Below are positions 1 to 64,000 of a stretch of DNA of 64,000 nucleotides, one piece after another. Source of the stretch: an uncultured Lachnospiraceae bacterium (GTDB taxonomy: Bacteria; Bacillota; Clostridia; Oscillospirales; CAG-272). The translations under genes and the position numbers were made by a program. The stretch lies in contig CAZFTE010000004.1 in assembly GCA_964521785.1 (NCBI GenBank), positions 9,724 through 73,723 on the forward strand, in the 5' to 3' direction. The notes under the pieces were generated by a model, which did not search any database, was not told the origin of the DNA, and saw nothing but the letters and a program-made list of their open reading frames with translations. The number at the start of each line of letters is the position of its first letter. Within the stretch, counting starts at the first letter, position 1.

Positions 1-110
1 ACAACGGCGGCAACATGGGCGGTTGCTCCGGTTGCGACATTTGCTCTACGCTCATCTGTGCGGATTGCTGCTGCGAATGTATGGGCGGCGATCTCATCCC
101 TTGTTGTTGA
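1..110 (+). CDS. 3' end of a cysteine-rich ORF truncated by the window edge
   Basis: Frame 3 reads ...NGGNMGGCSGCDICSTLICADCCCECMGGDLIPCC, then TGA at 108-110. There are 10 Cys in the last 28 residues. The stop lies 1 nt before the ATG of the next gene. It is absent from the ORF track because no start lies in the window. Confidence 0.3.
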   Translation, partial: NGGNMGGCSGCDICSTLICADCCCECMGGDLIPCC

Positions 111-111
111 T

Positions 112-633
112 ATGAAGACCACTAAAAAAATAACTATTTGCGCGATGCTTGCCTCGCTCGGCGTGGTGATACTTTATGTAGGCGCCTTTTTGGAGATATT
201 GGATCTTTCCGTGGCGTGCATTGCTTCTTTCATCGTCATGTTTTGCGTCGTAGAGCTTGGATATGCGGCGGCGCTTTCCGTTTACGGAATAATATCCATA
301 CTTTCGCTTATGATATTACCGACGAAGTGGGTCGCGATATATTTCGCGCTCTTCTTCGGACTTATGCCCATAACGAAAACGATATACGAAAAAACAGGCA
401 AGCTTATTTCTTGGATATTGAAGCTCGTAACGTTCAATGCCGAGATGGTGCTTTTCTATTTTATAGCATCGGCACTCGATTTCTTTGAGGAGAGCGAATT
501 TTTGGCTTTCTTCCTCGTAGTAGCTTTGGTGATGCTTAATATAGTATTCGTTTTGACGGACATAGCGTATACCAGATTGACAAGACTCTACGAATACAAA
601 TACAGAAACAGAATCAAAAAATTTTTAAAGTGA
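112..633 (+). CDS. small polytopic membrane protein (about 5 TM), function unknown
   Basis: Track ORF 58..633. The internal ATG at 112 (MKTTKKITICAMLASLGVVILYV...) starts the hydrophobic protein. It has repeated hydrophobic segments and a basic C-terminal tail. Confidence 0.6.
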   Translation: MKTTKKITICAMLASLGVVILYVGAFLEILDLSVACIASFIVMFCVVELGYAAALSVYGIISILSLMILPTKWVAIYFALFFGLMPITKTIYEKTGKLISWILKLVTFNAEMVLFYFIASALDFFEESEFLAFFLVVALVMLNIVFVLTDIAYTRLTRLYEYKYRNRIKKFLK

Positions 634-650
634 AATGAGGAATCTTTATT

Positions 651-1079
651 ATGGCTAATTGGAATGAATTTCTTTCGAGCGCAAAAAAAGCTTTTAACAA
701 AGCTGCGGTAAAGGTAAACGGTTTTGCGGACAGCGCGGCTGATACGATAAAAATCGAATCTATCAAGCTCAAACTCAGCGAAAAATACGAACAGCTCGGC
801 AGACTTGTTTATAATGAGATGAAAGCCGAAGCGGGCAACCCCAACGCTGAAAAGGTTGCGGAAAAAGCTGCAGAGATCGATGCTTTGCACGATCAGATAA
901 ACAGCCTCAAAGCTCGTAAAGACAAGAGAAAGAGCGAAAAAGCAGAAGCAAAGGCACAGCCCGAAGAAGCAAAGGAGCCTCTCGCTCTTCCCGAAGCTTC
1001 TGAAGAAGCACAACCCGAAACTGAAGCCGAAACAGAAGCTGAAGTTGTAGCGGAAGCAGACACAACAGAAAAAGAATAA
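651..1079 (+). CDS. hypothetical coiled-coil protein with acidic Glu/Ala/Thr-rich tail
   Basis: 142-aa ORF with a GAGGA SD upstream, followed directly by a strong terminator. No recognisable catalytic motifs. Confidence 0.55.
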   Translation: MANWNEFLSSAKKAFNKAAVKVNGFADSAADTIKIESIKLKLSEKYEQLGRLVYNEMKAEAGNPNAEKVAEKAAEIDALHDQINSLKARKDKRKSEKAEAKAQPEEAKEPLALPEASEEAQPETEAETEAEVVAEADTTEKE

Positions 1080-1086
1080 ACTTTTT

Positions 1087-1116
1087 AGGCGTTCGTTTTA
1101 ACGAACGCCTTTTTTT
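1087..1116 (+). terminator. rho-independent terminator
   Basis: AGGCGTTCGT-TTTA-ACGAACGCCT stem-loop followed by a T run. Confidence 0.85.
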
Positions 1117-1164
1117 GAAAAAACATAAAATACAAAGTTGAACGCTTTAATTTTGTAAAAAGCA

Positions 1165-1193
1165 TTGAAAAACTTTGGAAGCTATGGTAGAAT
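1165..1193 (+). promoter_or_regulatory. sigma-A type promoter upstream of glnA
   Basis: TTGAAA (1165-1170), a 17-nt spacer, then TGgTAGAAT extended -10 (1185-1193), about 80 nt upstream of the glnA ATG. Confidence 0.6.
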
Positions 1194-1275
1194 TACTATT
1201 ATAGATTAAAGAAATAAGAGCGATCTTAATTGCTTTTTTAGTTTTGTCAAGATCAACTGTTAGGAGTTATTTACG

Positions 1276-3378
1276 ATGAAAAATGTACCAGAAATTTTCG
1301 GAAGCCTTGTTTTCAACGACGCGGTGATGAAATCGCGACTTCCCAAGGAAACTTATCGCTTGCTTCGCCGAACGATGGCGGAGGGCAAACACCTTGACCT
1401 TTCTGTGGCTAATATAGTTGCAAATGCCATGAAAGATTGGGCAACGGAAAACGGAGCCACACATTTTACGCACTGGTTCCAGCCTATGACGGGTATTACG
1501 GCGGAGAAGCACGACAGCTTTATCTCTCCCTCCGAAGACGGCAGAGTTATCATGGAATTTTCCGGTAAGGAACTTGTTCACGGCGAGACAGACGCGTCGA
1601 GCTTTCCTTCCTGCGGTCTGCGTTCCACATTTGAAGCGCGCGGATACACCGCTTGGGACCCTACTTCATATGCTTTTATAAAAGACGGTACGCTCTGCAT
1701 ACCCACGGCGTTCTGTTCATACGGCGGAGAAGCACTTGACAAAAAAACGCCCTTGCTCCGTTCTATGGAAGCCATAAACAGCAGAGCTTCAAGAATACTT
1801 AAACTTTTTGGTCATGACGAATCTGTCCGTGTTACAACGACTGTCGGACCCGAGCAGGAATATTTTCTCATCGACAAAACAGTATACGATCGTCGCCCTG
1901 ACCTTATCTATTGCGGCAGAACGCTTTTTGGCGAGAAGCCTCCCAAGGGTCAGGAACTCGATGACCATTACTTCGGTTCCATAAAGCCTCGCGTTGCCGC
2001 GTTCATGAAAGAGCTTGACGAAGAACTTTGGAAGCTCGGTGTGCTTGCTAAAACAAAGCATAACGAGGGCGCTCCCGCACAGCACGAGCTTGCTCCCATC
2101 TTTACGACGACGAACATCGCTTGCGACCACAACCAACTCACGATGGAGCTTATGAAGAACATCGCAAAGAAGCATGGTCTTGTTTGCTTGCTCCATGAAA
2201 AGCCTTTTGCGGGTGTAAACGGAAGCGGTAAACATAATAACTGGTCCATCTCTACGAATACGGGCATCAACTTGCTCGACCCCGGTGAAACACCCCAGGA
2301 TAACGCGCAGTTCATTCTCTTCCTTTGCGCCGTTATCAAAGCCGTTGACGATTATCAGGATATGCTCCGAGTTTCCGTTGCGACAGCAGGAAACGACCAC
2401 CGTTTGGGCGCTTCCGAAGCTCCCCCTGCCGTTGTTTCCATCTTCTTGGGAGACGAATTGACGGCTATACTCGATTCTATCGAGAATGATACGGTATACG
2501 ATGCCAAAGAGCAGGTGCTTATGCGTATCGGTGTTCATGTGCTTCCCAAATTCCCCAAAGATACGACGGACAGAAACAGAACATCGCCTTTGGCATTCAC
2601 GGGTAATAAGTTTGAGTTCCGTATGCCCGGTTCTTCTCTCGCTGTTGCGAGCGTAAACGTAGTTCTCAACTCCGCGGTAGCAAAGGTATTGGAAGAGTTT
2701 GCCGATGAGCTTGAAGCCGCAGACGATTTCCAGACAACGCTCCACGATATCATCGTTAAGACTATCAGAGATCATAAGAGAATAATCTTTAACGGCAACG
2801 GTTACGATGACGCTTGGATAAAAGAAGCAACGGAAGTTCGCGGTCTTTCCAACTATAAGACGACTCCCGAAGCGCTCGTTCATTATACAGATAAAAAGAA
2901 TGTTGAGCTTTTCTCGTCCATGAAAGTATTCTCAGAAGCGGAGATAAAATCCCGCGCGGATATACGCATGGAAAATTACTGCAACGTTATGAAGATAGAA
3001 GCTTTGACGATGATAGAGATGGCGGAAAAACAGTTCATTCCCGCCATGTCGAAATATTCCAAATTGCTTGCTGAGACGATCGTCTCCAAGACTTCCGTTG
3101 GCATCGCTTGCATTGATTGCACATTTGAAAAGACTACGCTTGAAAGACTTTCTACACTTACAGGCGAAGCTTACAAGCAGGTGTCCGAGCTTAGAGCGAA
3201 AGTTGATACATTTCTCAAGATAAAGGAAGATTACAGAAAAGCGGCGTTCTTCATCAAAGATGAGATAATTCCTTGTATGAATGCTTTGCGCGCGGCTGTT
3301 GATGAAGCGGAAACCATCTGCGCTTCCGAATATTGGCCCGTGCCTACATACGGCGAGATACTCTTCAGCGTAAGATGA
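1276..3378 (+). CDS. glnA: glutamine synthetase, type III
   Basis: The 700-aa length and the N-terminus ([30 protein letters not shown]...[19 protein letters not shown]) are typical of GSIII. SD TAGGAG lies upstream. Confidence 0.92.
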
Positions 3379-3389
3379 CATAGAATAAA

Positions 3390-3427
3390 AAAATCGGCGG
3401 AAAGATGCTTCTTTCAGCCGATTTTTT
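3390..3427 (+). terminator. rho-independent terminator after glnA
   Basis: ATCGGC...GCCGAT outer stem with GAAAG/CTTTC inner pairs, then TTTTTTG. Confidence 0.7.
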
Positions 3428-3508
3428 GTTGCAAAGTAAACGGATATTGCTCGGTATCTTTTCTTGATCCGCATCATATATATTTATCAAAAACGAAATG
3501 GGCGAGAT

Positions 3509-3976
3509 ATGAAAAAGACGATATTCAAGATATTTATCTTATGTTTGCTTTTTTGCGCGGTGGCGCTGTTGCCGTCTTGCGCAGAAGAAAAAAGCACGCT
3601 TTCGATTATCGACGATGTATCGAAAAATTTTCCGTTCAAATACGGCGCCATATATTCCGACGAGCTATCCGAGAAAGACTCATTTTATCTGACGACGGAT
3701 ATGAAGAAGAAAATATTCGGCGATAACGCGGAAAAATATACGTATATAGTTTCGGTCAGCGTATATCTTTCTCGCGATATGGTCAGCGGCTCCGAAGTGA
3801 TAGCGATAAGTCTTGATGACAGATCTCACAGGGCAGAGATAACATCGTTGCTCTATCGCAGGGCATCGATGAAGCTTGACACGATATCGCGCGTATTTTG
3901 CGATGGAGACTATGTATTTTTCGTTTGCGACAACCGCGCGAACGAGATAATTCAATATATAAAGTCGAAAATATGA
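3509..3976 (+). CDS. small lipoprotein (possibly DUF4358-like)
   Basis: Start moved to the ATG at 3509. Signal peptide MKKTIFKIFILCLLFCAVALLPSC has a lipobox (LPSC). The family assignment is only a resemblance. Confidence 0.65.
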   Translation: MKKTIFKIFILCLLFCAVALLPSCAEEKSTLSIIDDVSKNFPFKYGAIYSDELSEKDSFYLTTDMKKKIFGDNAEKYTYIVSVSVYLSRDMVSGSEVIAISLDDRSHRAEITSLLYRRASMKLDTISRVFCDGDYVFFVCDNRANEIIQYIKSKI

Positions 3977-4057
3977 GAAAAAGACTTTATTTTATCTCTT
4001 TTGCGTGGTAGAATATAAAGTATAAAACAAAGTTGAAAAACAACGGAGGAAAAACTC

Positions 4058-5008
4058 ATGGAAAAAAATATTCCTTTAAAGCTTAAACAGGTTACAAAGC
4101 AGATAATATGGGGCGGTACGCGCCTTTCGGGCGAATACGGTCTTGGCAATGCAGGCGAGAACATCGCGGAAGCTTGGCAGCTTACTTGCCGTGAGGACGG
4201 CGTTAATACTGTCTGCGGCGGCAAATACGACGGAAAAACGCTTGCCGAATATATCGAAGAGCATAAAGAATCTGTCGGCACGAAATGGGACGGCGGTCGC
4301 TTCCCGTTGCTCATAAAGCTTATTGATGCGGAAAAAGACCTTTCTATCCAGGTACATCCCGACGATGAATACGCGGCGGCACACACGACAGACTTCGGTA
4401 AAACGGAGATGTGGTACATCGTTGACGCAAAGCCCGGCGCAAAGATAATCTACGGTCTTAACGGCGAATACACAACAGAAGAACTTCGCGCGGCTATCGC
4501 CAACGGCACTCTCGAAAAAATGATGAATTATGTTCCCGTACACGCGGGAGAAGCGTATTTCATTCCCTCGGGTCTTGTTCATGCTATCGGAGAGGGCATA
4601 CTTATCGCGGAGATACAGCAGAACTCCAACATCACATACCGCGTATATGATTACAACAGAGTTGGCGCGGACGGCAAACTTCGTCCCTTGCATATCGACG
4701 ATGCTCTTGCGGTAATCGCAAGCACAGATCCCGCTCATGTAAAAAGCGAGCTTTCCGATGACGCAACCGTCATCTCGAAATGCAAATATTTCACTGTAAA
4801 CAAATACGATCTTGAATCTTCCGCTCAGAGCGTGGAAGTTGGCGCCGAAAGCTTCCTCCACGTTATGTGCATCAAGGGCAAGGCACTTTTGACGGTTGAC
4901 GGTGTTGACTATGCAATGAACCTCGGCGATACGTATTTTATTCCCGCAAACAGCGGAAAGGTTACTATCGAAGCAGAGGACGCTCAGGTCATTGCTACAA
5001 CTATGTAA
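4058..5008 (+). CDS. manA: mannose-6-phosphate isomerase, class I
   Basis: 316 aa. It has QIIWGG, LLIKLIDAEKDLSIQVHPDD and TEMWYIVDA motifs, as in Firmicute type I PMI. Confidence 0.88.
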   Translation: MEKNIPLKLKQVTKQIIWGGTRLSGEYGLGNAGENIAEAWQLTCREDGVNTVCGGKYDGKTLAEYIEEHKESVGTKWDGGRFPLLIKLIDAEKDLSIQVHPDDEYAAAHTTDFGKTEMWYIVDAKPGAKIIYGLNGEYTTEELRAAIANGTLEKMMNYVPVHAGEAYFIPSGLVHAIGEGILIAEIQQNSNITYRVYDYNRVGADGKLRPLHIDDALAVIASTDPAHVKSELSDDATVISKCKYFTVNKYDLESSAQSVEVGAESFLHVMCIKGKALLTVDGVDYAMNLGDTYFIPANSGKVTIEAEDAQVIATTM

Positions 5009-5016
5009 TATAAGTT

Positions 5017-5076
5017 GATAAACAGATAAACAGATAAAAAGATAAAAAGATAAAAAGATAAAAAGATAAAAAGATA
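5017..5076. repeat. 8-bp microsatellite, about 7.5 copies (GATAAACA x2, GATAAAAA x5, GATA)
   Basis: Read directly from the sequence. It starts 9 nt after the manA stop and runs into the left arm of the terminator hairpin. Confidence 0.9.
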
Positions 5077-5114
5077 TCCCGACAGAGTTTAGATTCTGTC
5101 GGGATATTTTTTTT
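5074..5114. terminator. bidirectional intrinsic terminator between convergent genes
   Basis: ATATCCCGACAGA...TCTGTCGGGATAT 13-bp stem, with a T run on the plus strand and an A-rich left flank. Confidence 0.8.
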
Positions 5115-5122
5115 AGGCGCAG

Positions 5123-5701
5123 TTAGTTGCTCAAAAGATCTTGAGTGAGCTTTTCGGCAACGACTTCAAGACGTTTGTATGTTGCTTTTGGGTCGCCGCG
5201 CTCGATGTGAACACCGTTTATATCGTTCGTTATTTGGTTGAGCGCGAGCAGGGAAAGATGCGGAAGCGATGTTATAAATTTGGGACGAGGAGAGACCTCG
5301 CGCAGATCGTATTTATATTCTATAAGCTTTGAAACATCTTTTGCTTGCGCGCCGAATGCGATAACGTATCCGATATGGTCGAGCTCATTGTAAAGGCGAT
5401 TTAAGTTTGCATCGTCGCTGTATTCGCTTTTTTTGGGAAGAGAAGTCGAATCGAATGCGGGGTAATGTATTTTATCGGAGGAGTTCGTTATAAGATAATC
5501 ATACCTGTCGGTAGAGGGAAAAAGTTCTCTTATAGTTTCATTTTCGCTTTTCGAAAGTATTTCGAGCAACATATTGAGATTTTTGCCTGTTATGCCGGCG
5601 ACCACTTTGCCTGCTTGTTGTTCTTTTTGTCCGGGACAAGCAAACATGAATGCCACGGGGGAAATGTTTTTACCGGGGTTATATTTTACTTTTTCAACCA
5701 T
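5123..5701 (-). CDS. hypothetical protein with uracil-DNA glycosylase superfamily-like motifs
   Basis: 192 aa. FMFACPGQKEQ near the N-terminus resembles UDG motif A (G-x-x-PG-x-x-E). SLPHLSLLALNQ near the C-terminus resembles motif B (HPS-type). The size fits a single UDG fold. This is a motif resemblance only. Confidence 0.45.
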   Translation of the reverse strand: MVEKVKYNPGKNISPVAFMFACPGQKEQQAGKVVAGITGKNLNMLLEILSKSENETIRELFPSTDRYDYLITNSSDKIHYPAFDSTSLPKKSEYSDDANLNRLYNELDHIGYVIAFGAQAKDVSKLIEYKYDLREVSPRPKFITSLPHLSLLALNQITNDINGVHIERGDPKATYKRLEVVAEKLTQDLLSN

Positions 5702-5811
5702 AGCGTTGTACCTCTTTAAAATTTGATTTGTACTGTAATGATTATATCAAAAAATAAATACATAAAAAAGTATTTTGTGTAGACTAAATGTGAAATTTTT
5801 TCGGTGATACG

Positions 5812-5860
5812 GCAAAAATGCCACGAACGGAGAACGATATCTCGTTTCCATCGTGGCATC
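5812..5860 (-). terminator. intrinsic terminator downstream of the fumarase beta gene
   Basis: The minus strand reads GATGCCACGA...TCGTGGCAT followed by TTTTTG. Confidence 0.7.
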
Positions 5861-5875
5861 TTATTTTTGAAACGA

Positions 5876-6406
5876 TCATTTCAAAGCGCTGTTACCGTTT
5901 GAATCTATTCCTACAATAAGAGGAAAATCAACTACCTGCATACGTCTTACCGCTTCGCAACCCAATTCGGGGAAGGCGATTATATCGACGCTTTTGATGG
6001 CTTTGGAGGCAATGGCGCCTGCACCGCCTACCGCGCAGAGGTAAAGACCGTTGTTGCGCTTTATGGCATCTATAACGGCTTCGTTTCTGCCGCCTTTGCC
6101 GATCGTTACGGCAAGACCTTTGTCGTAGAGAGTGGGGGCGAAGCCGTCCATTCTGGAAGAGGTCGTGGGACCGCAAGAGCCGATAGGTCTGCCTTCGGGA
6201 GCGGGCGTGGGACCTGCATAATATATAACTGCGTCTTTGAGTTCGAAAGGCGGTTCTTTTCCGTCTGCGAGCAAGGCGCAGATGCGCTTATGAGCCGCAT
6301 CTCGTGCAGTATATACTGTACCTGAAAGCAAAATGCTGTCGCCTGCGCGAAGCGTTTTTGCGGTTTCTCTTATATCATCGGTATGTACTCTTATCGTATC
6401 AGACAT
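5876..6406 (-). CDS. Fe-S hydro-lyase beta subunit (class I fumarate hydratase / tartrate dehydratase beta type)
   Basis: 176 aa. LLSGTVYTARDAAHKR, AVIYYAGPTPAPEGRPIGSCGPTTSSRMD and LCAVGGAGA match the FumA/TtdB C-terminal domain family. Confidence 0.88.
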   Translation of the reverse strand: MSDTIRVHTDDIRETAKTLRAGDSILLSGTVYTARDAAHKRICALLADGKEPPFELKDAVIYYAGPTPAPEGRPIGSCGPTTSSRMDGFAPTLYDKGLAVTIGKGGRNEAVIDAIKRNNGLYLCAVGGAGAIASKAIKSVDIIAFPELGCEAVRRMQVVDFPLIVGIDSNGNSALK

Positions 6407-6427
6407 GATTTGATCCTTCTTTTCGGC

Positions 6428-7891
6428 TTATGTATTATCTGCGGCTGTTTCGACAACAGATGCTTCGGCAGTTGTTTCAGCTGTTGTTTCAACTGCTGTT
6501 TCGGTTGTTGCTTCTACCGCAACTTCTGATGTTTCTTCTTCGGTCTTTGTTGTTTTTCTCTTTCTTGTCGTTTTGGGTTTGGCAACTTCCACCGTTTCGC
6601 CGTCAGCCGTTACTTCTGTTTCTGCTGTTTTTCTTTTTCTCGTTGTCTTTTTGGGAGTTTCTTCACCCTCAACAGCTTCTGCGCCTTCTTCGGCAACTTT
6701 CTTCTTTGTTGCTCTCGGCTTCTTTGCGGTAGCTGTCTCTACTGTTGCCAAACGAGTCTTGAGTTCTTCTGTGCCTTTGAGAAGGTTATCGACACCCTCA
6801 CGCATTTCAGCTGTGAATACAGCGAAATCTCCGTCATTCTGTACCGTGGAAACTGTTGTTTCGTTTGCTTTTTTGGTTGCGGCTTCGAGTATCTCGTTCA
6901 TTTTTGAATTGAATTCATCGTAAGCGGCGTTCTTTTCTTTTATCATTTCTGCGCGAGCTTTCGCGTCGTTTGCTTCCGCAATAGCTTTAGCAAGTTCAGC
7001 TTCTTTAACTTCGAAAGCTTTAGCAAGTTCAACTTCTTTAACTTCGAAAGCTTTGGCGAGTTCAACTTCTTTAGCTTCGAAAGCTTTAGCGAGTTCAGCT
7101 TCTTTAGCCTCGTAAACTTTAGCAAGCTCAGATTCTTTAGCCTCGTAAACTTTAGCAAGCTCAGATTCTTTAGCCTCATAAGCTTTAGCGAGTTCAGCTT
7201 CTTTTGTTTCGTAGGATCTTACGAGCGAGTTTTCTTTGTTCTGTGCTTTAGCGGAGAGATCTTTTTCGCGTCTTGAAAGTTTGTCTGCAAATTCTTTTTC
7301 GATTGCAGCTCTTGCCTTTGCAACATCTGCTTCTTTAGCCGCGTTGGATTCGCTTAATGCGGCAACCTTGGATTCGAGCTTTTCGATCTCTTTTTTGTTT
7401 GCCATCATTTTGGAATTGAAATCTTTTTCAGTCCAAATAAGTTTGGCACTGAGTTCTTTTTCTCTGGAGAAGTTTCTCTCTCTTGCTTCAGCCAAAGCTT
7501 TTTCGGCAGCGGCAACCTTTGCGTTGGCGTTCTGTACAGCCGTGTCTTTATCGAGGACTTCAACTTCCAAAGCGTGTGCGCGTGTTTTTGCGTCTTCAAA
7601 CTGTTTTTTTGCTTCTTCCGTTTCGGAATTTGCTTTGGCGAGTTCGGCTTCTTTAGCGTAAAGCGACTGGGTAACACCGTATACTTCGATAGCTATCTGG
7701 TCTGCTTTCTGGTTTGCGATCTCAAGCTCTGCCATAGCGTCGTTCTTTTCGCGTTCAGCTTTCGCAACACGTGCTTCCGCCTCCTCGATAGATTTTTTTG
7801 CGCCTTCCGCAACAGAAGCGATATATTCATTTACATCGTTTTTGTTATAGCCACGGAAAACTTCTCTGAATACTTTTGCGTTCTCAGCCAT
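6428..7891 (-). CDS. DivIVA-domain coiled-coil protein with internal 11-aa repeats and a basic/acidic tail
   Basis: The N-terminal FREVFRGYNKNDVNEYI matches the DivIVA signature (F..FRGY...V..FL). A long coiled coil follows. The C-terminus has two TTRKRKT motifs and an ETTAETTAE tail. SD GGAGGA. Confidence 0.8.
   Translation of the reverse strand: MAENAKVFREVFRGYNKNDVNEYIASVAEGAKKSIEEAEARVAKAEREKNDAMAELEIANQKADQIAIEVYGVTQSLYAKEAELAKANSETEEAKKQFEDAKTRAHALEVEVLDKDTAVQNANAKVAAAEKALAEARERNFSREKELSAKLIWTEKDFNSKMMANKKEIEKLESKVAALSESNAAKEADVAKARAAIEKEFADKLSRREKDLSAKAQNKENSLVRSYETKEAELAKAYEAKESELAKVYEAKESELAKVYEAKEAELAKAFEAKEVELAKAFEVKEVELAKAFEVKEAELAKAIAEANDAKARAEMIKEKNAAYDEFNSKMNEILEAATKKANETTVSTVQNDGDFAVFTAEMREGVDNLLKGTEELKTRLATVETATAKKPRATKKKVAEEGAEAVEGEETPKKTTRKRKTAETEVTADGETVEVAKPKTTRKRKTTKTEEETSEVAVEATTETAVETTAETTAEASVVETAADNT
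6983..7213. repeat. seven tandem 33-bp repeats inside the DivIVA-domain gene
   Basis: Units begin at 6983, 7016, 7049, 7082, 7115, 7148 and 7181. They encode (Y/F)E(A/V)KE(A/S/V)ELAKA. Units 5 and 6 differ by 1 nt. Confidence 0.9.
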
Positions 7892-8145
7892 TTGTTATAT
7901 TTCCTCCGTCGTTGATTACATATTATATCATTCTATATTATTCTATAATTTTATCACAAAAAGTAAATTTTTGCAATAATATTTATCGATTTCCGCAATA
8001 AATATCTCTAAAAAATCAAAAAATCTTTCCTTAGACGGTCGAATGGCATACGCTTTTGCGTATCGTTGCGAAAAAATGTATTTACTTTTTGGGATCTTCC
8101 GATTATAATTATATTATAAAATAAAGATCAACGGAGAAAAAAGAA

Positions 8146-9279
8146 ATGGCAGAAGAGATATACGGTACGCAAGAGATCTGGTCTGTATTGCGTGAGGAGG
8201 CGAAGCCCATCGTGCTTTACGGTATGGGCAACGGCGCGGATAAGATAATATCCGTGTTGGAAAGCAAGGGCATGGAGTTTGCTGATGTCTTTGCTTCGGA
8301 CGATTTTGTGCGTGGTCAGCTTTTTCACGGCAAAAAAGTATTGCGACTTTCCGAAGTGGAAGAAAAATATGACGATTTTAATATACTCGTTTCATTCGGT
8401 TCGTCGCTTCCCGATGTTATGGATAAGATAAAGAGCATTGCAGAGCGACACACGCTCTATGCGCCCGACGTGCCTGTTGCGGGCGAGAACCTTTTCGATG
8501 CGGAATTTTTTCATCACAACGAAATTAAGATATTGGCGGCGCGTGAGCTTTTGGCGGACGAACGCTCCAAAAACGTTTACGATGAGCTTATCCGCTATAA
8601 GCTTGACGGCAAGATAACTCATTTTGAAAATACGGACAGAGAGGGAACTCTCTTTGCTCCGTCGCCGCTTTCCGGCGGCTACGAGGTGTATTGCGACCTC
8701 GGTGCATACAACGGAGACACTGTAAAAGAAGCGTTGACGGTGTTTCCCGAAATAGCGAAGATAATTGCGTTTGAACCTTCGCCAAAAACGTTTATGAAGC
8801 TCCAAAACAACACGGCGCAATATGAAGATAAAGATATTACGTTCGTGAATGCTTGCGCGTGGAACGAGGACGGTGCCGCTTGCTTTACCGACGGAAGCGG
8901 CAGAAATTCAACGCTCATCGGCGCGAACGCTCAAAATGTCAAAACTCTTTCGGGGGCAAAAACGAAAGAGATAGCGACAGCCGCTCCCGATACATATTTG
9001 AATTTCAGCGGCAAGCCTTTGCTTATCAAATTCGATGTGGAGGGCGCTGAACGCGAAGCCATCGAAGGAAGCAGAAATGCCATCATACACAATTTGACGG
9101 AGCTTTGCGTTTCGCTCTATCACAGAAGCGAGGATATTTTCGAGCTTCCTTTGCTCATACATGATATATTGCCCGATCATAAACTTTTTATAGAAAAAAC
9201 GCCGTATATTCCCGCTTGGGAGATAAATCTTTACGCTTGCGTTAGACAAAGCCCAAAAATTCTCGGTATTCGAGAGTGA
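8146..9279 (+). CDS. FkbM-family SAM-dependent methyltransferase
   Basis: 377 aa. YCDLGAYNGDTVKEAL...IIAFEPSPKTFMKLQNN...LLIKFDVEGAEREAIEG matches the FkbM methyltransferase pattern. Confidence 0.8.
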   Translation: MAEEIYGTQEIWSVLREEAKPIVLYGMGNGADKIISVLESKGMEFADVFASDDFVRGQLFHGKKVLRLSEVEEKYDDFNILVSFGSSLPDVMDKIKSIAERHTLYAPDVPVAGENLFDAEFFHHNEIKILAARELLADERSKNVYDELIRYKLDGKITHFENTDREGTLFAPSPLSGGYEVYCDLGAYNGDTVKEALTVFPEIAKIIAFEPSPKTFMKLQNNTAQYEDKDITFVNACAWNEDGAACFTDGSGRNSTLIGANAQNVKTLSGAKTKEIATAAPDTYLNFSGKPLLIKFDVEGAEREAIEGSRNAIIHNLTELCVSLYHRSEDIFELPLLIHDILPDHKLFIEKTPYIPAWEINLYACVRQSPKILGIRE

Positions 9280-9379
9280 TTTTCGGTTTGGTGGGTGGTA
9301 TTTTTGTTCTCTGTGATGTAGAATTAAAGCGTAAAGGCGAAGAGCTTTACGAAAAACTATCCATCAAGGAGGTCATTTT

Positions 9380-10684
9380 ATGGAAAAGAAAACTATCGGT
9401 TCGTTTATTGCTATACTCAGAAGAGCAAACGGACTAACGCAAAAAGAGCTTGCCGATAAGTTGGGAATATCGGATAAGGCGGTCAGCCGATGGGAACGCG
9501 ACGAGACTGCGCCCGATATCTCGTTGCTTCCTGCGCTTGCCGAGATACTCGGCGTAACGACAGATGAACTTTTGCGCGGCGAAAGATCGACGGAATCGCT
9601 TGCCTCCGCAAGGAACAGCGAAAAGTCCGAAAAACAGATAAAAACTTTGCTGAAAAATACACGCACTAAATTGTATATACGCACTTTGATATGTATTTTG
9701 ATAGCGATGGGCGGTCTTTTTGCCGCGATGATATGCAACAGCGTTTTTTACAGAATGTTGCTCGGATTTATCGTCACTTGCGTATTTTCGGCAACATCTG
9801 TTGTTCTTGAGATGATTTTTTCATATCTTTCTCGCAACTCGATAAACAATGAAGATATAGAAAGCGACGCTATCGCCGAAACGCGAAAATATATCATAAA
9901 AAAAGAAACGCTCGTGTTTTATATCAATGCAGTAGTGCTTGCATTCTGTTTGCCACTTGTTATCGCCGGTGAAAATTATGCGGGCGTCGATATCTCTTCG
10001 TGGTTCGTTCTCGGCGGAATATTCGCGCTGGTAGCGGCAGGAATATGCGCGTTGGCAAATATCTTCGTGGATATTCATGCGGAAAAGAAAGGCATATATG
10101 ACGTTGCAAAAGTGAACGAAAAACGCAGAAAAAGAGCAAGGATATTCGGTTTTCCCGCACTTTCTCTGTGCAAAGTTTTCGTTCCGATATTCATTGTTAT
10201 CTTAGTGGCGCAGATCTTCTGTATGTCATGCTTTGATACATATTATTTTATGGAGAAAAGCGGCGGTACCGAATGGAACGACACAGAGAAATTTTTGGAA
10301 TATATAGAAACTCCCGTGAAAGGTTCCGACTTTCAAACGAGTTATAAAGGTGTAGGTGTTTCAACTATTATCACCGAAGTCGCTATACCGAGTGATGGCG
10401 ATAAAGAATATCAATACCCCAAGACTGTATTGTTGGATAAAAACGGCGATGTGATGTTTGAATTTGAATATCGCAATAAAAACGTATACCAAGTGATATC
10501 GAGCGACAGCGAAGACGGATTGCCTATCATTACATATACTTATGATGATTATTATGCGGCGATAAGCAAAGCCGCTACGATACCTGCCGTTGCTACCATA
10601 ATATATATCGTAATGGCGGGGGTATTTACAGCGCTCTATATTATCAAGACGGTGAAAACATTCAAAAAAGAAAACGAAAGATAA
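9380..10684 (+). CDS. membrane-anchored XRE-family HTH transcriptional regulator
   Basis: The N-terminal LRRANGLTQKELADKLGISDKAVSRWERDETAPDISLLPALAEILGVTTDELL is a classic HTH_3 domain. Multiple TM segments, a roughly 130-aa non-hydrophobic domain and a final TM follow. Confidence 0.8.
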   Translation: MEKKTIGSFIAILRRANGLTQKELADKLGISDKAVSRWERDETAPDISLLPALAEILGVTTDELLRGERSTESLASARNSEKSEKQIKTLLKNTRTKLYIRTLICILIAMGGLFAAMICNSVFYRMLLGFIVTCVFSATSVVLEMIFSYLSRNSINNEDIESDAIAETRKYIIKKETLVFYINAVVLAFCLPLVIAGENYAGVDISSWFVLGGIFALVAAGICALANIFVDIHAEKKGIYDVAKVNEKRRKRARIFGFPALSLCKVFVPIFIVILVAQIFCMSCFDTYYFMEKSGGTEWNDTEKFLEYIETPVKGSDFQTSYKGVGVSTIITEVAIPSDGDKEYQYPKTVLLDKNGDVMFEFEYRNKNVYQVISSDSEDGLPIITYTYDDYYAAISKAATIPAVATIIYIVMAGVFTALYIIKTVKTFKKENER

Positions 10685-10687
10685 AGC

Positions 10688-10721
10688 AAAAAAGGTCAGT
10701 CTAAAAACGACTGACCTTTTT
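10688..10721. terminator. bidirectional intrinsic terminator
   Basis: GGTCAGTC-TAAAAAC-GACTGACC flanked by an A run on the left and a T run on the right, between convergent genes. Confidence 0.8.
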
Positions 10722-10722
10722 A

Positions 10723-11757
10723 TTATTTCGACAAGAGATATTTTATTTTCGAAGTATTGAGAGAGATAAACTTCGCCATTTTTGCATTGAGCAGAGTTTG
10801 AGATGCGGACAGCAACGTGAACGAATCGAGCCTGCTGAGGCAATGCACCTTGAAGCAGAGGTGCAGAACAGAATCTTCTATCATACATTCGACGGTCGAA
10901 TCCAATATCTTTGTTTTGCGAAGAAATTCAAATTCGAAAGATAATTCGGATAAACTGAACTTGAGCTTATTGACAAGTTCTGCTTGCGGCACATCTGTGC
11001 CGAGAGATGTTTTTGCCGATACATCTATAACGCAATCGCCATTGAGACGTTGCATCGACAGATCGACGCAACGATCGTTTGAATTTTTGAAAGCGATATA
11101 TATCATTCTCAAAACGACAAAAATGAAATCATTGAGGTTTATTCTGCCAAAACAAGCTTGTCGGTCTTTCGTCGGAATGAATTTTGATGTTAATTTCAAT
11201 CCGAGCGAGCAAAGTGAGTGTCTCACTTTATATGATATCGCAGAGACAAGCTCCGCGATATCATAAACATTTCTTTTAGTGAATGACAGGTCGCTGAACG
11301 ATGCGTTCATCAACAGCGTAAGGTCGTTGTAGAGCCTTATCGGCGCGCTTGCTTCTTCATGAAAGAGCATGGCTCGTTGAGACGCGATATACTCGCTGTA
11401 AGCCGAGATATAAAAATCCCAAAAGTTGCCCTTGTATGATTCGTTTATCCTTTTTATAAGCTTTTCGCTGTCATCGGATTGGATGCGCGAAAGAAAAACA
11501 AAAAATATATCATTTGACGGATGAGAAAAAACAAGGGCACGCGTTAATTGCGTGCCCGTTTTCAGCTCTATTTCTCTGAGATTCGAAATTTCTGCGTTTT
11601 TCATATCGTCAAATGAATGACGCATTATATTTGAACCTTTACGGAATTTCGAGAATAGTTTGGACGCAACAAAATTTTTGTATTTTATAACAAATCTTTC
11701 GTTCGTAACGATAACGGGAAATTCTATCAGGTCAAATATATCGTATGAAACGCTCAT
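10723..11757 (-). CDS. hypothetical protein, possibly PAS-like N-terminus plus degenerate histidine-kinase-like C-terminus
   Basis: 344-aa ORF starting 8 nt after the stop of the upstream decarboxylase gene. FPVIVTNERFVIKYKNFVASKLF resembles a PAS core. The C-terminal half resembles the HATPase layout but lacks clear H, N or G boxes. Low-confidence product call. Confidence 0.5.
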   Translation of the reverse strand: MSVSYDIFDLIEFPVIVTNERFVIKYKNFVASKLFSKFRKGSNIMRHSFDDMKNAEISNLREIELKTGTQLTRALVFSHPSNDIFFVFLSRIQSDDSEKLIKRINESYKGNFWDFYISAYSEYIASQRAMLFHEEASAPIRLYNDLTLLMNASFSDLSFTKRNVYDIAELVSAISYKVRHSLCSLGLKLTSKFIPTKDRQACFGRINLNDFIFVVLRMIYIAFKNSNDRCVDLSMQRLNGDCVIDVSAKTSLGTDVPQAELVNKLKFSLSELSFEFEFLRKTKILDSTVECMIEDSVLHLCFKVHCLSRLDSFTLLSASQTLLNAKMAKFISLNTSKIKYLLSK

Positions 11758-11765
11758 TTATCGAA

Positions 11766-13163
11766 TCAAACAGTGTGTATCTTCTTGTCGAAATCAGCAT
11801 TTGCGCCGTCTATGTTGTACATAGCGTTCTTTCTTGCTTCGAAGAACTTAACGGCAACCTGCTCGAAGAGTGCATATGTAAGAACGTCTTCGTCCTGGAT
11901 AGCCCAAGGTTTAACCTTTTCGCGGAGCGTATCAAGTTCGGGCTTGAGATCGTCTGCGGGACGGTAAGTGATGGGTTTTTCGGAACCGAGGATCTGTTTT
12001 GTGAACGCGGGTTCGATCTTAACGGGTGTTTTACCGTATTCGCCGCGAACGAGCCCCTTAAATTCTTTTGTGCACATCTTGTAACGTTCTCCGCCGATTA
12101 CATTGAATACAGCCTGTGTACCAACGATCTGGGAAGAAGGAGTTACGAGCGGAGGATAACCTGCGTCTGCACGAACGCGCGGAACTTCTGCAAGAACCTC
12201 GTCAAGCATTTCGGATTTGCCTGCCTGCTTGAGCTGAGAAACGAGGTTGGAAAGCATACCGCCGGGAACCTGATAACGAAGGGCATTAACGTCAACCTTG
12301 AGAACTTTGGGATCGAGCAAGCCTTCCTTCATGTATTTCTCACGGAGAGGTGTGAAGTGTTTGCATACTTTATCGAGTTCGCCGAGATCGAGACCTGTAT
12401 CAAATTCCGTGCCTGCGAGAGTAGCTACCATAGCTTCTGTGGAAGGCTGGCTAGTACCCATAGCAAGGGGAGAGATAGATGTGTCGATGATATCAACGCC
12501 TGCTTCGATAGCTTTAAGGAGAGTCATGGAAGCAAGACCTGATGTGTAGTGTGTATGAAGTTCAACGGGGATCTTAACTTTCTTCTTGATCATTGTTACA
12601 AGCTCGTAAGCGTTGTAAGGTGTGAGAAGACCTGCCATATCCTTGATGCAGATAGAGTCTGCGCCCATTTCTTCAAGCTGCTTTGCGTAAGCCGCAAAGC
12701 CTTTGTTGGAGTGAGCGGGGCTTGTTGTATAGCTGATAGCAGCCTGAACATGACCGCCCTCTTTCTTTGTGGCGTCGATAGCTGTTTTAAGGTTTCTGGG
12801 GTCGTTAAGTGCGTCGAAGATTCTGATGATGTCGATACCGTTTGCGATAGATTTCTGAACGAAATATTCAACAACGTCATCTGCATAGTGGCGGTAGCCG
12901 AGAATGTTCTGACCACGGAAGAGCATCTGAAGCTTTGTATTTTTTACTTTGTCGCGGATAGTACGGAGTCTTTTCCAGGGGTCTTCGTTAAGGAAACGAA
13001 GGCAAGCGTCGAATGTAGCGCCGCCCCAAGCTTCCAAAGAGTAGTATCCGATTTTATCCATCTGCTCCAAGATGGGGAGCATTTCTTCCGTTGTCATACG
13101 TGTTGCAATCAAGGACTGGTGCGCATCACGAAGAACGGTTTCACAAATTTTTACTTGTGCCAT
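11766..13163 (-). CDS. oxaloacetate decarboxylase alpha / transcarboxylase 5S-type carboxyltransferase (no biotinyl domain)
   Basis: 465 aa. The ETVLRDAHQSLIATRMTTEEMLPI and YSLEAWGGATFD motifs are of the pyruvate-carboxyltransferase (HMGL-like) family. The protein ends before any AMKM biotin site. Confidence 0.9.
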   Translation of the reverse strand: MAQVKICETVLRDAHQSLIATRMTTEEMLPILEQMDKIGYYSLEAWGGATFDACLRFLNEDPWKRLRTIRDKVKNTKLQMLFRGQNILGYRHYADDVVEYFVQKSIANGIDIIRIFDALNDPRNLKTAIDATKKEGGHVQAAISYTTSPAHSNKGFAAYAKQLEEMGADSICIKDMAGLLTPYNAYELVTMIKKKVKIPVELHTHYTSGLASMTLLKAIEAGVDIIDTSISPLAMGTSQPSTEAMVATLAGTEFDTGLDLGELDKVCKHFTPLREKYMKEGLLDPKVLKVDVNALRYQVPGGMLSNLVSQLKQAGKSEMLDEVLAEVPRVRADAGYPPLVTPSSQIVGTQAVFNVIGGERYKMCTKEFKGLVRGEYGKTPVKIEPAFTKQILGSEKPITYRPADDLKPELDTLREKVKPWAIQDEDVLTYALFEQVAVKFFEARKNAMYNIDGANADFDKKIHTV

Positions 13164-13205
13164 ATCATTTTTCCTTTCGATAAAATCATTAAATCATCAA
13201 AAATA

Positions 13206-14441
13206 TTAGTGGAGGAACTTTGCAAGGAATACGCCTGCCGCGATAGCGGAGCTGATAACACCTGCAACGTTCGGGCCCATTGCGTGCATAAGAAGGAAGT
13301 TGGAGGGGTTTTCTTCCTGACCAACGATCTGAGCAACACGCGCAGCCATAGGAACAGCGGAAACGCCTGCGGAACCGATAAGGGGGTTAACTTTGCCCTT
13401 TGTGATCCAGCACATGATCTTACCGCCGAGAAGACCGCCGAGGGTAGAGAGCATAAATGCGCAAAGACCGAGAACGATAATGGCGATAGTGGAACCTTTA
13501 AGGAAGTTTTCTGCGTTTGCCGTAGCGCCAACGGAAATACCGAGGCAGATCGTAACGATGTTCATAAATTCGTTCTGAGCTGTCTTGGAAAGTCTTTCTG
13601 TAACGCCGGATACCGTAAGAAGGTTACCGAACATAAGAAGACCAACAAGGGGAGCAGCGTCGGGAACGAGGAGACAAACGATAGCTGTTACGAGGATGGG
13701 GAATATGATAAGCTCTGTTTTGGAAACAGGGCGAAGAGTCTCCATCTTGATAGCACGTTCTTTTTTAGTTGTAACGAGCTTCATGAGCGGGGGCTGGATC
13801 ATGGGGATGAGCGCCATATAGGAATAAGCCGCGATGGCGATAGCACCCAAGAGGTGAGGAGCGAGCTTCGTTGTTACGAGGATCGCCGTGGGACCGTCAG
13901 CACCGCCGATAATACCGATGGCAGCCGCTTCGAGTTCATTGAATCCGAGAAGGAGCGCACCGATGAAAGCGGCGAAAACGCCGAGCTGAGCTGCGCCGCC
14001 GAGGAAAAGTGTTTTGGGGTTTGCGATAAGGGAAGAGAAGTCTGTCATCGCGCCAACGCCCATGAATATGAGAGAGGGGTAGATACCAAACTTAACGCCG
14101 AGGTAAAGGAAGTCGAGGAAGCCGCCGTTGTTGATTACATTGAGGAAGATGTCGGAAAGCGAATGAGAGTAAGAACCATCTGCTATCTGAACGCCGTCAA
14201 TAAACCAAGTCATGTGGAAGATTCCCGTTCCGGGGAGGTTTGCAAGGAGCATACCGAAAGCAATAGGAAGAAGGAGCAACGGCTCAAACTTTTTAACTAT
14301 TGCGAGGTATACGAGCACACCTACGATGAGGTACATTATAAGTGTTTTCACAAGGAACATGGGGTCGAAAGAACCGTCTGCGCTGGTGAAAAACTGATAT
14401 ATACCTGTTGTTTTGAGAAATTCAATAATAGTATTTAACAA
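13206..14441 (-). CDS. sodium ion-translocating decarboxylase beta subunit
   Basis: 411-aa polytopic membrane protein. FEPLLLLPIAFGMLLANLPG and the overall sequence match the OadB/GcdB/MmdB family. TTG start with an AGGAGTG SD. Confidence 0.92.
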   Translation of the reverse strand: MLNTIIEFLKTTGIYQFFTSADGSFDPMFLVKTLIMYLIVGVLVYLAIVKKFEPLLLLPIAFGMLLANLPGTGIFHMTWFIDGVQIADGSYSHSLSDIFLNVINNGGFLDFLYLGVKFGIYPSLIFMGVGAMTDFSSLIANPKTLFLGGAAQLGVFAAFIGALLLGFNELEAAAIGIIGGADGPTAILVTTKLAPHLLGAIAIAAYSYMALIPMIQPPLMKLVTTKKERAIKMETLRPVSKTELIIFPILVTAIVCLLVPDAAPLVGLLMFGNLLTVSGVTERLSKTAQNEFMNIVTICLGISVGATANAENFLKGSTIAIIVLGLCAFMLSTLGGLLGGKIMCWITKGKVNPLIGSAGVSAVPMAARVAQIVGQEENPSNFLLMHAMGPNVAGVISSAIAAGVFLAKFLH

Positions 14442-14490
14442 GTTTCATCACTCCTATTTCAAGCTGCATTATTTTCTTCGCAATAACTTA

Positions 14491-14865
14491 TCAGTTGAGT
14501 GTGAAAAGAACGTCGCCGCTGGAAATGGAAGCGCCAACAGATGTGTTTACTGTTGCAACTGTTGCGTCTTCGGGAGCTTTGATCTCGTTTTCCATCTTCA
14601 TAGCTTCGAATACGCAAAGGATGTCGCCTTTTTTAACTGCTGCGCCTGCGCTAACGTTTACTTTAACGATAGTACCGGGCATGGGGGCAGAGATCTTTGT
14701 TTTGCCCTGTGCGCCTGCGGGAGCGGGAGCTGCTTTGGGTGCTGCTGCGGGAGCTGCAACAGGTGCAGCAACAGGAGCTGCAACGGGAGCGGAAGCGCCG
14801 CCTGCAACTTCTTCAACGTTTACAACATATGTCTGACCGTTTACTGTGATATTATATGTTTTCAT
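14491..14865 (-). CDS. biotin carboxyl carrier subunit
   Basis: 124 aa with an Ala/Pro linker and the biotinylation motif EAMKMENEI. Confidence 0.9.
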
Positions 14866-14883
14866 TTCAATCTATCCTCCGGA

Positions 14884-15249
14884 TTATTTAATGTGTTTGA
14901 AAGATACAACGCGGAATTTTGTTACGGGCTCTCCGCTGTAAGCCGATATAGCTGCCGCGAGAACGGCAACGAGTTCGCTGTCATCGCTTGCTGCTGCAAC
15001 GGGAGCGGCGGGAGCTGCTGCGGGTACTTCAGCGGGAGCGGAAGCTGTTTCTTTTGCCTTTGCTTCTTTTTTAGCTGTCTTACGAGAGGTGTCAAAAGCG
15101 AAGCCGAGAACTTTGATAGCCGCATAGATTATCGTGAGTATCGCGAATATAGCGAGCATACCGAGCAAGAGCGTTTGACCACCGAGAGAGAGCTTATCGA
15201 GCAAAGTGGAATTTTCGTTTATGATTGTTGTTGTCTGATCGAGCATCAT
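14884..15249 (-). CDS. OadG-family small membrane subunit
   Basis: 121 aa with a single N-terminal TM, an Ala/Pro-rich linker and the C-terminal ELVAVLAAAISAY motif typical of OadG/MmdD proteins. Confidence 0.75.
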   Translation of the reverse strand: MMLDQTTTIINENSTLLDKLSLGGQTLLLGMLAIFAILTIIYAAIKVLGFAFDTSRKTAKKEAKAKETASAPAEVPAAAPAAPVAAASDDSELVAVLAAAISAYSGEPVTKFRVVSFKHIK

Positions 15250-15267
15250 GGAAGTGTCCTCCTATGA

Positions 15268-16671
15268 TCAAAGAAGCATTTCAAGAGCTGCTGCGATTCT
15301 CTGACGAAGTTCGTTAGAAGCGATGATGTCGTCGATGTGGCCGCTCTTTGCAGCCGCAACGGGAGTTGCACATTTTTCTGCCCATTCGTCAGCGATCTTG
15401 TCGTGTTTGGATTCGTCGTTTACAAGGCCGAGGAAAGCAACGGCAGATTTGGGTTCCATAGCCGCGATCTTAGCGGATTCGAGAGCGATGCAAACGTCAG
15501 CGCCGAGGGATTTGGAGCCCATAGCTGTGTAAGCCGCGCCGTAGGAACGACCGAGAGTAACAGTGATCTTGGGAACATAAGAAAGCGCATATGTCTTTGC
15601 AAGATCTGCGATCTTAGCGGAGATGCCTTTCTTTTCTGTTTCTTCGCAAGCGGGAACGCCTTCGCTGTCAACGAGAGTGATAACGGGGATATCCTGTGCG
15701 TCGCATTTTTCGATGAAAGAAGCGGCTTTTTCAGCTGCGCAACCGCAGAGATGACCGCCCTTCTGTGCGGGGTTGTTCGCAACAACGGCAACAACGTGTC
15801 CGTTCATCGTTGCAAGACCGCATACCATAGCTTTAGCGCTTTCTGCGTAAAGTTCTGTGAAGGAGCCTGCGTCGAATACGTTTGCGATAACGTCGTGAAC
15901 GTCATAGTTTTCGCTAGTTGTGTCAACTTCAACAAGTCTGTTGGGGGTGTCCGCCGTAGCGATCTCACCTGCAAAGTAAGCAACGAGTTTTCTTGCTTTA
16001 GCAAGAGCGTCTGCGTCGTTTTCTGCAACGATAGCGGCAACGCCTGCGTTAGCGAGGTCTTCGGCACCGCCGAGTTTTTCGCCTGCGGCAGTCATGTACA
16101 TCTTGCCTGTAGACTTAGCGGCGATAACAAAATCGAACATCTGTGCGATAACGGCCGCATGACCTGTGCAAGGACCTGCAACGATAGCGATCTGAGGGAT
16201 CTCTGCGTTAGCGGCGCAAGCCATGATGGAGCCGTAACCTGCGAGAGCGTCAACACCTTCGAGTACCTTAGCACCTGCGGAATCGAATACGCCGATGATG
16301 GGCGCTTCGGCAACAGTTGCCATTTCATAGATTTTTGCGATCTTTTTCGCGTGCATTTCGCCGAGGGCACCGGAGAGTCTTGCAAAATCCTGAGAGAATG
16401 CGAAAACGAGAGTGCCGTCGATAGCGCCGTAACCTGTTACAACAGGTTCGAAAGCGTCATCATTCGCGGAATCGAACTCCGTTGTTTTTCTGCCGACGTA
16501 TGCGCCGACTTCAACGAATGTGCCTTCGTCAAACAACGCAGCCATGCGGGAAGCGGCAGAGAGCTTGCCTGCTTTCGCAAGTGCAGCATCTGCGCGAGCC
16601 TGTTCATCTGCAAGAGCCTTACGCATTTCTGCCGCAGTCATGCGAGATGAAAAAATGTTTTTTTCAGCCAT
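15268..16671 (-). CDS. acyl-CoA carboxyltransferase (methylmalonyl-CoA decarboxylase alpha / 12S-like), divergent
   Basis: It has carboxyl-transferase domain motifs (VVTGYGAIDG, LSGALGEMHAKKI, GVFDSAGAKVLEGVDALAGYG). The second ATG (MAEKN) is preferred because of SD spacing. At about 467 aa it is shorter than typical family members. Confidence 0.85.
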   Translation of the reverse strand: MAEKNIFSSRMTAAEMRKALADEQARADAALAKAGKLSAASRMAALFDEGTFVEVGAYVGRKTTEFDSANDDAFEPVVTGYGAIDGTLVFAFSQDFARLSGALGEMHAKKIAKIYEMATVAEAPIIGVFDSAGAKVLEGVDALAGYGSIMACAANAEIPQIAIVAGPCTGHAAVIAQMFDFVIAAKSTGKMYMTAAGEKLGGAEDLANAGVAAIVAENDADALAKARKLVAYFAGEIATADTPNRLVEVDTTSENYDVHDVIANVFDAGSFTELYAESAKAMVCGLATMNGHVVAVVANNPAQKGGHLCGCAAEKAASFIEKCDAQDIPVITLVDSEGVPACEETEKKGISAKIADLAKTYALSYVPKITVTLGRSYGAAYTAMGSKSLGADVCIALESAKIAAMEPKSAVAFLGLVNDESKHDKIADEWAEKCATPVAAAKSGHIDDIIASNELRQRIAAALEMLL

Positions 16672-16733
16672 GTTTATCATTCCTTTCCGACCTTTTGGGT
16701 CAAAGCAAAGATAGAATCTTATTTTTCAGAACG

Positions 16734-16761
16734 AGAAAAAAACAGCCCTTGCATATCGGCT
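16734..16761 (-). promoter_or_regulatory. terminator-like hairpin plus U-run in the operon leader (possible attenuator)
   Basis: The minus strand reads CAGCC-GATATGCAAG-GGCTG followed by TTTTTTT, about 60 nt upstream of the start codon and downstream of the predicted promoter. The stem is only 5 bp. Confidence 0.3.
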
Positions 16762-16807
16762 GAATATGTTCAAACTGCTTTGTCTCACTCTAAAATCTTA
16801 TAATAAA

Positions 16808-16836
16808 ATTTTATCACAAACGATTTGAAATATCAA
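16808..16836 (-). promoter_or_regulatory. sigma-A type promoter of the decarboxylase operon
   Basis: The minus strand reads TTGATA, a 17-nt spacer, then TGaTAAAAT. Confidence 0.5.
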
Positions 16837-17003
16837 TAGTTTTCCGTTTTATTTTACGTGTTTTTTAATATTTATTTAACATTTTGTGCATATACGAGAA
16901 TATGCGGTCAAGCCCGAGAAAAATCTTGACAAAATTTATTGACGTACCGCTGTCTGTTGTGTTATAACTTATTCATAAGAAAAATAAAGAGAGGTAAACT
17001 CAA

Positions 17004-17816
17004 ATGAGCGATCTTATGAAAAAGAATAAAACATGGATATCTTCCGCACATCAGGGATATGTAAAGCCCGGTATGCAATCAAACACGCTCGATGCTTTTT
17101 ATCTTGCGGCGAAAAAAGGCGCGGATATGATAGAGACCGATGCACGTATGACGAAAGACGGTATTCTTATAGCGAATCACGACCCGGAAGTAAAGGGATA
17201 TGATGCAGACGGACGACCTGTCAAATTGGTCATATCCGAGACTGATTATGCTGAGATAGCGAAGGTAAGACTTACCGAAGAGGAAACATACGATAACAGA
17301 GTTCCTACGCTTGAAAAAGTCATAGAGCTTGCTTATTATACGGGAATGTGCATAAATATCGACCTTAAAGAGGGAATATTGCACGCCAAGGAGATCGCGC
17401 AGATGGTCGTTGCGGGAGGTATGCGCGGCAGGACTGTCTATGCGACGAACGGCGCGGGCGCAGACGCTATCCGTCTTATACTTGAGATAGACCCCGAGGC
17501 GAGATTTATCGATACGCCCGAAAATTATACGAAAGAAGCGCTTTCTGCCATCGAAGATTATCCCGCAAGATGCTTTGCGTATACGGGAAACTTCTCCGAT
17601 GAAAACATTGCGCGCATAAGAAAAAGCGGTTGTATGCTCGCCGCTATCTCATTGCACGAAAAGAATGCCGCGGTGGCATTCCGTTATCATCCCGATATGG
17701 TGGAATATCCTCATACGAGCGATTTCGAAAAGATAGATGATGAAATAATGAGCGCATACGATAAGATTTTGAATAAATCGCGACAAATAAAAAAATCACC
17801 CGTCAAAAACGGGTGA
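17004..17816 (+). CDS. glycerophosphodiester phosphodiesterase family protein
   Basis: 270 aa. GADMIETDARMTKDGILIANHD and RVPTLEKVIEL are typical GDPD motifs. Confidence 0.85.
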   Translation: MSDLMKKNKTWISSAHQGYVKPGMQSNTLDAFYLAAKKGADMIETDARMTKDGILIANHDPEVKGYDADGRPVKLVISETDYAEIAKVRLTEEETYDNRVPTLEKVIELAYYTGMCINIDLKEGILHAKEIAQMVVAGGMRGRTVYATNGAGADAIRLILEIDPEARFIDTPENYTKEALSAIEDYPARCFAYTGNFSDENIARIRKSGCMLAAISLHEKNAAVAFRYHPDMVEYPHTSDFEKIDDEIMSAYDKILNKSRQIKKSPVKNG

Positions 17817-17823
17817 TTTTTTA
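17790..17823. terminator. bidirectional intrinsic terminator (GDPD / ackA)
   Basis: ATCACCCG-TCAAAAA-CGGGTGAT with A and T runs on both flanks. The GDPD stop codon lies inside the right arm. Confidence 0.8.
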
Positions 17824-17865
17824 TAGTAATCGATATAACGATATTATATGTCTCGTTTTCGGTTA

Positions 17866-19074
17866 TCAGCCGAGTTTGGAAACGATCTCTTCTGTATCGG
17901 AAGCGATCATAAGCTCTTCGTTCGTGGGGATAACGTAAACCGCTGTCTTTGTGCCTTCCTTGGAAAGCTTAACGATGTTGGGCTGACGAAGTGTCTTTGC
18001 GTTGAGTTCTTCATCGATCTCGATGCCGAAGAACTGCATATTTTCGCAAACTCTCTGGCGAAGTTCGGGGTTGTTTTCGCCCATACCTGCTGTGAATACG
18101 ACAGCGTCAACGCCGTTCATTGCAGCTGTGTAAGAACCGATGTATTTTTTGATCTCATAAGCGAGGACTTCTGCTGCGAGTTCACATCTCTTGTCGCCGT
18201 TGAGGATACCTGCTTCGATATCGCGGCTGTCGGAGGATACGCCGGAAACACCGAGGAAACCGCATTTCTTGTTCATGAAGTTATCCATTTCATCGGGTGT
18301 GAGATTTTCTTTTTTCATGATGAATGTTACGATAGCGGGGTCGATAGAACCGCATCTTGTACCCATTTCAACACCGTCAAGGGGAGTAAAGCCCATAGAT
18401 GTGTCGATTACTTTGCCGCCCATTACTGCGGAAACGGAAGAACCGTTACCGATGTGGCAAGTGATGATCTTTGTTTCTTCAACGGGCTTGTTGAGGAGCT
18501 TAGCCATTTCGCGAGAAACGAACTTGTGGCTCGTGCCGTGGAAGCCGTAACGGCGAATGTGATATTCTTCGCACATTTCGTAAGGAAGAGCGTATGTATA
18601 AGCCTTTGCGGGCATTGTCTGGTGGAATGCTGTGTCAAATACGAGTACCTGGGGAACTGTGGGCATTACAGCCTTGCAACCCTGGATACCCATGATGTGT
18701 GCGCCTGTGTGAAGGGGAGCGAGGTCGCGGCAAAGCTCAAGCTTTGCAAGAACTTCGTCTGTAAGAAGGCAGCTTTCGAAGAAGTAAGGGCCGCCATGAA
18801 CGATTCTATGACCGATAGCTTCGATCTCATCCATACTTGTAAGACAGCCGTATTCCTTGCTTGTAAGAGCGTCTACAACGATCTTTGTTGCAACGGAATG
18901 GTTGGGCATAGCGATATCTTCTGTCCATCTTCTGCCGTCCGCACATTTGTGATCGATCTTACCGTCGATGCCGATGCGTTCGCAGATACCCTTTGCAGGA
19001 ACCTGACCTGTTACTGTGTCGAAAAGCTGATATTTGAGAGAAGAGCTTCCGGCGTTTACTACCAATACTTTCAT
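17866..19074 (-). CDS. ackA: acetate kinase
   Basis: 402 aa. It has the MKVLVVNAGSSSLKYQLFD N-terminus and full-length similarity to the family. Confidence 0.95.
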   Translation of the reverse strand: MKVLVVNAGSSSLKYQLFDTVTGQVPAKGICERIGIDGKIDHKCADGRRWTEDIAMPNHSVATKIVVDALTSKEYGCLTSMDEIEAIGHRIVHGGPYFFESCLLTDEVLAKLELCRDLAPLHTGAHIMGIQGCKAVMPTVPQVLVFDTAFHQTMPAKAYTYALPYEMCEEYHIRRYGFHGTSHKFVSREMAKLLNKPVEETKIITCHIGNGSSVSAVMGGKVIDTSMGFTPLDGVEMGTRCGSIDPAIVTFIMKKENLTPDEMDNFMNKKCGFLGVSGVSSDSRDIEAGILNGDKRCELAAEVLAYEIKKYIGSYTAAMNGVDAVVFTAGMGENNPELRQRVCENMQFFGIEIDEELNAKTLRQPNIVKLSKEGTKTAVYVIPTNEELMIASDTEEIVSKLG

Positions 19075-19226
19075 TTTGAAAAACCTCCGTGTTACCTCTG
19101 TTGATTTTTGAGTTGAAATATATTATAATTTTAATAATAATACATTTCTATTATAAATGAAATATCTTTTATTTTCAATAGATAAATTCAATAATTTTTA
19201 ACAAAATATTAAAAAGGAGCATATAT

Positions 19227-20414
19227 ATGTGCAATTACGCGGTCATTTGCGAATATAATCCGTTTCATTTCGGGCATGAATATCAGCTTTCTCAGATAAA
19301 GAAGATGGGTGGAAGCGTTACCGCTGTCATGAGCGGCGATCTCTGCCAACGCGGAGAAACTGCGATCGCAGATAAATACGAGAGGGCGAAAGCGGCATTG
19401 CGCGGAGGTGCGGACCTTGTGTTGGAGCTTCCATTTCCGTATAGTTGTGCAGGCGCGGAGAAGTTTGCTTTCGGAGCTGTCGATATAATAAGCAGGCTCG
19501 GTTTTATAGACAAACTTTCGTTCGGAAGCGAATGTGGAGACGCGGAGCTTATAAAAGCTACCGCGAAAAACGTTCTTTCCGCAGAATTTGAGCGAGCGCT
19601 CCGCGAAAATATGAAAGCGAACAGCGAAAGACCTTACGGAACGGTCTATTTTGAAACTTATCGCGATGTTTTCGGCGATGACGGAATATTCGACGGCTCC
19701 AACAATATATTGGGAGTGTCGTATGCTTCGGAGATAATAAAAAGAAATATATCAATAGAGCTTTCGACGGTGAAACGAGAGGGTCAATCTTACGGCGGCG
19801 ACGGAGAGGGGATGGCGAGCGCAACATCGGTGCGCGAAGCGATATCTTCAAAAGGTATCGAAGCGGTACGCGAAATGCTTCCTCAATATTCCTATGAAAT
19901 CTTGCGAAGCGAGTTTGAGAATGGGAGATTAGTTGATATGGAAGGATATTTTGCCGTGTTCGCCTCTTTTTTGCGTACTCGCTCCGCACAGGATATAGCC
20001 GCTTTTGCGGAAAATGATATGGGCATTGCTTCTCGCTTGATAAAAGCAGGAAATGAAGCGCACAGTATGGCGGAGCTTTATGCTTTGGCGCAAACAAAAA
20101 AATATTCGCTCTCGCGTCTGCGCCGAGCATTATTGTTCTCTTATTTCGGTGTTACGAAAGAGATGCTCTGCGTGCCGCCGACATACACAGTATTGCTTGC
20201 CGCGAACGACAAGGGCAGAGAACTGCTTTCCGTTGCGCGAAAAAAAGCGGATATACCGATAATAACCAAGCCTGCGGACTACGACAAATACGGCGAAGAT
20301 GTAAAAACAGCTTTCGAACTTTCCAAAAAAGCTGCCGCGGTCCGTCTTTTGGCACAGAAAAAGTCGGGTGCTGTCTCCGAGGTGATGAAGCGCAGACCAT
20401 ATATAGAAAAATGA
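19227..20414 (+). CDS. tmcAL: tRNA(Met) cytidine acetate ligase (UPF0348/DUF795 nucleotidyltransferase)
   Basis: 395 aa. The N-terminal ICEYNPFHFGHEYQL...VMSGDLCQRGE matches the YlbM/TmcAL family. Confidence 0.8.
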   Translation: MCNYAVICEYNPFHFGHEYQLSQIKKMGGSVTAVMSGDLCQRGETAIADKYERAKAALRGGADLVLELPFPYSCAGAEKFAFGAVDIISRLGFIDKLSFGSECGDAELIKATAKNVLSAEFERALRENMKANSERPYGTVYFETYRDVFGDDGIFDGSNNILGVSYASEIIKRNISIELSTVKREGQSYGGDGEGMASATSVREAISSKGIEAVREMLPQYSYEILRSEFENGRLVDMEGYFAVFASFLRTRSAQDIAAFAENDMGIASRLIKAGNEAHSMAELYALAQTKKYSLSRLRRALLFSYFGVTKEMLCVPPTYTVLLAANDKGRELLSVARKKADIPIITKPADYDKYGEDVKTAFELSKKAAAVRLLAQKKSGAVSEVMKRRPYIEK

Positions 20415-20461
20415 TGCGGCAAGCGTCATTTTTGCATATAATGATAGCGGAGGTGATATTT

Positions 20462-21364
20462 ATGATAAAAGGCTCGATATCCGCTATCGTTACGCCTTTT
20501 CTTGAAAACGGAGAGATAGATTTCGATCGTTACGGTAAGATGATTGAATTTCATATAAAACACGGAACGAACGGCTTGGTCGTATTGGGTACGACGGGCG
20601 AAGCACCGACCATAAACGATGATGAATCAGCCGCGCTTATTTCTTATGCGGTGAGGACATCTCGCGGCAGAATACCTATCATAGCGGGTTGCGGCTCCAA
20701 CGATACCGCACGTGCAAAAAAGAGGTGCGTTGCCGCGGAGCGCATGGGAGCGGACGCTATACTTTTGTTGACACCATACTATAATAAAGCAAACTACAAA
20801 GGAATGACGGAACATTTTATAATGTGTGCCGACAGCGTAGATATTCCTATTATTATATATAACGTGCCATCACGTACAGGTTGCTCGTTGACGATACGGC
20901 AGATATCGGAATTAAAAGATCACCGCAATATATCGGGCATAAAAGAAGCAAGCGGAAATATGAGCTTTCTTACGAAAGTATGCGCGCTTGCGGACGATGA
21001 TTTTGCGGTATATTGCGGTTGCGACGATATAAATGTTCCTGCGCTTTCCGTGGGAGCCGTCGGCATCATCTCGGTGCTTGCAAACATACTGCCGAGAGAA
21101 TGTCGCAAGATGACTGAGTGCATGGAAAACGGAGATGTTGCGGTGGCGAGAGCCATGCAACACAGATACAGCGGACTTATCTCCGCGCTCTTTTCCGAAG
21201 TGAATCCGATCCCGATAAAAACGGCGATGAATATCTTATCTTTTGGCGATATAGGCTCCGTCGGCTCTTTTCGCTTGCCCCTGTGCGAAATGGGTAAGGA
21301 AGCGCGTGAAAACCTTGAAAAAGAGCTTGCGCTTTTGGCATCTGACTTTGAAAAATACAGATAG
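20462..21364 (+). CDS. dapA: 4-hydroxy-tetrahydrodipicolinate synthase
   Basis: Start moved to the ATG at 20462 (GGAGG SD). GSISAIVTPF...VVLGTTGEAPT...YNVPSRTG are DapA signatures. Confidence 0.92.
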   Translation: MIKGSISAIVTPFLENGEIDFDRYGKMIEFHIKHGTNGLVVLGTTGEAPTINDDESAALISYAVRTSRGRIPIIAGCGSNDTARAKKRCVAAERMGADAILLLTPYYNKANYKGMTEHFIMCADSVDIPIIIYNVPSRTGCSLTIRQISELKDHRNISGIKEASGNMSFLTKVCALADDDFAVYCGCDDINVPALSVGAVGIISVLANILPRECRKMTECMENGDVAVARAMQHRYSGLISALFSEVNPIPIKTAMNILSFGDIGSVGSFRLPLCEMGKEARENLEKELALLASDFEKYR

Positions 21365-21385
21365 ACATATCACGATCATAAAACA

Positions 21386-21417
21386 AAAAGCTCGCCGAGT
21401 ATATCGGCGAGCTTTAA
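21386..21417. terminator. bidirectional intrinsic terminator
   Basis: AAAGCTCGCCGA...TCGGCGAGCTTT between convergent dapA and ispH. Confidence 0.8.
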
Positions 21418-21429
21418 TTCTAACTGAAA

Positions 21430-23394
21430 TTATTCAGCGTCTGTTGCTTCTTCAGCAGCTTCGTTCTCTTCGTTGAGAAGAGCGCGGATAGAAAGGCTTA
21501 CTTTCTTGTTTTCTGTATCGATCTCAAGGATCTTAGCAGCAACTACATCGCCCTTTTTGAGTACTTCAGCGGGTGTAGCGAGCTTCTTGTTAGCGATCTG
21601 AGAGATGTGGATAAGACCGTCAACGCCGGGAATAATCTGAGCAAATGCGCCGAAGGGCATGATGGAAACGATAGTTACGTCTGCAACATCGCCAACTGCG
21701 TATTTAGATGTGAATGCGTTCCAGGGGTTGGATCCTTCTGTCTTGTAGCCGAGGGAAACTCTGCCTTTTTCACGGTCGAAAGCTTTAACGAATACTTCGA
21801 TCTCGTCGCCAACGGAAACAACTTCCTTGGGGTTAGCGATTCTTGTCCAAGAGAGTTCAGATGTATGTACCATACCGTCAACACCGCCGAGGTCTACGAA
21901 TGCGCCGTAGCTTGTAAGGCTCTTAACCTTACCAACGTAGTGCTTGTCAACTTCAACGTTTGCCCAGAATGCTTCTTCAGCAGCCTTGCGTTCTTCTGTT
22001 GCAACTTTGCGGATAGAACCTACAACGTGGTGCTTTTCGGGAGAAACTTCAATGATCTTGAATTTCTGAACTGTACCAACGATGGAAGAGAGTTCGCCGC
22101 CGCGAGCAACCATTGTCTGGGATGCGGGGATGAAGATTCTGTTGGAAAGAGCGTATGCGATAACGCCGCCCTTAACAGCGCCTGTGATCTTGCCTTCGAT
22201 AATTGTTTCGTTTTCGGAAGCTTCGATAACTTTCTGCCAATCCTTCTGTGCGTCAACTTTCTTTTTGGAAAGCATAGCGATACCTTCGATGTCGCTTACT
22301 CTGATAGCGATAGCGTCAACAGTGTCGCCTACTTTGAACAAGTTTTCAAGTTTTGCTGTAGGGTCGTCTGTAACGTTTTCAAGGGTAAGAATACCTGTAA
22401 CCTTGGAACCGATATCAACGTGAACTTCTGTATTGGATACAGATGTAACAACACCGGACACTTTATCTCCTGTATTTAAAGTTTTGAAAGATTCATCAAG
22501 AAGCTGTGCGAAATTTTCCTGTTCGCTCATGATTTTTTTTACCTCCTCAATCATGTAACCGGGCGTAGACGCTCCGGCTGTGATGCCTACTATGGGCATT
22601 CGTGTTATATTTTTCGGAATGTCTGTGAAATGTTCGACAAAAAATGTCTGCGGATTATTGTGGCGGCTTATCTCAAACAATTTTTTCGTATTTGAGCTGT
22701 TCCTGCCACCGATGACCAACATAGCGTCGCATTTTTTGGAAAGAGTATTCACTTCTAACTGACGATTTTCCGTAACACTACATATTGTATCAAAAATAAG
22801 CGGATTTGTACATACTTTTTTGAGAAATTCTTGACATTTTTTATATTCAGCCAAATTTTGAGTCGTTTGTGAGGCTAAAATAAACGTTTTCGTGCATATT
22901 TTTTCATTTTCAAGCCCTGAAATTATGTTTTTGAGCTTTTCACATGAATCGAAAATAAAATATTCTCCCTTAATATGGCTCGATATACCGATGACCTCGG
23001 GGTGGTGTTCCGTTCCGAAAAGGAGCGTGATGGTCTGTTCTCCCGTGTGCTTTGTCATTATAGAATGAATCTTGGACACGAACGGACAAGTACAGTCCAC
23101 AAGAGTAGCGCCACTTGTCGCTATCTTTTCCATCAATTCTTTTTTGACGCCGTGGGCGCGAATGATGAACGTGATATTTTCGGGGTCTGTCGAAAGTATC
23201 TCGTCAAGCTCGTCTTCTTCAACAGGCTCTACGCCTTTTTTACGAAGATCTTCTATCATGACTGGATTGTGTATCAGAAGACCGAGGGTGTATATCTTTT
23301 TTTTCTCGTTCTTTTTCAAAACATCGTATACGGTGTTTACGGCGCGTTCAACGCCGAAGCAAAAGCCCGCATATTCCGCAACTTTTATTTCCAT
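21430..23394 (-). CDS. ispH: bifunctional 4-hydroxy-3-methylbut-2-enyl diphosphate reductase / ribosomal protein S1-domain protein
   Basis: The N-terminal roughly 285 aa (AGFCFGVERAV...) are IspH/LytB. The C-terminal half has four S1 repeats (GxVxxVxxxGAFVDLGG-type). This fusion is common in Clostridia. Start is ATG 23394 or TTG 23400. Confidence 0.9.
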   Translation of the reverse strand: MEIKVAEYAGFCFGVERAVNTVYDVLKKNEKKKIYTLGLLIHNPVMIEDLRKKGVEPVEEDELDEILSTDPENITFIIRAHGVKKELMEKIATSGATLVDCTCPFVSKIHSIMTKHTGEQTITLLFGTEHHPEVIGISSHIKGEYFIFDSCEKLKNIISGLENEKICTKTFILASQTTQNLAEYKKCQEFLKKVCTNPLIFDTICSVTENRQLEVNTLSKKCDAMLVIGGRNSSNTKKLFEISRHNNPQTFFVEHFTDIPKNITRMPIVGITAGASTPGYMIEEVKKIMSEQENFAQLLDESFKTLNTGDKVSGVVTSVSNTEVHVDIGSKVTGILTLENVTDDPTAKLENLFKVGDTVDAIAIRVSDIEGIAMLSKKKVDAQKDWQKVIEASENETIIEGKITGAVKGGVIAYALSNRIFIPASQTMVARGGELSSIVGTVQKFKIIEVSPEKHHVVGSIRKVATEERKAAEEAFWANVEVDKHYVGKVKSLTSYGAFVDLGGVDGMVHTSELSWTRIANPKEVVSVGDEIEVFVKAFDREKGRVSLGYKTEGSNPWNAFTSKYAVGDVADVTIVSIMPFGAFAQIIPGVDGLIHISQIANKKLATPAEVLKKGDVVAAKILEIDTENKKVSLSIRALLNEENEAAEEATDAE

Positions 23395-23396
23395 CG

Positions 23397-24035
23397 TCAA
23401 CTTTCGATATTTCTGTCGGGGTCAAGAGAGCATATCCTCTCCGCTATGATCTTTGAAGCCGCATTGACTTTGCCGGACCTACTGTTATCCTCAGCATTGT
23501 CCTTTTCAAAACCAAGCTCTTCATATTTTATCATATCTCCGTAGTAAATATCAACCTTTCTGAAAAATTTTGTTCGAAATTTTTTCGGTTTTATGTAAAT
23601 GGGAAGCACATCGCACTTTGCTTCGCGCGCTATCATGCACGCACCGCTATGGAATTGCGATACTTCTGGGGCTTTATCTCTGCATCTCGTACCCTGGGGG
23701 AAGATACAAACGACTTCGCCTTGTTTCAAAACGTCTATCGCACTGTGGAGTGCTTTCATGTCAGCCATGCCGCGTTTTATCGGAATAACGCCTATCTTCT
23801 TGGCAACGTAACGGACCAAAGGATTTTTTGTTATCTCTGCTTTGGCTATAAAATGTATCTGTCTCTTTGTACCCATGGCGACGAAGCAGATGTCGTGTGC
23901 GCTTACATGGTTTGCACATATGAGATAAGATCGATCTTTTGAGGGTCTTTTTTCTTTGTTATGGTATTTTATCGGAAAACAGATATGATAGAATATCCTT
24001 ACAAAAAAGAGCAAAAATGCATAGAGCGGATTCAT
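23397..24035 (-). CDS. plsC: 1-acyl-sn-glycerol-3-phosphate acyltransferase
   Basis: 212 aa with the HX4D motif (NHVSAHD) and FPQGTR block. Confidence 0.85.
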   Translation of the reverse strand: MNPLYAFLLFFVRIFYHICFPIKYHNKEKRPSKDRSYLICANHVSAHDICFVAMGTKRQIHFIAKAEITKNPLVRYVAKKIGVIPIKRGMADMKALHSAIDVLKQGEVVCIFPQGTRCRDKAPEVSQFHSGACMIAREAKCDVLPIYIKPKKFRTKFFRKVDIYYGDMIKYEELGFEKDNAEDNSRSGKVNAASKIIAERICSLDPDRNIES

Positions 24036-24694
24036 TTTGTTTTCTCCATTATAATATTTATTGCTGTTTCGAGCGTTTTTTCAAGTGAATCTGAATTGTC
24101 GAGCATTATAGCGTCTTTTGCGGGTATAGCGGGAGCTATCTTTCTTGTGGAGTCGTTTTTGTCGCGCTCTGCCATTGTCTTTTTGACTTCTTCGAGCGTG
24201 ATATTCTCGCCTTTTTCGATAAGTTCTTCGTAGCGACGGCGAGCTTTGGCGTCATCGCTTGCGTTCATAAAGAATTTGACCGTTGCGTTTGGGAGGATTA
24301 CCGTGCCGATATCTCTGCCGTCCATGATGACGTTGTTCGTCTTTGCCATGTCGCGTTGCAATTCGAGCAAAAATTCGCGTACCGCGGGTATAGCGGATAC
24401 TTTGGAAGCGCCCATGGATATCTCGTTAGTGCGTATCTTATCGGAAACATCTTCTCCGCACATAAACATTCTTTGCGAACCGTCGATGTATTTTACTTCG
24501 AGAGAAAGAGAGGGCAAAAGCACGCAGACTGCGTTTTCGTCCGAGGGATCGACGTTGTTTCTGAGCGTGAAAAGAGCGATTGTGCGATACATCGCGCCCG
24601 TGTCAACATATATATAGCCGAGTTTTTTTGCCAAGGCTTTTGCTACGGTGCTTTTGCCCGCACCGGAGGGACCGTCAAGTGCAATACTTACCAT
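24032..24694 (-). CDS. cmk: cytidylate kinase
   Basis: 220 aa. IALDGPSGAGKSTVAK...YVDTGAMYR. Confidence 0.93.
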   Translation of the reverse strand: MVSIALDGPSGAGKSTVAKALAKKLGYIYVDTGAMYRTIALFTLRNNVDPSDENAVCVLLPSLSLEVKYIDGSQRMFMCGEDVSDKIRTNEISMGASKVSAIPAVREFLLELQRDMAKTNNVIMDGRDIGTVILPNATVKFFMNASDDAKARRRYEELIEKGENITLEEVKKTMAERDKNDSTRKIAPAIPAKDAIMLDNSDSLEKTLETAINIIMEKTK

Positions 24695-24708
24695 AATAAT
24701 ATACCTCG

Positions 24709-25959
24709 TTAAATTTCCGAAAGCTTATCTACTGCCGATTCCGCTGCTTTCATCGCGGTGGAGAATGCTATTTGAAGATTGAAACCGCCTGTGTATGCGT
24801 CCACGTCGATAACTTCACCCGCAAAATAAAGGTTATCCCATTTTTTCGCCTGCATCGTGTTCGGCGATATCTCCGAAACGGCGATCCCGCCGCTCGTAAC
24901 TATCGCTTCGTTGATGGGACGAGTGCCGCTTATCTTAACAGAAAAGTCTTTGAGCAGAGCGACAATGTCTTTTCTCTCTTTTTGTGTGATGGAGTTGACT
25001 TTTTTGTTGGCTGGTATGTTCGAACGCTCGACTATCGTCGGTATCATAGACGAGGGGAGCAAGTCGCAAAGCGCATTTGCAAATTCCTTGTTCTTGTATT
25101 TTTCGAAGTCGGAAACTATCCTCTTATCGAGCTTCTCTGCGTCTAAAGCGGGCTTCAAGTCGATATGGACCTCATATCTGTCGGGTTCCATGGGACGCAT
25201 ATGAGCGGAAGCGGAAAGTATCATAGGACCACTCACACCGAAGTGAGTAAACAGCATCTCGCCGAAATCGTCGTAGATCTTTTTGTTCTTCTTTGCTGTG
25301 TCGATAACGGAAACACCGACGTTTTTCAGCGCCAAGCCCTGCATCTCGGGGCAACAAGGGTCATCTGAGGTAAGCCCTATGAGCGAGGGAATGGGATCCA
25401 CGGTCTTGATACCGAGCGATTCCGCAAAACGGAAGCCGTCGCCATCGGAACCCGTAACGGTGTAAGAAACACCGCCCGTGCAAACTATTACCGCATCAAA
25501 TTCATATCTGCGCTTTTCGGTCGCAACGAAAGCGATCTTTTCGCCGCTCTCGTCGGGAACGAGAGAAACTACTTTCTCGTGTACTATCTTTGCGCCGTTA
25601 TCCAAAACATATTTTTTGAGCGCCATTACTATATCGTGCGCTTTATCGGAGATCGGAAATACTCTGTTTCCGCGCTCCGTCTTGAGCGGAACGCCGAGTT
25701 CTTCGAAAAGAGCCATCGTGTCCGCCGAAGAGAACGAATTTATCGCAGAAAACATGAATTTTCCGTTTTTGGTCATGCTCTTTATAAAATCATCGGGAGT
25801 GCAGTTATTAGTAACGTTGCATCTGCCTTTGCCTGTTATTCCGAGCTTCATTCCCAAAAGCTTGTTTTTTTCAAAAAGGGTAACGTCGGCTCCCATGGAA
25901 GCGGCTTTACCTGCCGCGCTCATTCCAGCGGGACCGCCGCCTATTACGGCTATTTTCAT
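24709..25959 (-). CDS. NAD(P)/FAD-dependent oxidoreductase, HI0933/YhiN family
   Basis: 416 aa. MKIAVIGGGPAGM...GITGKGRCNVTN is the family signature. Confidence 0.85.
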   Translation of the reverse strand: MKIAVIGGGPAGMSAAGKAASMGADVTLFEKNKLLGMKLGITGKGRCNVTNNCTPDDFIKSMTKNGKFMFSAINSFSSADTMALFEELGVPLKTERGNRVFPISDKAHDIVMALKKYVLDNGAKIVHEKVVSLVPDESGEKIAFVATEKRRYEFDAVIVCTGGVSYTVTGSDGDGFRFAESLGIKTVDPIPSLIGLTSDDPCCPEMQGLALKNVGVSVIDTAKKNKKIYDDFGEMLFTHFGVSGPMILSASAHMRPMEPDRYEVHIDLKPALDAEKLDKRIVSDFEKYKNKEFANALCDLLPSSMIPTIVERSNIPANKKVNSITQKERKDIVALLKDFSVKISGTRPINEAIVTSGGIAVSEISPNTMQAKKWDNLYFAGEVIDVDAYTGGFNLQIAFSTAMKAAESAVDKLSEI

Positions 25960-25970
25960 AAAATCACCTC

Positions 25971-27884
25971 TTATTCTTTTATCGAAGAGAGGAAGTTTTC
26001 CGCTTCCTCAAGTGCCATGAAAAGCTCTTCTGTTCGTTCGTCGATAGCATTGATGCGCGCGGAGATCTCCGAAAGACGAACATAGTTTGTCGCGGCGCTC
26101 GTAGAAGCTTCTTCTTCGAGCGTATGCTTTTCTTCATCGAGTTTGTTTATCTCATTTTCGGCTTTCTCTATGATGCGCTCATTTTTGCGTATCTCGGATT
26201 GGAGCTTTTTGTTTTCGAGATATTTGGTCTTGTTTTCAGTTTCGGCTTTTGGCGCCGATGCTTGTGCATCTGAAATAGCTTCTTTTTGTCTTGCTTTGTA
26301 AGCAAGGTATGCATCATAGCCGTCGTGCCAATCGTAAAAACCGTTGTTCGACATATCGAATATGCGTGTCGCGAGCTTCTTTATGAAATAACGGTCGTGC
26401 GAAACAGCAACGATCGTTCCGTCGAAAGCAAGGAGCGCTTCTTCGAGCGCTTCGCGAGAGCCGATGTCAAGATGGTTCGTCGGTTCGTCGAGAATGAGAA
26501 GATTTACTTTATTGAGGATTATCTTGCAAAGAGCAAGTCTCGCTCTTTCGCCACCCGAAAGCACGGAGACGGTCTTTTCTATATCTTCCGCGAAGAAAAG
26601 GAAGCTTGCAAGCGCATTTCTCGTTATCGTATATGTCAAGTCTTCGCGAGAGTTCATTATCTCTTCGAGGACCGTGTTAGTTTCGGTGAGGTTCTGTATC
26701 TCCTGGTCATAGTATGCGGGTTCAACGGCGCTTCCGAGGTAAAATTCGCCCGCGTCTTGCGCTTTTTTGCCGCCGAGTATTTTAAGAAGAGTGGATTTTC
26801 CGCAACCGTTTGGTCCGATTATCAAAACTCGGTCATTCTTCTTCACGAGGAAGGAGATGTTTGAAAATATCTGTTTTTCTTCGTAAGAAGCGGTAAGCCC
26901 TTCCGCCATGATGACGTCGTTTCCGCTTTCTCCCGAATAGCCGAACGAAAGACGAATGTTTTTGGGAGCGGCTTTCGGTGCGTCTATCTTTTCCATGCGA
27001 GCGAGCGCTTTTTCACGGCTCTCTGCGGCAACGATATTGCGTTCTCTGTTCCATCTGCGCTGTTGTTCGATATATGCTTCTTGGCGAGCAATCTCTTTTT
27101 GTTGTTCGGCATATTTATGTTCGAGCGCCTTGCGTTCAGCCGCTTTCTTTTCCGCGAAAGCGGAATAGTTTCCGTTATAAAGCTTTGCGCGCTTATGCTC
27201 TATCTCGAGCATCTTTGTTGCCACGACATCGAGGAAATAACGGTCATGGGATACGATGACGAGCGTTTTGGGGTACGAACGGAGATGATTTTCGAGCCAT
27301 TCCAACGTATCCGTATCAAGGTGGTTTGTCGGTTCGTCGAGGATAAGTATATCAGGCTCTATCAAAAGCAAGCGTACAAGGGAGAGCCTTGTTCTTTCGC
27401 CGCCTGAAAGACTGCCGACGGAGACACCGTGCATATTTTCGGGAAAACCGAAGCGCGCGAGCATGGATCTTATCCGGCCGCGAAATTCATAACCGCCGAT
27501 ATCGCGGAAACGTTCGGTCAGCGAAGTAAATTCCGCGATGACCTTGTCGTTTCCTTTTGCCACATCGTTTTCAAGCTCTGCAAGTCGTTTTTCCAAGCGC
27601 AACTGTTCTGGAAACGCATGGAGCATCTCTTCGAAAACGGTGCTGTCGGAAAAGAGCATGGCGTTCTGTTCGAGCATGGCAACGGTCTTTCCTTTTCCAA
27701 CGAAAACATTGCCGTCGGTCGCGTTCTGCAAGCCGCATATTATCTTGAGGAGCGTTGATTTGCCCGTGCCGTTCACACCGACGATACCGAGGCGGTCGCC
27801 CTCATTTATTGAAAAATTTATTTTGTCAAGAATGACATCTGTGCCGTATTCGAGGCTGATGTCGTTTACACTTAATGCAATCAT
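25971..27884 (-). CDS. ABC-F family ATPase (two ABC domains, C-terminal coiled coil)
   Basis: 637 aa with two Walker A sites (GVNGTGKST, GPNGCGKST), two LSGGE signatures, no TM segments and a coiled-coil tail. Confidence 0.9.
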   Translation of the reverse strand: MIALSVNDISLEYGTDVILDKINFSINEGDRLGIVGVNGTGKSTLLKIICGLQNATDGNVFVGKGKTVAMLEQNAMLFSDSTVFEEMLHAFPEQLRLEKRLAELENDVAKGNDKVIAEFTSLTERFRDIGGYEFRGRIRSMLARFGFPENMHGVSVGSLSGGERTRLSLVRLLLIEPDILILDEPTNHLDTDTLEWLENHLRSYPKTLVIVSHDRYFLDVVATKMLEIEHKRAKLYNGNYSAFAEKKAAERKALEHKYAEQQKEIARQEAYIEQQRRWNRERNIVAAESREKALARMEKIDAPKAAPKNIRLSFGYSGESGNDVIMAEGLTASYEEKQIFSNISFLVKKNDRVLIIGPNGCGKSTLLKILGGKKAQDAGEFYLGSAVEPAYYDQEIQNLTETNTVLEEIMNSREDLTYTITRNALASFLFFAEDIEKTVSVLSGGERARLALCKIILNKVNLLILDEPTNHLDIGSREALEEALLAFDGTIVAVSHDRYFIKKLATRIFDMSNNGFYDWHDGYDAYLAYKARQKEAISDAQASAPKAETENKTKYLENKKLQSEIRKNERIIEKAENEINKLDEEKHTLEEEASTSAATNYVRLSEISARINAIDERTEELFMALEEAENFLSSIKE

Positions 27885-28005
27885 ATTAACACCTGGTAAA
27901 AAATATTTATCAATTTATATTATAACTCGCAATATATGCTTTTGTCAAATTTTTTTATAATGCATAATATTTAATTAAAGAAAATATTTCAAGGGAGGAA
28001 TTTAT

Positions 28006-28530
28006 ATGAATATGAATACAAGGACGATATGCACTTTGTCTGTGCCGTATCCCGAGCTTCGCGTGGAACGTCAAAACCAAAATTACGCGCGCTTGCTTTC
28101 CGCGGCATACGCGGGCGGGGACGGCGAACTTACGGCTATACTTATGTATCTTTACGGCGAGACTGTGAGCAAGGGGAGGACGCCGAGCGTTCTTTCGGAT
28201 ACGCTTGCTTGCATAGCAAAGACGGAGATGCATCATCTTTCGATGCTCGGCGAGCTTATATTCATGCTTGGCGGAGACCCGAGATATATCAACATGACAA
28301 AGCGCGTTGGCATAAATACGGCGATGTTGCCGTATCAAACGGATCCCGCGCGTATCATAGCGAACGCGGTCTCCGCAGAGGACAGAGCCATAAAGCTTTA
28401 CGAGAGCCTTTACAGAGCGATAGACGATAAATATATTCGCGCAGTCATCAAGAGGATAATCATGGACGAAGAGCATCATTTAAAGATATTTTCGGAGATG
28501 CAAAGCGTTTCCGTGCCTTACAGAAAATAA
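28006..28530 (+). CDS. ferritin-like / manganese-catalase (CotJC-like) family protein
   Basis: 174 aa. NQNYARLLSAAYAGGDGELTAILMYLY parallels the CotJC/Mn-catalase N-terminal helix. E..H pairs (TEMHH, EEHH) are present. Confidence 0.6.
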   Translation: MNMNTRTICTLSVPYPELRVERQNQNYARLLSAAYAGGDGELTAILMYLYGETVSKGRTPSVLSDTLACIAKTEMHHLSMLGELIFMLGGDPRYINMTKRVGINTAMLPYQTDPARIIANAVSAEDRAIKLYESLYRAIDDKYIRAVIKRIIMDEEHHLKIFSEMQSVSVPYRK

Positions 28531-28558
28531 AAAACGGATAGCTGCGGATAAACGAGAA

Positions 28559-28598
28559 GCACCTCAAAAAGCGTACGACTTTTTGAGGTGCATATTTT
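28559..28598. terminator. intrinsic terminator between convergent genes
   Basis: GCACCTCAAAAAG...CTTTTTGAGGTGC 13-bp stem followed by ATATTTTG. Confidence 0.75.
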
Positions 28599-28617
28599 GT
28601 GTTTAAATGTTATAATA

Positions 28618-30276
28618 TCATTCTTTTTCCCAAGAAATAACGGAACGTATACCGCTGTTTTCCGTTTCCGCAAAGGACACTTTCAATCTATCTCCTGTGC
28701 GAATGAACAATGCGCTTTCGTTATCCGAGATATTGATGCGGTAATAATTGCCGTCGTCGCCGAGAAGATACCATTGCGAATTGCCGTCGATGACGAGTTT
28801 TTCTATCTCTTTTACGATGATGTTCGCGTTGTCTTTCTCCGGTTCCGTGCCTTCGATGCCGTTCTGCGCGAGCAATTTGCGGTAAGTGCTGAGTACCTGA
28901 GCTTGCGTTTCGCCTGTGGCAACGATGCTGTATTGTTCAACGTTTACCAAAGAGTACAGCTTGACAAGACCGCTGTCGTCTTTCAATACCATGATATAAG
29001 TTGCCTTGCCCGAAACGTTTATCAATGCGGGGAAAGAAGCTTTATATCCCTTTTCTTGGACTTCGCCTTCGGCTGCGCTCATTGCGGAGTGTTCTTCCGC
29101 TCCGACAACGGAATAATATTTATATTCCCCTGTTCTTGCATTGGAGAGGATAAAGCCGATGTTGGAAGCGTCGTTTGTAACCGACGTTACGCCTGTATAG
29201 TACCAAACGTCATCGTCGTGCATAAGATAGCCGAAATCGTCCGTCGTCTGTTTGCAACCTTTGTTGCCGATGACGCTGTTCCAAAAGCCCCCTGAAAGCG
29301 TGCCGTGCCAGTTATACTTCGTTTCGGCGAGGTCGCCGTCGTAAACGATATCGACCCAACGAGGAATCTCGCCTTTCGCGTATCTTTCGGAAAAACCGTC
29401 GCAGGGATTGAAGATTATCACTTCGTCAACGTCATATGCGCCGAACATACCCACGCGGGGCTTCATGCAAGAAACGATGAAGAATGGGTCTCCGTTCTCA
29501 TCTATCTCAAATACCACATTGCCGAATATCTTTGTGGGATAGGAGAAGCGGAGCTTTCTGTAAAGGTCTTCGCCGAAGTATGCGCTGTTCACGTACTTGA
29601 GCGGCGATGATAGCTTTTTATAATCGGCGGTATTGCCTACTGGGTCTACCATGATATAGCCCGGAACGCCGTCGGCTCTGTTGCCGAGCCATTTGAAAAA
29701 GCCGTCGTATTCGAGGTTTGACACCTTTTTGGGATAACCCTGATAGTTTATCTGCGTATACGAACCGCTTGAAACATACTGCGAAACGACATCTGAAAGG
29801 GAACCGAGCGCACGGTTTCCGATTATCGTTGCGGATTCGGAGTCCATGAGCGCGATATTGGTGATGTTTTCAGTTTCGGGCATATCTGTCGCGAAATCCG
29901 CATCGTTTACAGTGATGATATTTGCGTATCTCTGCGCGTTGAAGAAAGTAAGGGAGGATATCTCGCCTATCAAAACTATAACTATCGGAAGGAATACGGC
30001 ACACATTGCCGCTTTTACGCCGACGGAAGTCTTTTTGCCTGTTCTTTTAACGGATATATTCATTTTGTTTGCCGTATATTGAACGTTATAAGCATTTTTA
30101 AAAGAAGAGATGCAGAAAGGGATAGTATATATCGCCAATGCTACGGCAAGAAATATCCAAAAACCTGCATAAAGCGGATTTATCGGCGGAAGAAATATAT
30201 AGAAGAGTGCAAAAACGATGATTGAGCTGAACAACAGCTTCAATACCACGGAAAGTGCCATATTGTTTTTCTTCAT
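28618..30276 (-). CDS. membrane-anchored protein with large extracytoplasmic domain, function unknown
   Basis: 552 aa with three N-terminal hydrophobic segments followed by about 440 aa of soluble sequence. SD GAGGTG. No family recognised. Confidence 0.6.
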   Translation of the reverse strand: MKKNNMALSVVLKLLFSSIIVFALFYIFLPPINPLYAGFWIFLAVALAIYTIPFCISSFKNAYNVQYTANKMNISVKRTGKKTSVGVKAAMCAVFLPIVIVLIGEISSLTFFNAQRYANIITVNDADFATDMPETENITNIALMDSESATIIGNRALGSLSDVVSQYVSSGSYTQINYQGYPKKVSNLEYDGFFKWLGNRADGVPGYIMVDPVGNTADYKKLSSPLKYVNSAYFGEDLYRKLRFSYPTKIFGNVVFEIDENGDPFFIVSCMKPRVGMFGAYDVDEVIIFNPCDGFSERYAKGEIPRWVDIVYDGDLAETKYNWHGTLSGGFWNSVIGNKGCKQTTDDFGYLMHDDDVWYYTGVTSVTNDASNIGFILSNARTGEYKYYSVVGAEEHSAMSAAEGEVQEKGYKASFPALINVSGKATYIMVLKDDSGLVKLYSLVNVEQYSIVATGETQAQVLSTYRKLLAQNGIEGTEPEKDNANIIVKEIEKLVIDGNSQWYLLGDDGNYYRINISDNESALFIRTGDRLKVSFAETENSGIRSVISWEKE

Positions 30277-30307
30277 TGATATATCACCTCGTTATCGAGT
30301 GTAAGAT

Positions 30308-31717
30308 CTATTTTAATTTGTCTTTTTTCTTTACGACATATGCGTTCGTCTCTTTTGCTACAACGCTTGAAAGAGCTATGAGAGCGATGATGTTGGGAAG
30401 CGCCATAAGACCGTTGAAGATATCCGCGATATTCCAAACGGCGGAGACCGTGAGGTACGGTCCGATGAGAACTGCAACGATGTAAAGTATACGATAGACC
30501 AATCTCAAGGATCTCTTGTTGCCCGAAAGGTAATCGAGACATTTTTCGCCGTAGAAGTCCCAACCGAGTATCGTTGTGAATGCGAAGAATACAAGGCAAA
30601 GAGCGAGTATCGCATAAGAAACTATCTGAGGGAAAGGAAGTCCTTGGCTGAATGCGTGCATAGTGATGGAAACGCCTTCAAGACCGATATTCCAAGAACC
30701 GCTGATGACTATTGCAAGACCTGTAAGCGTGCAAATGATGATTGTATCGATAAATGTGCCTGTCATTGTAACGAGAACCTGACGTACCGCGTCGTTGGAA
30801 CGAGCGGAAGCAGTTGCGATGGGCGCGGAACCGAGACCCGATTCATTGGAGAAGATGCCGCGCGCAACACCCTTCTGCATTGCAACGAACATACTGCCGA
30901 TGGCGCCGCCCGCAACCGCGCGGGGATTGAACGCGCCGACGATTATCTGATGGAACGCGCCGGGTATCTTCGTTATGTTGCAGATAATAAGAATGACGAC
31001 GGTCAAAGCATAAAGTATAGCCATAAAGGGAACGATGATCGTTGCAACAGAGGATATTCTCTGAATACCGCCGATGATAACGAATGCCGCCGCGATCGTT
31101 ACGACAGCGCCGCCGATGACCACAGCCCAAGAATAAGATGTATTGCCGATGGTGAACGCTATATGTTCATTATTGGGGTCGAAAAGATTCTTAACGGATT
31201 CGGAAATGCTGTTTACCTGCGCGAAAGTGCCGATACCCATAAGACCGACGAATGCGCCGAAGATGGCGAACAATTTTGCGAGTCATTTCCATTTGCGACC
31301 CATGCCTTTTTCTATATAGTAGAAAGGACCGCCCAAGGGTGTGCCGTTTTCGTCAAATTCGCGATACTTGATGGCAAGGAAGCCCTCGGCATATTTTGTC
31401 GCCATGCCGAAGAATGCCGCAACGAGCATCCAGAACAGAGCGCCGGGACCACCGCTGTATATGGCTGTCGCAACGCCGACGATGTTGCCCGTGCCTATCG
31501 TTGCGGAGAGCGAAACGCAAAGCGCCGCGAAGCTCGATACTTCTCCTTTTCCGCCTTCTTCACTCTGCACCATGAACTTCAATGAGTTCTTGAGATGGCG
31601 CACTTGTACGAAGTGTGTGCGAATGGAGAGGTAGATGCCCGCGACGATGATAAGCACGATGAGCGGTATGCCCCAAACAAAATCAGAAATGCTTTTGGTA
31701 ATTTGTTCAAAATTCAT
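30308..31717 (-). pseudogene. alanine/glycine:cation symporter (AGCS family) interrupted by one in-frame TGA
   Basis: Track ORFs 31283..31822 and 30308..31273 are the N- and C-terminal parts of one AGCS transporter. The minus strand across the junction reads GMGRKWK-TGA(31285-31283)-LAKLFAIFGAFVG in one frame. ATG at 31717 with a GGGGGA SD. Confidence 0.8.
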
Positions 31718-32065
31718 AATGATTCCCCCAAACCAGCGTAGCATAAATCCTATTTTGGAAATTTGCAAATATTTTTTGCAGATTTCTGTTGAAATAATCT
31801 TCGAAAAGGGATATAATGTCAACTGTGATTTATTTTTTTAGATAAAAAAAGTATATCATAAATACATTTTTATTTCAACCGAAAAAACGTTTTTTGATTT
31901 TTTTTGGCGTTAGGTACAAAAAACGAGTTTTTGTTTTATAGCAGTTTTGCATGTCAAAGACAGTTTTTAAAAAGTGTCTGCGATTCGCGGACATCTGTGT
32001 GCATTATATGGACAGCGCTTTTGCTTTTTCTAAGGTCGGATATCTAAGACGCGGTTTCGGAATGT

Positions 32066-32094
32066 AATAAAAAAGTCGGCTTTGAAGCCGACTG
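32066..32094 (-). terminator. orphan intrinsic terminator
   Basis: The minus strand reads AGTCGGC-TTCAAA-GCCGACT followed by TTTTTTA. It lies about 90 nt downstream of the tRNA terminator. Confidence 0.5.
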
Positions 32095-32185
32095 AAAAAT
32101 GATGGTCTATGTTAAATAAAAAACGAATATTTGCTCGGAAGCAGGAAGCAGAGTATATTTTGCATAATATATCTCGCGAAAAACA

Positions 32186-32216
32186 AAAAAACAGTTCGGA
32201 AGAACCGAACTGTTTA
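32186..32216 (-). terminator. intrinsic terminator of tRNA-Thr
   Basis: The minus strand reads ACAGTTCGG-TTCTT-CCGAACTGT followed by TTTTTTTG, immediately 3' of the tRNA. Confidence 0.75.
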
Positions 32217-32217
32217 A

Positions 32218-32293
32218 TGGAGCTGGTGATGTGACTTGAACACACGACCTGCTGATTACGAATCAGCTGCACTACCGACTGTGCTACACCAGC
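32218..32293 (-). tRNA. tRNA-Thr (anticodon CGU)
   Basis: Hand-folded cloverleaf. Acceptor GCTGGTG/CACCAGC, D arm GCAC/GTGC, anticodon stem GCTGA/TCAGC with loop TTCGTAA, T arm GTGTG-TTCAAGT-CACAT, and an encoded CCA. 76 nt. Confidence 0.9.
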
Positions 32294-32391
32294 AAACTTC
32301 TTACCGAAGCAAGTAATATTATACCATACGGTTTAATATTTGTCAACAACATTTTGCAAAAAAAATAAAAATATTAAAAAGGGTAAAAATT

Positions 32392-33246
32392 ATGAAGCTT
32401 ACAGATATGTCATACGCGCACGAAGTCATGGCGCGCCACGGTATAGCGCCGAAAAAGAAATTCGGACAGAACTTTTTGACGTCGGACACGGTAGTCTCCA
32501 GAATAGCCGACACGCCCTCCGAAGATTCGGAAGTGGGCGTTCTCGAGATCGGACCTGGCATAGGCACTCTTACGGAGGCTCTTGCCGACAGATACAAAAA
32601 AGTGGTTTCCGTAGAGATAGACGAGACTCTTTTGCCGGTGCTTGAAGAGACAGTCGGCTGGAGAGACAATGTTACTGTCGTCAATGCGGACGCGATGAAG
32701 CTCGATTTTGATGAGTTCGTCAAAGAACATTTCGGAGATATGAAAGTGTGCGTTTGTGCAAATCTGCCATATTATATAACATCACCGATAATAATGAAGA
32801 TATTGGAATCGGGCTATCTTTTTGAATCCGTTACGGTGATGATACAAAAAGAAGTTGCGGAAAGACTTGCCGCGGAAGCGGGTAACAACGATTACGGTGC
32901 GATAACCGTTGTTGCGGCTTATCTTGCAAAGGTCGAAAAATGCTTTAACGTTGCGCCAGGTAACTTTTTGCCTGCACCGAAGGTAACGTCCGCTGTTATT
33001 CGCATGGTTCCGTATAAAGAGCCTCCCGTTGCCGTAAAAGACCCCGAAAATATGCAGAAGATAATCAAAGCGGCATTCGAACAGCGCCGAAAGATGCTCG
33101 CGGGAGCTATTTCCGCGGCAACTTGTCGCGTGAGCAAGGCACAAATATCCGAAAAGATAGTCGAAGCGGGATTGCCTGCCGATATTCGAGGCGAAAAGCT
33201 CTCTTTGGCTGATTTTGCGCGCCTTTCCGATCTGCTCGAAATATAG
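32392..33246 (+). CDS. rsmA: 16S rRNA (adenine1518/1519-N6)-dimethyltransferase
   Basis: 284 aa. KKKFGQNFL...VLEIGPGIGTLT...ANLPYYITSPI are KsgA signatures. Confidence 0.93.
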   Translation: MKLTDMSYAHEVMARHGIAPKKKFGQNFLTSDTVVSRIADTPSEDSEVGVLEIGPGIGTLTEALADRYKKVVSVEIDETLLPVLEETVGWRDNVTVVNADAMKLDFDEFVKEHFGDMKVCVCANLPYYITSPIIMKILESGYLFESVTVMIQKEVAERLAAEAGNNDYGAITVVAAYLAKVEKCFNVAPGNFLPAPKVTSAVIRMVPYKEPPVAVKDPENMQKIIKAAFEQRRKMLAGAISAATCRVSKAQISEKIVEAGLPADIRGEKLSLADFARLSDLLEI

Positions 33247-33256
33247 GAGTTCGTAC

Positions 33257-34645
33257 ATGAACAACAAAACAGACAAATTTTCCGAATATATAAATAAGAA
33301 AAAAGTCGCGCTCATCGGTGCGGGAGTGAGCAATATGGCGGCGGCAAAGTTCTTGCTCTCCAAGGGCGCTTTGCTCTCCGTGCGCGATAAACAGGAGAAC
33401 GAAGAAAAAAGAAAGCAGCTTATCTCTTTGGGCGCGGAAGCGGTATTCGGCGAAGACTATTTAAAAGATATAGATGCGGATATCATTTTTCGCTCACCCG
33501 GTATACGTCCCGATATCCCCGAGATAGTCGAGGCGAAACAGCACGGAGCGATAGTAACCTCGGAAATGGAAGTTTTCCTCAATATCTGCCCCGCAAAGAT
33601 ATATGCCGTTACGGGAAGCGATGGCAAGACGACGACAACTACGTTGGTCTCCGAGATGCTTAAAGCAAGCTGTGCTTCTCGCGGAAGCGGCAAAGTCTAC
33701 ATCGGCGGAAATATAGGCACACCGCTCTTGCCGTTCGTTTGCGAGATGACCGAGAACGATCACGCTGTTGTGGAGCTTTCCAGCTTCCAACTTTTTGACA
33801 TGGACGCACATATCGACAGCGCGATAATAACGAATATAACACCGAACCATCTCAACTGGCATATTGACATGGAGGAATATATTCGCGCGAAAGTTCGAAT
33901 ATTCAAAAATCACGCAAAAAACGACAGACTTGTTTTGAATTTCGAAAACGATATCACACGTTCGTTCTCCGATGAGTCCGACGCGGACATCACGCTCTTT
34001 TCTTCCAAACGCAGTATAAGCGGCAAGAAAAGTATATTCCTTGACGGCGACGAGATAGTCTACTGCGACGGAGAAAGATGTTTTGACGTTATGTCGCGTT
34101 CCGATATAAAGATACCCGGCATACACAATGTCGAAAATTATATGGCGGCTTGCGCGGCTCTTTGGGGCGAAGTGAGCGTTGACGATATGAAAAAAGTAGC
34201 GCGTAACTTCGGCGGTGTGGAACACAGGATAGAGTTCACAGCCGAAAAAGACGGCGTGAGATATTACAACAGTTCTATCGATACAAGCCCCACGCGCACG
34301 GCGGCGGCGCTCAATGCGTTCGACGAAAAGCTTATAGTCATCGTCGGCGGTTACGATAAAAAGATACCGCTCGAACCGCTCGCTCCGCTTTTGAGTGAAC
34401 ATGCAAAATTCGTGAGCGCTACGGGCGCTACGGGCGAAAGGATAATGAATATCTTGCTCGAAGTGGGATATCCGAAAGACAGAGTGGTATACAACAAGAG
34501 CTTTGACGATGCGTTCTCTGCGGCGCTCAACGCCGCAAAGCGCGGAGATATCGTGATACTTTCCCCTGCTTGTGCCAGCTTCGATGCATTTAAAAGCTTT
34601 GAAGAACGCGGAGTTTACTTCAAAGGGCTTGTAAACTCGCTTTGA
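33257..34645 (+). CDS. murD: UDP-N-acetylmuramoylalanine--D-glutamate ligase
   Basis: Start at ATG 33257 (AGGAG SD). It has an N-terminal Rossmann motif (VALIGAGVSNMA), the Mur ligase P-loop VTGSDGKTTTT and MurD-like length (462 aa). Confidence 0.85.
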   Translation: MNNKTDKFSEYINKKKVALIGAGVSNMAAAKFLLSKGALLSVRDKQENEEKRKQLISLGAEAVFGEDYLKDIDADIIFRSPGIRPDIPEIVEAKQHGAIVTSEMEVFLNICPAKIYAVTGSDGKTTTTTLVSEMLKASCASRGSGKVYIGGNIGTPLLPFVCEMTENDHAVVELSSFQLFDMDAHIDSAIITNITPNHLNWHIDMEEYIRAKVRIFKNHAKNDRLVLNFENDITRSFSDESDADITLFSSKRSISGKKSIFLDGDEIVYCDGERCFDVMSRSDIKIPGIHNVENYMAACAALWGEVSVDDMKKVARNFGGVEHRIEFTAEKDGVRYYNSSIDTSPTRTAAALNAFDEKLIVIVGGYDKKIPLEPLAPLLSEHAKFVSATGATGERIMNILLEVGYPKDRVVYNKSFDDAFSAALNAAKRGDIVILSPACASFDAFKSFEERGVYFKGLVNSL

Positions 34646-34702
34646 TAGTTGTATTATATTTATATATGAAAAAATAAAAATAATGTTTAAGAGGAAAAAA
34701 TA

Positions 34703-35953
34703 ATGGAATTTTCACAGAGAATACTTGATATCGCAAAACAGGCGGAGAAAGATCTCGCCGATATTTTTGCGGAGATAGACGATATTTCGTATAAGAATAC
34801 GGCACGTGTGCTTGACTCGTTCCGCAAACATCGCATATCCGAGGCGATGCTCTACGGCTCCACGGGCTACGGCTACGGTGATGCGGGCAGAGATGCGCTC
34901 GATCTTGTTTATGCCGATGTTTTCGGCGCGGAAGCGGCTTTCGTTCGCCACAATATAGTAAACGGTACGCAAGCGATAGCTATCGGTCTTTACGGTTTGC
35001 TTCGCCCCGGCGACGTTATGCTCTCCATAACGGGCAGACCTTACGATACTCTTTCCGAGGTCATCGGCGACAAAACGAAGAACGGAGACGGTTCTCTTGC
35101 CGATTTCGGCGTCATCTATGACGAAGTTGAACTCAAGGACGGCGAACTGGATTACGAAAATATAGCGAAAAAGATAGAAAAATGGGGCGACAAACTTAAA
35201 GTAGTATATATCCAGCGCTCCAAGGGATACGCTACGCGCCCCACATTCTCCGCAAAGAAGATAGGCGAGATGATAAAATTCTCCAAAGAGAAAACGAATG
35301 CTTATGTTGCGGTAGATAACTGCTACGGCGAATTTTGCGACACGGAAGAGCCGACGGCTTACGGTGCGGATCTTATCATGGGTTCACTCATTAAAAACCC
35401 CGGCGGCGGTCTTGCGGAATCGGGCGGTTATATCGCGGGTACGAAACGCGCGGTAGAGCTTGCTTCTTATCGTCTTACGACTGTTGGTATAGGTTGCGAA
35501 GCGGGCGCTACGACAGGACAGCTCCGCAATATGTTCAAGGGCTTCTTCTTTGCTCCGCACGTTGTTGCTCAGGCTGTCAAAACGGCTGTATTCGCCGCTT
35601 ACGTTTATGATGCGCTCGGATTTGAAGTATACCCCGATTGGAGAGAAGCAAGACACGATATCGTTCAGACGGTGAAATGCGGTTCTCCCGAAAAGCTCAT
35701 CGCTTTCTGCCGCGGTATACAGGCGGCTTCGCCTATCGATTCGTTCGTAGCTCCCGAACCTTGGGGAATGCCCGGATACGAAGACGAAGTTATCATGGCG
35801 GCGGGCGCGTTCACGCAGGGTTCGTCCATCGAGCTTTCCGCAGACGGTCCTTTGCGCGCTCCGTACACGGCATATTTCCAGGGCGGTCTTACATATGAGA
35901 GCGGCAAATATGCCGTTATGATGTCCGCGGACGAGATGCTCAAGGCAGAATAA
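34703..35953 (+). CDS. PLP-dependent methionine gamma-lyase family protein (YnbB / aluminium-resistance type)
   Basis: 416 aa. STGYGYGDAGRDALD...VNGTQAIA... is typical of this family. Confidence 0.78.
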   Translation: MEFSQRILDIAKQAEKDLADIFAEIDDISYKNTARVLDSFRKHRISEAMLYGSTGYGYGDAGRDALDLVYADVFGAEAAFVRHNIVNGTQAIAIGLYGLLRPGDVMLSITGRPYDTLSEVIGDKTKNGDGSLADFGVIYDEVELKDGELDYENIAKKIEKWGDKLKVVYIQRSKGYATRPTFSAKKIGEMIKFSKEKTNAYVAVDNCYGEFCDTEEPTAYGADLIMGSLIKNPGGGLAESGGYIAGTKRAVELASYRLTTVGIGCEAGATTGQLRNMFKGFFFAPHVVAQAVKTAVFAAYVYDALGFEVYPDWREARHDIVQTVKCGSPEKLIAFCRGIQAASPIDSFVAPEPWGMPGYEDEVIMAAGAFTQGSSIELSADGPLRAPYTAYFQGGLTYESGKYAVMMSADEMLKAE

Positions 35954-35969
35954 AACGGAATAAAGTCAA

Positions 35970-35999
35970 AAACGCACGATGTTTTTCGTGCGTTTTTTG
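35970..35999 (+). terminator. rho-independent terminator
   Basis: ACGCACGA-TGTTTT-TCGTGCGT followed by TTTTTTG. Confidence 0.8.
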
Positions 36000-36088
36000 T
36001 TTTACGTCCTCTTATTGCGACAAAAAAATCGACCGTGTGAGGTTATAATTTTATCACGGCAAAAATAACGGCGAGAGAGGTTGTTGCG

Positions 36089-36946
36089 ATGACCGAGGAT
36101 ATTTACGGAGATATTCTTTTTATTATAAATTTCAGTATGGATTTTTTGGATCTCTTTATATGCGGAAAGATAATGCACTTCAACATGAGGACGTATCGCA
36201 TGGTATGCGGTGCCGCGATAGGCGGCATATACGGCGTAGCATCATTGTTTTTCGAGATTTCGCCGATGTTGGAGACGATAGCGGATATCGCGGCGGCATT
36301 TGCGATGTGTTTCGTTGCACATCATGCGAAGAATATAAGAAAGACTTTTTGCACTACGGTGATGTTTTATGCGGTGTCTATGCTCTTGGGCGGTGCCATG
36401 ACAGCGATATATGCAAAACTCGGCAGATACAGCGCATATATCGAGATTGGTGGAAGCATATTGACCGTATTCGGCGAGATAGAACTTTGGGTGTTCGCGA
36501 TATTGGCTTTGGTGTCTGCGCTGATAACTTATTTTTTGCAAAAAGCCATGCACGGCAGAATGACGAGAAGATATTGTCGCTTGCGCGTAACGTTTTTTGG
36601 AGATACATATGAATTTTCGGGATTTTTTGATTCGGGAAACTGCGCGGAAGAGCCGATATCGGGCAGACCGATAGTTTTCATCAGCGCTTCTGCGTTGCGC
36701 GAAGCCAAAGCCGACGAACTTTTGGCTCGTTGCTTGCGGAAGGGCGCAAATGATATCGAAAAAGATGTCAGGTTCGTGCCGATCAATACGGTTTCGGGAT
36801 ATTCGCTCATCGCGGCAGTCAGAGCGGACAGATTCGAGATAAGCTCGAAAGATGATTTCGAAGAGCGAGATGTCCTGTTGGCTTGCGATGAGGCGGCAGA
36901 GGATTATTCGGGGGCGCAAGCTCTTGTACCGATTTCCGTTTTGTAA
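36089..36946 (+). CDS. spoIIGA: sigma-E processing peptidase SpoIIGA
   Basis: 285 aa with N-terminal TM segments, the FFDSGN aspartic protease motif, and a position immediately upstream of sigE. Confidence 0.88.
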   Translation: MTEDIYGDILFIINFSMDFLDLFICGKIMHFNMRTYRMVCGAAIGGIYGVASLFFEISPMLETIADIAAAFAMCFVAHHAKNIRKTFCTTVMFYAVSMLLGGAMTAIYAKLGRYSAYIEIGGSILTVFGEIELWVFAILALVSALITYFLQKAMHGRMTRRYCRLRVTFFGDTYEFSGFFDSGNCAEEPISGRPIVFISASALREAKADELLARCLRKGANDIEKDVRFVPINTVSGYSLIAAVRADRFEISSKDDFEERDVLLACDEAAEDYSGAQALVPISVL

Positions 36947-36980
36947 GTAAATTCGTAATTTATAAATAAGGAGAAAAAAG

Positions 36981-37688
36981 ATGATATTCAAAAAACTCAA
37001 AACAAAATTTAACGCTTTGCTTGTAAAGCTTTGTTTGGTCAAGGGCGTTCACTATATCAACACTGTGGAAACGCTTCCGCCGCCTATGAGCGCGCAAGAG
37101 GAGAACGACACCATATCCCGTCTTGACGATGACCCAAACTTGCGAAAACAACTCGTCGAGCGCAATCTGCGCCTTGTGGTGTACATAGCGAAAAAATTCG
37201 AGAACACGGGAATAAACATAGAGGACCTTATATCCATAGGAACCATAGGCTTGATAAAGGCTGCCAATACGTTCCGCGCGGATAAGAATATAAAGCTCGC
37301 AACATATGCTTCGCGGTGTATAGAAAACGAGATACTTATGTATATCAGAAAAACGAGCGGACAACGCAAGGAACTTTCGATAGACGAGCCGCTCAATATA
37401 GATCGCGACGGAAACGAACTTTTGCTATCCGACGTATTGGGGAGCGATGAAGATACCGTAAGCGCGGGGATAGAGAGCGCGGAAGAAAAACGAGTGATAA
37501 TGGACGCGGTGAATGCGCTCGCTCCCCGCGAAAGGGAGATAATCGAGCTTAGATTCGGACTTAACGGCCGTCAAGAACTTACGCAAAAAGAGACGGCGAA
37601 GGCTCTGGGCATATCTCAATCGTACATTTCAAGGCTCGAAAAGAAGATAATAGAGCGTCTTAAACAAGAAATATCGGGCAAAATTTAA
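36981..37688 (+). CDS. sigE: sporulation sigma factor SigE (pro-sigma-E)
   Basis: 235 aa with a pro-sequence then LPPPMS...[37 protein letters not shown], plus region 4 ...[10 protein letters not shown]. Confidence 0.92.
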
Positions 37689-37727
37689 AAAAATCGTTAG
37701 GTTTTTAAATATTTTTTCAAAAAACTC

Positions 37728-37755
37728 TTGCAAAAATAAAAAAACATGATATAAT
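37728..37755 (+). promoter_or_regulatory. sigma-A type promoter of rpmE
   Basis: TTGCAA, a 16-nt spacer, then TGaTATAAT extended -10. Confidence 0.6.
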
Positions 37756-37793
37756 ATAGCATATGTGAATATGTTTAAGTGAGGTGCTAAACA

Positions 37794-37997
37794 ATGAAAG
37801 AAGGAATCCATCCTAACTACGTTGACGCGAAAATCGTTTGCGCTTGCGGCGAAGTTATAAATACAAAATCGACAAAAGGCGATTTTCATGTCGAAGTTTG
37901 TTCCAAATGTCATCCGTTCTTCACCGGCAAGCAGAAATTCGTTGATGCCGGCGGTCGTGTTGACAAGTTCAAAAAACGTCTTGAAAGCAAGAAATAA
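37794..37997 (+). CDS. rpmE: 50S ribosomal protein L31 (Cys-containing zinc-ribbon type)
   Basis: 67 aa. MKEGIHPNY...CACGE...[13 protein letters not shown]. Confidence 0.95.
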
Positions 37998-38137
37998 TTT
38001 TTTGACTTAATTTCAAAGTGAGCGCGAGAAGCGGAGGGCGACTCTGTTTTTCGCGCTCTTTCTCTTTGTACGCATGACTCTGCCGAGAGCGGTCAATATA
38101 ATATTACAAGATATATTTTATCGAAAGGTCGTTTTAT

Positions 38138-39409
38138 ATGACGGAAGAAAAGATTTTTGAAAAAGACAAAGTAACGAGAGCCGTACTTGTTTCCGTTGTG
38201 CCGAAAGGCGCGGACGAAAGAGAATATGAAGTATCGTTCGAAGAACTTGCGCGCCTTGCGGATACGGCGGGAGCGCAGGTCGTTGCCAGACTTACTCAGC
38301 AAAAAGAAAACCCCGATGTCAGAACGTATATCGGTAAGGGTAAGGTAGAGGAGCTTGCAAAACTCTGCGAAAACAATGATATAGATATAGTCATCTTTGA
38401 CGATGAACTTTCCCCCTCACAGATAAGAAACGTTGAAAACGATATCGGCGCGGACGTTCGCGTTATAGACCGCAGTATGCTGATACTCGATATTTTTGCG
38501 CTCCATGCAGTTACGGGAGAGGGCAAGACTCAGGTAGAACTTGCACAGCTCAAATACACCGTTCCGCGCCTTTCGGGCAAGGGAACGGAACTTTCACGTT
38601 TGGGCGGCGGTATAGGTACGCGCGGCCCCGGCGAGAGCAAGCTCGAAACGGACCGCAGACATATCAAACGTCGTATAACGGCGCTTGAGGACGATATAAA
38701 AGAAATGACCAAGAACCGCGCGACAATGCGCGTCCAGCGCGACCGCACGAGCATATTCAAAGTAGCCATTGCGGGATATACGAACGCGGGCAAATCGACA
38801 CTTTTGAATTATCTTACCGGCGCGGGAATATTGGCTGAGGACAAGCTTTTCGCGACGCTTGACCCGACAACGAGAAAATTCACTTTGCCGGGCGGCGAGG
38901 ACGTATTGCTTACGGATACCGTAGGCTTTATCCGCAGACTTCCGCATCAGCTCGTAAATGCTTTTCGCTCCACGCTCGAAGAGGTATCTTTTGCCGATGC
39001 GCTCCTTGTCGTCATCGACGCTTCCGACCCCGAGGCTGATTCTCAGGGAGATGTGAGTACGAAACTTATCGAGGAGCTTGGCGCTTCCGATAAGCCTATA
39101 ATATTTGCATACAATAAATGCGATATGGCAGAGGGATTTATTCCGAAGACACCGACGAGCCAAAGTTTCCTCATATCCGCAAAAACGGGAGAGGGAATAG
39201 ATGCGCTCGTATCGAAGATAGAAGAGCTTTCTCATGAAAAAGCGAGAGAATATGTTTTCGAGATACCCTCAAATGAGCTTGGTATAATAAGCAGACTTTA
39301 CAGCAATACAACAGTAAAAGATGTTGAATATACGGAAAACGGCGCGATCGTTCGCGCTGTCGCCGACAATAAGAATGCGGGCATCTTTGCAAAATATATA
39401 AAGTGCTGA
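38138..39409 (+). CDS. hflX: GTPase HflX
   Basis: 423 aa with the HflX N-terminal domain and G motifs (GYTNAGKST, DTVGF, NKCD). Confidence 0.92.
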   Translation: MTEEKIFEKDKVTRAVLVSVVPKGADEREYEVSFEELARLADTAGAQVVARLTQQKENPDVRTYIGKGKVEELAKLCENNDIDIVIFDDELSPSQIRNVENDIGADVRVIDRSMLILDIFALHAVTGEGKTQVELAQLKYTVPRLSGKGTELSRLGGGIGTRGPGESKLETDRRHIKRRITALEDDIKEMTKNRATMRVQRDRTSIFKVAIAGYTNAGKSTLLNYLTGAGILAEDKLFATLDPTTRKFTLPGGEDVLLTDTVGFIRRLPHQLVNAFRSTLEEVSFADALLVVIDASDPEADSQGDVSTKLIEELGASDKPIIFAYNKCDMAEGFIPKTPTSQSFLISAKTGEGIDALVSKIEELSHEKAREYVFEIPSNELGIISRLYSNTTVKDVEYTENGAIVRAVADNKNAGIFAKYIKC

Positions 39410-39419
39410 GAGGTGCGAT

Positions 39420-40043
39420 GTGGAACGATTCAGAACTGTCAAAAAGGCGGGACATTCCGAACTTACGGAGAAAAGGTCCGTATTCATCGGTGATGTCGCG
39501 CATATTGAAAGCGAAGAGGAAGCCAAAGCTTTTATAGAAGAAAAGCGCAAAGCGTATCGCGACGCGCGCCATATAGTTTTTGCTTATATCGTCGGAAATA
39601 CGATCAGATACAGCGACGACGGCGAACCGCAGGGAACAGGCGGTCCGCCTGTTCTCGATGTCATAAAAAAGAACGGTCTTACAGGTGTCGTCGTTACGGT
39701 GGTACGTATATTCGGCGGTGTGCTTTTGGGCGCGGGCGGTCTTACGCGCGCTTATTCGGGCAGCGCGGCAGATGCGGTCGCAAACGCCGAATGTGCTTTC
39801 TTTGAGGAATATGAAGAATATTCGGTCGATATAGAATATCAGGAATATCAAAAGTTGCTCCACGAGATAACCTCATGCGGCGGCCGGATGACGACGTGCG
39901 ATTTTGGGCAGAGAGTAGAGCTTTGTTTTTGCTCGCTCGCGACGATATCCGAAAGGATATGCTCGCGCATCATAGCGGCAACGAACGGCAAACGAAACCC
40001 CACGCTCAAAAGGTCTTATTTCGACGAAGAAAAACAAAAATAA
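39420..40043 (+). CDS. YigZ / IMPACT family protein
   Basis: 207 aa with a GTG start. KRSVFIGDV...ARHIVFAY...DDGEPQGTGGPPVL matches UPF0029. Confidence 0.85.
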   Translation: MERFRTVKKAGHSELTEKRSVFIGDVAHIESEEEAKAFIEEKRKAYRDARHIVFAYIVGNTIRYSDDGEPQGTGGPPVLDVIKKNGLTGVVVTVVRIFGGVLLGAGGLTRAYSGSAADAVANAECAFFEEYEEYSVDIEYQEYQKLLHEITSCGGRMTTCDFGQRVELCFCSLATISERICSRIIAATNGKRNPTLKRSYFDEEKQK

Positions 40044-40175
40044 AATAAAAAACAAAAAAAATTCATTTTAAGCAGGTTTTTTTAAAAATCATGCGTATAT
40101 TATAAATATAGCAAAACTAAATAGCCTGTATTATGGCTTTTTGTATCAAAACACAGTAAGGAGGAACATCTTGTT

Positions 40176-41927
40176 GTGAAGATATCGCAGAGTTTTATCG
40201 AAGAACTTAAATACAGAAACAAGATAGACGACGTTATCTCCTCCTATGTTACATTGAAAAGGGCAGGATCGAATAAAGTAGGTCTATGCCCATTTCATTC
40301 GGAAAGAACGCCGTCGTTTACCGTGTTTACAAATACGGAAACATTTAAATGCTTCGGTTGCGGCGTTGGCGGAGATGTCATCACCTTTGTAATGCGCGCC
40401 GAAAACCTCGAATATATTTCCGCGGTGGAATTTTTGGCGAAGCGTGCGGGGCTTGAGATGCCTGCCGATTCCGACCATAAAAGCGAAATAGTAAAACGCT
40501 CTCGTATGCTGGAGATGAATAAAGAAGCGGCGCGCTTTTTCAATAAGATGTTGTATGATCCGTGCGCTCGCGAAGCTCAGGAATATCTTTTGAGGAGAAA
40601 ATTGTCCGCTTCGGCTATCAAACGCTTTGGACTCGGATATGCGCCGAAGAGCTTTGATATATTGCGAAATCATATGCATTCGCTCGGCTATCGCGACGAT
40701 GAGCTTAAAGAAGCCTTTCTTTGCGGCAAGAGCGAACGAACGGGAAATTATTTCGATTATTTCAGAGGAAGGATAATCTTTCCGATAATAGACAATTTCG
40801 GCAACGTCATCGCTTTCGGCGGAAGAGCTACCGATGACGAGACGAAGCCGAAATATCTTAACACTTCGGACACTCCCGTGTTCAAAAAGAGCCGCAATCT
40901 TTTCGCATTGAACTTTGCAAGGAGCGCTTGCGAAGAATATCTTATCCTTTGCGAGGGATATCTCGACGTGATAGCGGTCAATATCGCGGGATTCCCGAAC
41001 GCCGTTGCGACGCTCGGCACCGCTTTGACAGCGGAGCAAGCGAGGATAATGGCGAAATATACGAAGAAAGTCGTCATATCGTATGATAGCGACGAAGCCG
41101 GTCAAGCGGCGGCGCGAAGGGCTATACCGATACTTACCGATGTCGGTCTGGAGGTTTCCGTGCTGAAGCTGAAAGACGCGAAAGATCCCGACGAATATAT
41201 CAAAAAATTTGGAGCCGCGAAATTCCGCGAGCTTATAGAGGGAAGCAGAGGAAAATTTGATTTTCTTTGCGATGGTGTCTTGAAAAAATATAACATAGAA
41301 GACCCCGACGAAAAGGTCAAAGCCGCAAAAGAGATATGTGTACTCATCGCGGACATAAGCTCCGATGTTGAGCGGAGCGTGTATATCGTCAAGACTGCGG
41401 AGCGACTTTCGATAGATGAAAAGAGCATACGTTCCGATGTTGGACGCATACGCAGAAGAATGGGTCGTGAAGAAAACGAGAAGCAGATGAGAAAGATAAT
41501 CTCCGATGCTTCGGGCTACGGTGATACGGTGAATCGCGAAGCTGTCGGCAATACAAAAGCCATGCGCGCGGAAGAAGCCATATTGGGGCTTATAATGCTC
41601 CACCCCGAGCTTTTCGTAAAGATAAAAAGCGGTGAGTTTGAGCTTTGCGTCGAGGATTTCAAAACGACATTCGGAAGAAGGGTCTTTGAAGCCGTGGAGC
41701 GCAGCGAAGGCAAAGTCGATATCGGTATGCTCGGCGCCGAGTTCAACATGGACGAAATCTCGCGCATATCGGATATGCAAAGAAAGCGCGCGGACCTTGC
41801 GAAGAATGACGAATCCGTGTTAGCGGACAACATTCGCGTATTGAAAGAAGAAAAAAACAACGATAAAAGCGGCGATGAGCTTGCGGATACGTTGAAAATA
41901 ATACAGTCAAAGAAAAACAAGCAGTGA
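40176..41927 (+). CDS. dnaG: DNA primase
   Basis: 583 aa with a GTG start, the zinc-finger CPFHSERTPSFTV...FKCFGCG, and a TOPRIM region (EGYLDV). Confidence 0.93.
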   Translation: MKISQSFIEELKYRNKIDDVISSYVTLKRAGSNKVGLCPFHSERTPSFTVFTNTETFKCFGCGVGGDVITFVMRAENLEYISAVEFLAKRAGLEMPADSDHKSEIVKRSRMLEMNKEAARFFNKMLYDPCAREAQEYLLRRKLSASAIKRFGLGYAPKSFDILRNHMHSLGYRDDELKEAFLCGKSERTGNYFDYFRGRIIFPIIDNFGNVIAFGGRATDDETKPKYLNTSDTPVFKKSRNLFALNFARSACEEYLILCEGYLDVIAVNIAGFPNAVATLGTALTAEQARIMAKYTKKVVISYDSDEAGQAAARRAIPILTDVGLEVSVLKLKDAKDPDEYIKKFGAAKFRELIEGSRGKFDFLCDGVLKKYNIEDPDEKVKAAKEICVLIADISSDVERSVYIVKTAERLSIDEKSIRSDVGRIRRRMGREENEKQMRKIISDASGYGDTVNREAVGNTKAMRAEEAILGLIMLHPELFVKIKSGEFELCVEDFKTTFGRRVFEAVERSEGKVDIGMLGAEFNMDEISRISDMQRKRADLAKNDESVLADNIRVLKEEKNNDKSGDELADTLKIIQSKKNKQ

Positions 41928-41951
41928 ATAATACTGTGGGAGGATTAAATA

Positions 41952-43259
41952 ATGGAAAAAAACAAAGACTTGCTCGAAGCAACGGAAAAAGCTGAAGCTA
42001 AAAAGCCTCGTGCGAAAAAAAGCACAGCTTCTGCCGTAGCCGAAAAAAAGCCGAGAAAGACAAAGGAAAAAGACGAAGAATTTGAATTTGGCAAAGATAT
42101 CAACGTTGATGATTTCCTCAAAGACGCCGCTCCCAAACCCAAGACGGACGTTCTTGCTGATGAAAAGCCCGTAAATATTCAGGACCTCATCGAAAAAGCA
42201 AAGAACAAGGGCGCTGTTTCCAACAGCGAGATCATGCAGGCGCTCGGCAACAGCGACTACGATATCGATCAGATAGACAAGCTCTATGAAGCACTCGAAG
42301 GCATGGGTATCGACGTTACCGAATATTTTACGGACGACGACAGATTCAACGATGATGATAACTTCGACGATGACCTCGAGGGTCTTGAAAATGCCGACGA
42401 TATGGAGCAGATGCTTGCGCAGAAAGGTCTTGCTATCGATGACCCCGTAAAGATGTATCTCAAAGAGATCGGTAAGGTTCCGCTCCTTACTCCCGAACGC
42501 GAAGCCGAGCTTTCCGAAAGAATGTCTTTGGGCGATGAAAAAGCGAAGAAAGAACTCGTTGAAGCCAACCTTCGACTCGTTGTAAGTATAGCGAAGAGAT
42601 ATGTCGGCAAAGGTCTTTTCTTTCTTGACCTTATCCAGGAAGGTAACCTCGGTCTTATGAAAGCCGTTTCCAAATTCGACTACACGAAGGGCTACAAATT
42701 CTCCACATATGCAACATGGTGGATAAGACAGGCTATCACTCGTGCTATCGCGGACCAGGCAAGAACGATACGTATTCCCGTACACATGGTAGAGACCATT
42801 CATAAAGTTACGAAGGTACAGCGCCAGATGCTCCAGGAATGTGGACGTGATGTTTCTCCCGATGAGATCGCCAAGGAGATGAACATGAGTTCCGAAAAGG
42901 TTCGTGAGATCATCAAGATCGCTCAGGACCCCATTTCGCTTGAGACACCTGTCGGCGAAGAAGAGGACAGCCACATAGGCGACTTTATCGAAGACGATAC
43001 CACACCTGCTCCAGCAGAAGCCGCTTCCTACACACTTCTCCGCGAACAGCTCGAAGAAGTCCTCCATACGCTCACACCTCGTGAAGAACAGGTACTTAAA
43101 CTTCGCTTCGGCCTTGAAGACGGACGCACGCGCACGCTCGAAGAAGTCGGTCAGCAGTTCAATATAACAAGAGAACGTATCCGTCAGATCGAAGCAAAAG
43201 CACTCCGCAAGCTTCGCCACCCCAGCCGTTCCAAGAAACTTAAAGATTATCTTGATTGA
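41952..43259 (+). CDS. rpoD: primary RNA polymerase sigma factor
   Basis: 435 aa with an acidic region 1 and conserved regions 2-4 ([27 protein letters not shown]...). The dnaG-rpoD order is conserved. Confidence 0.95.
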
Positions 43260-43456
43260 TATTTTTGAAAAATATCTCAAAAATATTTAAAATGTACAAT
43301 TTATCTATTTGATTATTGTAACAAAATCACAAGTTTATGCACCGAATATAAATTTTTTATCGAGAAGTTTGTGAAATATCACAAAACAACTTTCGAAAAA
43401 TCAATTTTTTGAGTTGCCAAGCGACTTTTTGAAGATAAAGCTCTAAAAAAAAGACC

Positions 43457-43501
43457 TTGACACCACGGTGCTTTTGTTGTAAAATAAAATTGTTGTATAA
43501 T
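43457..43501 (+). promoter_or_regulatory. candidate sigma-A promoter(s) for the large lipoprotein gene
   Basis: TTGACA (43457-62), a 17-nt spacer, TAAAAT (43480-85), and a second TGTATAAT at 43494-43501. Confidence 0.5.
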
Positions 43502-43587
43502 ATCATATATATAAGTAGAAATATATATGGATAGCTCTTGCACAGGAGCATAAATTGTGCAAGATTTTTTTCGGAGGGAGTCCAAAA

Positions 43588-46500
43588 ATGTTTAAGAAAA
43601 TTTTGTCTTTAACTATGTGCATCTGTATGTGCTTGGCTGTCGCTCTTTCAGCTACATCATGCGGCAGCACAACGACCACCAGCTCTACTGAGACAGTACC
43701 CGCAACACTTACTTTCCTCGGTATAACAGGTGAAACAACTACGCAGGAAAATATCGAAATGGTTGAAAAACAGCTCAACGATATTTTTGCCGCAAGATAC
43801 AAAACAAAGATCGATCTCAAACTCGTTACGAAAGACGAATATGTCGATCTTGTAAAAGAGCAGCTCGAACTTGCACAATACTACGAAACATATGACGCTG
43901 CTATCGCAAAGTATAACGAATATATCCAGAAGCAGGCTACAACGTCCTATACATCCGAAAAGATCTTCGGTAACTGGATAAAACCGAAGGTTGAGATGAG
44001 CCTTGAAACTCTCGAAACAAGACTTCTCTATGTTTCCGAGCAGACAACGGTATATGAAGACGGTAAAGTTGAAACTATTTATCCCGAAGCACGTTCCCCC
44101 ATTGATATCATTATGATTGCAGACGAAGATATGTACGATGAATTTGAAGAACTCGGCGTTCTCGGTTCCGGTATCACAGCTTCTCTCGAATCTTACACAA
44201 ATATTCAGAAATATATCTATCCTACATATTTCTCTCAGCTCTCTTCGCTCAAGGGAAAAGTGAAGGCTATCCCCAACAATAATATGCTTGCCGAATACAC
44301 ATATTTGATCGTTGACAAAGAACTCGCGGACAAATATGATTTCAACATCAGCACATTCAGTAATTACGCAGACCTTTCTTCTTTCCTTGCTAAAGTAAAG
44401 GCTAACGAAAGCGTTGTTCCTTTTGCTGAACAGCCCGATGCTCTCGGCATTTTCTACACATTCTCCGAAGATGTTGCCATAGGCACATATTTTGATCCCA
44501 TCAACGGTTTCGATACAGATATCGAAGGCTCCGGCTTTGAGATCAAGAATCTCTTTGAGATCGAAGAATATGTTGAATACAATAAATTGATGGAAGAATA
44601 CACAAATGCAGGTTACTTCAGCGGCAACGCTGACAAAGACGGCTACGCTGTTAAAGTTATAACAGGCGATGCTTCCGTTAAAGAAATTTATGAAGCAGAC
44701 GATTCCAAATATGAGATCAAGATCATTCAGAATCCTTTTGTTCTCAGAGAATCTATTTTCGACGGTATGCTTGCTCCCACAGCTTATACTTCCGACGAAA
44801 AACGCTCCATGCAGATAATCGAAGCTATCAACACAGACTCCGAAGTTAAGAACCTTCTCCAGTACGGTATCGAAGGCTTGAACTACGAAGTAAACGATAA
44901 CAACACAGTTACAAGACTCAATAAAGATTACATGATGGATAATGCTCTTACGGGTAACGTATACATGGGTTACCTCGAAGAAGGCATGGATACAACAAAA
45001 TGGCTCTATGTTCAGAGAACGAACCTTGCTTCTTCTTTGTCTCCTAACCTTATCTATCCCGTTGACGATGCATATATCGAAGCAAATATCGAAGCTATCC
45101 TTAAGAGAGCAGCTCTTTCCGAAGCGCTCGAACCTTTGGGTATCTCTTACGAAACATACAAGTCCGCTTCCGGTTCTATGGCTAACACATACGGTAACAA
45201 CCTCAAGAACCAGTATAAAGACTTCTTCAAGCAGAGACTTATCGAAGAAAACCTTGCAAACGAATCCAGTGTTGACAACGTATTCAACGGCAGCTCTCAG
45301 GCTTACTCTTGGTACGAAGATCAGATTTCTCAGAAGATCATCGACGAAAAATATTATACTATCAAGACAAGCACAGAACTTGCAACTCTTGTTGAAAAGA
45401 TGATGGCTTCTCCCGCAGCGGCATACAATACATTTATTGAAGACCGCAAAAATGCGGAAACATACTATACGAAAATCGCTAACATGAGAGTAATTGCTCG
45501 TCTTACAGTATACGCGGATATCTCCGAAGCTGAGTACGAAGAAAAATATGCTAATCTCAATGATGAAGCATACGAAGAAGCTCTCTATGAATACATCAAG
45601 AAGAACTATATCGAAGAACACGAACTCACAGATGAAGAATATGATGTTCTCGTTAAAGGCTTTATCGCTTCCGTTGCTCTCAAAACAACTGATGCAAACA
45701 ACCAGGAAGTTGCTCTTACATGGGACGAATACGAGCAGATCAAAGAAAATGCTCAGAAATTCGCTGAACCTATCGCAAAAGTAAGAAGCGAATATGCTCA
45801 GAAGCTCATCGAAAACGGCTATACACAGGAAAGCCTTGATTCGATGGACGATATCACTTTCGCAGAAACTGTTGTAAAAGTTATCAGAGCTGAATACTAT
45901 CGTAACAGCAACCATACAGCGGCAAGCTTTGCAAATGCTGTTTATGATATAATCCTTTCTCCTCTCGGCACAACATATTCCGATCTTAAGGCTATGCAGT
46001 ACAAGGATAACGCTTCTTACAGTGATTACCTCAAACAGTTGAAGAACTACTATAAGAACGATCTTCTCACTGTTATGACAAAGGACGAATACAACGACCT
46101 TAAACTTGCCAATGTTTTGGAATCCGTATTCGATATCTACCTTGAAAAATACACAGGTGCTAACAGCCAGTTGTGCGAGATTGCAGGTATTTCTCAGAGC
46201 GAATTTGATGAATATAAGGGTTATATGGAATCCTACATCAAATACACAGAACAGATGAAAACAAGCTTCATCTATACACTCTATGCTATGTATGACAAGA
46301 ACGAGATCAGTTCTTGGACACCCGCACAGATCGAAAAGAACGTTTATGACGCTATCTACAACTCCGGCTACTACTACAACGAAGTTGCTACGACTATCGG
46401 TTCTTCTCTCTCTGACTACAACTATGCAAAGAGTTCGGCTAAGAACTATAAGGAAGACATCAGCAAGATCCTTGCAGAATACAAGAATGACCTCGCAGCA

Positions 46501-46788
46501 GCAGGTTATGATGTAAACGTTATCAAGAACTATGCTCCTTCCGAGATCGAAGCTATCGTTTGCGAAGTTATCGAAGCTAAATACTTCAACAATTACCAGA
46601 CGCTCGAAGAGATCGCAAAAGAATTGTCTGCCGATTATATCAAGGGTATGGCTAATGCAAGCAATATTGAAGACTATTGCGACAACAGTGCAAAAGCACT
46701 TTCCGACAATTACCTCTTCAATGCGTTGGTTTCCTACCTCAACGAAAATCTCCAGACAGAACTCGATAAACTTACTTCCGCGAACTGA
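43588..46788 (+). CDS. 1066-aa lipoprotein: solute-binding-protein-like N-terminal half plus long helical Tyr/Glu/Lys/Asn-rich C-terminal extension
   Basis: Start at ATG 43588 (GGAGGGA SD). Signal peptide MFKKILSLTMCICMCLAVALSATSC has a lipobox. Residues about 30-500 resemble family-1 extracellular solute-binding proteins (KAIPNNN..YLIVDKELADKYDF; NLLQYGIEGLNYEV). Confidence 0.7.
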   Translation: MFKKILSLTMCICMCLAVALSATSCGSTTTTSSTETVPATLTFLGITGETTTQENIEMVEKQLNDIFAARYKTKIDLKLVTKDEYVDLVKEQLELAQYYETYDAAIAKYNEYIQKQATTSYTSEKIFGNWIKPKVEMSLETLETRLLYVSEQTTVYEDGKVETIYPEARSPIDIIMIADEDMYDEFEELGVLGSGITASLESYTNIQKYIYPTYFSQLSSLKGKVKAIPNNNMLAEYTYLIVDKELADKYDFNISTFSNYADLSSFLAKVKANESVVPFAEQPDALGIFYTFSEDVAIGTYFDPINGFDTDIEGSGFEIKNLFEIEEYVEYNKLMEEYTNAGYFSGNADKDGYAVKVITGDASVKEIYEADDSKYEIKIIQNPFVLRESIFDGMLAPTAYTSDEKRSMQIIEAINTDSEVKNLLQYGIEGLNYEVNDNNTVTRLNKDYMMDNALTGNVYMGYLEEGMDTTKWLYVQRTNLASSLSPNLIYPVDDAYIEANIEAILKRAALSEALEPLGISYETYKSASGSMANTYGNNLKNQYKDFFKQRLIEENLANESSVDNVFNGSSQAYSWYEDQISQKIIDEKYYTIKTSTELATLVEKMMASPAAAYNTFIEDRKNAETYYTKIANMRVIARLTVYADISEAEYEEKYANLNDEAYEEALYEYIKKNYIEEHELTDEEYDVLVKGFIASVALKTTDANNQEVALTWDEYEQIKENAQKFAEPIAKVRSEYAQKLIENGYTQESLDSMDDITFAETVVKVIRAEYYRNSNHTAASFANAVYDIILSPLGTTYSDLKAMQYKDNASYSDYLKQLKNYYKNDLLTVMTKDEYNDLKLANVLESVFDIYLEKYTGANSQLCEIAGISQSEFDEYKGYMESYIKYTEQMKTSFIYTLYAMYDKNEISSWTPAQIEKNVYDAIYNSGYYYNEVATTIGSSLSDYNYAKSSAKNYKEDISKILAEYKNDLAAAGYDVNVIKNYAPSEIEAIVCEVIEAKYFNNYQTLEEIAKELSADYIKGMANASNIEDYCDNSAKALSDNYLFNALVSYLNENLQTELDKLTSAN

Positions 46789-46827
46789 TAAGTTCTTACG
46801 AACGGTTTAAAAATCGATAAATAAAGA

Positions 46828-46861
46828 ATGGGCAGAGATAATATCTCTGCCCATTTGTTTT
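46828..46861 (+). terminator. rho-independent terminator (first of two)
   Basis: ATGGGCAGAGAT-AAT-ATCTCTGCCCAT followed by TTGTTTT. Confidence 0.8.
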
Positions 46862-46864
46862 ATA

Positions 46865-46910
46865 AAAGCAAGCAGTATTTGTCTTTTGACATGATACTGC
46901 TTGCTTTTTT
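46865..46910 (+). terminator. rho-independent terminator (second of two)
   Basis: AAAGCAAGCAGTAT...ATACTGCTTGCTTT 14-bp stem followed by TTTTT. Confidence 0.75.
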
Positions 46911-46968
46911 GTAATATTGCTTGGGACAAGTCAATATATATAATAGTGTAAAAAGGGAGGGGATATCA

Positions 46969-47862
46969 TTGGGGCTTATCGAAAAGGTTTTGGTCTGTCT
47001 GCCCGAAAGGGGCAGGAGCGCATTTAATAATTTTTTGTCGTCTCAAGATAAAAGTCGAATAACGGAACTTCGGTTCCGCGCCGATGCGCCTGCTTCCATA
47101 ACATACGCAGGAAAAAATATTTGCAGTTTTGCCGGCAATGAGATAATATTCAGCGAAGCGGAGATGCGCGATATTGTGGCGAAACTTTGCGAGGAATCCG
47201 TTCATACATATGGAAAGACCATGACAGAGGGATATATAACGCTTTCCGATGGCGCGAGGATAGGCATTTGCGGACGAGTCCGCTCGGATAAAAATAATAT
47301 AATCGGTTTGCGAGATGTTACGTCGCTCTGCGTTCGAGTGCCTCATATAATATACGGCGTTTCAGACGAGATAATGCCGTTGCTTTATTCCCAAGGCAGA
47401 GCGCAAAGCGCGCTCATATATTCAGCGCCGGGGGTCGGTAAGACCACGTTAATACGAGATATAGCGAAAAAGCTGTCATCTGGCGCAAGGCGTTTGCGCG
47501 TTGCCGTTGTTGATAGCAGAGGAGAGATATATATCAAAGAGATGTTCGCTCATTCGCTCTGCGATTTTTTGGACGGTTACCCAAAGGGGATAGGCATGGA
47601 GATAGCGACGAGGACGCTTTCGCCGCAAGTTATAATATGCGATGAGATAGGCGGTACCGAGGACGCGGAAAGTATTCTGCGAAATCAAAACGGGGGTGTT
47701 CCGCTTATAGCGACGGCACACGCAAGCGATCTTGCTTCGCTCATGCAATGTCCGAATATAAAAAAGCTTCATGATGCAAGAGTTTTTAAATATTATATAG
47801 GCATTTCGCGCTCCGCGGAAAGCGAAAAATTCATATTCGATATAGCGCGGAGGGAAGAATGA
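46969..47862 (+). CDS. spoIIIAA: stage III sporulation protein AA (ATPase)
   Basis: Walker A SAPGVGKTTLIRD, first gene of the spoIIIA operon. The in-frame TTG at 46969 is preferred because AGGGAGGGG lies 7 nt upstream; the track ORF starts at 46921. Confidence 0.88.
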   Translation: MGLIEKVLVCLPERGRSAFNNFLSSQDKSRITELRFRADAPASITYAGKNICSFAGNEIIFSEAEMRDIVAKLCEESVHTYGKTMTEGYITLSDGARIGICGRVRSDKNNIIGLRDVTSLCVRVPHIIYGVSDEIMPLLYSQGRAQSALIYSAPGVGKTTLIRDIAKKLSSGARRLRVAVVDSRGEIYIKEMFAHSLCDFLDGYPKGIGMEIATRTLSPQVIICDEIGGTEDAESILRNQNGGVPLIATAHASDLASLMQCPNIKKLHDARVFKYYIGISRSAESEKFIFDIARREE

Positions 47863-48362
47863 AATTATTTGGTGCGGTATGCATTTTCGTATTTTTTTCA
47901 CTTTTGGGGATATTCAAGGGAGAGAAAGAAAAAGAACAACTTGCGGAATGTGAAGCATTCGCAGAGATATTCGTATATATAAAGAATCAAGTGGATTATT
48001 TTTTGACGCCGACAAAGAAGATATATAGCGATATCTCCAACGAGATGCTTGAGAAAAAAGGATTTTTGCCGAGCCTGCGCTCGCACGAAAACGACGAAGT
48101 TTATTCCAATGTTTGGAGACTATCGTTCGAAAGCGTGCGTAACGCTTTTCATCTTTCCGAAAAGCAAGAGGCGATAATACTCGGTTTTGGCGATAACATC
48201 GGAAAATCTAGCGATAAGATACAGAAGAACAGTTTCGATTATTATATAGCGGAACTCAACGGCGAGATATCGAAGCAAAAGAAAGAGACAGCAAAAAATG
48301 TGAAGCTTTATCGCACTCTCGGTATGACGGCGGGAGCTTTGGCGGCGATATTGATAATATAA
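47859..48362 (+). CDS. spoIIIAB: stage III sporulation protein AB
   Basis: 167 aa with an N-terminal TM. Its position and size fit SpoIIIAB, and it overlaps the AA stop. Confidence 0.8.
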   Translation: MKLFGAVCIFVFFSLLGIFKGEKEKEQLAECEAFAEIFVYIKNQVDYFLTPTKKIYSDISNEMLEKKGFLPSLRSHENDEVYSNVWRLSFESVRNAFHLSEKQEAIILGFGDNIGKSSDKIQKNSFDYYIAELNGEISKQKKETAKNVKLYRTLGMTAGALAAILII

Positions 48363-48377
48363 GGAAGGTGAAGGATA

Positions 48378-48572
48378 GTGAATATCGAACTTATCCTCAA
48401 AGTGGCGGGGGTGGGATTTTTGGTAACGGTGGCATATCAAGTGCTTGCGCGTTCGGGCAGAGATGAGCAAGCTATGCTCGTCTCCGTATCAGGCATAATA
48501 ATAGTGCTTTTGATGCTCGTAAAAGAGATAGGCGGGCTGTTCGATACCGTAAGGAGCGTGTTTGGGCTTTGA
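48378..48572 (+). CDS. spoIIIAC: stage III sporulation protein AC
   Basis: 64 aa, two TM. ILKVAGVGFLVTVAYQVLARSGRDEQA is the SpoIIIAC signature. GTG start. Confidence 0.88.
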   Translation: MNIELILKVAGVGFLVTVAYQVLARSGRDEQAMLVSVSGIIIVLLMLVKEIGGLFDTVRSVFGL

Positions 48573-48955
48573 ATACGCTTATCAAAGTGTGCGGTGTGGC
48601 TATGATAGGGCTTGTTTGCTCGACGGTATTGCGCGGAACGCGAAACGAACTTTCACATTTTGCAAGCGCCACTACGGGGATCGTGATATTCGGGATATGC
48701 GTTGCGATGTTTTATCCTGTAATATCGTATATTCGTGAGATCACGGAGCAGACTGATTTTTCGCTGTACATAGAAACGATACTGAAAGCGCTTGGCATGG
48801 CGATGATATCCGAAAGCGCGGCGGATATTTGCCGCGATTGCGGCGAACAAGCGATAGCTTCAAAGGTGGAGTTTGCCGCCAAAACCGCGATGATATTGCT
48901 CGCATTGCCTATTGTGAAAAGTTTATTGACGCTTGCTTTCGGGGTGATATCATGA
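48569..48955 (+). CDS. spoIIIAD: stage III sporulation protein AD
   Basis: 128-aa four-TM protein with a TTG start overlapping the AC stop. Its position in the operon fits. Confidence 0.85.
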   Translation: MNTLIKVCGVAMIGLVCSTVLRGTRNELSHFASATTGIVIFGICVAMFYPVISYIREITEQTDFSLYIETILKALGMAMISESAADICRDCGEQAIASKVEFAAKTAMILLALPIVKSLLTLAFGVIS

Positions 48956-50064
48956 AAAGAGCCGCGTTTATATTGATATTTATCGGGATTTTTATCTTGC
49001 TCCCAATACCTGCACTCGCCGCGGAAAGTGAGGGCGCAAAAATAGACAGCGCGGATATTCCGGAGGAGATATCACGATATATTCCGGACGAGCTTTTTGA
49101 CGTGTCCGCCGATGAATTTTTGGAGATGTTCACAGTCGATGGCGTTTTAAAAACGGTTTTTGAAATAATAAAAACTGTATTTCCGAGCGTTATATCGGCG
49201 TTTTCGTTGCTTTTGGGACTTTGCGTTATTGCTTCTGTTATTCATGCATTGAAAAACAGCGTTGCTTCGCATACCGTCGGATATATATTGGAGTTCGTCT
49301 CGGTCCTGTGCATATCGGCGGCGACTTTTTCTTTTGTCAACGAACTTTTTGACGGATTCAGAAACTTCATTGAGCAGATAAGCACATTTATGACAACGAT
49401 GATACCTGTGCTCTCCGCGATAATGCTGACGAGCGGAGAGATAAGCTCGTCTGCTGTGTTTGGTACGGTATTGTCGGCAACGGTCGCGTTTTTGGAGAGC
49501 CTTTGCTCGACGACCTTGCTTCCCATGCTTTCGGCACTGCTGTGCATATCCGTAACATCTAAAGTGTGCGGAGAAGTTGATATTTCGGGCTTTTCAAAGC
49601 TTTTAAAGACCGTCATCACATATATTTTATCCGCGGTAATGCTCGTTTTGACGTGCGTTATGACGTTTCAAAGCGTTATTGCCAAGAGCGCGGACACAGC
49701 GGCGGTAAAAGGAGTTAAATTCGTGCTGGGAAATGCCGTGCCGATAGTCGGCGGAGCGCTTGCCGACGCTGTCGGAACGGTCGCTTCCTCCGTCGGCATG
49801 ATAAAAGCCGCCACGGGAATAGCGGGAGCTGTCGTCGTTTGCGTAATATTTGCCGTTCCCGTGCTAAAGCTTATTATGTGGAAGATAATGTTCGACGGTA
49901 TCGGCGCCGTAGCTTCCGCTTTTTCGTTGACGAAAGAAAGCTCGTTCTTCACGGAGATAGCGGAGCTTATTGGCTTCTTGACAGCAATAATGGCGAGCAT
50001 AGCGATATTTTTTATAATATCCATAACCGCAGTCTCGTTTTCGGGAGGAGGTGCTGTAAAATGA
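48952..50064 (+). CDS. spoIIIAE: stage III sporulation protein AE
   Basis: Start moved to ATG 48952 (ATGA overlap with AD). It has a signal peptide then a polytopic membrane protein; the length (370 aa) and position fit. Confidence 0.88.
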   Translation: MKRAAFILIFIGIFILLPIPALAAESEGAKIDSADIPEEISRYIPDELFDVSADEFLEMFTVDGVLKTVFEIIKTVFPSVISAFSLLLGLCVIASVIHALKNSVASHTVGYILEFVSVLCISAATFSFVNELFDGFRNFIEQISTFMTTMIPVLSAIMLTSGEISSSAVFGTVLSATVAFLESLCSTTLLPMLSALLCISVTSKVCGEVDISGFSKLLKTVITYILSAVMLVLTCVMTFQSVIAKSADTAAVKGVKFVLGNAVPIVGGALADAVGTVASSVGMIKAATGIAGAVVVCVIFAVPVLKLIMWKIMFDGIGAVASAFSLTKESSFFTEIAELIGFLTAIMASIAIFFIISITAVSFSGGGAVK

Positions 50065-50558
50065 GCGCTTTTTCCGAGTTTATAAAAGGAGCCTGCGTCG
50101 TGGCGATATCGGGCGGACTTGCCATGCTCCTCTCGCCCGAGGGAAAGACAAAACGATATGTAAAATTTATCATATCTCTCTGCATGGTGAGCGCACTGCT
50201 TGCGCCGATCATGTCGCTTTCTTCGGAGCTTGAACGATATATAGATGATATAGAGATACAGGCACAAGATGGCGCGAAGAACGATTCCGCGAAGGCAGAA
50301 GCCATGGTAGCCGCCGCGGCAAAGGAAAACATTGAAGATGAGATAGAACGGCTCATATGCTCTAAATTTGGCTTGAACAGCGATGAAACGTATATCGTCG
50401 TTGCCATCGACAGCGAGGATATTTCCGCTGTCAAGATAACGGATATCAACGTCTTTATAGACGATATCGGCAAGAGCGGAGAGATAAAAGAATATCTTTC
50501 GGAATTATTTTTGCGAACGGCGAATATAAATATTATTAAAAAGGGGGCGAAAGAATGA
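50061..50558 (+). CDS. spoIIIAF: stage III sporulation protein AF
   Basis: Start at ATG 50061 overlapping the AE stop. N-terminal TMs with LSPEGKTKRYVKFIISLCMVSALLAPI are typical of SpoIIIAF. Confidence 0.75.
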   Translation: MSAFSEFIKGACVVAISGGLAMLLSPEGKTKRYVKFIISLCMVSALLAPIMSLSSELERYIDDIEIQAQDGAKNDSAKAEAMVAAAAKENIEDEIERLICSKFGLNSDETYIVVAIDSEDISAVKITDINVFIDDIGKSGEIKEYLSELFLRTANINIIKKGAKE

Positions 50559-51058
50559 CCAAAGTCTTTGCAAATACCGATAAAAAGCGCATGATATTGC
50601 TTTTTGCCGTCGGTGCGCTCGGTGTATTGCTGATAATATTCGGCTATATCTCGCCTTGGAAAGAAAAAAGCGACGATAAAACGGAAGACAGCCAAATTTC
50701 TTTGCAAACTATGGAATATATTCACGATATAGAGAATAAGATTAGAAGCATGACGGAGATGATCGCGGGAAGCAAAAATGTGTCCGTGATGGTGAGTGCC
50801 GAAAGCGGTACCGAATACGTCTATGTTTCGAACGAAGATCTCAGCGAAAGCAATGTCTCAAGAGAGTACATAACGGTGAAAAACGAAAACGGTGTATATG
50901 AGCTTGTGCTTGCAAAAGAGGTCTATCCCGAAATAACGGGCGTTTCCATCGCTTGTCCGAACGGGGACGACTATTCCGTTAGGCGAAAGATAATAGACTC
51001 GGTATCGACGGCATACGGCATCTCCAAAAACCGTATCTGCGTAGTCGGAACAAAATAA
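50555..51058 (+). CDS. spoIIIAG: stage III sporulation protein AG
   Basis: 167 aa with an N-terminal TM and a C-terminal EITGVSIACPNGDD...NRICVV motif of SpoIIIAG. Confidence 0.8.
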   Translation: MTKVFANTDKKRMILLFAVGALGVLLIIFGYISPWKEKSDDKTEDSQISLQTMEYIHDIENKIRSMTEMIAGSKNVSVMVSAESGTEYVYVSNEDLSESNVSREYITVKNENGVYELVLAKEVYPEITGVSIACPNGDDYSVRRKIIDSVSTAYGISKNRICVVGTK

Positions 51059-51085
51059 AACAAAAATAAAAAGGAGAATCTTATC

Positions 51086-51748
51086 ATGAGAAACGAAGAA
51101 AGAGCGGCAAAGAGAATGAACGGAACGGAAACGGCGGGCGAAGCCATACTTGAACTCCCCGAAGCGCAAAAGAAGGATTTCAAGTTTAAGAGCGTTTTTA
51201 CAGCAGATGCTTTTAAAGAGGGCGCAAAGAAATTCGGCGTTCGCAATATAGCGATAGTTTTGTCCGTGTTCATTATAGGTGCGGCGGTATTCGTAAACTG
51301 GAAACTTTTCGGTGGACCCACAGACATCGCCGTTGGCGACGGCACTCAAGCGGGAAGTATCGGCACTTCTGACGGCGATGTAAGCGCAGGCGCTTCCGAT
51401 GATGTGAATTATTTCGAAGCGTCCCTCGTGGAGCGTGAACGCGCTCGCGATGAAGCGCTCGAAGTGCTTCAAGGTGTCGTGGACGATGCGGACTCTCTTG
51501 AGGCGGCAAAAGAACAGGCTTTGCTCGATATAGCGACGATGGCAAAAGTTATTGAAAATGAATCCAACATAGAAACGCTTATAAAAGCAAAAGGCTTTGA
51601 AGATTGCGTTGCCGTTATCAACGGTGAAAAAGCGAGCATTATCGTAAAGAGCGAAGGCTTGCAACCCAACGATCTTTCGCAAATACTCGAGATTGTATAT
51701 CTTCAGGCAGGCATACTTCCCGAAAATGTAACCATAATGGAAAAATGA
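51086..51748 (+). CDS. spoIIIAH: stage III sporulation protein AH
   Basis: 220 aa with a single TM and a C-terminal YscJ-like region (IKAKGFEDCVAVINGEKASIIVKSEGL). It is the last gene of the operon. Confidence 0.75.
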   Translation: MRNEERAAKRMNGTETAGEAILELPEAQKKDFKFKSVFTADAFKEGAKKFGVRNIAIVLSVFIIGAAVFVNWKLFGGPTDIAVGDGTQAGSIGTSDGDVSAGASDDVNYFEASLVERERARDEALEVLQGVVDDADSLEAAKEQALLDIATMAKVIENESNIETLIKAKGFEDCVAVINGEKASIIVKSEGLQPNDLSQILEIVYLQAGILPENVTIMEK

Positions 51749-51756
51749 TACCTAGA

Positions 51757-51800
51757 AACGCTCACCGCGAAAGCTTTTGCCTTTCGAGGTGAGCGTTTTT
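51757..51800 (+). terminator. rho-independent terminator of the spoIIIA operon
   Basis: AAACGCTCACC...GGTGAGCGTTT followed by a T run. Confidence 0.8.
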
Positions 51801-51811
51801 ATCATAAGAAA

Positions 51812-51845
51812 GAAAAAACTCGAAGCTTTTTGGCTTCGAGTTTTG
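51812..51845 (-). terminator. intrinsic terminator of the sugar ABC ATPase gene
   Basis: The minus strand reads AAAACTCGAAGC-CAAAAA-GCTTCGAGTTTT followed by a T run. Confidence 0.75.
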
Positions 51846-51861
51846 AATTTGCAAATGATAA

Positions 51862-53034
51862 TTAGTGGCAGATGCACTTTTCTGTGTCTTTGTCGAAGAT
51901 GTGAACACGTTCTGTATCGATAGCGATAGTGATAGTGTCGCCACCGCGAGCTGTGGAACGAGGAGATACACGAGCTGTGAGCTTAACTTCGCCGGAACGG
52001 TCGATAACAACGTTTTTCTTCTTCATAAGAGCTTCGTCAACAACTACTTTGTTAGCAACGAGGTAGAGGTAGATCTCAGCGCCCATAAGTTCTGTTACGT
52101 CAACGTATACATCGAAGGAAGAATCCTTGAGAGCAGCGATCTGAGCGGGTGTGTCAACGATAGCTTCGGGACGAACACCTGCGATAACTTCTTTGCCGAT
52201 GTAGTCTTTGAGTTCGGGAAGGTTAGCTTTGCCTTCGGGAAGTTTGATCTTAACTTCGCCGAATTCAAGGTATGTACCGTTATCTTCTTTAACGAGCTTG
52301 CAGTTGATGAAGTTCATCTGAGGTGTGCCGATAAAGCCTGCAACGAATGTGTTGCAAGGTGTATCGTAAAGGTTCTGAGGAGTATCTACCTGCTGTATGA
52401 TACCGTCTTTCATAACAACGATACGAGTAGCCATTGTCATAGCTTCGACCTGGTCATGCGTTACGTATACGAAAGTAGCGCCGAGTGTGTTATGAAGCTT
52501 TGTGATCTCAGTTCTCATGCCTGCACGAAGCTTAGCGTCAAGGTTGGAAAGCGGTTCGTCAAGAAGGAATACTTTAGGCTCACGAACGAGTGCACGACCG
52601 AGCGCAACACGCTGTTTCTGACCACCGGAAAGAGCCTTGGGGAATCTGTCGAGAAGGTGAGCGATATCGAGGATACGAGCTGCTTCTTCAACTTTACGTT
52701 TGATAGTTTCCTTGGGAACTTTGCGGAGTTTAAGACCGAACGCCATGTTATCGAATACTGTCATATGAGGATAAAGAGCGTAGTTCTGGAACACCATCGC
52801 GATATCACGATCTTTAGGAGCAACGTCGTTTACAAGACGGTCGCCGATGTAAAGTTCGCCTTCGGAGATCTCTTCAAGACCTGCGATCATACGAAGAGTT
52901 GTGGATTTACCGCAACCGGAGGGACCTACGAATACGATAAATTCAGTATCCTTGATCTCAAGGTTGAAGTCGGAAACGGCTGTAACGCCACCGGGGTATT
53001 TTTTGTAGATGTGTCTGAGTGATAAGCTTGCCAT
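51862..53034 (-). CDS. carbohydrate ABC transporter ATP-binding protein (MsmK/UgpC/MalK type), stand-alone
   Basis: 390 aa. GPSGCGKSTTLRMIAGLE, MVFQNYALYPHMTV, LSGGQKQRVALGRAL, and a C-terminal MalK-type regulatory domain. No adjacent permease genes. Confidence 0.9.
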   Translation of the reverse strand: MASLSLRHIYKKYPGGVTAVSDFNLEIKDTEFIVFVGPSGCGKSTTLRMIAGLEEISEGELYIGDRLVNDVAPKDRDIAMVFQNYALYPHMTVFDNMAFGLKLRKVPKETIKRKVEEAARILDIAHLLDRFPKALSGGQKQRVALGRALVREPKVFLLDEPLSNLDAKLRAGMRTEITKLHNTLGATFVYVTHDQVEAMTMATRIVVMKDGIIQQVDTPQNLYDTPCNTFVAGFIGTPQMNFINCKLVKEDNGTYLEFGEVKIKLPEGKANLPELKDYIGKEVIAGVRPEAIVDTPAQIAALKDSSFDVYVDVTELMGAEIYLYLVANKVVVDEALMKKKNVVIDRSGEVKLTARVSPRSTARGGDTITIAIDTERVHIFDKDTEKCICH

Positions 53035-53311
53035 AAAAACTCCATTCTCGGCGACAATAAGAAAAATTTTTTACCTCCCAGTCGCCGATGAGAGGGGAAA
53101 TATACGGGAAGCTGTTCCCGATAAAAAATAGATTACTGAAATGAAAAATATAAATGTTTTATTTTACTTTAATATTATAACAAAGAAACGCATTTTTTTA
53201 AAGATGTTATTTGTCCAATTTTTGCAAAAAATATTTGGTTATATTGCACAAAAGGTCAAAAAAGTTCTGTATTTTTGTGGAAAATAAAAGAATTTTCTAA
53301 TTTATTAAAAA

Positions 53312-55465
53312 TTAAAAACCTTTCATTGTAAGCCCTATCCTGCCCTTGGATTTGTCGAAGCTCTTTATCTTTACGCGGACATGATCTCCCACGGAAAGAG
53401 CCTCGCTAGGGTGCTTGATAAATTTTTCACATATCTCCGAAACGTGAATAAGACCGTCTTGATGCACTCCGATATCGACGAATGCGCCGAAGTCGATAAC
53501 GTTGCGAACTACGCCGTTCAATATCATTCCGACTTGGAGATCGTTCATGTCGAGGATATCGCTACGAAGTTCGGGCAAAGGCAAGCTCTCGCGGATATCT
53601 CTGCCGGGCTTTTCAAGCTCTTTTATGATATCGCGAACGGTAGGCTCGCCTGCTTCAAGTTCGCTCGCAAGCTTTGCCATGCCGTAAGCGTCAGCCACTT
53701 TTTCCAAGCCCTTGAGGCGGTATTCTTTTACGTCATTATCGGTATATTCGAATTTTGCGATTATCTTCTTTGCCAAGCCGTAAGATTCGGGGTGGATACC
53801 CGTATTGTCGAGTATCTCCGATGAGCCTGAGACTCTGAGAAAGCCCGCACACTGGCGGAAAGCTTTCGCTCCTATCTTGGGGACTTTGAGTATTTGAGCG
53901 CGGTCTTTAAATTCGCCGTTTTCTTCACGGTATTTTACGATATTTTTTGCTGAGGTCGCGTTGATGCCCGCGATATGCTCCAAAAGGGAATATGACGCCG
54001 TGTTGATGTCCACGCCGACGGAGTTTACACAATCTTCGACAACGCCCGAGAGCGCTTCGTCAAGCCTTGCTTCTTTCATATCGTGCTGATACTGACCGAC
54101 GCCGATGGATTTCGGGTCTATCTTGACAAGCTCCGCAAGGGAATCCTGTATTCTTCTTGCGATGGAAACGGCGCTTCTCTGCGTAACGTCAAAATCGGGA
54201 AATTCTTCCGCGCCGAGTTTGGAGGCGGAGTAAACGGACGCGCCTGCTTCACTCGTTACTATGTATTTTGTATTGCCGCCGAGTTCACGCAGAACATCGG
54301 AGATGAATATCTCACTTTCTTTGGACGCGGTACCGTTGCCGATGGAAACGACATCAACACCGTATTTGGTGATGAGCTTTTTGACAACTTTAGCGGCTTC
54401 TTCTTTTCTTTCCTGCGGCTTTGTGGGGTATATGACGGCGGTATCGAGTACCTTGCCTGTTTTGTCAACGACCGCGAGCTTACAACCTGTTCTGTAACCG
54501 GGGTCAAGACCGAGGACTGTCTTATCCTTTATGGGCGCCTGCATGAGAAGGTTTTTGAGGTTTTGAGAGAACAACTTTATTGCGCCTTCGCTTGCTTTGT
54601 CGAAAAGATCGGAGCGTATCTCTCTTTCTATGGACGGCGCGATAAGTCTGAAATAGCTGTCCGCAACGGCAAAAAGGATATTGTTGTAAACAGGACTTTT
54701 TACGTTCGTTACAACGAGCCTTGAAAGGTAATTGAGGATTATATCAGCCGATATGTCCACGCTTACTTTGAGGAACTCCTCTTTTTCGCCGCGAGTCATT
54801 GCGAGAACGCGATGAGAAGGAACCGTAGTGAGTTTTTCACTGTATTCATAATACATCTCGTAGACAGATGTCTCGTCTTTTGCTTTTTTAGATGTAAGGA
54901 AGCCGTATTCGTAAGTGAGCGCACGTATCTCTTTGCGGTAGTCCGCGTTGTCGGATATTTCCTCGGCGATTATATCGAGCGCGCCCGAAACGGCTGAAAA
55001 AGCGTCTTTTACGCCTTTTTCTTCGTCTATATATTTAGCTGCTTCTTCCGCTACCGAGGGAGAATATTCGTCTCTCTGCTCCATGATGAGCTGCGCGAGG
55101 GGCGCAAGACCGCGTTCACGAGCGACGGAAGCGCGAGTTTTGCGCTTTTGCTTGAACGGACGGTAGATGTCCTCCACTTCCGCGAGTATCTCCGCGGCGG
55201 AAAGAGCGTAATCTATCTCTTCCGTCATCTTGCCTTGCTCCGTTATGGCGTTGCGGACTTCTTCTTTGCGCTTTTCGAGATTGCGAAGATAGGTGAGTCT
55301 TTCTCCGAGCGAGCGAAGCTGTTCATCGTCGAGCGAACCCGTAACCTCTTTGCGGTAACGAGCGATGAACGGTATAGTGTTGCCGTCGTCCATAAGTTCG
55401 ACAGCCGCACGTATCTGTTCTTCTTTTATGGAAAGCTCTTGCGAGAGCTTTGCTATTATATCCAT
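53312..55465 (-). CDS. tex: Tex-like transcription accessory protein (S1 domain)
   Basis: Start at ATG 55465 (GGGAGGA SD). IPFIARYRKE at the N-terminus, YqgF/HHH regions, and a C-terminal S1 domain (GVVRNVIDFGAFVDIG). Confidence 0.92.
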   Translation of the reverse strand: MDIIAKLSQELSIKEEQIRAAVELMDDGNTIPFIARYRKEVTGSLDDEQLRSLGERLTYLRNLEKRKEEVRNAITEQGKMTEEIDYALSAAEILAEVEDIYRPFKQKRKTRASVARERGLAPLAQLIMEQRDEYSPSVAEEAAKYIDEEKGVKDAFSAVSGALDIIAEEISDNADYRKEIRALTYEYGFLTSKKAKDETSVYEMYYEYSEKLTTVPSHRVLAMTRGEKEEFLKVSVDISADIILNYLSRLVVTNVKSPVYNNILFAVADSYFRLIAPSIEREIRSDLFDKASEGAIKLFSQNLKNLLMQAPIKDKTVLGLDPGYRTGCKLAVVDKTGKVLDTAVIYPTKPQERKEEAAKVVKKLITKYGVDVVSIGNGTASKESEIFISDVLRELGGNTKYIVTSEAGASVYSASKLGAEEFPDFDVTQRSAVSIARRIQDSLAELVKIDPKSIGVGQYQHDMKEARLDEALSGVVEDCVNSVGVDINTASYSLLEHIAGINATSAKNIVKYREENGEFKDRAQILKVPKIGAKAFRQCAGFLRVSGSSEILDNTGIHPESYGLAKKIIAKFEYTDNDVKEYRLKGLEKVADAYGMAKLASELEAGEPTVRDIIKELEKPGRDIRESLPLPELRSDILDMNDLQVGMILNGVVRNVIDFGAFVDIGVHQDGLIHVSEICEKFIKHPSEALSVGDHVRVKIKSFDKSKGRIGLTMKGF

Positions 55466-55668
55466 ATGCTTTCCTCCCATTTGATCGTCTGTAATAAAAA
55501 TCAATATATATTTTATCATAATCGCGATAAAAAGTAAACAATAAAATGTCGAAGCGAAGTATTGCAAATAATGTGCGGATATGGTATACTGTACTTATGA
55601 TTTCGGCTCTTGACGGAGCGGATATTTACGGTAATATTTTATAGATCTATATTGAGGAAGAGAACATA

Positions 55669-56259
55669 ATGATAATAACTTATATACACGGCAACGGACT
55701 TTATGTAAATATGACGAATCGTTGCTCAAATGCGTGCGATTTCTGCGTAAGAAGCCACGGAGATACTGTTTACGGCAATCTTTGGCTCGACAGGGAGCCT
55801 ACTGTGGAAGAGATAAAGGAGAGCATATTCTCCCGCAATCTCTCCGTTTTTTCGGAGATAGTCTTCTGCGGCTACGGCGAACCTACCGCGCGTCTTAACG
55901 ATATGATAGAGATATGCAAAGCTATTCGCGAAAAGAGCGATATACAGATAAGAGTAAATACGAACGGTCATAGCGACCTTATCGCGGGAAGAGATACTTC
56001 TGCGGATTTCAAGGGACTTTTTGACGTCGTTTCGATAAGCCTCAATACATCGAACGCGGAAAATTACGAAAAGATGTGTTTGCCTAAATACAAAGGCGCG
56101 CACGAAGCGCTCATACGTTTTGCGGCAAACGTTAAAAAATATGTGCCGCGCGTCGTCCTTTCCGTTGTAGATACGACTATATCGAAAGAAGATATAGAAA
56201 AATGCCGCGAGATAGCGGAAAGTATCGGCGTTGAATTTCGCTTGAGAGAATATATCTGA
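55669..56259 (+). CDS. small radical SAM protein (TatD-associated radical SAM family-like)
   Basis: 196 aa with a CSNACDFC (CX3CX2C) cluster motif at residues 19-26, and FCGYGEPT and NTNGH blocks. Confidence 0.78.
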   Translation: MIITYIHGNGLYVNMTNRCSNACDFCVRSHGDTVYGNLWLDREPTVEEIKESIFSRNLSVFSEIVFCGYGEPTARLNDMIEICKAIREKSDIQIRVNTNGHSDLIAGRDTSADFKGLFDVVSISLNTSNAENYEKMCLPKYKGAHEALIRFAANVKKYVPRVVLSVVDTTISKEDIEKCREIAESIGVEFRLREYI

Positions 56260-56282
56260 TAATATTATCAAGAGGTGCGTTT

Positions 56283-56465
56283 ATGGCAAAAAATTCGAAA
56301 TGCGAATCGTGCGAATATTACGACTATGACGAATGGACGGAAACTTATCAGTGTACCATGTCTCTTGACGAGGACGAATATGCAAGGTTCCTTTCTTCAC
56401 ATACGTCGGAATGTCCGTATTTTAAATTTTACGACGAATATAAGAGCGTACAGAAGCAAAACTGA
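56283..56465 (+). CDS. 60-aa four-cysteine acidic mini-protein (DUF6472-like)
   Basis: CESC...C...C arrangement, an AGAGGTG SD, and a start 23 nt after the radical SAM gene stop. Confidence 0.6.
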   Translation: MAKNSKCESCEYYDYDEWTETYQCTMSLDEDEYARFLSSHTSECPYFKFYDEYKSVQKQN

Positions 56466-56558
56466 AGCGGGCGGCAGGGAAAAACACCTTGCCGTTCTTT
56501 GCTTTTTAAGGTTTTGGGCGAAAATTATAAAAAAATTCAATAAATTATTAAAAAACTA

Positions 56559-56587
56559 TTGACAAACGAGCATTTAAGTGCTATCAT
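56559..56587 (+). promoter_or_regulatory. sigma-A type promoter of the amino-acid ABC operon
   Basis: TTGACA, a 17-nt spacer, then TATCAT. Confidence 0.6.
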
Positions 56588-56643
56588 TATGTCATCGTTT
56601 TAACAAGATAAAACGAAATAATCAAAAAACAATTTGAAAAGAG

Positions 56644-57453
56644 ATGTTGACCATGAAAAAAATTATTGCTCTCGTACTTTCCGCCGCTCTTACGGCGTGC
56701 TGCCTCTTTGCTTTTGCAAGTTGCGGCGAAAAAGAAGATAACGTTCTTACTTGCGGCGTTACGATCTTCGAAAACATGAACGAACAGGATGACAACGGTA
56801 ACTGGACAGGCTTTGAATGTGATTTCGCAAGAGCTGTCGGCGAACTTATCGATATGGATGTTGAATTCCAGATCATCGACTGGGGTCAGAAATACAATGA
56901 ACTCAAATCCGGCAAGATCGATTGCATTTGGAACGGTTTTACTTCGAACGGCTCCGATAACGGTGTTGCAAGAAAAGACCTTGTCGATCTCTCTTACACA
57001 TATATGCTCAATCAGCAGTGCGTTGTAGTTAAGAAATCCAACCTCGATTCCATCAAGAGCGAAGCGGACCTCGCAGGCAAGACAGCTGCTGTTGAAAGCG
57101 GCAGTGCAGGCGCAAGCTACGCAAAAGATATCGTTGGCGACGACGGCAAACTTGTTGAATTTCCCGCGCAGATAAGCACATTCCTCGAAGTAAACTCCGG
57201 CAAATCCGATTTCGCCGTTGTTGATATCGTTCTTGCAAGAAACATCTGCGGTAAAGGCGACTATACAGACCTCGTTATCGTTGACTCCATCGAATTTGAA
57301 GCTGAATATTATGCAGTAGGCTTCAAAAAAGGCAGCGAACTTACCGCAAAGGTAAACGAAGCCATCAAGACTCTCAACGAAAACGGCAAGCTCCTCGAGA
57401 TCGCTAAAAGATACGGTCTTGAAAACAGCCTCAACGTTGTCGTTGAAGACTAA
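56644..57453 (+). CDS. amino acid ABC transporter substrate-binding lipoprotein
   Basis: Signal peptide with lipobox (LFAFASC). Family-3 SBP features (DWGQKYNELKSGKIDCIWNGFT). The start could instead be ATG 56653. Confidence 0.88.
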   Translation: MLTMKKIIALVLSAALTACCLFAFASCGEKEDNVLTCGVTIFENMNEQDDNGNWTGFECDFARAVGELIDMDVEFQIIDWGQKYNELKSGKIDCIWNGFTSNGSDNGVARKDLVDLSYTYMLNQQCVVVKKSNLDSIKSEADLAGKTAAVESGSAGASYAKDIVGDDGKLVEFPAQISTFLEVNSGKSDFAVVDIVLARNICGKGDYTDLVIVDSIEFEAEYYAVGFKKGSELTAKVNEAIKTLNENGKLLEIAKRYGLENSLNVVVED

Positions 57454-57477
57454 TTATAAAATACAAAGGAATATAAA

Positions 57478-58125
57478 ATGGGTTTTTGGAAAGTTACACT
57501 AAGTTTGCTCGGTGGACTGAAATGGACCTGCCTGATCTTTGCGCTAACATTAGTGTTAGCGCTTCCTTTGGGTCTGGTCATTGCGTTCGGTTCCATGTCT
57601 AAATTTAAGCCTTTGGCTTATGCTACAAAAGTTTTCGTTTGGATTATTCGCGGCGTGCCGTTGATGCTCCAAATTTTTGTCGTTTTCTATGTTCCGGGTC
57701 TTTTGTTCGACGGATTTTCCGGTTTTGACAGATTCCCCTCCGTACTTATCGCGTTCGTGATCAACTATGCTTGCTATTTTTCCGAAATATATCGTGGCGG
57801 CATAGAGGGAATAGCGAAGGGGCAGTATGAAGCGGGCGAAGTCCTCGGCATGACGAAAACACAGATATTTTTCAAAGTAGTTCTTATGCAGGTCGTAAAA
57901 CGCATCATTCCGCCTATGTCCAACGAGATAATCACGCTCGTTAAGGATACGGCGCTTGCTCGCGTTATCTCCGTTGCGGAGATGTTGAAGGCGGCGGAAA
58001 ACTTCGCCAGCATGGGTCTTGTTTGGCCTATGTTCTATACTGCGGTATTCTACCTCATCTTCGTAGGCTTGCTCACGCTTCTTTTCGGATATTTCGAGAA
58101 AAAGCTCTCTTATTATAAAGCGTAA
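57478..58125 (+). CDS. amino acid ABC transporter permease
   Basis: 215 aa. HisMQ-type permease with an EAA-like loop (EAGEVLGMTKTQIFFKVVLMQ). Confidence 0.9.
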   Translation: MGFWKVTLSLLGGLKWTCLIFALTLVLALPLGLVIAFGSMSKFKPLAYATKVFVWIIRGVPLMLQIFVVFYVPGLLFDGFSGFDRFPSVLIAFVINYACYFSEIYRGGIEGIAKGQYEAGEVLGMTKTQIFFKVVLMQVVKRIIPPMSNEIITLVKDTALARVISVAEMLKAAENFASMGLVWPMFYTAVFYLIFVGLLTLLFGYFEKKLSYYKA

Positions 58126-58137
58126 GGAGGGGCGACG

Positions 58138-58938
58138 ATGGCTTTTTTGGAAGTTAAAAATATTACAAAAAAATTCAGCAAGACCGAAGTTTTGAAGGGA
58201 ATAGATCTTTCCCTTGAAAAAGGTCAGGTCCTCTCTATAATCGGTTCTTCGGGCAGCGGTAAGACGACTCTTTTGCGTTGTCTCAATTTTCTCGAAACAC
58301 CCGATACGGGCAAGATATTCGTTGACGGCGATTGCATCTTCGATTCCGACGATACGAGCAAAAAATCTTTCAGTGAGATAAGAGAGAAGAGACTCAGCTT
58401 CGGTCTGGTATTTCAATCTTTTAATCTTTTTCCGCAGTATTCCGTTATAAGGAACCTTACTCTCGCGCCCAGATTGCGCGCAAAAGAGGAAGTTAAGAAA
58501 CAGAAACTCGGTAAAGCCGTGCTTAAAGAAAAATACGCAGAGATAGAAGAAAAAGCAAAAGCCACGCTTGCTTCCGTCGGTCTTTCCGAAAAGGCGGATT
58601 TTTATCCTTGCCAACTTTCGGGCGGTCAGCAACAGCGCGTTTCCATCGCGCGTGCGCTCATGCTCGATCCCGATATATTGTTCTTTGACGAACCGACGAG
58701 CGCCCTCGACCCTGAAATAACGGGCGAAGTGCTCAAAGTCATCAAAGGACTTGCCGCTCGCAACATGACCATGATAATAGTTACTCACGAGATGAATTTT
58801 GCCCGCGAGGTATCGGACAAAATAGTATTTATGGATAACGGCGTCGTTGCGGTAGAGGGAACACCCGAAGAGATATTCGACAGCTCATCGGACAGACTCA
58901 GAGCATTTCTTTCCGCATTCGGCGGCTCTCCCGATTAA
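58138..58938 (+). CDS. amino acid ABC transporter ATP-binding protein
   Basis: 266 aa. [40 protein letters not shown]. It carries a short Lys/Glu-rich insertion before the signature motif. Confidence 0.92.
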
Positions 58939-58965
58939 ATCAAGATCATATAAGGAAATATAATT

Positions 58966-59433
58966 ATGGACTGGCTATTGGATCTATTCACAAATCCCTA
59001 TTTGATAACTGCACTTTCATCTTGGGCTGTGGCACAGGTCGTGAAGACCGTGATACATCTCATAATGAACAAAAAATTGGATATCAATCGTCTTTTCGGC
59101 GATGGCGGTATGCCGAGCGGTCATTCCGCCACGGTCGTGTCGCTCGCCGTTATAACCGCGCTCATAAACGGCACGGGCAGCGCCATATTTGCGCTCTCCG
59201 CCGTATTCGCGATAATCGTTTGCCATGATGCGAAAGGCGTTCGCCGCGAAACAGGTAAACAGGCGATCATTCTCAACGATCTTATAGAGCTTCTCAGTTT
59301 GCCTATGAAAGACGTCAAACAACGAGATATCAAGCTCAAAGAATTTGTCGGGCATACGCCCGTGCAAGTCGTTGTCGGCGCTATGGTCGGCGCCGCAAAT
59401 GCGATCTTAATGTACAACATCTTTTTCAAATAA
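58966..59433 (+). CDS. divergent PAP2 / DUF212 family membrane protein
   Basis: 155 aa. GGMPSGHSATV and HTPVQV motifs are typical of the acid phosphatase/vanadium-haloperoxidase-related family. Confidence 0.8.
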   Translation: MDWLLDLFTNPYLITALSSWAVAQVVKTVIHLIMNKKLDINRLFGDGGMPSGHSATVVSLAVITALINGTGSAIFALSAVFAIIVCHDAKGVRRETGKQAIILNDLIELLSLPMKDVKQRDIKLKEFVGHTPVQVVVGAMVGAANAILMYNIFFK

Positions 59434-59440
59434 TAATAGA

Positions 59441-59476
59441 AAACAACGGATATCGAGCAATATCCGTTGTTTTTTC
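59441..59476 (+). terminator. rho-independent terminator
   Basis: AAACAACGGATA-TCGAGCAA-TATCCGTTGTTT followed by TTTTC. Confidence 0.85.
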
Positions 59477-59587
59477 TTATTTGTAAATAATTGTTTTTCT
59501 ATGCTTGACTAAACAAGGAATATGTGATATAATGAACGCGATATAGGGTATCGGTATTATGATTTATTGACGATGAGGTGATTATAC

Positions 59588-60052
59588 ATGGCGGAAAAAG
59601 ACAAAAAATACGCGGCGCAAAATCGCAAAGCGCGCCATGATTACTTTGTGGAGGAGACTTACGAGGCGGGAATAGTTCTTTCCGGAACGGAAGTTAAATC
59701 CATACGCGCAGGCACTGTCAATATGAAAGATTCCTACTGCTATATCGAGCAAGGAGAGCTTTTTGCAACGGGTATACACATAAGTCCTTATGAAAAGGGC
59801 AATATATTCAATGTGGATCCTATGCGCGACAGAAAGCTCCTTATGCATAAGAAAGAGATATTGAAGCTCTTTATGAAGGTCGGCAAGGAGGGTTATACTC
59901 TCGTTCCGCTTTCGATGTATTTTTCGGGAAAGAACGTAAAAGTCGAAGTCGGCGTCTGCAAAGGTAAAAAGCTTTGGGACAAGCGTGAGACAGCGGCTCT
60001 TAAAGCCGAGAAGCGCGATATAGACCGCTACGAACGCGAAAGATATAAATGA
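59588..60052 (+). CDS. smpB: SsrA-binding protein
   Basis: 154 aa. QNRKARHDY...GTEVKSIR...NISPYE...[10 protein letters not shown]. Confidence 0.95.
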
Positions 60053-60093
60053 TCTTTAAAAAATATTGCAATGTCCGAGACATTGCTCCACAT

Positions 60094-60447
60094 GGGGGCG
60101 TAATGGTTTCGACGGGGATCTTGCAGTATGGTAAGCGAGCCGAGATGTGGCAACTCGTTAAACAACCTCAAACTTAAAATTAAACGCTAACAATAATAAA
60201 GTAGCTCTCGCTGCCTAAGTGCGGCGATGTCCGCCCGATGAGTACCGCGACTTCGGCTCGGGCATAACACAGCGGTGAACGCGCACAGCCATTTTGCTTT
60301 TGAAGCTGTCGTGTATAAAAAAGCTACTCTCTTTTTCAGCCTGTTTATCGGCGGTCAAAGAGGGGAAATCCAATAGATAAACTTTGCTCGAAGAAAGCTA
60401 TATGAATAGGTTTTCGGACAGGGGTTCGATTCCCCTCGCCTCCACCA
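60094..60447 (+). ncRNA. ssrA: tmRNA (SsrA)
   Basis: 5' GGGGGCGTAATGGTTTCGACGGGG. 3' GGACAGGGGTTCGATTCCCCTCGCCTCCACCA with the G3:U wobble in the acceptor stem. The tag frame 60186-60218 is GCT AAC AAT AAT AAA GTA GCT CTC GCT GCC TAA (ANNNKVALAA). It lies directly downstream of smpB. Confidence 0.92.
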
Positions 60448-60567
60448 GCAGGCAGTGCCTGCACCCAATTATGTTTGAGTGCAGTGCCATGCCAAACCTA
60501 ATACCAAGATGGTGCGGTTCGGATATAGCTCCTACTGCTCCAACAACGGCAAGCTGCTTTGCCATAG

Positions 60568-60600
60568 AACGCCTTGCTTTTGCATGGCGTTTTATTTTTT
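60568..60600 (+). terminator. intrinsic terminator about 120 nt after the tmRNA CCA end
   Basis: AACGCCTTGC-TTTT-GCATGGCGTT (one mismatch) followed by TTATTTTTTG. Only 26 nt separate it from the next ATG. Confidence 0.7.
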
Positions 60601-60626
60601 GTTTTCGAAAAAAGAAAGGAGATTCC

Positions 60627-61703
60627 ATGATAATCACAAGAGAAATGGGTACGGTATTGCCAGACACTACTATGTCTTCCCCAGTATATCTTGACGTTAA
60701 AAACGCTCCGTTTAAGCTCTATGGATTCAGCGAGCCTTTTCGCCGCGTTCCCACGGAAGTCGCGGAAGCAACGAGCGAAGGCGTAAAGATCCTTGCAAAG
60801 ATGTCCTCCGGCGGCAGAGTTCGTTTCCGCACGAACTCGAATTTTATCGTGATACACGGAGACTATGTTACTTCGGGAGCCATAAACACGAGCGCCTTTG
60901 TGGCAACGAGCAGTTTTGATATGTTCTTCTATGAAGGAAACGGCGAACACGCTTTCCGCGGCATATTCAATCCTTCTCAGGGCGGCGGAAGATCGTATGT
61001 GGAGAGCCGCATAAAATTCGTGGATAACGAGATGAAAGATATCATACTCTATTTCCCGCTGAGAGCCGATCTTAAAAATGTTTATATCGGTCTTTGTGAG
61101 GGATGCGAGATAAGTGAGGGAAGCGAATACACATATTCAGATCCCGTTGTCTTCTATGGTTCTTCTATCGTTCACGGCGAGGGACTGTTGCGCTCCAGCT
61201 CCTCTTATCCCGCGGTGCTTTCGCGCCGCTTGGATTGCGATTTCGTAAACCTCGGATTCAGCGGTTGCGCTCGCGCCGAAAAAGCCATGATGGAATATAT
61301 CGCGGGACTTGACATGAGCGTGTTCGTGTACGATTATGATTACAACGCCGATTCTTACGACTATCTTGAAAAAACTCATTACGAGGGTTATAAGATATTC
61401 CGCGAAAAGCACCCGAATACTCCCGTAATATTTGCTTCTCGCCCTAATTATTGGACGAGAAATTATGCTTTTGAAAATTATTCTTTGAGCTGGGTCGAGA
61501 AGCGCCGCAAACTTATAGAATCCAACTATGAGCGCGCCAAAGCCGAGGGAGACGAAAACGTGTATTTCGTTGATGGTTCAAAAATGTTCCCCGAAGGCTT
61601 GCGCGATGATTGCACGATGGATGGTTGCCACCCGAACGATCTCGGATATTATTTCATGGCAAATGCATTCGAAGAAGTGCTTCGTCCACTTTTGAAAAAA
61701 TAA
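60627..61703 (+). CDS. SGNH/GDSL-type hydrolase paralogue 1 (GxDLY-like N-domain plus esterase domain)
   Basis: The true start is ATG 60627 (AAGGAG SD); the track ORF 60384.. reads through the tmRNA. VVFYGSSIVHG (block I), YDYDYN (block III), MDGCHPND (block V DxxH). No signal peptide. Confidence 0.8.
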   Translation: MIITREMGTVLPDTTMSSPVYLDVKNAPFKLYGFSEPFRRVPTEVAEATSEGVKILAKMSSGGRVRFRTNSNFIVIHGDYVTSGAINTSAFVATSSFDMFFYEGNGEHAFRGIFNPSQGGGRSYVESRIKFVDNEMKDIILYFPLRADLKNVYIGLCEGCEISEGSEYTYSDPVVFYGSSIVHGEGLLRSSSSYPAVLSRRLDCDFVNLGFSGCARAEKAMMEYIAGLDMSVFVYDYDYNADSYDYLEKTHYEGYKIFREKHPNTPVIFASRPNYWTRNYAFENYSLSWVEKRRKLIESNYERAKAEGDENVYFVDGSKMFPEGLRDDCTMDGCHPNDLGYYFMANAFEEVLRPLLKK

Positions 61704-61721
61704 ATTTTGTGAGGTTAGATC

Positions 61722-62777
61722 ATGATAGTAACAAGAGAAATGGGTACGGTATTGCCCGATACGACGATGACATCGCCCGTATACCTCGATGTAAAGAACA
61801 GTCCGTTTAAACTTTACGGTTTTTGCGAACCTTTCCGTCGCGTTCCCGTTGACGTTGCGGAAGCATCGAGCGAAAGAGTCGCATTGCTTGCAGGTAACTC
61901 CGCAGGCGGCAGAGTTCGCTTTAAGACTGACTCCGATTTTATAGTTATCCACGGCGATCATTATTACACAGAGACCGGCAATTTGGTGCCTTATGTTGAG
62001 ATCGCGGGATTCGATGTCTTTTTCACCGAAAACGGCAAGCAGAAATATAAAGGCGTTTTCATCGGTTCGCAAGGTCCGAATAAGACATATATCGAAAGCA
62101 GACTTCGTTATGACAACGAAATGAAAGAAGTAACTATTTACTTCCCGATAAGCACATCGTTCAGCAATGTTTATATCGGACTTCGCGAAGGTTGCCATAT
62201 CGAAGAGGCAGATCCCTATACATATGAAACTCCTGTTGTTTTCTATGGTTCTTCCATAGTTCACGGTATCGGCGCTATACGTCCCAGCTCCGCATACCCC
62301 GCTACGATCTCTCGCCGTTTGGATACGAACTTTGTAAACCTCGGCTTCGGTAGCGGCGCCTGCGCCGAAAAAGCGATAATGGAATATATCTCGGGACTTG
62401 AAATGAGCGTATTCGTTTACGATTACGACCACAACACCCCCTCTTACGAGCATCTCGAACAGACGCATTATGCGGGCTATAAGATATTCCGCGAAAAGCA
62501 GCCCGACATTCCTGTTATATTCGCTTCGCGAGTTGACTACTACCACGGCAATGTGGAGATGAACGAAAAGACACGCTCGCTCATCAAAGCCAACTATAAG
62601 CGAGCAAAAGCGGAGGGCGACAAGAACGTATACTTTATTGACGGTTCTAAGATATATCCCGATGATATCGTTTTGCGCGATGAATGTTCGATGGAGGGTT
62701 GCCACCCGAACGACCTCGGATATTATTTGATGGCAAACACATTCGGAGAAATAATCAGCCCCCTTTTGAAAAAATAA
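61722..62777 (+). CDS. SGNH/GDSL-type hydrolase paralogue 2
   Basis: 351 aa with the same architecture. VVFYGSSIVHG, YDYDHN, MEGCHPND (Glu in place of the block V Asp). An 18-nt spacer with a GTGAGG SD. Confidence 0.8.
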   Translation: MIVTREMGTVLPDTTMTSPVYLDVKNSPFKLYGFCEPFRRVPVDVAEASSERVALLAGNSAGGRVRFKTDSDFIVIHGDHYYTETGNLVPYVEIAGFDVFFTENGKQKYKGVFIGSQGPNKTYIESRLRYDNEMKEVTIYFPISTSFSNVYIGLREGCHIEEADPYTYETPVVFYGSSIVHGIGAIRPSSAYPATISRRLDTNFVNLGFGSGACAEKAIMEYISGLEMSVFVYDYDHNTPSYEHLEQTHYAGYKIFREKQPDIPVIFASRVDYYHGNVEMNEKTRSLIKANYKRAKAEGDKNVYFIDGSKIYPDDIVLRDECSMEGCHPNDLGYYLMANTFGEIISPLLKK

Positions 62778-62796
62778 AGATTTGTGAGGATAGATC

Positions 62797-63870
62797 ATGA
62801 TAGTAACAAGAGAAATGGGTACAGTATTGCCCGATACGACGATGACATCGCCCGTATACCTCGATGTAAAAAACAGCCCCTTTAAGCTTTACGGCTTTTG
62901 CGAACCGTTCCGCCGTCTTCCCGTTGACGTTGCCGAAGCAACGGGCGGAAGCATTACGGTAAGCGCAGGCAATTCCGCGGGCGGCAGAATACGCTTTAAG
63001 ACCAATTCGGATTTTATCGTGGTTCATGGCGATCATTACTATACGGAAAAAAATAATCACACGATGAGCTTCGTTACCGCAAGGGGCTTTGATATATATG
63101 TTACCGAAAACGGAAAACAGCAGTTCTGTGGTATTTTCCATGGCTCTCAGCCCGATGAAAAATCATACACGGAAAGCAGACTTCGCTTCGCTGGAAAAAT
63201 GAATGAATTTACTATCTATTTTCCCATTACGACATCGTTCGAAAACGTTTATATCGGACTTCGCGAAGGAAGCGAGATAGAGCCGGCAGATGATTATAAG
63301 TATGAAAAGCAGATCGTTTTTTACGGTTCTTCTATCGTTCACGGTGCTGTTGCTTCGCGCCCATCACTTGTATATACTTCCGTACTTTCGCGCAGACTTG
63401 ATTCCAACTTTATAAATCTTGGCTTTGGCGGTGCCGCAAAAGCAGAAAGATCCATTATGGAATACATCGCGGGACTTGATATGAGCATATTCGTTTACGA
63501 CTATGACCACAATGCTCCCACGCCTGAATATTTGGCACAGACACATTACGCGGGCTATAAGACCGTTCGCGAGAAACACCCCGATACACCGATAATTTTC
63601 GCTTCTCGCTCTAATTATTGGACTCGCAACTACATTTTTGAAACGACCACGCTCGAAGAATCCGAGGAACGTCGTTCGATTATCGAGGAAAATTACAAAC
63701 GCGCCGTAGCGGAAGGAGATAAAAACGTATACTTTGTTGACGGCTCGAAGATGTACCCCGAGGATATGAGGGGAGATTGCACTGTAGATGGTTGCCATCC
63801 CAATGATATTGGTTGTCAATATATGGCGGATGCATTCGAAAAAGTCATTCGTCCTATTTTGGAAAAATAA
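62797..63870 (+). CDS. SGNH/GDSL-type hydrolase paralogue 3
   Basis: 357 aa. IVFYGSSIVHG, YDYDHN, VDGCHPND. A 19-nt spacer with a GTGAGG SD. Confidence 0.8.
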   Translation: MIVTREMGTVLPDTTMTSPVYLDVKNSPFKLYGFCEPFRRLPVDVAEATGGSITVSAGNSAGGRIRFKTNSDFIVVHGDHYYTEKNNHTMSFVTARGFDIYVTENGKQQFCGIFHGSQPDEKSYTESRLRFAGKMNEFTIYFPITTSFENVYIGLREGSEIEPADDYKYEKQIVFYGSSIVHGAVASRPSLVYTSVLSRRLDSNFINLGFGGAAKAERSIMEYIAGLDMSIFVYDYDHNAPTPEYLAQTHYAGYKTVREKHPDTPIIFASRSNYWTRNYIFETTTLEESEERRSIIEENYKRAVAEGDKNVYFVDGSKMYPEDMRGDCTVDGCHPNDIGCQYMADAFEKVIRPILEK

Positions 63871-63888
63871 ATTTTGTGAGGATTTATC

Positions 63889-64000
63889 ATGATAGTAACA
63901 AGAGAAATGGGTACAGTATTGCCCGACACAACAATGTCTTCTCCCGTTTATTTGGATGTGAGAAAAGAACCTTTCAGACTTTGTGGTTTCAGCGAACCCT
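63889..64000 (+). CDS. SGNH/GDSL-type hydrolase paralogue 4 (5' part, truncated by window end)
   Basis: MIVTREMGTVLPDTTMSSPVYLDVRKEPFRLCGFSEP... has the same conserved N-terminus, an 18-nt spacer and a GTGAGG SD. Confidence 0.7.
   Translation, partial: MIVTREMGTVLPDTTMSSPVYLDVRKEPFRLCGFSEP

Follow-up and report, generated by a model that had tools for sequence, protein, structure and literature searches.

Tandem paralogues of a two-domain SGNH hydrolase gene directly downstream of ssrA in an uncultured gut Clostridia lineage

Closest described systems

The closest solved structure to the proteins described here is BACOVA_00914 of Bacteroides ovatus (PDB 4LHS), a structural-genomics entry labelled 'putative GDSL-like lipase' that contains the same two domains, belonging to the same Pfam families. 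Compared with an array protein, it yields a sequence E of 3.7e-38 at 30% identity and TM scores of 0.83/0.87. Its GLDLY motif aligns with GFDIY, and the GSSI, N, and DGxH blocks align too. However, 4LHS is uncharacterised and comes from another phylum, and the sequence alignment begins at query residue 57, so that the conserved N-terminal arm of the array proteins is unmatched. The GDSL-family salicylyl-acyltransferase of SF2575 tetracycline biosynthesis, SsfX3 (PDB 3SKV), likewise consists of a beta-sandwich followed by an SGNH-like domain (TM 0.76), but it shares 16-17% identity with the array proteins and is encoded in a polyketide gene cluster, whereas the array has no such context.

The same order of domains, an N-terminal jelly-roll and then an SGNH domain, is found in the CE2 carbohydrate esterases (CtCE2, 2WAB/2WAO; CjCE2, 2WAA), and both domains superpose with a TM of ~0.6. 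CE2 enzymes differ in sequence (11-14% identity) and in using a Ser-His dyad, in contrast to the near-invariant Asp of the array family, and no match to Pfam CE2_N was obtained at E <= 1. By analogy, the CE2 esterases are plausible functional counterparts, and the array proteins may likewise deacetylate oligo- or polysaccharides. A gut Firmicute, Roseburia intestinalis, has the cytoplasmic SGNH esterases RiCE2 and RiCE17 (PDB 6HFZ/6HH9), whose catalytic domains match those of the array proteins (E ~2e-6). Inside the cell, these two enzymes complement each other in the positions that they attack on acetylated mannans. Several esterases sharing one substrate would offer a model for the retention of diverged paralogues. 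RiCE17, however, carries its CBM35-like domain at the C-terminus, and the RiCE genes reside in a mannan-utilisation locus, whereas the array lacks a carbohydrate-utilisation context.

The array and its chromosomal setting

The window analysed here, a stretch of 64,000 nt, ends within a series of four head-to-tail genes, g1 to g4, that follows the tmRNA gene:

60094..60447, plus strand: ssrA (tmRNA) with tag peptide ANNNKVALAA (ARAGORN; Rfam RF00023, 185.8 bits)
60448..60545, plus strand: ~98-nt insertion directly 3' of the tmRNA, absent from L001 and L009 in the alignment, unique, predicted to be structured
60617..60621, plus strand: Shine-Dalgarno sequence AGGAG of g1, 5 nt 5' of the ATG, read from the sequence
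60627-61703, plus strand: g1, 358 aa, type A paralogue, 90% identical to its L001 orthologue
61722-62777, plus strand: g2, 351 aa, paralogue of type C'; identity 80% with g4, 79% with L001 copy c
62797-63870, plus strand: g3, 357 aa, furthest diverged of the paralogues; identity <=67% with every other copy, 65% with L001 copy b
63889->64000, plus strand: g4, first 37 codons, cut by the window end

The full-length g4 product is P0010, a type C protein of 351 aa from the same 78,050-nt contig, which is 83% identical to L001 copy c. Among the best 120 homologues and in the clusters formed by the closest relatives, g1 to g4 are the only array copies from this contig. The window itself ends inside g4, and it is this protein-database evidence that argues against a fifth copy. 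The original prediction of a tandem array of two-domain paralogues (351-358 aa, plus strand, 18-19 nt apart) is borne out. The spacers measure 18, 19, and 18 nt, and each contains the predicted common Shine-Dalgarno sequence, TTTGTGAGG, 7-8 nt 5' of the ATG; in its place, g1 has AAAGGAG. As predicted, the array begins just 3' of ssrA, with 179 nt (predicted, 180) between the tmRNA end and the ATG of g1, although g1 starts at 60627 and not at 60606.

We consider it probable, at roughly three in four, that the array arose when a core chromosomal gene for a cytoplasmic two-domain serine hydrolase underwent lineage-specific tandem expansion. Two related species, L001 and L009, share 88% nucleotide identity with the window over 6.4 kb of flank and have the gene order smpB-ssrA-[A,B,C]-greA with three copies each. 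Furthermore, greA lies directly 3' of the hydrolase gene or genes in ten loci (L001, L002, L003, L009, L010, L021, L028, L029, L030, and L038) that contain one, two, or three copies, while the upstream neighbours of the SGNH-greA unit vary. Tandem duplication has therefore raised a core gene from one copy to four. In this uncultured gut Clostridia group the gene thus appears to have its place immediately upstream of greA, with species carrying one, two, three or, here, four copies, and gene and greA probably form one transcription unit; on the contig studied here greA would likewise follow g4, judging from the relatives.

Since ssrA is a classical integration site, the original prediction had regarded the array as possible cargo of a genomic island. 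The start of the array 179 nt after the tmRNA would fit an island or island remnant integrated at the 3' end of ssrA, as would the 98-nt insertion exactly at this end, which the relatives lack. However, L001 and L009 have the array without this insertion, and neither encodes an integrase between ssrA and greA, where the array ends and housekeeping genes follow (gpsA and fhs in L001). In a blastn-short search of the window, L001, and L009, the 3'-terminal 80 nt of the tmRNA matched only the gene itself, leaving no att-like repeat. The insertion resembles neither the tmRNA nor any other sequence compared; as a candidate decayed tmRNA 3' end (att remnant) it was rejected because its local alignment score fell below the shuffle mean. 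Base composition is that of the genome (GC 0.45-0.47 in the array versus 0.45 in the window, GC3 like that of neighbouring genes), and the family is tied to greA also where the locus has no ssrA in its vicinity. An island origin is thus extremely unlikely. A conserved array without an island boundary had been set beforehand as the outcome refuting it, and the location beside ssrA is a rearrangement common to two related species rather than an island insertion. As a caution for other genomes, a location directly 3' of ssrA alone does not indicate a mobile island.

Domains, putative activity, and divergence of the copies

The assignment to a two-domain GxDLY plus SGNH architecture holds by sequence and by modelled fold. 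Proteins g1, g2, and g3 match Pfam PF14606 (Lipase_GDSL_3; 124.6, 104.8, and 149.7 bits) and PF14607 (GxDLY, N-terminus of Esterase_SGNH_hydro-type; 62.9, 61.6, and 69.8 bits), each with a gathering threshold of 27 bits; NCBIfam contained no family for the three proteins. An AF2 model of g3 (pLDDT 94.3, pTM 0.93) retrieved many solved SGNH esterases with Foldseek (57 matches at E <= 0.001), which also gave the TM scores quoted above for 4LHS, SsfX3, and the CE2 esterases. Profile and structure searches hence agree on the SGNH fold that had been proposed from the motifs FYGSSIVHG, DYDxN, and (D/E)GCHPND, which occur in all copies. In the protein type encoded by g1 to g4, a GxDLY beta-sandwich forms the N-terminal domain and an SGNH domain, whose catalytic set is Ser/Gly/Asn/Asp-His, the C-terminal one. 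Its SGNH blocks are YGSSIVHG (I), NLGFGG (II), DYDHN (III), and DGCHPND (V). The N-terminal motif, predicted as GFD(M/V/I)(F/Y) and aligning with GLDLY of 4LHS, is GFDVF in g2 and GFDIY in g3, whereas in g1 Ser replaces Gly (SFDMF). Read directly, the N-terminus, MIVTREMGTVLPDTTMTSPVY, lacks a hydrophobic core, and the model shows it as an ordered element within the fold (pLDDT 94-98), consistent with the predicted lack of a signal peptide.

According to a review (PMC9487903), for no member of PF14606 has an activity been demonstrated, and for this reason we only infer esterase activity and substrate. A literature search on GxDLY, PF14606, PF14607, 4LHS, and BACOVA_00914 yielded no functional study. 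Ser178/179, Gly209, Asn239, and His334 are invariant among 120 homologues. Divergence between the array copies is greatest in loops of the beta-sandwich (residues ~76-135) and in one indel-bearing loop of the catalytic domain (~271-300). The retention of the catalytic residues in all copies together with the divergence in loops suggests that the copies are active esterases differing in their preferred substrate or position, which would act inside the cell on acylated, probably O-acetylated, carbohydrate. The contrast between constant parts (N-terminal arm, catalytic blocks) and divergent loops could guide experiments on esterase specificity in gut Clostridia.

Some copies might instead be catalytically dead and serve as binding proteins or be decaying duplicates. 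This would apply above all to g2, which has Glu at the position of the triad Asp (Asp331 of the DxxH block), as predicted, and is the only one of the 120 homologues without this Asp (119/120). Glu is a conservative replacement, however, that can still act as the triad acid, and CE2 esterases function with a Ser-His dyad. Moreover, Ser, Gly, Asn, and His are intact throughout, and the open reading frames are intact with pN of 0.23-0.26 against pS of 0.66-0.77 in the bodies, which indicates continuing purifying selection. Loss of activity is accordingly quite unlikely. Still less probable is a role as secondary-metabolite acyltransferases, rather than carbohydrate esterases, after the example of SsfX3. 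That protein is the only functionally characterised likeness covering both domains (structural E 1.6e-21, sequence E 1.4e-06), but its identity to the array proteins is low, the contexts examined contain no biosynthetic genes, the closest structure is 4LHS, and the CE2 carbohydrate esterases have the same architecture. Among 131 neighbouring ORFs from 80 metagenome loci no conserved functional partner was detected. These ORFs matched 126 different Pfam families, none more than 3-4 times, with only scattered fucosidase, GH3, and AraC-type matches. Two-copy arrays are adjoined by a GH106-like gene.

The duplications behind the proposed tandem expansion are old, as had been predicted, since the paralogues sort by type across genomes and species in phylogenetic trees. 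The four copies represent the types A, C', a divergent B-like form, and C, and the order is A-C'-B'-C here and A-B-C in L001. Amino acid identities of 0.65 (g1-g2), 0.62 (g1-g3), and 0.67 (g2-g3) lie in the predicted range of about 60-70%; g2 and g4 reach 0.80. The array records stepwise tandem expansion (one, two, three, four copies) in an SGNH family without a characterised member.

The 5' ends are far more similar. Over the first 30 codons amino acid identity between copies is 90-100%, and g2 and g3 have 94% nucleotide identity, compared with about 0.5-0.8 elsewhere. Two segments stand out:

61706..61795, plus strand: shared tract, g2 side; spacer TTTGTGAGG.TAGATC plus codons 1-25
62781..62870, plus strand: shared tract, g3 side; candidate conversion or recombination with g2, with low pS and tree conflict

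The original prediction had offered ongoing 5' gene conversion, or selection on the RNA or the N-terminal peptide, as explanations. Several observations would fit RNA-level selection, or conversion involving every copy, as the main cause: g2 and g3 are identical at 73 of 74 coding nucleotides (nt 1-74; longest identical run, 47 nt), g3 matches g4 at every position of nt 1-38, codons 2-8 show identical synonymous choices across 16 copies from nine sources (ACA in 16/16; AGA or AAA in 16/16), and in L001 the pS between copies b and c is 0.35 for codons 1-25 but 0.72 for the body. In codons 1-25, however, g1 differs from g2 and g3 with a pS of 0.74, which is saturated and as high as in the body, at a pN of 0.03; this combination indicates purifying selection on the N-terminal peptide. 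Beyond codon 8, third positions vary freely between species while the peptide is kept, single-copy homologues keep it without any conversion partner, and the segment is modelled within the fold with the high pLDDT given above. All-copy conversion or RNA selection is therefore a doubtful main cause. Of the predicted kinds of selection, that on the peptide is the one favoured. The conserved N-terminus mostly reflects constraint at the protein level, and its near-invariant 45-50 residues belong structurally to the fold and are under purifying selection. Homologues of other species, too, conserve the N-terminal 50 residues; among the 120 homologues the majority fraction is 0.72 in the N-terminus versus 0.68 in the remaining protein.

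Homogenisation is supported for the g2/g3 pair only. For this pair pS is 0.11 in codons 1-25 and 0.77 in the body, the synonymous deficit in the tract is significant (binomial P 4e-8 to 1e-4), and g2 and g3 group together in the N-terminal tree but fall into different clades in the body tree. One short recombination or conversion tract, comprising the spacer and the first 74 nt, has thus recently made both copies identical there.

Transcription downstream of ssrA

How the array is transcribed was raised as a puzzle in the original prediction, and rightly so, as the terminator of ssrA is conserved and the interval between it and g1 contains no promoter-like site:

60564..60605, plus strand: ssrA intrinsic terminator; 13-bp hairpin (60564-60595), then a T run to 60605 (fold prediction and alignment)

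The hairpin core is AACGCCTTGC-TTTT-GCATGGCGTT. A consensus scanner missed this terminator because its stem has a mismatch, but the alignment shows that it is kept in L001 and L009. It ends ~21-31 nt 5' of g1, and a promoter-motif scan found no promoter-like site in the interval. In L028 and L003, a near-consensus sigma-70-like site lies between the upstream terminator and the ATG. L001 has a terminator 3' of greA and none within the array. One might speculate that array and greA have lost the promoter of their relatives here and depend for their expression on transcripts that read through the ssrA terminator. The tmRNA precursor would then also serve as messenger, both for a transcription elongation factor and for the four diverged esterases, and each paralogue would specialise in certain positions or sugars of acetylated glycans. 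Taken as a whole this scenario is improbable; if both the read-through and the division of specificities were true, it would provide a first functional handle on PF14606/PF14607. The promoterless gap between terminator and array poses a small question on the expression of genes 3' of stable-RNA genes, and overall the stakes are modest.

In an Rfam scan of positions 59000-64000 only the tmRNA was found; a sub-threshold 'tmRNA_permuted' match overlaps the real tmRNA and was treated as its echo. Promoter-like sites inside g1 and g2 (TTGCCA-16-TATTAT, 10/12) were discarded as candidates. The number of such sites, 13, is not clearly above the 7.9 +/- 2.9 in shuffled sequences, and the sites in g1 and g2 fall within the codons of the conserved GCHPNDLGYY motif.

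Array anatomy and genomic context

Behind ssrA, at a core locus, an enzyme family that is known but uncharacterised has expanded into a tidy and otherwise ordinary tandem array of paralogues. The original prediction was confirmed in what it had observed and only in part in how it interpreted this, and its reading of the locus as an island was not upheld. The significance of the array is low to moderate, the main questions being its transcription behind the ssrA terminator and the substrates of its enzymes.

Features of the array region
59588-60052, plus strand, smpB
60094-60447, plus strand, ssrA (tmRNA; ARAGORN; Rfam 185.8 bits)
60627-61703, plus strand, g1 (358 aa)
61722-62777, plus strand, g2 (351 aa)
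62797-63870, plus strand, g3 (357 aa)
from 63889, cut at 64000, plus strand, g4 (head-to-tail with g1-g3)

The spacers g1-g2, g2-g3 and g3-g4 measure 18, 19 and 18 nt and each contain TTTGTGAGG, whereas g1 is preceded by AAAGGAG. No family copies besides g1-g4 were found in the window. The first 37 residues of g4 also begin a 351-aa database protein (P0010), whose 78,050-nt NCBI contig likewise encodes exact copies of g3 (P0001), g2 (P0003) and g1 (P0124); g4 is therefore a complete gene. A fifth copy is unlikely, since only P0001, P0003 and P0010 represent this contig among the best 120 homologues (at least 51% identity to g3), and the clusters holding the A, B and C type copies of the closest relatives yielded no additional protein from it.

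A scan of species-representative genomes yielded eight loci with close relatives. The two closest relatives, L001 (an NCBI MAG) and L009 (an ENA contig), match the window at 88% identity across 6.4 kb upstream and share the gene order amino-acid ABC transporter, DUF212, smpB, ssrA, three tandem copies, and greA, followed in L001 by gpsA and fhs on the opposite strand. The array had been proposed to be island cargo inserted at ssrA. However, neither relative carries an integrase at the locus, the 3' 80 nt of the tmRNA are not repeated elsewhere in the window, L001 or L009, and the GC content of the array (0.45-0.47) and its GC3 resemble those of neighbouring genes. Moreover, greA directly follows the SGNH gene or genes in ten loci (L001, L002, L003, L009, L010, L021, L028, L029, L030 and L038), which contain one, two or three copies with identities to g3 down to 50%. 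In L001, the sole strong terminator of this SGNH-greA unit is located after greA. The upstream neighbour varies: the window has ssrA there, L002 and L003 have an L15-like and a GH106-like gene, L028 and L029 have genes of a two-component system, and L021 has tRNAs farther upstream. Based on the negative island tests, the greA linkage and the context shared with relatives, the array arose from a core gene by tandem expansion. The window (1-64000) contains no greA, gpsA or fhs, so greA would be expected immediately past g4.

More distant homologues are single genes amid housekeeping genes, one between ybeY and era and another beside ffh, and no partner family recurs across 131 neighbouring ORFs. 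Two or more copies occur in 17 of 95 loci. Tandem duplication recurs independently in the family, because a distant branch of about 40% identity also contains tandem pairs (L048, L051, L056, L058, L061, L063, L065, L066, L081, L086 and L092).

Several neighbourhoods showed additional features. In another Clostridia lineage (L014/L015, 8001-9065), a single-copy homologue sits within a phoH, ybeY, SGNH gene, era, recO cluster, which again shows a core-genome, non-carbohydrate context. The sole glycoside-hydrolase neighbour in close relatives encodes a 1024-aa protein with a weak match to Glyco_hydro_106 (alpha-L-rhamnosidase) near the two-copy arrays of L002 (454-3528) and L003 (6080-9154, minus strand), and the L15-like gene (168-171 aa) stands between it and these arrays. 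In L039, the longest ORF (2396-3562) begins about 50 nt past the SGNH gene and encodes 389 aa with GreA/GreB domains confined to residues 226-371; the ORF may have been called too long, or this GreA may carry a long extension at its N-terminus.

Paralogue history and the conserved 5' end

In phylogenetic trees the copies cluster by type across genomes. L001 copies a and c are the orthologues of g1 (90% identity) and g4 (83%), respectively. The g2 gene is an older C-type duplicate (80% to g4, 79% to L001 copy c), and g3 is strongly divergent, with 65% identity to L001 copy b and at most 67% to all others. The resulting copy order is A-C'-B'-C in the window versus A-B-C in L001 and L009.

The reported contrast between a near-invariant 5' end and diverged bodies was borne out, as protein identity among the window copies is 90-100% over the first 30 codons versus 61-67% overall. 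Either ongoing 5' gene conversion or selection on the RNA or N-terminal peptide had been offered as its cause. The peptide MI(V/I)T(R/K)EMG..L.DTTM.SPVY(L/I)DV...P..L.GF.EPFRRVP is kept both by orthologues and by the single-copy homologues that other species carry, and the majority fraction across 120 homologues is 0.72 for residues 1-50 versus 0.68 elsewhere. Past codon 8, third-codon positions are free to vary between species. Between g1 and g2 or g3, the proportion of synonymous differences (pS) in codons 1-25 is 0.74, saturated like the gene bodies, with a proportion of nonsynonymous differences (pN) of only 0.03; this speaks against conversion involving g1. The g2-g3 pair behaves differently: counted from the ATG, 73 of the first 74 nt are identical (longest identical run 47 nt), the spacers are nearly identical, and identity then falls to 54/64 and 84/117. 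Their pS rises from 0.11 (codons 1-25) through 0.56 (codons 26-46) to 0.77 (body), the low-pS tract having a binomial P of 4e-8 to 1e-4 given about 18 synonymous sites. A tree built from residues 1-50 joins g2 and g3 as sisters, but their bodies fall in different clades. Thus, N-terminal peptide selection is the general explanation, and gene conversion is supported for the g2/g3 pair only, across some 90 nt.

Only codons 2-8 (ATA GTA ACA AGA GAA ATG GG) retain synonymous choices across species. This was seen at 60627-60650 in the window and at the starts of all 16 copies in L001-L008, with ACA in 16/16 and AGA or AAA in 16/16. This suggests that nucleotide-level constraint is confined to the translation start region, a pattern in line with the A-rich and weakly structured starts that are usual for translation.

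Fold, catalytic residues and possible function

The two-domain assignment was substantiated by Pfam matches of g1, g2 and g3 to GxDLY (62-70 bits) and Lipase_GDSL_3 (105-150 bits; cutoff 27 for both). The nearest solved structures by sequence are 4LHS (E 3.7e-38) and SsfX3/3SKV (E 1.4e-06). An AlphaFold2 model of g3, built from a 70-sequence alignment (mean pLDDT 94.3, pTM 0.93), was compared with the PDB by Foldseek and resembled 4LHS (BACOVA_00914; TM 0.83/0.87, 30% identity), SsfX3 (TM 0.76) and the CE2 carbohydrate esterases 2WAB, 2WAO and 2WAA (TM about 0.6), below which numerous single-domain SGNH acetyl-esterases ranked. The SGNH motifs recognised earlier hold: 120 homologues show no variation at the Ser-Ser of block I, the Gly of block II, the Asn of block III or the His of block V. 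The Asp of block V occurs in 119, and g2, whose Glu had been pointed out, is the sole exception. As originally predicted, a signal peptide is absent: the N-terminus lacks a hydrophobic signal-like core, and the model places residues 1-50 within the ordered fold (pLDDT 94-98).

Motifs and model together support g1-g4 products that would be active cytoplasmic Ser-His-Asp(Glu) SGNH enzymes, and the model supports a CBM-like beta-sandwich packed against the catalytic domain in the manner of CE2. Divergence among the paralogues is greatest at alignment columns 76-135, in sandwich loops (36-55% aa identity), and at columns 271-300, in a loop with a 7-residue indel (43-60%), while the catalytic blocks are fixed in all of them. 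The copies may have diverged in the substrates or positions that they prefer on imported sugars that are acylated, probably O-acetylated; the intracellular Roseburia esterases that complement one another would be an analogue for such a division. PF14606 has no characterised member (PMC9487903), and the 131 neighbouring ORFs gave no substrate clue.

Transcription behind the ssrA terminator

The window, L001 and L009 have in common a small hairpin (60548-60563) and then a strong terminator, whose hairpin spans 60564-60595 and whose T run ends at 60605, and the Shine-Dalgarno sequence and ATG of g1 follow within about 21-31 nt. No sigma-70-like site was found between terminator and ATG in the window or L001. 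In L028, by contrast, the terminator is followed by TTGACT-17-TATAAT (11/12) 35 nt before the ATG, and in L003 by a TG-extended TTGATA-17-TAATAT 37 nt before it. Thus, the puzzle of how the array is transcribed, raised in the original prediction, is genuine for the window lineage. Candidate solutions are read-through from ssrA or from the 11/12 promoter-like site that precedes smpB (59505-59533), a non-canonical promoter over the T tract, or internal promoters.

A 98-nt insertion (60448-60545) lies exactly at the tmRNA 3' end in the window and is absent from L001 and L009. It is unique among all sequences compared, dissimilar to tmRNA and predicted to be structured (hairpins 60451-60493 and 60510-60542). 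Upstream of smpB, a near-consensus promoter-like TTGACT-17-TATAAT with a TG extension (11/12; 59505-59533) stands behind a bidirectional terminator-like hairpin (59438-59475), and no promoter candidate ahead of ssrA and the array is stronger. A promoter-like TTGCCA-16-TATTAT (10/12) occurs about 70 nt ahead of the start codons of g2 and g3 (61625-61652 and 62699-62726) and in the L001 type A copy (8390-8417). It overlaps the codons of the conserved GCHPNDLGYY motif and may be coincidental or an internal promoter.
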